Position numbers and translations under genes: made by a program
Assembly: GCA_964647565.1 (NCBI GenBank)
Contig: CAZYIM010000039.1
Coordinates: 1 to 22,634, forward strand
Length of the DNA: 22,634 nucleotides
Direction: 5' to 3'
Source of the DNA: an uncultured Methanosarcinales archaeon
GTDB lineage: Archaea; Nanobdellota; Nanobdellia; Woesearchaeales; CAZYIM01
Part shown: one piece after another, positions 1 to 22,634 of the stretch
Position numbering within the stretch: the stretch's first letter is position 1
Layout of the letters: each line of letters opens with the position of its first letter
The notes under the pieces: generated by a model
Seen by the model: only the letters and a program-made list of their open reading frames with translations
Told to the model about the DNA's origin: nothing
Databases searched by the model: none

Positions 1-56
1 AAAGTTTATAAATTTTTTGAATTACAAGTTACGTGGAGGGTTTTCTTATTAAGTGT

Positions 57-85
57 AAAAAAACATACCTAAAACAAGAGGTATG
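57..85 (-). terminator. Hairpin plus T-run terminator downstream of the 96..1262 gene
   Basis: Inverted repeat CATACCT (64-70) / AGGTATG (79-85) with an 8-nt loop, followed on the minus strand by T7 (A57-A63). It begins 10 nt past the stop codon. Confidence 0.5.
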
Positions 86-95
86 CTTTATTAAA

Positions 96-1262
96 TCAGC
101 TTTCCAAATCAGGTTTATTTTTATCGATATCAAGACAGGCGCCATCCCGGCAACCTTGTGGACAGTCATGATCTGTAAAACCAAGAGTCCTTTTATCATC
201 GTTGCAGAAGACTTCTCTTAGTCCACAATCAGGACCTTCACATGGTTCGTCTGTATACGGTAGTTGCCAGGGCTGGTGGGTTTGAGTGTTCTGACAATAA
301 TCAGTATAAGGAGGTGGTGCTAAAAAATCCAAGAATGTAGTAACAGTACCTGCTTCATACGGGTTGTCGCCATTATCTGTATCGTCGCAATAGGGAAACT
401 TCGCCGAGCATGCACCCTCATAACAATAAGGCTTCCCACCAGAACATGTAAAGTCCTTAAGACGAGGCATTCCAATCTCGTCACAATAAGCTTCCCTCAA
501 TATATGGGCATCTAAAAAATCACAACTATCAGGCGCACCATGACCACTCCACATGCCGCCTAATTCAAATTGATTGAATGCTTCACCAGGAATATCCGGA
601 TAAAGACCTCCATCTGTGTCGTTACATAGCATAGGTTCGATTGGTAGAACCTCAAAGCTTTCTGAAACCTTATTGTTTGATTTATCTTCTTCCTCTATAT
701 AAGGGAAGATAACTGCAGTTATCTCATAAGTTCCAGGTTCTAAAAAAATAACTGAGAAAACTTCCCAGCCGTCATTCTGGTAAGACGGTACGGGCGGGAA
801 AGTCTTCACTCCCCATGCCACCCCATCAATATAAACAGTAACATTAAAATCATCGATAGATACAGTACCTTGCAACGACTCAACAAATGTGTTTATAGAA
901 ATTGACTCTTCTCCATCTTCATTATAAAAGTGTGAGCCCTCAATCTTTAAATCAACGATTGCAAGATCAGGAATTATTTTTTTATCATCATCTTTTTTAT
1001 CATCCCATTGTTTAAAATATTCATCACAAATCTTTCGAAATTGTGCGGGTGGCTCAATGTTTTTATTCCAAAAAAACTTGCAAATCTTTTCATTAGAGTC
1101 AGGATCTAGATGATTAGATCTAGCAGCTTCTCCACCCAGATTAAAATCTGAACTCGTATTTGATATAATTACAATTATAGCTGTAAGTGCCACAATCATC
1201 ACTATACCTAATAAATAATAATGCGTCTTGTTTTTGTCAGAATAATTTTTTTTCTTAGCCAT
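96..1262 (-). CDS. Membrane-anchored or secreted surface protein with a CARDB-like Ig domain and two Cys-rich CxDTDxG repeats
   Basis: Basic N-terminus and one hydrophobic helix (YYLLGIVMIVALTAIIVII). CARDB-like segment PDLAIVDLKI...FNVTVYIDG...PGTYEITAVI...EEEDKSNN. Repeats CNDTDGG...DSC...LREAYC...CYEGAC and CDDTDNG...DYC...LREVFC...CRDGAC. SD GAGGTG lies 5 nt before the ATG. Confidence 0.75.
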   Translation of the reverse strand: MAKKKNYSDKNKTHYYLLGIVMIVALTAIIVIISNTSSDFNLGGEAARSNHLDPDSNEKICKFFWNKNIEPPAQFRKICDEYFKQWDDKKDDDKKIIPDLAIVDLKIEGSHFYNEDGEESISINTFVESLQGTVSIDDFNVTVYIDGVAWGVKTFPPVPSYQNDGWEVFSVIFLEPGTYEITAVIFPYIEEEDKSNNKVSESFEVLPIEPMLCNDTDGGLYPDIPGEAFNQFELGGMWSGHGAPDSCDFLDAHILREAYCDEIGMPRLKDFTCSGGKPYCYEGACSAKFPYCDDTDNGDNPYEAGTVTTFLDFLAPPPYTDYCQNTQTHQPWQLPYTDEPCEGPDCGLREVFCNDDKRTLGFTDHDCPQGCRDGACLDIDKNKPDLES

Positions 1263-1304
1263 GATAACACCTCAAAATATAATTGTTAACTTCCCAAAAA
1301 GAAG

Positions 1305-1319
1305 TTTATAAATGTTTCG
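1305..1319 (-). promoter_or_regulatory. BRE-TATA promoter for the 96..1262 gene
   Basis: Minus strand reads CGAAACA-TTTATAAA about 43 nt upstream of the ATG. The same AAACATTTATAAA string recurs at 10755-10767. Confidence 0.6.
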
Positions 1320-1369
1320 TTCAAATAAAAAGTGTTAAAGGGGTTAATAATCCGCGTTTAGCTGACTTT

Positions 1370-3253
1370 TCATTGTGTTCGTTCAACCATGAAATCAGCA
1401 AAGCCATTAAAGAAATCATACTCGTCTTTTGATAGGTTGGCCTTCAGGAGATGTTTCTTGGCTTCATCAATCTTATTGTTTGCTAGTTTATCAACATAAT
1501 TAATCGCACCAGAGGATTCCAATAGGTCGATTGCTTCATCAATCTCTTTATCAGTTGCATCACTCCTGCCAAGCACGTTGAGCAGTTTTTGCTTATCAGG
1601 CTCTTTAAGCCTTTCTAAGGCCCTAATGATTATTAGGGTCTTCTTGCCTTGTCTGATATCCGAGCCCTTCTGACGGCCTTTTTTGGCCTTAGAGCACAAA
1701 TCCATAAGATCGTCTTTCAACTGGAAAGCAAGTGCTGCATTCATTGAATATTGGTCTAAGCTCGTTAATTGTTGTTCAGAAGCACCTCCAAGAATCCCGC
1801 CTATCCTTATTGAAGTAGCAATCAGAGCAGAAGTCTTTTTCATTGCCATATCAATATAATACTGCTCATCTTCAGAAGATTTGAATTCGAGAAGGGTATC
1901 CATCAATTCCCCTTGGTTAACAACAGCATAGCACTTATGATACTCTAAAGCAGCCCTGTTAATAAGATTTTTATCTAATTTAGAATTTATCAAACAATCT
2001 GCACCATACGAATATAATATATTTCCAAGAACAATAGCATTGGATACACCAAATCTGGTTGACAGCTTAGAGAAAACAGGTCCGGAATATGTTCTATCTT
2101 TAAAAGAAGACAAGAACTCTTTTTTCTGCTGCTGGAAAATCGTATCTCGTCCTCGTCTCTTCTCATCTTCATCTATAATATCGTCATGGATCAGGCTGGA
2201 GTTATGAAGGAACTCAACAGATAACGCTTCCCTGATTATCTGGCCTTTACCACCAACACCCATATAGGCCATTATTAAAGAAATGGGTCTTAACTTTTTA
2301 CCACCATCCTGGCCAAAACTCTTCAATAGATTAAGATAAGGCTCAAAATCAGGGCTCTGAAGCATCTTTTCCCTAAATAAGTACTCTATTTCCTTATTGA
2401 GCACCCTTTGATAGCTCAACAATGTTCGAGTGAAACCAGATTGCTTGTCAGTCAATTTAGCCAATACTCTTTCAATGGTTTTTTCAGGCGTGGAAGCTCC
2501 TGCTGTTATGCCAACAATCTTGCCCATGAACCATTCATCTTTAAGCTGATCTGCTTTTTCAATCCACCGGGTCTCAACAATAGCTTCACAAAGCTCATAC
2601 AAGCGTTTTGTGTTTCCGCTTGTCTTGTCACCTATGACTATCATAAGATCGACAGTTTTAGCCAACTCCTGTGCGGCATTCTGCCTTTCAATAGTTGAGT
2701 TACAAATGGTATCATAAACATTCAATTCATTTACCTTTTTTCTAAGGATCTTCTTGATGATATCATAGTCTTCCAGAGACTGTGTAGTTTGTGAGACCAA
2801 CACAGCTTTTTCCATCTCTGGTAAGTCATCAGCATCTGTTTCACTTTTAATGATAATTGGATTTTCACATCTGCTGGCAATAGCCTTGATCTCTATATGT
2901 TCCTTATCACCAAAGATGATAACAGGATATTCCTGCTTGTCAAACTTTTTTACAATATCGTGAATCTTCTTAACAAACGGACAGGTTGTATCAACAACAT
3001 TCAATCCCTTTTTTTCTGCCGCTTTTATAGTAGAAAGAATATTTCCATGAGCATTGATGACCAATGTCCCCCTCTCAATCTCAGATATGCTTCTGACTGG
3101 GCTGATATCCTGTTCTTTAAGCTCATCAACCACTTCCTTATTATGGACAACATGACCTAATGTTTTAGCGCCCTTCTTACCTTTTGCAATATCCACTGCC
3201 CGCTTGACTCCAAAGCAAAATCCGTGGTTTTTAGCAACTTGCAGTTCTTTTAT
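1370..3253 (-). CDS. ispH: Fusion of IspH/LytB (HMBPP reductase) and trans-polyprenyl diphosphate synthase; start extended to ATA at 3253 (627 aa)
   Basis: IspH motifs: GFCFGVKRA (upstream of the track's GTG at 3196), VHN, AHG, DTTCPFV, EHIE, SQTT, DTICN, SGNT, GITAGASTP. Prenyltransferase motifs: GGKKLRP, LIHDDIID..RRG, GELMD, KT, FQLKDDLMD. One open frame across the junction near 2430-2455. Confidence 0.9.
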   Translation of the reverse strand: MKELQVAKNHGFCFGVKRAVDIAKGKKGAKTLGHVVHNKEVVDELKEQDISPVRSISEIERGTLVINAHGNILSTIKAAEKKGLNVVDTTCPFVKKIHDIVKKFDKQEYPVIIFGDKEHIEIKAIASRCENPIIIKSETDADDLPEMEKAVLVSQTTQSLEDYDIIKKILRKKVNELNVYDTICNSTIERQNAAQELAKTVDLMIVIGDKTSGNTKRLYELCEAIVETRWIEKADQLKDEWFMGKIVGITAGASTPEKTIERVLAKLTDKQSGFTRTLLSYQRVLNKEIEYLFREKMLQSPDFEPYLNLLKSFGQDGGKKLRPISLIMAYMGVGGKGQIIREALSVEFLHNSSLIHDDIIDEDEKRRGRDTIFQQQKKEFLSSFKDRTYSGPVFSKLSTRFGVSNAIVLGNILYSYGADCLINSKLDKNLINRAALEYHKCYAVVNQGELMDTLLEFKSSEDEQYYIDMAMKKTSALIATSIRIGGILGGASEQQLTSLDQYSMNAALAFQLKDDLMDLCSKAKKGRQKGSDIRQGKKTLIIIRALERLKEPDKQKLLNVLGRSDATDKEIDEAIDLLESSGAINYVDKLANNKIDEAKKHLLKANLSKDEYDFFNGFADFMVERTQ

Positions 3254-3891
3254 TTTATATCACCCGGATATGTAATCTTTATATTGGATCTTTCACCAGA
3301 TATCATCTTCACCTTAACACCCAGCACCTCTACTAAAGAGGAATCATCATCTGCTTTTATTTTTTTCTTCTTGGCCATTTTATGCGCTAGTCGGATAAGA
3401 TCAGCATCAAAGATCTGTGGCGTCTGGGCAATAAACACCTTGCGCCTGTCGATAGTCTTCATTGTTTTAGAGACGTGCTTGACTGTCTCTTCCACAGGCA
3501 AGGCCACAATCAATGCCTGTTTGCATTCGACAATGGATTTAGAGATTAGTTTTTGGCTTACAAAAGGCCTGTCAGCATCGTGAATAAGGATTTTATCAGC
3601 ATTTTTTACAGCATCAACACCTAAGGCGCTGGATTGCTGCCTGGACCTGCCTCCATACACAATCTTGGCTAGTTTGCTATATTTTCCACTGCATAAGGTT
3701 TTAATGCGGCGTAAGCTTTTTTTGGATGTTACCAGGATTATTTCATGAACATCAGGATTCGTTTCAAACTTATGAAGAACAATCTCAAGAACAGTCTTCC
3801 CAGCAAACTCTGCAAAAAGTTTATTCTTACCAAAACGCTTAGATTCTCCTGCTGCCAGAATTACGGCACAAATAATTTTTTTCTTGCTCAT
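3250..3891 (-). CDS. ispD: 2-C-methyl-D-erythritol 4-phosphate cytidylyltransferase (IspD/TarI family)
   Basis: VILAAGESKRF..NKLF, GGRSRQQSS, ILIHDADRPF, AQTPQIF, DDSSLVE, NIKITYPGD. It is adjacent to and coupled with ispH. Confidence 0.85.
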   Translation of the reverse strand: MSKKKIICAVILAAGESKRFGKNKLFAEFAGKTVLEIVLHKFETNPDVHEIILVTSKKSLRRIKTLCSGKYSKLAKIVYGGRSRQQSSALGVDAVKNADKILIHDADRPFVSQKLISKSIVECKQALIVALPVEETVKHVSKTMKTIDRRKVFIAQTPQIFDADLIRLAHKMAKKKKIKADDDSSLVEVLGVKVKMISGERSNIKITYPGDIK

Positions 3892-4457
3892 AGAATTCCC
3901 AGCTCTTTCTCCCCGAAAACCTCAGCCTGGAACTTGAAAATCTCAACATCTTCATCCCGCCAGGCATTAAATGACAATCCCGCCTTCTGGCAAAGGCAAT
4001 TTAGGAATTGCATAGGGGTAAAACTGTTTTCAGTAGCAACTTGAGGAAGAAGCAGCCCGCTCCTACCCTCTTTATCTTTAATAATAAGGCCATCCTTACC
4101 AATATTTATCCTCCTGGAATATTCCTCTGATTTGGCCACTACCAGCTTTTGAGGCGCACTAAGAACAGATATCTCAAAATCAATAAGTCTCAACTCGTCC
4201 TTGGTAACAGCCATAAACCTTGTATCATTGAATGCTGCAGATTTGGCAGCTTCTATAATAGCCTGAAAAAGAGGCATAATAGGATAAGGAAATCCAACAC
4301 AACCCCTAAGATGGCCGTGCTTGTGAAGCGTGACAAACACTCCTTGCTTATCCTTAAAGTGAGTAACATCACTAATATTGGGACCCTTATTCTCAAAATG
4401 TGTGGCAATAGCCTCCCTGGCTAACTTAAGAAGCAATATCTTATCTTCCTCATCCAT
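3888..4457 (-). CDS. AMMECR1-domain protein; probable start at ATG 4457 (MDEEDKILLL), not 4547
   Basis: LLKLAREAI, GVFVTL, LRGCVGFP, AAFNDTRF, FEISVLS, GKDGLII, SGLLLPQVA, LCQKAGL, FQAEVF. A TATA box lies 23 nt upstream of 4457. ATGA overlap with ispD. Confidence 0.9.
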   Translation of the reverse strand: MDEEDKILLLKLAREAIATHFENKGPNISDVTHFKDKQGVFVTLHKHGHLRGCVGFPYPIMPLFQAIIEAAKSAAFNDTRFMAVTKDELRLIDFEISVLSAPQKLVVAKSEEYSRRINIGKDGLIIKDKEGRSGLLLPQVATENSFTPMQFLNCLCQKAGLSFNAWRDEDVEIFKFQAEVFGEKELGIL

Positions 4458-4479
4458 AAATTCCGGGCAGAAAGAAGTA

Positions 4480-4494
4480 TATTTAAAGCTTTTC
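4480..4494 (-). promoter_or_regulatory. BRE-TATA promoter for the AMMECR1-ispD-ispH operon, likely leaderless
   Basis: Minus strand reads GAAAAGC-TTTAAATA, with the TATA box about 23 nt from ATG 4457. Confidence 0.6.
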
Positions 4495-4556
4495 ATTTGA
4501 TTCCAAACCAATAAATTTTTATACATGCTACTTGAAATGTTGTTCAAGGTGATATC

Positions 4557-4724
4557 ATGCAGCTGACAAAAGATGAAAAAATAATGATTAAGTTTCTTCT
4601 AGAAAAGCACATCAAGAAGTTCAAGAATGACGAGCATATAGTCTTATGGGAAGGCCCAAGATTACTGGCTGCAGAAGTAAAGAATGAAGAATTCCTTAAA
4701 AACCTGTTAAAGAAGTTCAAATAG
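4557..4724 (+). CDS. Small hypothetical protein, 55 aa, not in the ORF track
   Basis: MQLTKDEKIMIKFLLEKHIKKFKNDEHIVLWEGPRLLAAEVKNEEFLKNLLKKFK*. SD GGTGAT at 4548-4553 and TATA-like TTTATACA at about 4518-4525. It fills an otherwise empty gap. Confidence 0.7.
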   Translation: MQLTKDEKIMIKFLLEKHIKKFKNDEHIVLWEGPRLLAAEVKNEEFLKNLLKKFK

Positions 4725-4774
4725 ACTATAGACCTCAGGAGAGGTTAAGAAATTATTAAGTAATTTCAGTAACC

Positions 4775-4782
4775 TTTATAAA
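4775..4782 (+). promoter_or_regulatory. TATA box for rpl21e-rpoF, likely leaderless
   Basis: TTTATAAA lies 22 nt upstream of ATG 4805. Confidence 0.6.
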
Positions 4783-4804
4783 TCCCCTAAATTTCCAAGA
4801 GAAA

Positions 4805-5098
4805 ATGGTAACTAGAATCGGTGGGTCAAAACATGGCTCAAGACAAAAATTTAAAAAATACTATCGAACCAAGGGTAAAGTAAGCATAAAGAAGTTTTTA
4901 CAAACCTTTGATGTGGGTGATAAAGTCTGCCTAAAGGCTGAACCAGCTGTACAAAAAGGCTGCTATCATATCAGATTCCACGGCAAGATAGGTCAGGTTG
5001 CAGGCAAGAGAGGATTCTGCTATTTGGTTGACATTAAGGATCATACCAAGAAAAAATCCCTTATTGTTCATCCAATACATCTAACAAAGGTCATCTAA
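4805..5098 (+). CDS. rpl21e: 50S ribosomal protein L21e
   Basis: FLQTFDVGDKVCLKAEPAVQKG.YH.RFHGKIGQV...G.CY.V.I...KKSLIVHPIHL. It sits upstream of rpoF, as in other archaea. Confidence 0.95.
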   Translation: MVTRIGGSKHGSRQKFKKYYRTKGKVSIKKFLQTFDVGDKVCLKAEPAVQKGCYHIRFHGKIGQVAGKRGFCYLVDIKDHTKKKSLIVHPIHLTKVI

Positions 5099-5100
5099 AA

Positions 5101-5505
5101 ATGGTAAAACCCGAAATACTTGAAAAAAAATCATTGAACATGGTTGAACTAAAAAGTGAGCTTAACACAATACAATCAAGAGACGGTGAGCTGACATTCA
5201 GAGGAACTAAAACTATTGAACATCTAAATGATTTTGCCCGGTTAAGCCAAAAGGAAGCTTCAGAAATATTCTCCAAGCTTGAACAGCTCGGCGTTCCAAG
5301 GTTCAAGGATACCCATATGAACAAGATCATTGATACGATGCCCAGTTCAGAAGCTCAACTCAAGGTAATTCTTCAAGGTTATAATCTTGCCATAACAAAA
5401 GATATGCATTCTAAAATAATTAATATATTGAAGGACTATATTCCTAAGAAAAAAGAGTCTAAAAAAGTAAAAGAACCCGCTAAAAAAGGGAAATCCAAGA
5501 AATAA
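5101..5505 (+). CDS. rpoF: DNA-directed RNA polymerase subunit F (Rpo4)
   Basis: ELTFRGTKTIEHLNDF, KIIDTMP..EAQLKVIL, size, and position directly after rpl21e. Lys-rich tail. Confidence 0.8.
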   Translation: MVKPEILEKKSLNMVELKSELNTIQSRDGELTFRGTKTIEHLNDFARLSQKEASEIFSKLEQLGVPRFKDTHMNKIIDTMPSSEAQLKVILQGYNLAITKDMHSKIINILKDYIPKKKESKKVKEPAKKGKSKK

Positions 5506-5709
5506 TTCAGTTCTATTTATTCATCTCTGTCAAGAATGCTTACGCAGAGAATTTTCCCGTGCTTCGTGCCCATTATGTTATCGGCTGTAAATCGATTCTT
5601 TTTGATCAGATCCTGAACAGTTGGCTACGCTAGGCAGAAAAAATCCTCCTTTCTGAACAGAGCCATTTATACACAAATTTTAAAAACACTTGCTCTTATC
5701 CTTCCAATT

Positions 5710-6393
5710 ATGAGAATCCTTAAGATTAGCTTTGACGGAAACCCTAATGTCGGACTTTATGGTTATGCCACAGATAGCTATGTTTTGATCGGCAAAGAGG
5801 TGCCTGAAAAACATATAAAGAGCTTAAAAACTGTGTTCAAAATTCCCTTGCATAGTGTAAATGTCGCAGGAACAGGCCTATTAGGCGTCTTTATTTCTGG
5901 CAATAAGAACGGTATTATCTTACCAAGCATCTGTTTTGAAAATGAGCTTGAGGAATTTGACAAGCTAAAACTTAAATATTCTATTCTTAAGACCAGACTT
6001 ACTTGTCTTGGAAACAATATCCTGGCCAATGACAAAGGAGCCCTGGTAAATCCTAATTTTAGTGATTCAGAAATAGATTCCATTAAAAAAGCCTTGAAGG
6101 TGCCAGTATCAAGGATGATGATAGCAGATATAGAGACTCCTGGTTCTGCAGTAATCTTAAATGGCAACACAGGTATCATACATAGAGATGTAGAACCAAA
6201 CGTCAAAACCAATATCGAAGAGTTCATGGGCGTGAAGTTGGAAGAATGTACAGTTAACATGGGCAATCCTTACGTTAGCTCGGGAATATTATGCAATAAA
6301 TATGGCATGATCATAGGCGGATTATCCGGTGGCCCAGAGATTGTATATGCCAGCCAGGCTCTTGGATTCAATAAAAAAAAGAAGGGTGATTAA
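5710..6393 (+). CDS. eif6: Translation initiation factor 6 (aIF6)
   Basis: GNPNVGLYG.ATD, GNKNGIILP, LGNNILANDKGALVNP, TVNMGNPYVSSGILCN..G..IG..SGGPE. TTTTAAAA box about 24 nt upstream. Confidence 0.95.
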   Translation: MRILKISFDGNPNVGLYGYATDSYVLIGKEVPEKHIKSLKTVFKIPLHSVNVAGTGLLGVFISGNKNGIILPSICFENELEEFDKLKLKYSILKTRLTCLGNNILANDKGALVNPNFSDSEIDSIKKALKVPVSRMMIADIETPGSAVILNGNTGIIHRDVEPNVKTNIEEFMGVKLEECTVNMGNPYVSSGILCNKYGMIIGGLSGGPEIVYASQALGFNKKKKGD

Positions 6394-6394
6394 A

Positions 6395-7354
6395 ATACGA
6401 AATGTTAGGTTAATCTCAGGAAGCTCTTGCGAGGAACTATCAACCGAAATCTCTAAAATTCTTAAGATCCCACTCTGCAAAAGAGATGTTAAGAAGTTTG
6501 CCAATGGAGAGATATATGTTCGAATAGGTGAAAATGTAAGAGGAAGGAATATCTTTATCATACAATCCTTATGCAAACCTATCAATGACTACATCATGGA
6601 GCTTTTGCTGCTCATCGATGCAGCTAAAAGGGCCTCAGCCAACAGGGTGACTGTAATCATACCCTATTATGCTTATGGCCGACAAGATAGGAAGGCTAAA
6701 CCTCGAGAACCGATCAGCGCCAAACTCTTTGCCAACATGCTGACCGAGGCGGGGGCAGACAGGATCATCTCTGTTGATATGCATGTCGATCAGATCCAGG
6801 GCTTTTTTGACATTCCAGTGGATGATCTTTGGGGATTATCTGTGCTTGTCAACTACTTCATAAGGCTTAAGCTAAAAAACACAATAGTTGTAGCTCCAGA
6901 TGCAGGAGCAATTAAAAGATCAAAGGTATTGGCCAAGATGCTTGAAGCCCCAATAGCCTTAATAGACAAGAGAAGACCCAAACACCAAATTGCTGAAGTT
7001 ATGAATATCATAGGTGACGTCAAAGGCAAGAACGCTATCATAGCAGATGACATGATTGATACTGGCGGCACCATTATCGCCTCTGCAAAAGCAATTAAAG
7101 ATGCAGGTGCAAAAAATGTCTATATCTGCGCAACTCACCCCATATTCTCAAAAGATGCTGTTAAGCGGCTACAAAACAGTGCTGCAAAAGAGGTTATTGT
7201 CACCAACTCCCTTCCATTCAAAGGAAATGGCAAGGTAAAGGTTGTAAGTTTAGGCAAGCTCTTGGCAGAGGCTATTTATAGGGTAAGCCATAAAAAGTCT
7301 GTTTCAGGCATTTATGGAAAAATTATTAAAATAAAACAGGGTTTCTGGAAATAA
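6395..7354 (+). CDS. prs: Ribose-phosphate pyrophosphokinase, bacterial class I-like; start probably ATA 6395 (alternative GTG 6386), not 6329
   Basis: KFANGEIYVRI.ENVRG, MELLLLIDAAKRASA, PYYAYGRQDRK..PREPISAKL, DMH..QIQGFFDIPVD, VVAPDAG, DDMIDTGGT, ATH. Confidence 0.92.
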   Translation: MRNVRLISGSSCEELSTEISKILKIPLCKRDVKKFANGEIYVRIGENVRGRNIFIIQSLCKPINDYIMELLLLIDAAKRASANRVTVIIPYYAYGRQDRKAKPREPISAKLFANMLTEAGADRIISVDMHVDQIQGFFDIPVDDLWGLSVLVNYFIRLKLKNTIVVAPDAGAIKRSKVLAKMLEAPIALIDKRRPKHQIAEVMNIIGDVKGKNAIIADDMIDTGGTIIASAKAIKDAGAKNVYICATHPIFSKDAVKRLQNSAAKEVIVTNSLPFKGNGKVKVVSLGKLLAEAIYRVSHKKSVSGIYGKIIKIKQGFWK

Positions 7355-7355
7355 A

Positions 7356-7754
7356 ATGGATAGAAAAAAGATCGTTGAAATGCAGCTGATGGAACAGCAG
7401 TTGAAGCAAATGCAAGGTAATATTGAGAACATTGATAATCAGATGAATGAACTAAGATCACTTTTAAGCAATCTTGAAGAAGTTTCAAAGATGAAAAAGG
7501 GCTCAGAGATCCTTTTCCCAGTGTCAAATGGCATATTTGCCAAGGCTGAAATCAAAGAGATCAAGAAATTAAAAGTAAGTGTCGGAAGTAATGTGGTTGT
7601 TAACAAGACTGTAGACAGCACAAAAGACATGATCAACGACCAGATCATGGAACTGATGAACTATCGCAATGAGAATCTCTTGAAATTTCAGGGCTTGATT
7701 GAGCAAATTCAAAACCTGCAGGTCGAGTTAGAAAAGGATGTAAAGACAAAATAA
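7356..7754 (+). CDS. pfdA: Prefoldin subunit alpha
   Basis: Coiled coil, then EILFPVSNGIFAKA...KVSVGSNVVVNKT, then coiled coil. Conserved position upstream of ftsY. Confidence 0.9.
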   Translation: MDRKKIVEMQLMEQQLKQMQGNIENIDNQMNELRSLLSNLEEVSKMKKGSEILFPVSNGIFAKAEIKEIKKLKVSVGSNVVVNKTVDSTKDMINDQIMELMNYRNENLLKFQGLIEQIQNLQVELEKDVKTK

Positions 7755-7755
7755 A

Positions 7756-10281
7756 ATGTTTGGATTTCTAAAAAAGAAGCTACAAGACGCGGTCTCAAAG
7801 TTTTCTAAAAATGTTGAAGATGAGGTTGAAGTAGAAGAGGTTACCAAGAAGGTAGACGAGACAAAAGCAGAGAAAAAGAAGGAAGAAAAGAAAAAGGATA
7901 AGCCTAAGAAAGAAGAAAAAAAGAAAGAGGAGAAACCTAAGCTTAAAAAAGAACCTGAAGAAAAAAAGGAAGAGAAACAAGAGAAACCTGAAAAAGAGCC
8001 AGAAGAAAAAAAATCATTCTTATCCAAGATCTTTGGCAAGAAAGAAGAAGACGCAGAAGAAGAAATACCAATTCCAAAAGAGAAGAAAAAAGAAGTAAAG
8101 CCTAAGGCCAAAAAAGAGGAAAAACCCAAGACACCTGAGCCAAAAGTTGAGAAAGCCGAAGAAAAGAAAGTTGAAGCTAAGAAAGAAGAGAAAAAAGAAC
8201 CTGAGAAGGTAAAAGAAGCAGTCAAGGAAGAACCTGAACCTGAAAAAAAAGAAAAGAAAAAAGAGACCGATGCTAAGAAGGAAGAAAAGAAAACAGAAGA
8301 AAAGGAGCCTGAACCTGTAAAAGAAGAAGCTGAAGAAAAGAAAGAGCCTCTAAAAGAAGAAAAAGAAGAGATCGAAGAAGTAGAGGAAGAGCCTGAGATT
8401 GAACCTGAAGAGGAACCCAAGCCAGAAGTTAAAGAAGAAATAGTGGAGCCAGAAGAATCAGAAGAAAAAATTAAAGGCGTCAAAATAACTTATTTTGTTC
8501 ACGGAACCACAACTGATAATGAAGAAGGCCTAGCCACGGGCCATGAACATGGAGAACTTTCTGAACTAGGCATAACACAAGCAAAAGAGCTTGCTAATCA
8601 AGTCGATGTTGAAAAGTTCGATGTCATGTTCACATCTGACCTGAAACGAGCTACTGATTCTGCAGATTTTGGATTCAAAGATAAACTCAAGATAATCAAA
8701 GACAAGCGACTTCGCGAAGTTGATTATGGAGAATTTACACTTAAGCCTTGCAAGGAATTCAAGCCGAATATGGCTGATTATGTTGACGAAAGATTCCCCT
8801 CTGGTGAAAGCTATAGGGATGTAGAAAAAAGAATTGCAGAATTTCTAAACGATATCTTGAAAAAATACCAGGGCAAGCATATCGCAATAATGGCACATCA
8901 CGCTCCACAACTCGCTATCGAGGTTTTGGTGGAAGGCAAAACCTGGGAACAAGCTATTGCAGATGATTGGCGACCTAAAAATGCATGGCAGCCAGGATGG
9001 GACTATTCAATGGAGGCAGAGGTAGACGTGCCTGAGATAGAGGATACTGCAGCAGAAGCTGCTGAAGTTCAGGAAGAGGCTCCTGAACAACAAGAAAAAA
9101 AATCATTCTTATCAAAGATATTCCACAGGAAAAAAGAGGAAGAAGTAATCGAAGAAAAAGAAGAGGTTGAGGAAGAGAAAGAGGCTGAGCCTGAACCAGA
9201 AGTCCCAGAGGAACTTGAAGAGATCAAGGAAGACATAAAAGACGTTGAAAAAGAAAAAGAAGTGATTGAAGAGGAAGAAAAGGTAGAAGAACCCAAAAAA
9301 GAGAAAAAAGAAGAGGTTGAAGAAGAGCCTGAAATTTCTGAAGAACCGATAAAAGAAGAAGAACCTGAAGAGGAACCTGCGGAAGAAGCTAAGCCCAAGA
9401 AAAAGGGATTATTTTCATTTGTCACCGAGCGAGTCACTAAGTTTAATATTTCTGAAGAGAAGTTTGAGGAGATGTTCTGGGATCTTGAAGTTGCATTACT
9501 GGAAAATAATGTTGCCGTTGAGGTCATAGAAAAGATCAAGGAAGATATGAAAGAAGAGCTGACCAGGGAAAAGATCTCAAGAAAGAAGGTCATGGAGGTC
9601 ATAATCAATAGGCTTGACCAATCTATTAAAGAACTCTTTGATGTTGACCAGATAGACCTGATGAAAGAGATCAAGAAGAAAAAGCCTTTTGTCATCTCTT
9701 TTATTGGAGTCAATGGATCTGGCAAGACCACATCTATGGCCAAGGTAGCCAAGAATCTTATGAATCAGGGTCTATCAGTCGTGTTTGCAGCAGCAGATAC
9801 GTTTAGGGCGGCTGCAATCGAACAATTGCAGGAACATGCGGACAAGCTTGGTGTAAAAATGATCCGTCATGACTACAAATCAGATCCTGCCGCAGTTGCT
9901 TTTGATGCAGTTGAGCATGCAAAAGCCAAGAACATAGATGTTGTCCTGGTTGACACTGCTGGAAGGCTTCATTCAAATGATAATCTGATGAATGAGCTCA
10001 AAAAACTTGTCAGGGTAAATAACCCTGATCTAAAGGTTTTTGTTGGGGAAAGTACTACTGGTAATGATTGTGTAGAACAAGCCAGATTATTTGATCAGGC
10101 TGTTGGTATAGATGCAGTAATACTCGCAAAAGTGGATGTTGATGATAAAGGCGGAGCTGCTATTTCTATTTCTTTTGTGACAAAGAAACCGATCATCTTT
10201 ATTGGTACTGGTCAGAATTATGAGGATCTTGAGCCTTTTGATCCACAGATTGTTCTGAAATCACTTGGCCTTGAAGCCTAG
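7756..10281 (+). CDS. ftsY: SRP receptor FtsY with long K/E-rich linkers and an internal histidine-phosphatase domain (841 aa)
   Basis: C-terminal NG GTPase: GVNGSGKTTS, DTFRAAAIEQL, DPAAVAFDA, DTAGR, AKVD..KGG, GTGQ.YEDL. Internal domain: YFVHGTT.DN, LSELGITQA, TSDLKRA, RLREVDYG, GES, AHH. Confidence 0.92.
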   Translation: MFGFLKKKLQDAVSKFSKNVEDEVEVEEVTKKVDETKAEKKKEEKKKDKPKKEEKKKEEKPKLKKEPEEKKEEKQEKPEKEPEEKKSFLSKIFGKKEEDAEEEIPIPKEKKKEVKPKAKKEEKPKTPEPKVEKAEEKKVEAKKEEKKEPEKVKEAVKEEPEPEKKEKKKETDAKKEEKKTEEKEPEPVKEEAEEKKEPLKEEKEEIEEVEEEPEIEPEEEPKPEVKEEIVEPEESEEKIKGVKITYFVHGTTTDNEEGLATGHEHGELSELGITQAKELANQVDVEKFDVMFTSDLKRATDSADFGFKDKLKIIKDKRLREVDYGEFTLKPCKEFKPNMADYVDERFPSGESYRDVEKRIAEFLNDILKKYQGKHIAIMAHHAPQLAIEVLVEGKTWEQAIADDWRPKNAWQPGWDYSMEAEVDVPEIEDTAAEAAEVQEEAPEQQEKKSFLSKIFHRKKEEEVIEEKEEVEEEKEAEPEPEVPEELEEIKEDIKDVEKEKEVIEEEEKVEEPKKEKKEEVEEEPEISEEPIKEEEPEEEPAEEAKPKKKGLFSFVTERVTKFNISEEKFEEMFWDLEVALLENNVAVEVIEKIKEDMKEELTREKISRKKVMEVIINRLDQSIKELFDVDQIDLMKEIKKKKPFVISFIGVNGSGKTTSMAKVAKNLMNQGLSVVFAAADTFRAAAIEQLQEHADKLGVKMIRHDYKSDPAAVAFDAVEHAKAKNIDVVLVDTAGRLHSNDNLMNELKKLVRVNNPDLKVFVGESTTGNDCVEQARLFDQAVGIDAVILAKVDVDDKGGAAISISFVTKKPIIFIGTGQNYEDLEPFDPQIVLKSLGLEA
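8003..8033 (+). repeat. Direct repeat copy 1 inside ftsY (encodes EKKSFLSKIF)
   Basis: AAGAAAAAAAATCATTCTTATCcAAGATcTT matches 9092-9122 at 29/31 nt, 1089 nt apart and in frame. Confidence 0.85.
8479..9012 (+). other. Histidine phosphatase (phosphoglycerate-mutase-like) domain within FtsY
   Basis: About 178 aa of globular sequence, VKITYFVHG...WQPGWDYSM, carrying the family motifs and embedded between two low-complexity linkers. Confidence 0.85.
9092..9122 (+). repeat. Direct repeat copy 2 inside ftsY (encodes EKKSFLSKIF)
   Basis: AAGAAAAAAAATCATTCTTATCaAAGATaTT. A second shared 17-mer, GAACCTGAAGAGGAACC, occurs at 8401-8417 and 9361-9377. Confidence 0.85.
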
Positions 10282-10717
10282 GCTTGATTATCTTTTTTAA
10301 GAATCCGATCTTATCTCTTGCTTTAAACAATAGTGGATTTGTTTCTCTTGTCAAGGTCTTTTTAGTTGCAATATCCAATCCATACGCAATAAGTGGACCT
10401 GCTGTCCATGACAAGAAATCTCCAGGATCATAGGTTCCGCTGCAAATGCCAAAATATTCAATCAGTTCGTGACCATAACCAACTGCAAGCCAGAGCAATG
10501 CATTTGCTTCTGAACTAAGATGGTCTCCAAATCCTATTCTGACCAATTGATAACCTACTCCTGTTGTTGAACCAGGTCCAAAATAACCATCTCCAAAGTG
10601 GCCAAAGGCAGTATTAGAGGTCATAGAAATAGCTCCAGTTGTTCCAAACATGGTCATGTAGCCCAGATTCTTGATCCTGTCAGGAACGCTTCTTACCTTA
10701 TCAATTAGTTTAGACAT
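10199..10717 (-). CDS. Hypothetical membrane protein, possibly VanZ/DUF2238-like
   Basis: Hydrophobic segments with polar motifs HFGD, HELIEY and GTYDPGD. It has its own upstream TATA box. The 3' end overlaps ftsY by 83 nt. Confidence 0.6.
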   Translation of the reverse strand: MSKLIDKVRSVPDRIKNLGYMTMFGTTGAISMTSNTAFGHFGDGYFGPGSTTGVGYQLVRIGFGDHLSSEANALLWLAVGYGHELIEYFGICSGTYDPGDFLSWTAGPLIAYGLDIATKKTLTRETNPLLFKARDKIGFLKKIIKPRLQGQVISEQSVDQKAQDPHNSDQYQ

Positions 10718-10754
10718 TTTTAGTAGCTATAATACTCTCTAGAAGAAAGAATTA

Positions 10755-10768
10755 TTTATAAATGTTTG
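10755..10768 (-). promoter_or_regulatory. BRE-TATA promoter for the 10199..10717 gene
   Basis: Minus strand reads CAAACA-TTTATAAA about 38 nt upstream of ATG 10717. Confidence 0.5.
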
Positions 10769-10797
10769 GATTATAACTACTGAATGGTGATAAATAT

Positions 10798-12060
10798 TTA
10801 ATCCAGATTCTTGCCATTCACCCAAAGATCAATGCCAGTCCTTGGAATATCCTGGTAAAGTACACCATAATTCCCATGCAGGCAGTCATTGACAATCTCA
10901 ATAGAGTGTTCATAATTATTTGCCCAATGCTTCCTAAAGGCTTCGACAGCTTTGTCAGGATTCATTTTCAGGGCCTGCGCATTATGTTTAATCCTGTTAA
11001 TTGTTGGAGTGTACATCTTGATCTCTAAGAAATGTAGTTTTGGCAAAAAGCCATCAATCTGGTAATCCATTTTTTCGACAAACTCTCTTACAGTCGCAGG
11101 ATCTGGATTGATAATATATGGATAGATATCAACACCGCTATTGACTATATCCTTGAAAGCAAATATCTGATCTTCAAGCGAAAGCTTGGCCTGGACCAGA
11201 CTCTGCACACCAAAATCATCAGTGCCCTTAAAGCATGAAAGGATTTTGGGTTTGTATTCTGCAATCCTCTCCCAGACATGAGTGGGATATTGACCTGTGA
11301 CTTCTAATTCTCTGACCAAGGCCCCTGATGTTAGGTTGGTATCTAACTGAAGTCCCACTTTTATGCCATGTTCTTGTCTAATTAGTTCGGCTAGTTCTAG
11401 ATTAAAATCCATCCAAAGTGTTGGTTCTCCACCACTAGACCTTATATGTCTCAAATCACGACCTGCCTCACGAAATTTATCCATGTGATATTCAAAACTG
11501 GAAAGAACTGAATCTGCTGAAACAAAACTGCCAAACTCCAACTGGCCAGAATTGCTTTTATTGTCTACAAAACAAAACAAGCAACCGCCATATTCATCAC
11601 CTAAATGGAAATTGCATCCAACGCCCTGGAATATGAAGTTGAAATTAAAGTCATTCATCATTTGAATTGGATATCCTTGCTGGACCCTGAACCAATCAAT
11701 TATGTCAAAAGATTTGTTAAGGGAATCTCTGACCTGTTTAGGATTGTCTGTATCAATAGGAGGTATGGTTTTTATCACAGCAATCTCCTTATCCATGTCC
11801 TTGCTGTTGACCTTGGCTCTGTAGACATTATCACCAGTCACAATATCCTCCATGATGGGCATGGTAATGTCTCCCTTCTGGTCGGTCTTGTCAAAATCTA
11901 CAACACATAGTTCCCGTTTATTATTTTCAGGATTTGTCCGTACCAGTTTTTCACGAAGATGCTTGCCCCACTTCACAGGATCAACACCCATAGCAGCGTT
12001 TTGCCTGCTCTCCAGAATTGATTTAACTAACCTTCTCTCTTTATCACTCATAGATTCCAT
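10798..12060 (-). CDS. Radical SAM protein with an atypical CX10CX2C motif; probable start ATG 12060 (420 aa)
   Basis: FQGVGCNFHLGDEYGGCLFCFVD, IRSSGGEPTL, LQLDTNL. SD GAGGTG at 12068-12073 lies 7 nt before ATG 12060. Confidence 0.75.
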   Translation of the reverse strand: MESMSDKERRLVKSILESRQNAAMGVDPVKWGKHLREKLVRTNPENNKRELCVVDFDKTDQKGDITMPIMEDIVTGDNVYRAKVNSKDMDKEIAVIKTIPPIDTDNPKQVRDSLNKSFDIIDWFRVQQGYPIQMMNDFNFNFIFQGVGCNFHLGDEYGGCLFCFVDNKSNSGQLEFGSFVSADSVLSSFEYHMDKFREAGRDLRHIRSSGGEPTLWMDFNLELAELIRQEHGIKVGLQLDTNLTSGALVRELEVTGQYPTHVWERIAEYKPKILSCFKGTDDFGVQSLVQAKLSLEDQIFAFKDIVNSGVDIYPYIINPDPATVREFVEKMDYQIDGFLPKLHFLEIKMYTPTINRIKHNAQALKMNPDKAVEAFRKHWANNYEHSIEIVNDCLHGNYGVLYQDIPRTGIDLWVNGKNLD

Positions 12061-12151
12061 AACTAACCACCTCACTGATTTACTCACTTAAGTTACAAAA
12101 AATATTTAAATTAGTATGATGCGATATATTAATGACGAAAAAAGGGGTATA

Positions 12152-15100
12152 ATGAAAAAACTATTTATCAGTCTAGTTATGATTATCTTATTAGCTAATT
12201 TTTCACACGCAAGCCCTGTCATTTCTCACATCACAGAAGGCATCACAGGATCAATAATCAAACTGGATGTCGAGGATCTTGGCCAGGGCAGGGAAGTCAT
12301 AGTCGGAACATCCACTGGAGTTTTCATCTTTGATGGTAAAGGAGTGCTGATCAATCACTTCCCCACCACCTATCCGATTACAGATCTATTATATGTTAAT
12401 GACTTGACTGGGGATGGTGATAGGGATATTGTTGTTTCAACCACAGACCAGGACTTTCCTAATGTTCAGATGTATAATAGTCGAACAGGAGAGCTCATCT
12501 GGACTTTCAAGCCAACAATACCAGCATATGACCTTGACTTGATGTGGATAGACAAAGAGACCAAGACCTGGGATCTTGAAATACTTCCTGACATTAACAG
12601 CGACAATCTTGATGAGATATTGGTGGCTTCAGGAAATAAGGTTTATCTGCTCGATGGTAAGACAGGCGTAGCAAAATGGGCATTCAATGCCACAAATGAT
12701 GTGTGGAACGTAAAAAGTATTGGAGATAAGATACTGGTAGGCTCGCAAGATGGAATATTATATGCATTAGATGTTCAAGGTTCTTTGATGTGGCAAATAG
12801 AGCTGATAGCTCCTTTTGAGGTAATAGACCTCTCAACCAATAACCCTGTTGGTAATGTAAAACGATCTGTCTGGGACATAATATTGACTCAAGAACAGAT
12901 AATCACTGTAAGCGGGGAGAACGGATATATCTATCAAGTAAACATTGACAATGGAAACATCATTCAAGAAAAACAGATAATAGAATTTGATGATAATCTA
13001 TTGTATGCCTACTATGGAACTGATAAGAATCGCTTATTGCCTTCGGGACCAAACACAGATAACTTCTTTAACTTAAGATTAAAGAAGATTCCCGATCTTA
13101 ACCAGGATGGTATTGATGAAATAATTGCAACCACATTTATGGGTACATCATCCTCACGAAACCAAGACCAGAAAGGCGGATACAGCTTAAAGAACAAAAT
13201 TATCCATTTGCTCGATGGAGACTCTGTTGAAGAGATATGGCACACCAAAGAGATAGATATAACAAAAACAAAACAGTTCAGCACATATATTGACAATGAC
13301 AAGAAGATTGTTATACCTGAAGGTAAGAGAGGTAAGACAGAATTGATCAAGACAGTCAATCTTGAAAAAGAGATTGTTAATATCAATTTCAATACCACAG
13401 CAGTATCAGGTGGATCAGGGAATTTCTATTTTATTGAAAACTATGATGATTATCATCTTATTATGGCTTCTGACCAAGGCGATCTGACCCTCATAGATAC
13501 AACAGGCAAGATACAATGGGTATATCCAAGATATCAGGAACTAGAGATCAATAGTGTAGACCTCAACTCTGATGGAACAGAAGACATTTTTGTGCGTTCT
13601 GTTGAAAGAAAAGAGCGAGAAAAAAAGACAGAAGAGGGCAGCACACGAATGATGTATATGCTTGATGGAACCAGCAACAATATGCTTTGGCTATATAAGA
13701 TGGGTTTTAACGAATATTACCTGACTGGCGGATTGAATAATATCAGGATAATAGATGATGTCAACAATGATAATTATAGGGACATAATGGCATATGTACA
13801 AAGAAAAGGTGATTGGGATCGTGGAGATTCTAAAGGCCTATATACAAGAATAATAGTTTTTGATGGAAAGTCAGGAAATGAGATCTGGAAGAAACCAGTT
13901 GTTGAGAACACATATTATGGCGTTTATGATATCCTATATAGGAACATATCACTGATCCCGACCATGTTTGATTATGATGAAGATACAATAACACAACTTG
14001 AAATTGAGCGAGAGTTTGCCCAGAGAAAACTTCAGAATCCTGACACTTTGGATTATGACAAATGGCAAAGATATCTAGAGGAAAGAGAGCAAGCGATAGA
14101 ACGTCAATATAGGATGAGGGATCAGATAGACCAGTTAATGGGAGAATTACCTCAAAGGAAAGAAGAATTCAAGGTAAATAGGAGGATCATATCAATTGAG
14201 GAAATAGAGGACCAGAATTCTGATGGTGTAAAGGATTTGATAGTGAGCTGCTGGTACGATGTCTATGTCATAAGCAGCAAGGATGGAAAATTATTATGGT
14301 TAAAAACACGGGATGCATATAAGCATAAGGATCCTTTTGCCTCAGGAGAAGGCAACAAATCCCTTGAATGGAGTTTCTTAAAAGATGCAGACAGGTCAAA
14401 AATAAAGGTAGTTGAAGATATCAACGAAGATGGAATCCAGGATCTTCTTGTCTTCACGCATCGCAGAATCCTTTTGGCACAGAGCGGGATCAATTATACC
14501 CTTAAATGGATGTGGAAACCAAGTTCTGGAGACTATGACCAAGAAAACCTGATGATGATTGAAGATGTTAACGGTGATGGTATCAAGGATATATTTATCG
14601 ATGTTTGGAGTGAGGATGGCCCATCAACATACAAGATCCTAAACAGCAGGAATGGCAAAGAAATCATGCAGATAAACAGGGATGGCACTATGATGGATTG
14701 GAATGTAGCTGACCTTGACGGCGATAATCATAAAGATTCTTTGATATTTAGAAAATGGAGTGATTCTGGACCAATATTAGAGGTAAAAAGCGGCGATACT
14801 GGCCAAACTATATACACCTATGATGGTATTGATGAGACATATATGCTTGAAAGCAGGCATAAATTTGCACATATCATGCCCGCAGGACCAATAGATGATT
14901 TCAACGAGGATGGAGTAGATGATCTGGTCATCATAAAAAGCAGGTTGTGGCAAAAAGGCATAGAGATAATAATAATTGATGTCAAGAACAATGAACAATT
15001 GCAAAAAATAGAATATGATGTTGCTGAAACTGAAAATGAAGACTATAAAAGATACCAGCCAGCAGTATGGGTCAACACTATCAATGATCTTTCTGGCGAT

Positions 15101-15664
15101 GGTAGAAAAGAGATTGCTATTGTTGGAGTTTTTACAATTGAAAATGAACAAGAAGAAGCAAAAGTTATAATTTTTGATCTTAATAAGAAGAGAGTGCTTA
15201 GGGAATTCAAGGTTAAGGCTGACAAGGTTTTTAGTGTTGGTAACAACAAGAACATCTATATAACAACTGTAAATGGTGATGTCTACCTGATTGACAGCAG
15301 CTGGTCCAATCCAATTCTTGAACCCTTGAATGATGCAGTTGTTCAGGATGAATTTGAATTGAAATGGAACCAGGAAAAAAACACTCTTAATACCATATTC
15401 TTCAATAACCAAAAGGTCAAGGAAGTTGATGGTGATAGTCATGTCTTGAATATTAAGGGCGGCAAACACGAGATAGCCCTACAGACCAAGGATAGGCTTG
15501 GAAACACAGTATTTGACTATATTGAGATAAAGGTGAAAAGAAGTACTGTCGCAACCACCTTGATTAACATAATCATTCTCTTCGCTATTATTGCATTCAT
15601 AATATATAATATAAATAAGCATAGAAAAAGAAAGGGTCTAAGTCCAATATGGAAGAAGAAATAA
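12152..15664 (+). CDS. Large extracellular FG-GAP/PQQ-like beta-propeller protein with signal peptide, Ig-like domain and C-terminal membrane anchor; probable start ATG 12152
   Basis: Signal peptide MKKLFISLVMIILLANFSHA after AGGGGT. About 11 DxNxDGxxD-type motifs and repeated DGKTG..W motifs. C-terminal hydrophobic helix followed by KHRKRK. Confidence 0.85.
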   Translation: MKKLFISLVMIILLANFSHASPVISHITEGITGSIIKLDVEDLGQGREVIVGTSTGVFIFDGKGVLINHFPTTYPITDLLYVNDLTGDGDRDIVVSTTDQDFPNVQMYNSRTGELIWTFKPTIPAYDLDLMWIDKETKTWDLEILPDINSDNLDEILVASGNKVYLLDGKTGVAKWAFNATNDVWNVKSIGDKILVGSQDGILYALDVQGSLMWQIELIAPFEVIDLSTNNPVGNVKRSVWDIILTQEQIITVSGENGYIYQVNIDNGNIIQEKQIIEFDDNLLYAYYGTDKNRLLPSGPNTDNFFNLRLKKIPDLNQDGIDEIIATTFMGTSSSRNQDQKGGYSLKNKIIHLLDGDSVEEIWHTKEIDITKTKQFSTYIDNDKKIVIPEGKRGKTELIKTVNLEKEIVNINFNTTAVSGGSGNFYFIENYDDYHLIMASDQGDLTLIDTTGKIQWVYPRYQELEINSVDLNSDGTEDIFVRSVERKEREKKTEEGSTRMMYMLDGTSNNMLWLYKMGFNEYYLTGGLNNIRIIDDVNNDNYRDIMAYVQRKGDWDRGDSKGLYTRIIVFDGKSGNEIWKKPVVENTYYGVYDILYRNISLIPTMFDYDEDTITQLEIEREFAQRKLQNPDTLDYDKWQRYLEEREQAIERQYRMRDQIDQLMGELPQRKEEFKVNRRIISIEEIEDQNSDGVKDLIVSCWYDVYVISSKDGKLLWLKTRDAYKHKDPFASGEGNKSLEWSFLKDADRSKIKVVEDINEDGIQDLLVFTHRRILLAQSGINYTLKWMWKPSSGDYDQENLMMIEDVNGDGIKDIFIDVWSEDGPSTYKILNSRNGKEIMQINRDGTMMDWNVADLDGDNHKDSLIFRKWSDSGPILEVKSGDTGQTIYTYDGIDETYMLESRHKFAHIMPAGPIDDFNEDGVDDLVIIKSRLWQKGIEIIIIDVKNNEQLQKIEYDVAETENEDYKRYQPAVWVNTINDLSGDGRKEIAIVGVFTIENEQEEAKVIIFDLNKKRVLREFKVKADKVFSVGNNKNIYITTVNGDVYLIDSSWSNPILEPLNDAVVQDEFELKWNQEKNTLNTIFFNNQKVKEVDGDSHVLNIKGGKHEIALQTKDRLGNTVFDYIEIKVKRSTVATTLINIIILFAIIAFIIYNINKHRKRKGLSPIWKKK

Positions 15665-16602
15665 TGATCAAGACAGAGAACCTAAAGAAATCATTTGGTA
15701 GCGGAGCTTCTAGATTCAATGCAGTCGATAACATAAATATTGAGATAAGGAAAGGCCAGATCCATGGTTTTTTAGGACCTAATGGCGCAGGAAAATCAAC
15801 AACCATCAAGATGCTGGTGGGAGCGATTAAACCCACTTCAGGAAAAGCGTATATCAAGGGTAAAGCAGTTGGATCTGTTGATGCAAGATGGGTGATGGGT
15901 TACTCACCAGAAAGGCCATCGTTCTACGAAAACATGACTGCAATGGAATACCTTGAATACATGGGCATGCTTTGCGGGCTGGATTCTCAAGAAGCCCATA
16001 AACGTGCAGAAGAGCTCATGGACTGGATGGAACTTAAAGATGCCAAACACAGGGCAATTAAGGGATTTAGCGCAGGTATGAAACAGAAATTAGGTCTTGC
16101 TCAAGCCCTGATCCATGAACCCCAACTGCTTATTCTGGATGAACCAACAGCAAATCTTGATCCGATTGGAAGAGCAACGTTAATTGAAAAGATCAAGGAA
16201 CTGGCAGTCAAGCAAAATATCACTCTTTTTGTCAGCAGCCACATATTGCCTGAGATCGAAAAGATGGCTGACTATGTAACAATCATTGATCATGGTAAGA
16301 TAATTCTTGAAAGTGATGTCAAATCCCTAAAAAAACATTTCGAGGGCAATCATTTTATAATTTCCTGTTCAGACAATAAAAAACTAAAAAAGATTCTCCA
16401 AGCCAGGAATTATATCACTAAGATATGGGATGATGAGGAACAACGGATCAATATAATTGTTAAGGATGAGAAAAAGATTAAGGACGAGCTGCCCATACTT
16501 TTAGCTAAAAACAAATTAGCTTTAGAGCATTTTGGCCAGCTTTCATTGTCACTTGAAAAGATATTCATGGAGGTTATCGAGGAAGAAGATGGAAAAGCCT
16601 AG
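15649..16602 (+). CDS. ABC-2 type transporter ATP-binding protein (alternative start 15664 as a TAATG overlap)
   Basis: Walker A GPNGAGKST, signature FSAGMKQ, Walker B LILDEP, SSH switch. Confidence 0.95.
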   Translation: MEEEIMIKTENLKKSFGSGASRFNAVDNINIEIRKGQIHGFLGPNGAGKSTTIKMLVGAIKPTSGKAYIKGKAVGSVDARWVMGYSPERPSFYENMTAMEYLEYMGMLCGLDSQEAHKRAEELMDWMELKDAKHRAIKGFSAGMKQKLGLAQALIHEPQLLILDEPTANLDPIGRATLIEKIKELAVKQNITLFVSSHILPEIEKMADYVTIIDHGKIILESDVKSLKKHFEGNHFIISCSDNKKLKKILQARNYITKIWDDEEQRINIIVKDEKKIKDELPILLAKNKLALEHFGQLSLSLEKIFMEVIEEEDGKA

Positions 16603-17533
16603 ACTATTTGTAATTATTAAGAAGACTTTGATAGACTTATTCACTATCAAGACTACAGGTCTTTACCTCGGCTTAATGCTGCTGCTCCCTATCCTGTTTG
16701 CCATGATAACAAAATCTGAAAATCTCTTAGGTTTAAATAATATGACTTTAGAGATGCAGGCGGCGTTCATAACAGGCCTGTTTATAGTGATGGCATTCCT
16801 TTGGACTGCAGGATTCCCTTTGGTCTTGTTCACTTTCATCAAATGTGCGGGATTTATCTCTAAAGAAGATGCAGACGGCACCCTCCTGATACTGGTAAGC
16901 AAGCCAATCAAGCGATCAAATATACTACTGGGAAAATTCTTAGCATTCCTGATTTACACATTAACACTGCAGTTAATAGTCCTATTGTTAATACCCTACA
17001 TCTGGACGCAAGTCTATGGCCTGGACCTCTTTGTTTTCAGCAGCCTGCTAAAGGTAGTATTGCCTATTTTCATTTATTCAACTTTTGTGTTGCTTATATT
17101 TGGCTCAATAGCATCCGCCCTTTCGACTGTGACCAAGAACTCTGTGAAGATAATCACTATCCTTGTAGTTTTGACCATTTTCTTGTTTTTTGGATTCTCA
17201 ATGGTCAGGAATTTCACAGTCTCAACAGGATTGTATGAACGATATAATATCTATGCTTTTGACATAAATTATCATCTTGGCAACACCTATGATTTTTTCA
17301 TCGAACAAAGTAATATCAAGATAATGCCATTTCTCCAGATACCTTTAGGAGGCTTTTCAGGAATATATGATGTAAACCAGCAGTTCATAGATTTTGATCA
17401 GGGCATAATGGCACCATCTCTGCAAAAATACAGCTATTTTTCTCCTATTTATTCTATCATCCTATGGCTGGCACTGGCATCAGGACTGGTATTATCTGGC
17501 ATATTTTTATTAAAAAAGAAAGAGATATTTTGA
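16589..17533 (+). CDS. ABC-2 type transporter permease; probable start ATG 16589 (MEKPRL)
   Basis: About 6 TM helices and ISKEDADGTLLILVSKPIKRSNILLGKF. It overlaps the ATPase stop. Confidence 0.88.
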   Translation: MEKPRLFVIIKKTLIDLFTIKTTGLYLGLMLLLPILFAMITKSENLLGLNNMTLEMQAAFITGLFIVMAFLWTAGFPLVLFTFIKCAGFISKEDADGTLLILVSKPIKRSNILLGKFLAFLIYTLTLQLIVLLLIPYIWTQVYGLDLFVFSSLLKVVLPIFIYSTFVLLIFGSIASALSTVTKNSVKIITILVVLTIFLFFGFSMVRNFTVSTGLYERYNIYAFDINYHLGNTYDFFIEQSNIKIMPFLQIPLGGFSGIYDVNQQFIDFDQGIMAPSLQKYSYFSPIYSIILWLALASGLVLSGIFLLKKKEIF

Positions 17534-17537
17534 CATA

Positions 17538-18248
17538 CTACCAGTCCTTCATTCTATGCTTCACATCCTTTAGATACAGATCAACATCATCTGTAAATTC
17601 AATTATCTCATTGGGTGTTGCATGAGGATCACGAAGACGGACAGCTTCCTTTATGATATTTCGCTTTCTCTGCTGCATCTCCTGAGTAAACTTAATATGA
17701 GACGGATCATATTTAAAATCAGATTCTCGATCACTTTCAATAGTGCTTAATTCAATAACGTCCTTAGGAAAATCCTGTATCTGAAACTTAAATGTACCCT
17801 TTCTTAACTGTTTAATCTCGTTTTCAATAAGATTGATCAATGAATGGGCTCTTTTTTTCAAATCTTTTGCCTTGTTTTTTAGTTTCTTCTCAAAATCAAA
17901 GGACTGTCCCCATAAGCGTTTCAAGGTGGCCATATCCTTCAAAAGTTCACTTGCAGCCCGATCTGGTGATAAGGCCTTGAATAAAACATTGAATCCTTGG
18001 CAAAGGGTATCTTTTTTCTCAGCTAAAATCTTGTTCATCCTTGCTTCTTCAAAATCCACCCTGAACTGAGAACCTACAATACCAATCAAACCCACATTTG
18101 AACTAATTATCCTTGATTTGGTAAGAAACGAGCCAGTAACATAAAGAGAAACAAGGCCTTTATTTTCAAGATCCTTGATTGTAAACTCTGATATCTCCTT
18201 GATTATCTTCTTGATCTTTCTTTTCTCAGCAGATTCAAACGGCCACAT
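17538..18248 (-). CDS. Hypothetical protein with a degenerate nucleotidyltransferase-like N-terminal motif
   Basis: LVSLYVTGSFLTKSRIISSNVGLIGIV resembles hGS...SDxD but both Asp are replaced. TTTAAATA box 24 nt upstream at 18272-18279. Confidence 0.6.
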   Translation of the reverse strand: MWPFESAEKRKIKKIIKEISEFTIKDLENKGLVSLYVTGSFLTKSRIISSNVGLIGIVGSQFRVDFEEARMNKILAEKKDTLCQGFNVLFKALSPDRAASELLKDMATLKRLWGQSFDFEKKLKNKAKDLKKRAHSLINLIENEIKQLRKGTFKFQIQDFPKDVIELSTIESDRESDFKYDPSHIKFTQEMQQRKRNIIKEAVRLRDPHATPNEIIEFTDDVDLYLKDVKHRMKDW

Positions 18249-18274
18249 ATCTGCTAATATGAGATAAATCCTAT

Positions 18275-18709
18275 TTAAAGATTGTGATGTTGTTTCTCAG
18301 ATTTTCTAAGTACGCTTGACTTGAATTTTGTAGGCTCAAGAGCTTGGTCATCTGAAAATCGGATTATTTTAGCAGTCAATCCCCTCGACTTTAGTTCTTT
18401 TTCCAGAACTGCCTTGCCAGGCGCTTGATCATAACCCATCGCAATGATATCTGGTTTAAGCTCTTCTATGATTTTGTAAAGATCTCCTTTATTACCAATA
18501 ATCGCCTCAGTAACATAGGGAAGATTTTCAACTGCTTTTTTTCTTTCTTCCTGGTTATGAGTAGGTTCTATATTCTTGATTTTAATGACATTAGAATCCC
18601 TTGCAACCACTACATAAAGCTCATCCCCAAGCTTAGAAGCCATCTCCAAATAGTGCTTATGCCCCTTATGAAGATGATCGAATGTTCCTGCAGCAAGAAT
18701 CCTTGTCAT
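18275..18709 (-). CDS. ribL: Archaeal FAD synthase (cytidylyltransferase-like family)
   Basis: AGTFDHLHKGH (HxGH), ELYVVVARD, ERKKAVENL.YV.EA..G, KPDIIAMGYDQ, KSSVLR. Confidence 0.8.
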   Translation of the reverse strand: MTRILAAGTFDHLHKGHKHYLEMASKLGDELYVVVARDSNVIKIKNIEPTHNQEERKKAVENLPYVTEAIIGNKGDLYKIIEELKPDIIAMGYDQAPGKAVLEKELKSRGLTAKIIRFSDDQALEPTKFKSSVLRKSEKQHHNL

Positions 18710-18863
18710 TTTAGTATTGAAAAGAGCTGCGAGTTAAAAAATATTGTGTTTGATGCACAAGATACGTGATAAAAAATTGCTGATATCTCTCCTTGTACAA
18801 AAGCACTACCACAGGACAGGGATGGCCAAACAATATTTAAATGTTTAAATAGTACCTATTCAC

Positions 18864-21536
18864 ATGATTAATTTCCAGAAAGAATCTCATAAAGATCCAG
18901 AAATCCATAAGGAACTGAATGGTTTGGTAAGTCAATGGTTTAAAAACAAGTTCAAGACTTTTGCACCCGCCCAGAGATATGCTATCCTTAATATCCATAG
19001 GAGAGAGAACGTCCTTATCTCTTCACCTACAGGCTCAGGAAAAACACTTTCTGCATTCACAGGCATTATTAGCGAGCTTGTTGGTCTATCTGAGAAGAAT
19101 CTTTTAGAGGATAAGGTTTATTGCATCTATATCAGCCCGTTAAAAGCACTGGCCAATGATATTGAGCGCAACCTTAACGAACCGCTTAAGGAAATCCAGG
19201 AACTGGCAAAAAAGCAGAATAAAGAGATAGATGTTAGAGTTGCAATCAGGACTGGAGACACAACTCCGTATCAAAAAAGCAAGATGCTTAAAAAACCTCC
19301 TCACATCATCATAACCACCCCTGAAAGCCTGGCAATCATGCTGACCACTATTAAATTCAGGGAAAAACTAAAAGAAGCAGAATGGTGTATAATCGATGAG
19401 ATCCATTCAGTAGCTTCATCGAAAAGAGGCGCGTATCTTTCACTCACACTTGAAAGATTAAACAATATTACTGATTTCTGCAGAATCGGCCTCAGCGCGA
19501 CTGTAAGCCCTTTGGAAGAGGTTGCCAAGTTTCTTGTGGGTCTTAAGGAAAAGGATTCAGATGAATACAGGGACTGCAAAATAGTTGATATACAATATTT
19601 GAAAAAATTGGACCTCAAGGTTTTAAGTCCTGTTCAAAACCTTATCACCAGTGATCATAACATCACATATAATAAGATGTATGAATTAGTAAATCAACTT
19701 ATACAGAATCATCGTACAACACTCATATTCACCAATACCCGATCTGCAACTGAAAGAGTTGTCCATCATCTCAAGGAGAAGTTTCCGAAAAACTATCTTA
19801 AGATCGATGAGATTGAACAAGAAGTGGATGACGAGGAGGCTGACACCAAGAGAAAGGAAGCTTCATATATAGGGGCACATCATGGCTCATTAGGCAAAGA
19901 ACATAGACTTAATATCGAGACTAGATTGAAGATGGGACAACTTAGGGCCGTAGTCTCATCAACCAGCCTGGAATTGGGCATAGATATAGGATATATTGAT
20001 CTGGTCATCTTGCTGGGCAGTCCAAAGAGTGTTGCCAGAGCCCTTCAAAGGATCGGCAGGAGCGGCCATAAGCTTCATGATGAAGCCAAGGGCAGGATAA
20101 TTGTCCTGGATAGGGATGATCTTGTAGAATGCAGCGTACTATTAAAAGCAGCACTCGAAAAGAAGATCGACAAGATTGACCTGCCAACAAACTGCCTCGA
20201 TATAATGGCGCAGCAGATATTCGGAATGGCGATTGAAGAACCTAAACATATTGATGAAATCTTTAAGATCATCAAAAAAAGCTATTCTTTTTCTTCAATC
20301 TCCTTTACAAACTTCAAGGAGATCATCTCTTATTTATCAGGTGAATATGTGTCATTGGAAAATAGGCATGTCTATGCTAAAATCTGGTATGACCAAGATA
20401 CTGGCATGATCGGAAAACGTGGCAAGATGGCAAGGGTTCTATATATGACCAACATAGGCACTATACCTGATGAGACCCGGGTTAGGGTGAAGATTAAATC
20501 CCAGCTTATAGGATATATTGCAGAACCCTTTCTTGAAAAATTAAAGAGAGGGGATGTTTTTGTTTTAGGTGGAGAGACTTATGAGTTTCAATATGCCCAG
20601 GGAATGACTGCATTTGTAAAGGGTAGTGTAAATCGGCCCCCCACTGTTCCATCCTGGTATTCAGAGATGCTTCCTCTAAGCTTTGACCTTGCAATGGAGA
20701 TACAGCACTTTCGAAAGCTGATGAATGAGTATTTCGAGAGCCATTCGACAAAAGAGAACATACTTACATTCATCAATGATTATCTGCATGTTGATAAATA
20801 TGGTTCCAATTCAATCTATGAATATTTTAAAGAGCAATATGACTATGCAGAAATACCTCATGAAAAAAGAATCATAATAGAACATTATTCAGAAGACAAC
20901 GCCAAATACCTGGTCTTCCATACTCTTTTTGGCAGGAGAGTAAATGATGTACTTTCCAGGGCCATAGGCTTTGCTGTGTCCAAGATATTAAAAAAAGATG
21001 TCGAGATAGGCATAAACGATAATGGGTTCTATATCCGTACTAATAAGGGCGTACAGGTTTTGAATATTGTAAAATCCCTAAACAGCGGGAATCTTAGACA
21101 GATAATTGAAATGGCACTAGACAGAACAGAAGTTCTTAACAGGAGATTTCGGCATTGTGCTGCTCGGGCACTTATGATCCTTCGCTCTTATATGGGCAGA
21201 AAAAAGACAGTCGGCAGACAACAGAGAAATAGCACTCTTTTGCTTAGCTCAGTCAAGAAGATATCCCGTGATTTTCCTATTCTTAAAGAGGCAAGAAGAG
21301 AGGTGCTTGAAGATCTTATGGACATTAAGCATGCCGAGATGGTATTAAAAAAGATTGAAAAAGGTGATATTGATATTACTGAAATCTTCACAGAAATTCC
21401 GTCACCATTTGCGTTCAATTTGATTTCCATGGGTTATGCAGATATCATGAAGATGGAGGACAAGCAGGAGTTTTTAAAAAGGATGCATACAATGGTCCTT
21501 GCCAAGATAAGTCTTCAGAAAGGAAAGAAAAGATAA
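18864..21536 (+). CDS. lhr: ATP-dependent Lhr-family SF2 helicase (archaeal Lhr-core)
   Basis: SPTGSGKT, ISPLKALAND, RTGDT, TTPESL, DEIH, GLSAT, HHGS, SLELGIDIG, QRIGRSGH, NIGTIPDE, PSWYSE, PSPFA. Confidence 0.95.
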   Translation: MINFQKESHKDPEIHKELNGLVSQWFKNKFKTFAPAQRYAILNIHRRENVLISSPTGSGKTLSAFTGIISELVGLSEKNLLEDKVYCIYISPLKALANDIERNLNEPLKEIQELAKKQNKEIDVRVAIRTGDTTPYQKSKMLKKPPHIIITTPESLAIMLTTIKFREKLKEAEWCIIDEIHSVASSKRGAYLSLTLERLNNITDFCRIGLSATVSPLEEVAKFLVGLKEKDSDEYRDCKIVDIQYLKKLDLKVLSPVQNLITSDHNITYNKMYELVNQLIQNHRTTLIFTNTRSATERVVHHLKEKFPKNYLKIDEIEQEVDDEEADTKRKEASYIGAHHGSLGKEHRLNIETRLKMGQLRAVVSSTSLELGIDIGYIDLVILLGSPKSVARALQRIGRSGHKLHDEAKGRIIVLDRDDLVECSVLLKAALEKKIDKIDLPTNCLDIMAQQIFGMAIEEPKHIDEIFKIIKKSYSFSSISFTNFKEIISYLSGEYVSLENRHVYAKIWYDQDTGMIGKRGKMARVLYMTNIGTIPDETRVRVKIKSQLIGYIAEPFLEKLKRGDVFVLGGETYEFQYAQGMTAFVKGSVNRPPTVPSWYSEMLPLSFDLAMEIQHFRKLMNEYFESHSTKENILTFINDYLHVDKYGSNSIYEYFKEQYDYAEIPHEKRIIIEHYSEDNAKYLVFHTLFGRRVNDVLSRAIGFAVSKILKKDVEIGINDNGFYIRTNKGVQVLNIVKSLNSGNLRQIIEMALDRTEVLNRRFRHCAARALMILRSYMGRKKTVGRQQRNSTLLLSSVKKISRDFPILKEARREVLEDLMDIKHAEMVLKKIEKGDIDITEIFTEIPSPFAFNLISMGYADIMKMEDKQEFLKRMHTMVLAKISLQKGKKR

Positions 21537-21538
21537 AA

Positions 21539-21575
21539 TTTATAAAAAACTTAATAACCAGATTTAGAAGGGGGT
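21539..21575 (+). promoter_or_regulatory. TATA box and SD for the phosphorylase gene
   Basis: TTTATAAA at 21539-21546 and GGGGGT at 21570-21575, before ATG 21580. Confidence 0.55.
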
Positions 21576-21579
21576 ATTT

Positions 21580-22308
21580 ATGATTAAACTAGGAATTATA
21601 GGGGGTACAAATCTTAAGGATTCTGATTTCTTTCAAGATTCTAAGAAAAATAAGGTTAAGACATCATTTGGTTCCGTCCAGGTTATGCAGAAAGATAATG
21701 TCTATTATATACAAAGGCATACAAAAAAATACCTGCCACCCCATATGATAAACCATAGGGCAAATATCGCTGCATTTGACAAGTTAGACATAAAACACAT
21801 CCTGGCAATCAGCTCCGTAGGAAGCCTAAAAAAGGATTTTATTCCTGGCAGGTTTGTTGTGCCTCATGATTATATTAACTTCAACAAGATGCTTACATTC
21901 TTTGACAAGGAACCGGTCTTTACCATACCATCTGTCAGTTCAAGCATGAGAGAAAAAATATTTGAAATCCTGCCTAAAATCAAGGATAATTTTATTAAGA
22001 AGGCTATTTTCATCCAAAGATCAGGCCCTCGTTATGAAACACGGGCTGAGACCAACTTCTTTAACAAATTTGGCGATGTAGTTGGCATGAACATGGCTCC
22101 AGAGGCTACCCTTGCTAAGGAACTTAAAATGGAATATGCTTGCGTCTGTATGGTAGACAATTTTGCTCACGGAGCTGTTGAAGAAGAATTGACAGAGGAA
22201 TTTATCGACATAACCCAGAAAAAAAACAAGAAAAAAGTGCTGTTATTTTTAGAAGAGTTCATTAAAAAATGGAACGGCGCTCCAGATATAACAGAAAAGG
22301 ATGATTAA
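21580..22308 (+). CDS. MTAP-family purine nucleoside phosphorylase, probably 6-oxopurine/methylthioinosine-specific
   Basis: GIIGGT, QRH...PPHMINHRANI, SVGSL, PG.FVVPHDYI, GPRYETRAE, VGM..APEA.LAKE, VDNFAHG. Confidence 0.88.
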   Translation: MIKLGIIGGTNLKDSDFFQDSKKNKVKTSFGSVQVMQKDNVYYIQRHTKKYLPPHMINHRANIAAFDKLDIKHILAISSVGSLKKDFIPGRFVVPHDYINFNKMLTFFDKEPVFTIPSVSSSMREKIFEILPKIKDNFIKKAIFIQRSGPRYETRAETNFFNKFGDVVGMNMAPEATLAKELKMEYACVCMVDNFAHGAVEEELTEEFIDITQKKNKKKVLLFLEEFIKKWNGAPDITEKDD

Positions 22309-22562
22309 TGTTTTTCGTGGAGTTTTCTATGATGATACATCAGTATCAAACATGCTAATAAAGATCCTAAGAGATTATATACCAGGTCAATAGCATTGTT
22401 CATGTAATCTCCCACTTCTTTTGCAGCTCCAAACAATACTACTGCTAACAGTTCTATGATCTCGTTTATCGCACCTACACCTAACGCTATAAGTATAAGA
22501 ATTACTGAAAGAACAATTTTGTTGAGCTTGATTTCTTGGGACTTCTTTGTGGGAACGGACAA
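22305..22562 (-). pseudogene. C-terminal part of a DUF2238/VanZ-like membrane protein, apparently truncated at the 5' end
   Basis: ALGVGAINEIIE...GDYMNNAIDLVYNLLG motif. An in-frame TAG at 22566-22568 lies two codons upstream, and the expected N-terminal helices are absent. Confidence 0.5.
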
Positions 22563-22634
22563 AGTCTATGGTGACAATGATAAGTACGAAAACCCCTTCT
22601 ATACCAGCCTCAAACCATGGAACAGAAAGGCATC

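Follow-up and report, generated by a model that had tools for sequence, protein, structure and literature searches.

A rare fusion of IspH and trans-isoprenyl diphosphate synthase domains in a Woesearchaeales-type archaeon

Does a single archaeal gene encode both an enzyme of the type that makes the two C5 isoprenoid units and an enzyme of the type that consumes them, and what would its product be used for? This question is raised by the window, a stretch of 22,634 nucleotides from a contig (C39) of a marine DPANN-type archaeon (genome G000). Its genes include archaeal core genes identified by Pfam (L21e, Rpb4/RpoF, eIF-6, prefoldin, and FtsY), placing the fused gene on an archaeal contig. The answer that we consider probable, taken as a whole, is that the gene encodes a retained bifunctional fusion of IspH and a trans-isoprenyl diphosphate synthase (IDS), that this fusion arose in place, that its translation would start at an ATA codon, and that its product would be drawn into polyprenyl carriers. 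The features of the locus are as follows:

1370..2425, minus strand: trans-isoprenyl diphosphate synthase domain and stop codon (PF00348, with FARM and SARM; relatives are archaeal GGPP synthases)
2426..2437, minus strand: linker of about 4-6 residues (...TDKQSG...) from the IspH end to the first IDS helix, placed by an alignment of four fused proteins, the hmmsearch envelopes, and the sequence
2438..3253, minus strand: IspH/LytB domain of the HMBPP reductase type (PF02401, TIGR00216; best solved relative 3DNF, 180 bits)
3196..3198, minus strand: GTG of the public gene call, with the 608-residue product P0002; this start would delete the first cluster Cys
3251..3253, minus strand: ATA, proposed non-canonical start, overlapping the ispD stop TAA (3252-3250) as ATAA
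3250..3891, minus strand: ispD of the MEP cytidylyltransferase type, 213 residues, standalone and unfused to ispF (PF01128, 167.8 bits)
3888..4547, minus strand: AMMECR1-family gene of the AmmeMemoRadiSam protein A type (PF01871, 175.8 bits; TIGR04335, 185.9 bits, cut-off 99)

The minus-strand frame 1370-3259 is open from stop to stop (629 codons). Its single translation holds a complete IspH/LytB and a complete trans-prenyl diphosphate synthase according to Pfam, as originally predicted, with hmmsearch envelopes at residues 1-272 and 279-629, respectively. The domain junction, at about 2413-2440, is in-frame and reads through, with no stop or frameshift near 2430-2455. Logan contigs from four public runs showed 0 other letters and 0 gaps over 1300-4600, at a depth of only about 2-5 and with the source sample of the window possibly among the runs. 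Single contigs spanned the domain junction (1855-2766) and the ispD/ispH boundary (3053-4600). No RNA run was listed among the public runs holding the locus. A chimeric or mis-binned contig was also considered: C39 and the two other contigs carrying MEP genes (C13 and C54) have a GC content of 0.36-0.38 and tetranucleotide correlations with the bin of 0.975-0.991 (median 0.983), values that give no foreign sign, although they cannot prove a single organism.

The IspH domain was matched by LYTB (PF02401) over residues 5-266 (E 2.7e-82, 276.5 bits, cut-off 24.5; profile positions 3-266 of 267) and by TIGR00216 with 253.8 bits against a cut-off of 187.85. The codons of the cluster Cys lie at 3217-3215, 2983-2981, and 2704-2702, corresponding to C12, C90, and C183 of P0001, which are invariant in the alignment and matched to the Cys of 3DNF (Aquifex) and of E. 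coli IspH. Conserved relative to the same two proteins are the His, His, His, Glu, Thr-Thr, Ser, Asn, and Ser positions, and 12 of 12 catalytic or cluster positions are kept. In E. coli IspH numbering, His41, His74, His124, Glu126, Thr167, Ser225, Asn227, and Ser269 are what we take to be the diphosphate-binding and proton-relay residues. Judged by its sequence, the N-terminal domain is a putative HMBPP reductase. The alignment agrees with the complete IspH that had been claimed, with its three Fe-S Cys, His, Glu, and Thr-Thr, and the first Cys needs a start upstream of GTG 3196.

The C-terminal domain was matched by polyprenyl_synt (PF00348) over residues 309-576 (E 2.3e-48, 165.1 bits, cut-off 27). 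Both motifs of the predicted complete trans-prenyltransferase are present, FARM as DDIID at 2171-2185 and SARM as DDLMD at 1700-1714, with invariant Asp columns (D356/D357/D360 and D513/D514/D517, respectively). Among solved structures, it is closest to the archaeal GGPP synthases 5JFQ (Geoglobus, 146.7 bits) and 1WY0 (Pyrococcus, 142 bits), with which it has FARM, SARM, and the helical regions of the overall fold in common. The fusion IDS differs from them in an insert of about 25 residues just after FARM, around which the alignment runs in two pieces, in GN for GD in the next helix, and in a Ser at position -5 before FARM, where 5JFQ has Phe and 1WY0 has Tyr. Meanwhile, it fails every NCBIfam equivalog cut-off, the best being IdsA_Meth (NF040698, 203 bits against 468), with GGPP_syn (NF041003) at 162 bits against 500. 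Under the chain-length rule of archaeal GGPP synthases, the product could exceed C20. With both active sites intact, one polypeptide could take HMBPP to a prenyl diphosphate. Docking predictions between the IspH and IDS alignments, run without controls, gave scores of 0.04, 0.38, and 0.00, values that speak neither for nor against contact between the domains, and the channelling suggested in the original prediction gains no support from the present data.

The genes upstream follow the order originally described, behind an AMMECR1 gene and ispD. The true start of the AMMECR1 gene is likely the ATG at 4457, where its tblastx match with L088, the locus of the closest fused homologue, begins. The sequence ATGA joins its stop (TGA, 3890-3888) and the ispD start (ATG, 3891-3889) in an overlap. 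A grouping of IspD with TarI-type enzymes was checked: the protein passes TIGR00453 narrowly (190.0 bits against 181.3) and falls below the cut-off of the ribitol-5-P cytidylyltransferase model NF001183 (88.6 bits against 166). In L088, the gene between AMMECR1 and the fusion was considered as a degenerate IspD and rejected, having no similarity and no Pfam match.

Where does translation of the fused gene begin? If only ATG, GTG, or TTG starts are allowed, the reading frame starts at GTG 3196 and encodes 608 residues, downstream of the first cluster Cys; the public protein P0002 (97% query coverage) derives from the window itself. There is no canonical start in the sequence between the upstream stop (TGA 3262-3260) and the first Cys, a circumstance overlooked in the original prediction. 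Upstream of GTG 3196, 19 codons can be aligned with the N-termini of homologues, including G-F-C-F-G-V-K-R-A, and the initial Met of the homologues lies within one residue of the ATA at 3253-3251. This ATA is the only plausible start, and translation most likely begins there, through coupling to ispD termination at the ATAA overlap. If the ATA is unused, the IspH domain would be left without one cluster ligand. With the ATA as start, the public gene call would be an annotation error that sets a wrong start and loses a catalytic Cys.

Two other accounts of this region have to be weighed against coupled initiation at ATA. The gene may be decaying, its ATG mutated to ATA and its translation now beginning at GTG 3196, so that an IDS with an inactive IspH would be made and the upstream codons would be a relic. 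The missing canonical start, the public call on the GTG, and the patchy MEP set of the genome fit this account, and so does G059 (family f60, that of the closest fused genome), which keeps an IDS and has no IspH match. However, the 19 upstream codons are stop-free and match homologues residue for residue, all functional positions of IspH are intact, the same ATA occurs in contigs of several runs, and ATAA parallels the ATGA overlap at the preceding gene, an arrangement that serves coupled re-initiation; we therefore regard decay as quite unlikely. Less probable still is that a -1 ribosomal slip on A_AAA just before the ispD stop (GAT ATA AAA TAA) yields one trifunctional IspD-IspH-IDS protein. 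Such a slip would land exactly in the IspH frame (…AAA ATA AAA GAA…), which is open from 3259, the Lys-tRNA would re-pair perfectly one base back with a stop codon in the A site, and multi-enzyme MEP fusions such as IspDF and IspE-IspH are common in the clade. Yet the canonical X_XXY_YYZ heptamer is absent, the RNA downstream of the ispD stop has a z-score of +1.02, with 167 of 200 shuffles folding at least as well, and an IspD-IspH fusion occurs in no homologue among the proteins and loci examined.

Although real, the fusion is rare. Eight distinct fused proteins, 27-48% identical, align end to end: that of the window, L088 (genome G167), L174 (P0122, genome G039), L089, P0003, P0004 (genome G064), P0005, and P0142. 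The closest to the window is that of G167, at 49% identity. A survey of the architecture found it to be uncommon, with 4 carriers among 201 sampled genomes of the order and 5 clusters among 1.84 billion representatives. Eight diverged fused proteins, together with run contigs that bridge the junction, indicate that it is neither a one-off nor an assembly error.

In relatives of the fused loci, ispH and ids are unfused neighbours, often with overlapping ends. The two are separate genes in L095, L100, L102, and L149, they overlap by 11 nt in L008 and by 4 nt in L011, and in L091 they share a frame with a single stop between them. That ispH and ids lie unfused side by side in many relatives had escaped the original prediction. 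Since relatives hold the two genes in this arrangement, the fusion arose in place, at least twice. In the separate trees built for each domain, both without P0142, the fused rows cluster: on the IDS tree (quick method), 2 changes suffice to explain the 7 fused rows, a number that none of 500 shuffles matched or undercut, and on the IspH tree (FastTree only), 7 of 7 fall within one archaeal clade of 25 tips with support 96. We propose that the ancestors would have been two neighbouring, translationally coupled genes, ispH then ids, at the end of a MEP cluster of the Woesearchaeales-type DPANN.

Other fusions of IspH, to UbiA and RPS1, have been published as 'Rosetta stone' fusions (Rao et al. 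2015, Chem Sci, PMC4746011), as the original prediction had noted, and many of them were among our database matches. They likewise consist of a complete N-terminal IspH and a C-terminal partner; UbiA, too, is a consumer of prenyl diphosphates, which places both domains of IspH-UbiA in isoprenoid metabolism. Their hosts are anaerobic bacteria, whereas those of the present fusion are DPANN archaea, and its partner is a soluble trans-IDS (PF00348) that would use both IspH products directly, with no S1 repeats and no UbiA domain. The words 'polyprenyl' and 'diphosphate synthase' are absent from the main text of PMC4746011, and outside subscription journals and the supplement of that paper, we found no report of a fusion between IspH and a prenyl synthase. 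In the same clade, IspE-IspH fusions (P0009, P0010, P0035, P0038; L011, L102), from MAGs of Nanoarchaeota/Woesearchaeota, carry the same IspH subfamily within the 25-tip clade and are followed by the same type of IDS as a separate gene; there, IspH forms the C-terminal part, and its partner is a kinase that acts at an earlier, non-adjacent step of the pathway.

MEP genes in Woesearchaeota, also mentioned in the original prediction, are reported by Castelle et al. 2021 (PMC8204110) and Huang et al. 2021 (PMC8421398). The clusters described there come from the same lineage and hold the same bacterial-type genes, with ispH adjoining an IDS of the GGPPS type. IspDF fusions are common in them, whereas ispD is unfused to ispF here, and the MEP genes of our genome are spread across three contigs, with no dxs, dxr, or ispF detected. 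In Table S4 of PMC8204110, 10 of 10 polyprenyl_synt entries stand on rows without LYTB, and the 30 IspH rows inspected, out of 57 LYTB occurrences, each cover no more than about 1 kb, so that these are separate genes. Hence IspH fusions and Woesearchaeota MEP genes were already published, and a trans-IDS partner is without a report that we could find.

The gene content of G000 (86.9% complete, 86 contigs) bears on what the fusion might do. In tblastn searches, neither domain of the fused gene had a second copy in the genome. The other MEP genes detected are ispD (C39), ispE (C54; 154.8 bits against 138.7), and ispG (C13; 476.5 bits), and the set from dxs to ispH is incomplete. For dxs, only a split transketolase-like pair was found (221.8 bits against 465.95); dxr and ispF gave no profile match, nor any tblastn match with the Dxr and IspDF of relatives. 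The mevalonate pathway was tested through HMG-CoA reductase (HMGR) and mevalonate kinase: PF00368 had no match, and a GHMP kinase on C16 was rejected as mevalonate kinase (TIGR00549, 77.5 bits against 163), lying in a heptose/sugar-nucleotide cluster with NTP-transferase, SIS, HAD, and epimerase genes. Without dxs, dxr, and ispF, the genes detected do not account for a supply of HMBPP, which speaks against the reading that we prefer. The original prediction tied scavenging to the absence of dxs, dxr, ispE, ispF, and ispG, and in this incomplete genome that absence holds for dxs, dxr, and ispF only, ispE and ispG being present.

Meanwhile, GGGPS was found in 0 of 5 genomes, IDI-2 scored over its cut-off in 0 of 5, and UbiA was not found in G000, G167, or G039. 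The cis-prenyltransferase UppS was found in 5 of 5, and it lies beside the fusion or IDS in G167, G039, G064, and G059. The absence of GGGPS and UbiA is in line with PMC8421398, where GGGPS and DGGGPS are reported absent in Woesearchaeota. We propose that the N-terminal [4Fe-4S] HMBPP reductase would make IPP and DMAPP, which the C-terminal trans-IDS would condense into a longer allylic diphosphate. An IPP-rich IspH output of about 5:1, given in PMC13001223, would suit chain elongation without an isomerase. Because no GGGPS, UbiA-type transferase, or IDI-2 was found while UppS was, the product would most likely prime the synthesis of polyprenyl (dolichol-like) phosphate carriers and supply their building blocks, and not be used for self-made ether lipids.

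A different reading of the same inventory is that the fusion, or IspH together with an IDS, is a salvage module that, instead of finishing an endogenous MEP pathway, would let the archaeon make prenyl diphosphates of its own from late MEP intermediates taken from bacterial partners. What is taken could be HMBPP, or possibly MEcPP where IspG is present, as in G000. That profile searches detected no dxs, dxr, ispF, or HMGR in G000 speaks for it, as does G167, which is 97% complete and has the fusion with no dxs, dxr, ispD, ispE, ispF, or ispG found. Of the 201 genomes in the order sample, 56 contain a match to the IspH domain; 21 of these 56 have no IspG over the cut-off, 20 of the 21 also have no DXR, and HMGR was found in none of the 20. 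The active site is nevertheless retained: 12 of 12 catalytic or cluster positions are intact in 19 of the 20, the exception being a single Thr-to-Ser change in G167. Of 20 fetched loci, 5 have an IDS within 4 kb of ispH, and 6 of 20 have UppS within 2.8 kb. On the other side, no diphosphate transporter or uptake route was identified, ispD and ispE would be useless in G000 without ispF and a MEP source, which the incomplete assembly explains better, and the fusion also occurs in genomes with a full (G064) or nearly full (G039) MEP cluster. In G141, one of the 20, ispD, ispF, and ispE adjoin ispH, so that its missing IspG and DXR may reflect a gap or ongoing decay; for 18 of the 20 genomes, ispD, ispE, and ispF were outside the genome-wide search, and the order-wide mevalonate marker was HMGR only, leaving out isopentenyl phosphate kinase and type-1 IDI. 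We hold salvage by the fusion to be possible but doubtful. The broader proposal that many Woesearchaeales-type DPANN keep IspH, alone, fused, or beside an IDS, as a device for salvaging HMBPP or MEcPP from bacterial hosts for carrier lipids, in cells with neither the first MEP steps nor a mevalonate pathway, is a shade less likely again. Were salvage true, the fusion would be the most streamlined two-step module, and G167, in which it is the only MEP gene, would be the clearest case.

The retained bifunctional fusion, our preferred reading, would join the maker of both C5 units to their consumer and yield longer prenyl diphosphates from HMBPP without an isomerase, a natural design of interest to enzymologists and pathway engineers. 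Its relatives form a traceable series, from neighbouring genes to overlapping genes, to one frame with a single stop, to the fused gene. These DPANN archaea are not known to synthesize membrane lipids themselves. The fusion and many standalone IspH genes of the order keep a perfect active site in genomes where IspG, DXR, and HMG-CoA reductase were not found, which puts the source of isoprenoid precursors in question. If uptake of a bacterial MEP intermediate is true, it would represent a new kind of metabolic dependence and hint at bacterial hosts.

The window is the entire contig C39 (22,634 bases) of genome G000, and three minus-strand genes stand in a head-to-tail row in it.

3888-4547, minus strand, AMMECR1 (Pfam, 175.8 bits)
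3250-3891, minus strand, ispD (TIGR00453, 190.0 bits against a cut-off of 181.3)
3' end at 1370, minus strand, fused frame with a LytB/IspH domain (276.5 bits) and a polyprenyl synthase domain (165.1 bits), both full

The coordinates and gene identities of the original prediction are correct, and its observation of a single IspH::prenyl synthase frame, in which both domains are full, is confirmed. A Pfam search of the window identified opposite-strand neighbours encoding ribosomal protein L21e, RpoF/Rpb4, eIF-6, PRPP synthetase, prefoldin and FtsY, a gene content which indicates that the contig is archaeal. The FtsY/SRP-receptor homologue (7756-10281, plus strand, 841 aa, SRP54 GTPase domain at residues 644-836) carries a His_Phos_1 histidine-phosphatase domain (94.1 bits, residues 249-385) within a long Lys/Glu-rich N-terminal region, an architecture that is unusual for FtsY. 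Two further products look like surface proteins: a 388-aa protein encoded directly downstream of the fusion (96-1262, minus strand), which is rich in cysteines, has a membrane anchor at its N-terminus and matches no Pfam family, and a 1182-aa PQQ/FG-GAP beta-propeller protein (12116-15664, plus strand).

The IspH half of the fusion aligned over its full length with IspH of Aquifex (3DNF, 180 bits) and of E. coli, and the alignment showed that the three cluster cysteines and the active-site His, His, His, Glu, Thr-Thr, Ser, Asn and Ser are all kept. The linker is only a few residues long, and the C-terminus of IspH almost directly joins the first helix of the synthase. The closest solved relatives of the synthase half were the archaeal GGPP synthases 5JFQ and 1WY0, and both Asp-rich motifs are present. 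Unlike these enzymes, it has an insert of about 25 residues after the first motif and GN instead of GD in the next helix; at position -5 before the first motif, Ser takes the place of the Phe or Tyr seen in the solved GGPP synthases. It also fell below every NCBIfam equivalog cut-off. Because of these differences and missed cut-offs, we name it a trans-prenyl diphosphate synthase (IDS), without a product-length class. Judged from its sequence, a bifunctional role of the fusion, uniting IspH and prenyl synthase chemistry, is plausible.

When ATG, GTG and TTG starts are considered, the open reading frame begins at GTG 3196 and encodes 608 aa, as in the public gene call P0002. From this start, the protein would lack 19 conserved residues at its N-terminus, the first Fe-S cysteine (codon 3217-3215) among them. 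The fused frame is open upstream to 3259, and the codons there read …IKELQVAKNHGFCFGVKRAV…, a residue-for-residue match to the N-termini of homologues. ATA 3253-3251 is the sole start-like codon that is suitably placed, and it overlaps the ispD stop as ATAA; one gene upstream, the AMMECR1/ispD boundary is a classical ATGA overlap. We infer that the fused gene is translated from ATA, probably through coupled re-initiation after ispD terminates. One G-to-A substitution would convert ATGA into ATAA with the ispD stop preserved. A -1 slip on A_AAA_TAA at the end of ispD would also lead into the IspH frame, but the RNA downstream is unstructured (z +1.02) and none of the homologues found has IspD fused to IspH, both of which count against such a slip. 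Logan contigs from four public marine/seawater runs displayed no differences across the ispD/ispH boundary and the domain junction, although depth was low and the runs and the assembly are possibly not independent. Another public protein, P0005 (first residues MGFCYGV…), has an N-terminus that looks clipped like that of P0002.

The fusion proved rare. Both Pfam domains were present in 4 of the 120 proteins listed by a word-indexed search of 5.8 billion proteins, which gave 1039 proteins at E <= 0.001 among 7999 scored candidates. When 1.84 billion cluster representatives were searched exhaustively with HMMER, 5 of the best 150 of 33,888 matches were full-length fusions; the fifth of these, P0142, had both domains confirmed by Pfam. 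Contig scans and genome searches added L088 (genome G167), L089 and L174 (protein P0122 of genome G039), bringing the fused proteins to at least 8 distinct, colinear sequences with pairwise identities of 27-48%. In an even sample of 201 genomes of the order (including the unpublished G131 and G120, used in tallies only), four had the fused form (G000, G167, G064 and G039), the comparison genomes all lying outside the window's own family and genus. Named relatives were MAGs labelled Woesearchaeota or Nanoarchaeota.

Fusions of IspH to RPS1, UbiA and a few single partners have been published (PMC4746011); neither "polyprenyl" nor "diphosphate synthase" occurs in the main text of that paper. Within Table S4 of PMC8204110, 10 of 10 polyprenyl_synt rows stand apart from the LYTB rows, in contrast to the fused frame of the window, and none of the 30 IspH rows examined spans much more than 1 kb. 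IspDF fusions and partial pathways are treated in a 2026 review on the diversity of isoprenoid pathways (PMC13001223), whose passages on them do not mention an IspH-prenyl synthase fusion, and our full-text literature search found no description of one. Two other fusions also turned up, namely PlsC-type acyltransferase-IspH (P0114, 490 aa) and cytidylate kinase-IspH (P0226, 509 aa). Fusions of IspE to IspH (about 540-555 aa) recur in Nanoarchaeota/Woesearchaeota MAGs (P0009, P0010, P0035, P0038; L011 6058-7692; L102 91-1755) and are followed by a separate IDS gene. IspE-IspH fusions are also suggested for G148, G009, G023, G186 and G095, where ispH lies within open frames of 544-554 aa.

In many relatives, ispH is directly followed by a separate synthase gene of the same kind.

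Arrangement of ispH and the synthase gene (ids) in relatives
L008: separate ispH and ids, 11-nt overlap
L011: separate genes, 4-nt overlap; ispH itself fused to ispE
L091: ispH and ids in one frame, one stop between them
L095, L100, L102, L149: ispH and ids separate, in different frames

In G064, the entire cluster dxs-ispG-dxr-ispDF-ispE-ispH::ids lies on one contig. A quick IDS tree of 34 rows required only two changes for its seven fused rows, and a single origin is compatible with its starred branches. The IspH tree (FastTree, 178 rows) placed the seven fused rows in one archaeal clade of 25 tips, mixed with unfused genes, and required three changes. P0142, in neither tree, has a synthase of the other type, which shares Phe at -5 with L195-L197, and must be an independent fusion. 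Taken together, the adjacent or overlapping unfused genes, the tree placements and P0142 lead us to regard the fusion as a repeated local loss of the stop codon or frame between coupled genes; the separate synthase of G059 may be a reversal or loss. Two genes from MAGs with bacterial labels, the IDS of L009 (Deltaproteobacteria bacterium) and the IspH of L061 (candidate division FCPU426 bacterium), fall inside Woesearchaeales-type clades, which could reflect mis-binning or gene transfer.

MEP genes in a Woesearchaeota clade, their clustering and a nearby UbiA gene have been described, as have the IspDF fusion and the absence of GGGPS and DGGGPS in Woesearchaeota (PMC8204110, PMC8421398). The genome G000 (2.68 Mb, 86 contigs, rated 86.9% complete and 1.85% contaminated) encodes ispD in the window, ispE on C54 (154.8 bits against 138.7), ispG on C13 (476.5-476.9 bits) and the fusion, its only detectable IspH and only detectable trans-synthase. 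Both contigs carry archaeal genes (TFS, NMD3 and an archaeal helicase on C13; an archaeal CCA enzyme on C54), and their composition fits the bin. In this 86.9%-complete assembly, dxr and ispF were not found, also by tblastn with relatives' proteins, nor were HMG-CoA reductase, GGGP synthase, UbiA-family transferases or type-2 IDI; the profile search for dxs gave only a split transketolase-like pair. The best match to mevalonate kinase was a sugar kinase within a nucleotide-sugar cluster. Scavenging of MEP intermediates had been proposed should dxs, dxr, ispE, ispF and ispG be absent; of these genes, dxs, dxr and ispF were not found in the assembly, and ispE and ispG were. The only ispG gene of G000 (L169 9242-10288) sits in a row of some nine radical SAM/SPASM genes plus a B12-radical SAM gene (L169 7121-18949), a setting absent from the MEP clusters of relatives.

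A cis-prenyltransferase homologue was detected on C25 (91.4 bits). UppS adjoins the fusion or synthase in G167, G039, G064 and G059, and in 6 of 20 further loci no more than 2.8 kb separates it from ispH. From gene content, a polyprenyl carrier lipid is the likely sink of the fusion's product. About 1.7 kb downstream of ispE on C54 is a DUF368/VCA0040-like "undecaprenyl phosphate translocase-like" gene (L168 8622-9473, 260.7 bits); upstream, this locus has a MoxR/VWA pair and an integrase of phage type.

The closest fused homologue belongs to G167, a genome that, at 97% completeness, lacks all six remaining MEP genes. IspH without IspG and DXR was also found across the order sample.

Isoprenoid genes in the order sample
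IspH-domain match: 56 of 201 genomes
IspG over the cut-off: 37 of 201 genomes
DXR over the cut-off: 30 of 201 genomes
HMGR: 12 of 201 genomes
IspH-positive genomes without IspG: 21
Of these, also without DXR: 20 of the 21
HMGR among these: 0 of 20

This set of 20 is defined by genome-wide searches for IspG and DXR; in one member, G141, ispH has ispD, ispF and ispE as neighbours, and several genomes of the set are less than 90% complete. We compared the IspH active sites of 19 members of this set, of its twentieth member G167 (L088) and of G161. Each of the 19 kept 12 of 12 functional positions; IspH of G161 has Phe for His at one position, and that of G167 has Ser for Thr at one. These orphan ispH genes occupy scattered positions in the IspH tree and often have UppS, IDS or AMMECR1 nearby (L192, L194, L195, L197 and L202, among loci L192-L211). 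Three loci that otherwise differ (the window, G167 at L088 4723-5301 and G139 at L202 1397-1984) have AMMECR1 at most about 1.5 kb from ispH, a proximity that may reflect conserved synteny or a functional connection. In G010 (C15:3755-3979), a 155-aa frame beside ispH and ids matches only the first 75 of 343 IspG positions (88.5 bits); it looks like an ispG remnant, suggesting, when compared with G141, stepwise decay of the MEP cluster in family f11.

Despite incomplete genomes, intact IspH without its substrate-making steps is a recurring feature of the order sample. That HMBPP or MEcPP is salvaged from bacteria is a hypothesis worth keeping in view, although we consider it rather unlikely. 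Neat as it is, the fusion alone is an unsurprising Rosetta-stone case; the point worth pursuing is the missing upstream pathway, in G000 and in many of its relatives.

Follow-up and report, generated by a model that had tools for sequence, protein, structure and literature searches.

The reading frame at positions 7,756 to 10,281 of the window, by which we mean the whole 22,634-nucleotide stretch of DNA analyzed here, is a normal FtsY that carries a complete small phosphatase, in frame, in its linker. We consider it reasonably probable that this phosphatase is an accessory enzyme, likely active, which is packaged in a permissive linker of FtsY and stands outside the SRP cycle. An FtsY with a histidine phosphatase within its acidic region had been predicted from the DNA alone, and the prediction was borne out: Pfam His_Phos_1, SRP54_N, and SRP54 all match within one frame. 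The features of the locus are as follows.

7,356 to 7,754, + strand: prefoldin subunit gene directly upstream of ftsY (Pfam Prefoldin, E = 4.4e-18)
7,756 to 10,281, + strand: ftsY with the nested phosphatase; a single open frame of 841 aa with 0 stops
7,756 to 7,815, + strand: N-terminal amphipathic helix (MFGFLKKKL...), aa 1-20; AlphaFold2 helix from aa 3, pLDDT 77-80
7,816 to 8,475, + strand: linker 1, K/E/P-rich and predicted to be disordered (pLDDT <50 over most of aa 36-233)
7,996 to 8,056, + strand: first copy of a 61-nt repeat (family D6), encoding EKKSFLSKIF, amphipathic and resembling a membrane-targeting sequence
8,476 to 9,021, + strand: histidine-phosphatase branch 1 domain of the "xHG" subfamily, aa 241-422, delimited by a profile built from relatives
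9,022 to 9,396, + strand: linker 2, acidic and predicted to be disordered (pLDDT <50 over aa 439-557)
9,085 to 9,145, + strand: second copy of the 61-nt repeat (family D6), with the EKKSFLSKIF motif, just 3' of the phosphatase
9,397 to 9,423, + strand: KKKGLFSFV motif at the A/N junction (consensus in 60 fused FtsY, EKKGFFxK); the helix starts at aa 552 in the model
9,418 to 9,606, + strand: FtsY N domain, SRP54_N helical bundle, aa 555-617 (Pfam PF02881)
9,685 to 10,263, + strand: FtsY G domain, SRP54-type GTPase, aa 644-836 (Pfam PF00448)

The host is a complete FtsY

The protein scores 313.1 bits against the NCBIfam ftsY model TIGR00064 (cut-off, 260.7), and the ffh and SRP54 models remain under their cut-offs. 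Its N domain matches PF02881 with 34.4 bits (cut-off, 22.4; E = 2.5e-8) and its G domain matches PF00448 with 240.9 bits (cut-off, 22.7; E = 1.2e-71). Nucleotide binding in the SRP GTPase family relies on a P-loop and the DTFRAAA, DTAGR, xKxD, and GxGQ/E motifs, and these are intact here as GVNGSGKTT at residue 651, DTFRAAA at 681, DTAGR at 733, AKVD near 791, and GTGQ at 817; these variants are also seen among 90 relatives. The frame is the sole FtsY-type match in the genome, a second match (contig C30, 31% identical) being an SRP54-like gene. Judged by these features, the gene appears to be the single, functional SRP receptor FtsY of a DPANN archaeon of the Woesearchaeota type. The pairing of ftsY with a prefoldin gene is an archaeal gene arrangement; in five loci of relatives (L019, L020, L021, L027, and L032), an open reading frame of 121-147 aa, a candidate counterpart by size and position, likewise lies upstream of ftsY.

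As in the FtsY/SR-alpha proteins of Escherichia coli and of archaea, an N bundle and an SRP54-type G domain with all nucleotide-binding motifs follow a variable, charged, disordered A region with predicted amphipathic membrane-binding motifs. In contrast to those proteins, the A region here encloses a complete folded enzyme and spans about 550 aa, compared with about 150-230 aa in the insert-free relatives listed. Linker 1 (aa 20-240) consists of 31% K, 37% E, and 10% P, and linker 2 (aa 421-545) of 43% E and 14% K. In the full-length AlphaFold2 model, both linkers have pLDDT values below 50, while the phosphatase reaches 94-98 and the NG region 77-98. Composition, structure prediction, and family scores agree with the predicted layout of an N-terminal helix, two linkers, and an intact NG GTPase.

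The membrane-targeting sequences of MinD and FtsY are short and amphipathic. Similar Lys-flanked, F/L/I-rich motifs of the KKGF[FL]K-[RK]-[IL]-F type occur in this protein, in which we count four predicted KK-x-F-[FL]-type copies: one at the N terminus, two inside the A region, and one at the A/N junction. The N-terminal helix may bind the membrane; across 60 fused FtsY sequences, its M1, F2, L5, K6, K8, and L9 vary hardly or not at all. The junction motif may act as a membrane-targeting helix, as in E. coli FtsY. For the internal copies, however, AlphaFold2 gives pLDDT values below 50 and no confident helix. A KK-[GS]-F-[FL]-K-K-[IL]-F motif lies 3' of the phosphatase in most close fused FtsY among the matches listed. 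The two copies of the 61-nt repeat, which are 79% identical, might be taken for a target-site duplication; we rejected this because the KK-x-F-[FL]-x-K-[IL]-F motif, of which the encoded EKKSFLSKIF is one form, recurs in the A regions of relatives' FtsY both with and without the insert.

A histidine phosphatase without the RHG arginine

The limits of the phosphatase given by the relatives' profile differ little from the 8,479 to 9,012 of the original prediction. Pfam His_Phos_1 (PF00300) matches aa 249-385 (E = 1.1e-26; 94.1 bits against a cut-off of 21.7). Structure prediction, proposed at the outset as a check, gave a confident fold: modeled in isolation with AlphaFold2, the domain has a pLDDT of 95.8 and a pTM of 0.90, and its top Foldseek matches are PspA, CobC, and PhoE (TM, about 0.65-0.71). 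In the PDB, 285 chains matched at E ≤ 0.001, and all chains among the matches listed belong to the histidine-phosphatase or phosphoglycerate-mutase family; the profile search of PDB chains found no solved structure within the xHG subfamily itself. PspA is a phosphoserine phosphatase and CobC an alpha-ribazole phosphatase. No NCBIfam equivalog cut-off was reached, either for cobC (the best, with 81.7 bits against 162.9), for PspA (69.5 against 350), or for archaeal dPGM (50.7 against 225), and a search of the ESM Atlas returned only generic His_Phos_1 clusters.

Passages of PMC2737285 describe RHG as a feature conserved in the histidine phosphatase superfamily and its His as the residue phosphorylated in catalysis. 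In the present domain, this residue is His249 (codon at 8,500-8,502), which aligns with His9 of PspA, and R298, E321, and H381 line up with the corresponding residues of PspA and PhoE. Alignment with solved relatives, 4ij5 in particular, places VHG (in place of RHG), SDLKR, LRE, and AHH in register, confirming the claim that both His residues, the SDLKR Arg, and the LRE Glu are retained and the RHG Arg is lost. Further residues of note are V248, N255, H382, and a C-terminal DWR...WQPGW-Y signature, which lies outside the coverage of every solved chain. PhoE/YhfR (1EBB, 1H2E), PspA (4IJ5), CobC (6NRU, 6E4B), and the riboflavin-pathway HFP (9MMH) share the fold (profile E values of 1e-25 to 1e-29) and the catalytic His, Asn, second Arg, Glu, and second His. 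They differ in overall sequence (22-28% identity), and the xHG subfamily has VHG where they have RHG and Q/K/R/H where they have the Gly that follows the second catalytic His.

These two substitutions, most often to Val at the first position, mark the subfamily as a whole. Among 215 subfamily domains, H249 is conserved in 209, N255 in 211, R298 in 214, E321 in 214, and H381 in 211, while the position of the RHG Arg is occupied by V in 150, T in 25, A in 11, I in 6, P in 5, and R in 5; 12 of 14 canonical relatives retain the Arg. When this position is paired with the one after His381, the subfamily shows (V,Q) 69 times, (V,K) 59 times, and (V,R) 15 times, compared with (R,G) in 11 canonical relatives. 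The covariation of the lost Arg with a gained Q, K, or R looks like a pocket that was remodeled rather than abandoned. Activity is nevertheless not assured, since the missing Arg is a defining pocket residue. The genome holds no other xHG member; its remaining His_Phos_1 genes were considered as paralogs and rejected as distant, two of three loci scoring 18-26 bits against the subfamily profile and locus L003 being of the RHG type.

Distribution of fused and free-standing copies

A search for the architecture, suggested together with the prediction, returned about 98 database clusters of DPANN FtsY with the phosphatase insert. Literature searches found no paper describing an FtsY-histidine phosphatase fusion: excerpts of PMC11237513 mention only a Sat-histidine phosphatase fusion, and those of PMC11606122 merely list ftsY among the genes present. 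The original prediction, which knew of no enzymatic insert in the A region of FtsY, thus holds for the literature but not for the databases, where about 100 clusters are named simply "FtsY." By BLAST label, the hosts of 130 labeled fusions are FtsY (98), GlyRS (17), ValRS-like proteins (14), and L22 (1), and the domains in the GlyRS and ValRS-like hosts are 52-60% identical to the insert studied here. Further Pfam partners are thermosome, HD, NUDIX, nucleotidyltransferase (NTP_transf_2), dCTP-deaminase-like, and GNAT domains. In some FtsY proteins, serine-hydrolase and NUDIX domains occupy the same A region.

The subfamily is predominantly free-standing. We found 5,413 clusters of 30-461 aa (E ≤ 1e-30), against only 179 of 462-1,472 aa; the best 120 of the short clusters are nearly all 180-187 aa long and 60-68% identical to the insert, and the typical free-standing copy is a 181-aa protein. 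Within the order, 20 of 301 genomes carry the subfamily, each in one copy, which is lodged in FtsY in 8 and free in 12; in a sample of the phylum, the proportion is 37 of 401, again with one copy each, fused or free, so that about 90% of the sampled genomes are without it. In ultra-small archaea and bacteria, the xHG phosphatase gene is accessory, and roughly a tenth of genomes have it. Free-standing copies have no conserved neighborhood, the 11 loci inspected having 11 different ones; one copy adjoins cysS and another secY. We also considered whether phosphatases of about 200 aa in insert-free relatives (28-39% identity) are the same enzyme and rejected this, as 14 of the 15 fetched are of the canonical RHG type. 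One of these RHG-type proteins adjoins an open reading frame with an enolase-like start.

Two other arrangements bear comparison. In the IleRS/ValRS of CPR bacteria, an xHG domain about 48-58% identical to the insert is likewise nested in frame inside an essential housekeeping protein, exists in free-standing form too, and shares its sites with other enzyme domains; there, however, the site is a structured surface hairpin of a cytosolic bacterial enzyme, whereas here it is a predicted disordered linker of a membrane-associated archaeal GTPase. In the mycobacterial bifunctional RNase H/acid phosphatase (NF005567), a CobC-like histidine phosphatase is fused to a housekeeping enzyme, which sets a precedent, and the phosphatase portion matches the insert (E = 4e-14). 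The score of 52.7 bits is far under the cut-off of 326, however, the two domains are joined end to end rather than nested, and the motif there is the canonical RHG.

Presence and absence of the insert

Two genomes of one genus, G006 and G211, illustrate how labile the insert is. Their FtsY proteins are 94% identical in NG and their DNA flanks about 90% identical, yet one ftsY has a linker of about 190 nt where the other has about 600 nt that hold the phosphatase domain. The insert-free protein, that of G006, nonetheless has four amphipathic motifs. In an NG tree of 51 FtsY proteins, presence of the insert requires 10 changes, compared with a mean of 12.6 after shuffling. The insert phylogeny proposed at the outset had a mixed outcome: FastTree and IQ-TREE phosphatase trees gave 15, 5, and 9 label changes for FtsY, while AU tests did not reject a single clade of all FtsY-borne copies (p = 0.215 with 69 rows; p = 0.073 with 97 rows). 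Overall, the trees suggest that FtsY may have captured the phosphatase repeatedly.

In 88 fused FtsY, the insert has a median identity of 59.2% to that of our protein and NG one of 59.1%, which speaks for a constrained phosphatase. In one close pair, the insert is less conserved than NG (67% against 82% amino-acid identity), and dN/dS, another check that had been proposed, is 0.31 for the insert, 0.07 for NG, and 0.33 for the linkers, with dS near saturation. The phosphatase would be a cassette that is easily gained, lost, or swapped in a permissive linker. The insert is neither missing from all close relatives nor in decay, as it occurs in seven other genomes of the order and the catalytic residues are near-invariant in the subfamily.

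Alternative explanations

The linker DNA around the phosphatase is of low complexity and contains K/E-coding direct repeats, across which an assembler could have joined a phosphatase gene into ftsY. That such a misassembly accounts for the fusion is, in our judgment, almost inconceivable, given a separate contig of 3,867 nt that encodes the same protein with one residue fewer (840 instead of 841 aa), four sequencing runs from two studies that contain 59-93% of the stretch's sampled words, and an identical in-frame architecture in the roughly 98 clusters, from many sources, and in the seven other genomes of the order. The sequencing-run search found eight DNA runs from two studies that hold the stretch, and no RNA runs. 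In related ultra-small microbes, this enzyme usually has a gene to itself, so we regard the fusion as real and recurrent. A further question is whether the domain still catalyzes anything, for it could have kept the histidine-phosphatase fold as an inactive ligand-binding or structural module. A precedent exists in a binder family that reportedly belongs to branch 2 of the histidine phosphatases. The abstract of PMC10728186 describes such phosphatase-fold proteins, devoid of catalytic residues, as having turned into binders, and the loss of the first Arg of RHG throughout the subfamily would fit a similar course. A dead module is nevertheless very improbable, given that 209-214 of 215 sequences retain both His residues, the second Arg, the Asn, and the Glu, and that the Arg loss is accompanied by the Q/K/R gain.

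Two further readings accept an active enzyme and give the fusion a purpose. The phosphatase might act beside its translation and targeting hosts, on something that they make, bind, or need; candidates are a by-product nucleotide, an RNA end that bears a phosphate, and a translation factor in phosphorylated form. Nearly all large hosts (FtsY, the aminoacyl-tRNA synthetases, L22, and the thermosome) belong to translation or protein biogenesis, which may reflect functional coupling instead of neutral packaging; the small partners (HD, NUDIX, NTP_transf_2, and dCTP-deaminase-like) are nucleotide-handling domains, and the free copies beside cysS and secY fit as well. Yet a GTPase receptor, class I and II synthetases, a ribosomal protein, and a chaperonin have no substrate in common, most members are free-standing in neighborhoods that all differ, about nine-tenths of the sampled phylum lacks the subfamily, and the FtsY of close relatives manages without it; we therefore consider coupling possible but unlikely. 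Still less probable, though not negligible, is that the fusion serves to bring the enzyme to the membrane or the Sec translocon, its target there being a lipid head group or a phosphoprotein close to the membrane. Such placement would agree with the bracketing of the domain by KK-x-F-[FL]-x-K-[IL]-F motifs, which are amphipathic and number four in the protein, with the wide lead of FtsY among the large hosts (98 of 130 labeled fusions), and with the serine-hydrolase and NUDIX domains in the A region of some FtsY. However, the motifs belong to the A region regardless of the insert, as the four in G006 attest, and AlphaFold2 predicts no confident helix for them; the domain also resides, at 52-60% identity to the insert studied here, in GlyRS and ValRS-like hosts, which are cytosolic, and the free-standing proteins that make up the majority of copies have no such motifs. 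The tethering to membrane or translocon first envisaged may thus hold for placement within FtsY, where four motifs are available, but it is not the enzyme's general raison d'être.

A probable packaged accessory enzyme and its wider meaning

Packaging in a permissive linker, proposed originally as a passenger domain tolerated there, fits best because the phosphatase is mostly free-standing, resides also in GlyRS, ValRS-like proteins, L22, and the thermosome, and comes and goes between near-identical ftsY genes; the near-invariance of its catalytic residues indicates that the passenger is not decaying. The protein resembles beads on a string: the phosphatase and the NG GTPase are independently folded units, carried by flexible linkers and predicted membrane-binding amphipathic motifs. 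The enzyme would be a working phosphomonoesterase with a phospho-His249 intermediate and a remodeled phosphate pocket, and its substrate may be a phosphorylated small metabolite or a nucleotide that takes part in salvage. Fusion would be a means to express and place the enzyme and would probably add no step to the SRP GTPase cycle: the enzyme would be made together with a protein that is abundant and essential and, in the FtsY host, may be kept near the membrane, a seat suggested by the four amphipathic motifs of the KK-x-F-[FL] type.

Few proteins are as highly conserved across life as FtsY, whose A region is commonly regarded as a featureless tether. In about 100 lineages, this tether carries a conserved enzyme that is swapped in and out of near-identical genes; further essential proteins of ultra-small archaea and ultra-small bacteria have this enzyme nested in them as well. 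With thousands of members and an apparently remodeled active site, the xHG subfamily is a well-defined biochemical target. If the enzyme were coupled to its hosts, it would point to a hitherto unknown phosphate-removal step tied to protein synthesis. More broadly, we tentatively raise the possibility, which we hold to be somewhat doubtful, that small housekeeping-salvage enzymes are in-frame cassettes moving among disordered linkers and surface loops of essential proteins in DPANN archaea and CPR bacteria. Here the enzymes would be the xHG phosphatase and, in the same sites, the serine and NUDIX hydrolases, and the hosts FtsY, GlyRS, ValRS/IleRS, L22, and the thermosome. Nesting in an indispensable gene would then give ultra-small genomes a distinct way to keep, express, and exchange accessory enzymes, which could reflect genome streamlining or selfish hitch-hiking, and would amount to a form of packaging and exchanging genes that is peculiar to reduced genomes.

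The fused gene and its surroundings

The ftsY gene carries a histidine-phosphatase domain (the insert) in its A region, the linker-rich part N-terminal to the SRP54_N bundle and GTPase (NG). The features that we use below are as follows.

7756..10281, + strand: ftsY ORF with nested phosphatase, a single uninterrupted frame of 841 aa
8476-9021, + strand: phosphatase domain, aa 241-422, by a profile built from relatives
aa 249-385: His_Phos_1 (Pfam, E 1.1e-26)
aa 555-617: SRP54_N (Pfam)
aa 644-836: SRP54 GTPase (Pfam, E 1.2e-71)
7996-8056 and 9085-9145: 61-nt repeat, copies 79% identical, encoding EKKSFLSKIF
Protein N terminus: Lys-flanked motif MFGFLKKKL
Before the N domain: Lys-flanked motif KKKGLFSFV

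The protein exceeds the NCBIfam ftsY equivalog cut-off (313 bits; cut-off 260.7), and its GTPase motifs are intact (GVNGSGKTT, DTFRAAA, DTAGR, AKVD, GTGQ), with the same variants in 90 relatives. The source genome (2.68 Mb, 86 contigs, 86.9% complete; each of the 30 relatives sampled from its order is smaller, at 0.6-2.1 Mb, rounded) has a single FtsY-type gene and a single SRP54-like gene; therefore, the fused gene must supply the receptor. Upstream lie prs (ribose-phosphate pyrophosphokinase) and a prefoldin subunit. The prefoldin-ftsY order appears to recur in relatives' loci and, with eIF-6 and Rpb4/RpoF in the vicinity, the gene context is archaeal; the closest database proteins are named “Candidatus Woesearchaeota / Nanoarchaeota archaeon.”

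Elsewhere in the window, a 607-aa protein (1370-3196, − strand) joins LytB/IspH (aa 7-247) to a polyprenyl synthetase (aa 290-557) and adjoins an IspD cytidylyltransferase (3250-3891, − strand). These genes are of the MEP-pathway type; in the archaeal context here, the mevalonate route is expected. A 172-aa candidate ORF with no Pfam match (10199-10717, − strand) is convergent with ftsY, sharing the last 83 nt of that gene. Next come a 429-aa ORF (10798-12087, − strand) whose sole Pfam match, Radical_SAM at 28.4 bits, falls just below the curated cut-off of 29.5, a 1182-aa protein bearing PQQ/FG-GAP beta-propeller repeats (12116-15664, + strand), and an ABC-2 type transporter pair of ATPase and permease (15649-17533, + strand).

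Predicted structure and active site

AlphaFold2, run on the full-length protein with a 60-sequence alignment of fused FtsY, gave a pLDDT of 94-98 for the phosphatase, 77-98 for NG, and 77-80 for an N-terminal helix (aa 1-20) and a pLDDT below 50 for linker 1 (aa 20-240; 31% K, 37% E, 10% P) and linker 2 (aa 421-545; 43% E). The original prediction had called for a structure prediction; one of the domain alone, made from a 59-sequence alignment of free-standing relatives, likewise gave a confident fold (pLDDT 95.8, pTM 0.90). Its best solved matches in Foldseek were PspA (4IJ5/4IJ6), CobC (6E4B, 6NRU), PhoE (1H2E), and the riboflavin-pathway phosphatase 9MMH, with joint ranges of TM ~0.65-0.71 and 22-28% identity. 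The domain reached no NCBIfam equivalog cut-off.

The catalytic residues listed in the original prediction were correct. His249, Asn255, Arg298 (SDLKR), Glu321 (LRE), and His381 align with those of PspA/PhoE, and the Arg of RHG is indeed replaced by Val248. We compared 215 domains from 267 proteins matched in the word-indexed and HMMER searches (coverage of ≥150 of the 182 positions of the profile, score >80; duplicate P0002 dropped). These residues are kept in 209, 211, 214, 214, and 211 domains, respectively, while position 248 is V in 150, T in 25, A in 11, I in 6, P in 5, and R in only 5. The missing Arg is thus, on this alignment, a family trait and not a product of decay. Position 382 is Q in 71, K in 64, R in 42, S in 8, H in 7, and G in 6; in contrast, canonical RHG-type phosphatases of relatives (n = 14) have R at 248 in 12 and G at 382 in 11. 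Loss of the Arg therefore covaries with a change to a polar or basic residue at the position following the second His, from which we infer a remodelled pocket. A further mark of the subfamily, here called xHG, is a C-terminal signature peculiar to it, DWR...WQPGW-Y, covered by no solved chain, the best profile matches ending at position 158 of 182.

Linkers and amphipathic motifs

The query protein contains four Lys-flanked F/L/I motifs (MFGFLKKKL, EKKSFLSKIF twice, and KKKGLFSFV), which we take to be of the amphipathic membrane-targeting type, as in MinD and FtsY; the internal ones have low AlphaFold2 confidence. In relatives, a KK-[GS]-F-[FL]-K-K-[IL]-F motif immediately follows the phosphatase. 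Insert-free FtsY, such as that of the comparison genome G006, also has four such motifs, which rules out the 61-nt repeat as a target-site duplication; since the motif occurs with and without the insert, the repeat is a feature of the A region. In the FtsY host, these predicted motifs would probably hold the phosphatase near the membrane. In genome G267 (locus L056), most of the ftsY A region is built from roughly six tandem repeats of a 16-aa unit (ESEVESLKSEVKKEAK-like), a sequence example that shows how freely FtsY linkers can expand.

Hosts and distribution

The proposed search for His_Phos_1 plus SRP54 architectures revealed a recurrent fusion. A word-indexed search confined to proteins of 462-1472 aa gave 179 clusters, and by BLAST label the 267 proteins comprise 98 FtsY, 17 GlyRS, 14 ValRS-like, 1 L22, 106 of at most 215 aa, and 31 others. 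Pfam scans of 40 of these proteins placed the phosphatase, nested, downstream of the WCISRQ...WY hairpin in class I synthetases and behind a ~55-aa N-terminal module of GlyRS; they also identified end-to-end fusions with HD, NUDIX, nucleotidyltransferase, dCTP-deaminase-like, and GNAT partners. Pfam further located it upstream of the L22 fold in P0093 and within a thermosome (Cpn60_TCP1) fragment, P0177, starting near aa 279-297. The GlyRS module (aa 1-55) is conserved, with a KKKI-GK-YYYL-type motif (e.g., P0036, P0083, P0084), and no Pfam family covers it in the two proteins scanned, P0036 and P0061. Some phosphatase-holding linkers or loops carry a serine hydrolase (PF06821/PF12146) or NUDIX domain (PF00293), namely, FtsY (P0037, P0050, P0092, P0099), GlyRS (P0061), and ValRS (P0109) in one set and further FtsY (P0040, P0043, P0067) in another; therefore, several small hydrolases share these sites. 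Three class I synthetases (P0003, P0031, P0247) have two tandem histidine-phosphatase domains with divergent second copies, and both copies in P0247 are canonical RHG type.

The free-standing form is far commoner: at E ≤ 1e-30, 5413 clusters have lengths of 30-461 aa. Nearly all of the best 120 are 180-187 aa long and have PF00300 alone, and at 60-68% identity they are as near to the query insert as other FtsY inserts are. An exhaustive HMMER search of 1.84 billion representatives gave 61 clusters (50% identity) with a threshold of E ≤ 1e-30 and 959 when it was relaxed to 1e-10.

FtsY is present in all 30 same-order relatives (one per family; NG 51-65% identical), yet only 1 has the insert. 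Across the order, 20 of 301 genomes have the subfamily (E ≤ 1e-30), exactly one copy each, 8 inside FtsY (NG motifs in the same ORF) and 12 free-standing. In the phylum sample, 37 of 401 genomes have one copy each: 15 in frames of 447-911 aa (those new to this sample being putative fusions, by frame length), one of 318 aa, and 21 of 178-213 aa. Each count includes one unpublished genome, G182 (free copy) and G422 (fused copy), respectively. Weaker ~200-aa matches in relatives were rejected as canonical RHG enzymes, as were the other His_Phos_1 genes of the source genome. At locus L050 of genome G025 (285-2077), a canonical RHG-type phosphatase of ~188 aa lies ~1.3 kb from ftsY, directly downstream of a 410-aa ORF whose N terminus resembles enolase; this phosphatase is likely a glycolytic mutase and has no relation to the insert subfamily.

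Presence, absence, and selection

Lability is most evident within one genus, three genomes of which differ in the insert. FtsY of G006 (96% complete) is 508 aa long and lacks it, and no subfamily copy was found elsewhere in that genome at E ≤ 1e-30; FtsY of G211 has 687 aa with the insert, its NG 94% identical to that of G006. Either side of a differing block, their A regions share ~90% DNA identity; the block comprises ~190 nt of ordinary linker in G006 versus ~600 nt with the phosphatase in G211. G138 has no insert in FtsY but a free copy, which is only 52% identical to the G211 insert versus 66% to the free copy of a different family.

On an NG tree of 51 FtsY (21 loci and 30 database sequences drawn at random), insert presence requires 10 changes, little below the shuffled mean of 12.6, with 30 of 500 shuffles as low; the sample was partly chosen by trait and so shows scatter, not rates. 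The original prediction had also proposed a phylogeny of the insert and a dN/dS estimate. Hosts are intermixed in the domain trees. The FastTree tree (215 rows) has 15 FtsY label changes, 6 forced by starred branches, and places the G211 domain (P0128) in a starred clade separate from the query's. IQ-TREE gave 5 changes (2 forced) for 69 rows, a random subsample by label excluding six long-branch rows, and 9 changes (3 forced) for 97 rows including 45 of the 118 closest free-standing proteins; AU tests of one FtsY clade gave p = 0.215 and 0.073, respectively. Given these label changes and AU results, repeated capture or cassette exchange is likely, although not proven, and many losses from one old fusion are possible instead.

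Among 88 fused FtsY, the insert and NG have a median identity to the query of 59.2% and 59.1%, respectively. For G059/G167, the only pair with DNA that is reasonably close (amino-acid identity 67% for the insert versus 82% for NG), Nei-Gojobori dN/dS is 0.31 for the insert, 0.07 for NG, and 0.33 for the linkers, at a dS of 0.87-2.07 and so partly saturated. On these comparisons, the insert is constrained, less tightly than the GTPase.

Possible roles of the fusion

We consider it reasonably probable, as a joint reading, that the FtsY part would work as usual, that the insert would be a His249-dependent phosphomonoesterase acting probably on a small molecule, and that the fusion would serve to co-express the enzyme and to place it in a permissive linker. 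The main rival, suggested by the range of hosts and by fusion partners that handle nucleotides, is a phosphatase truly coupled to protein synthesis. We regard such coupling as unlikely, since the hosts are structurally and chemically unrelated, free-standing copies prevail, 11 free-standing loci (one from G182) have 11 different neighbourhoods, the subfamily is absent from about 90% of the genomes sampled, and close kin have insert-free FtsY.

A membrane-specific role, to which the predicted amphipathic motifs would be relevant, has a slim chance, and a dead binding module, with the RHG Arg gone and the other catalytic residues kept, a slimmer one. An assembly artefact is scarcely credible: the protein is also encoded, with one residue of linker 1 missing, by an independent contig of 3867 nt, 59-93% of sampled 31-mers are present in four runs from two marine/seawater studies, and the architecture recurs widely. 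Fused FtsY is a real, recurrent variant with a conserved accessory enzyme.

Public annotation calls the fused proteins simply FtsY. Full-text searches of papers outside subscription turned up neither an FtsY-histidine phosphatase fusion nor this nested domain in proteins of DPANN or CPR, and the two nearest papers (PMC11237513 and PMC11606122) do not mention the fusion; the variant is apparently unpublished. What is new here is the covariation of Val248 with position 382, the single copy per genome, fused or free, the same-genus presence/absence pair, and the scatter of the insert on the NG tree. The fusion raises a testable question: why ultra-small cells nest a phosphatase in essential proteins.
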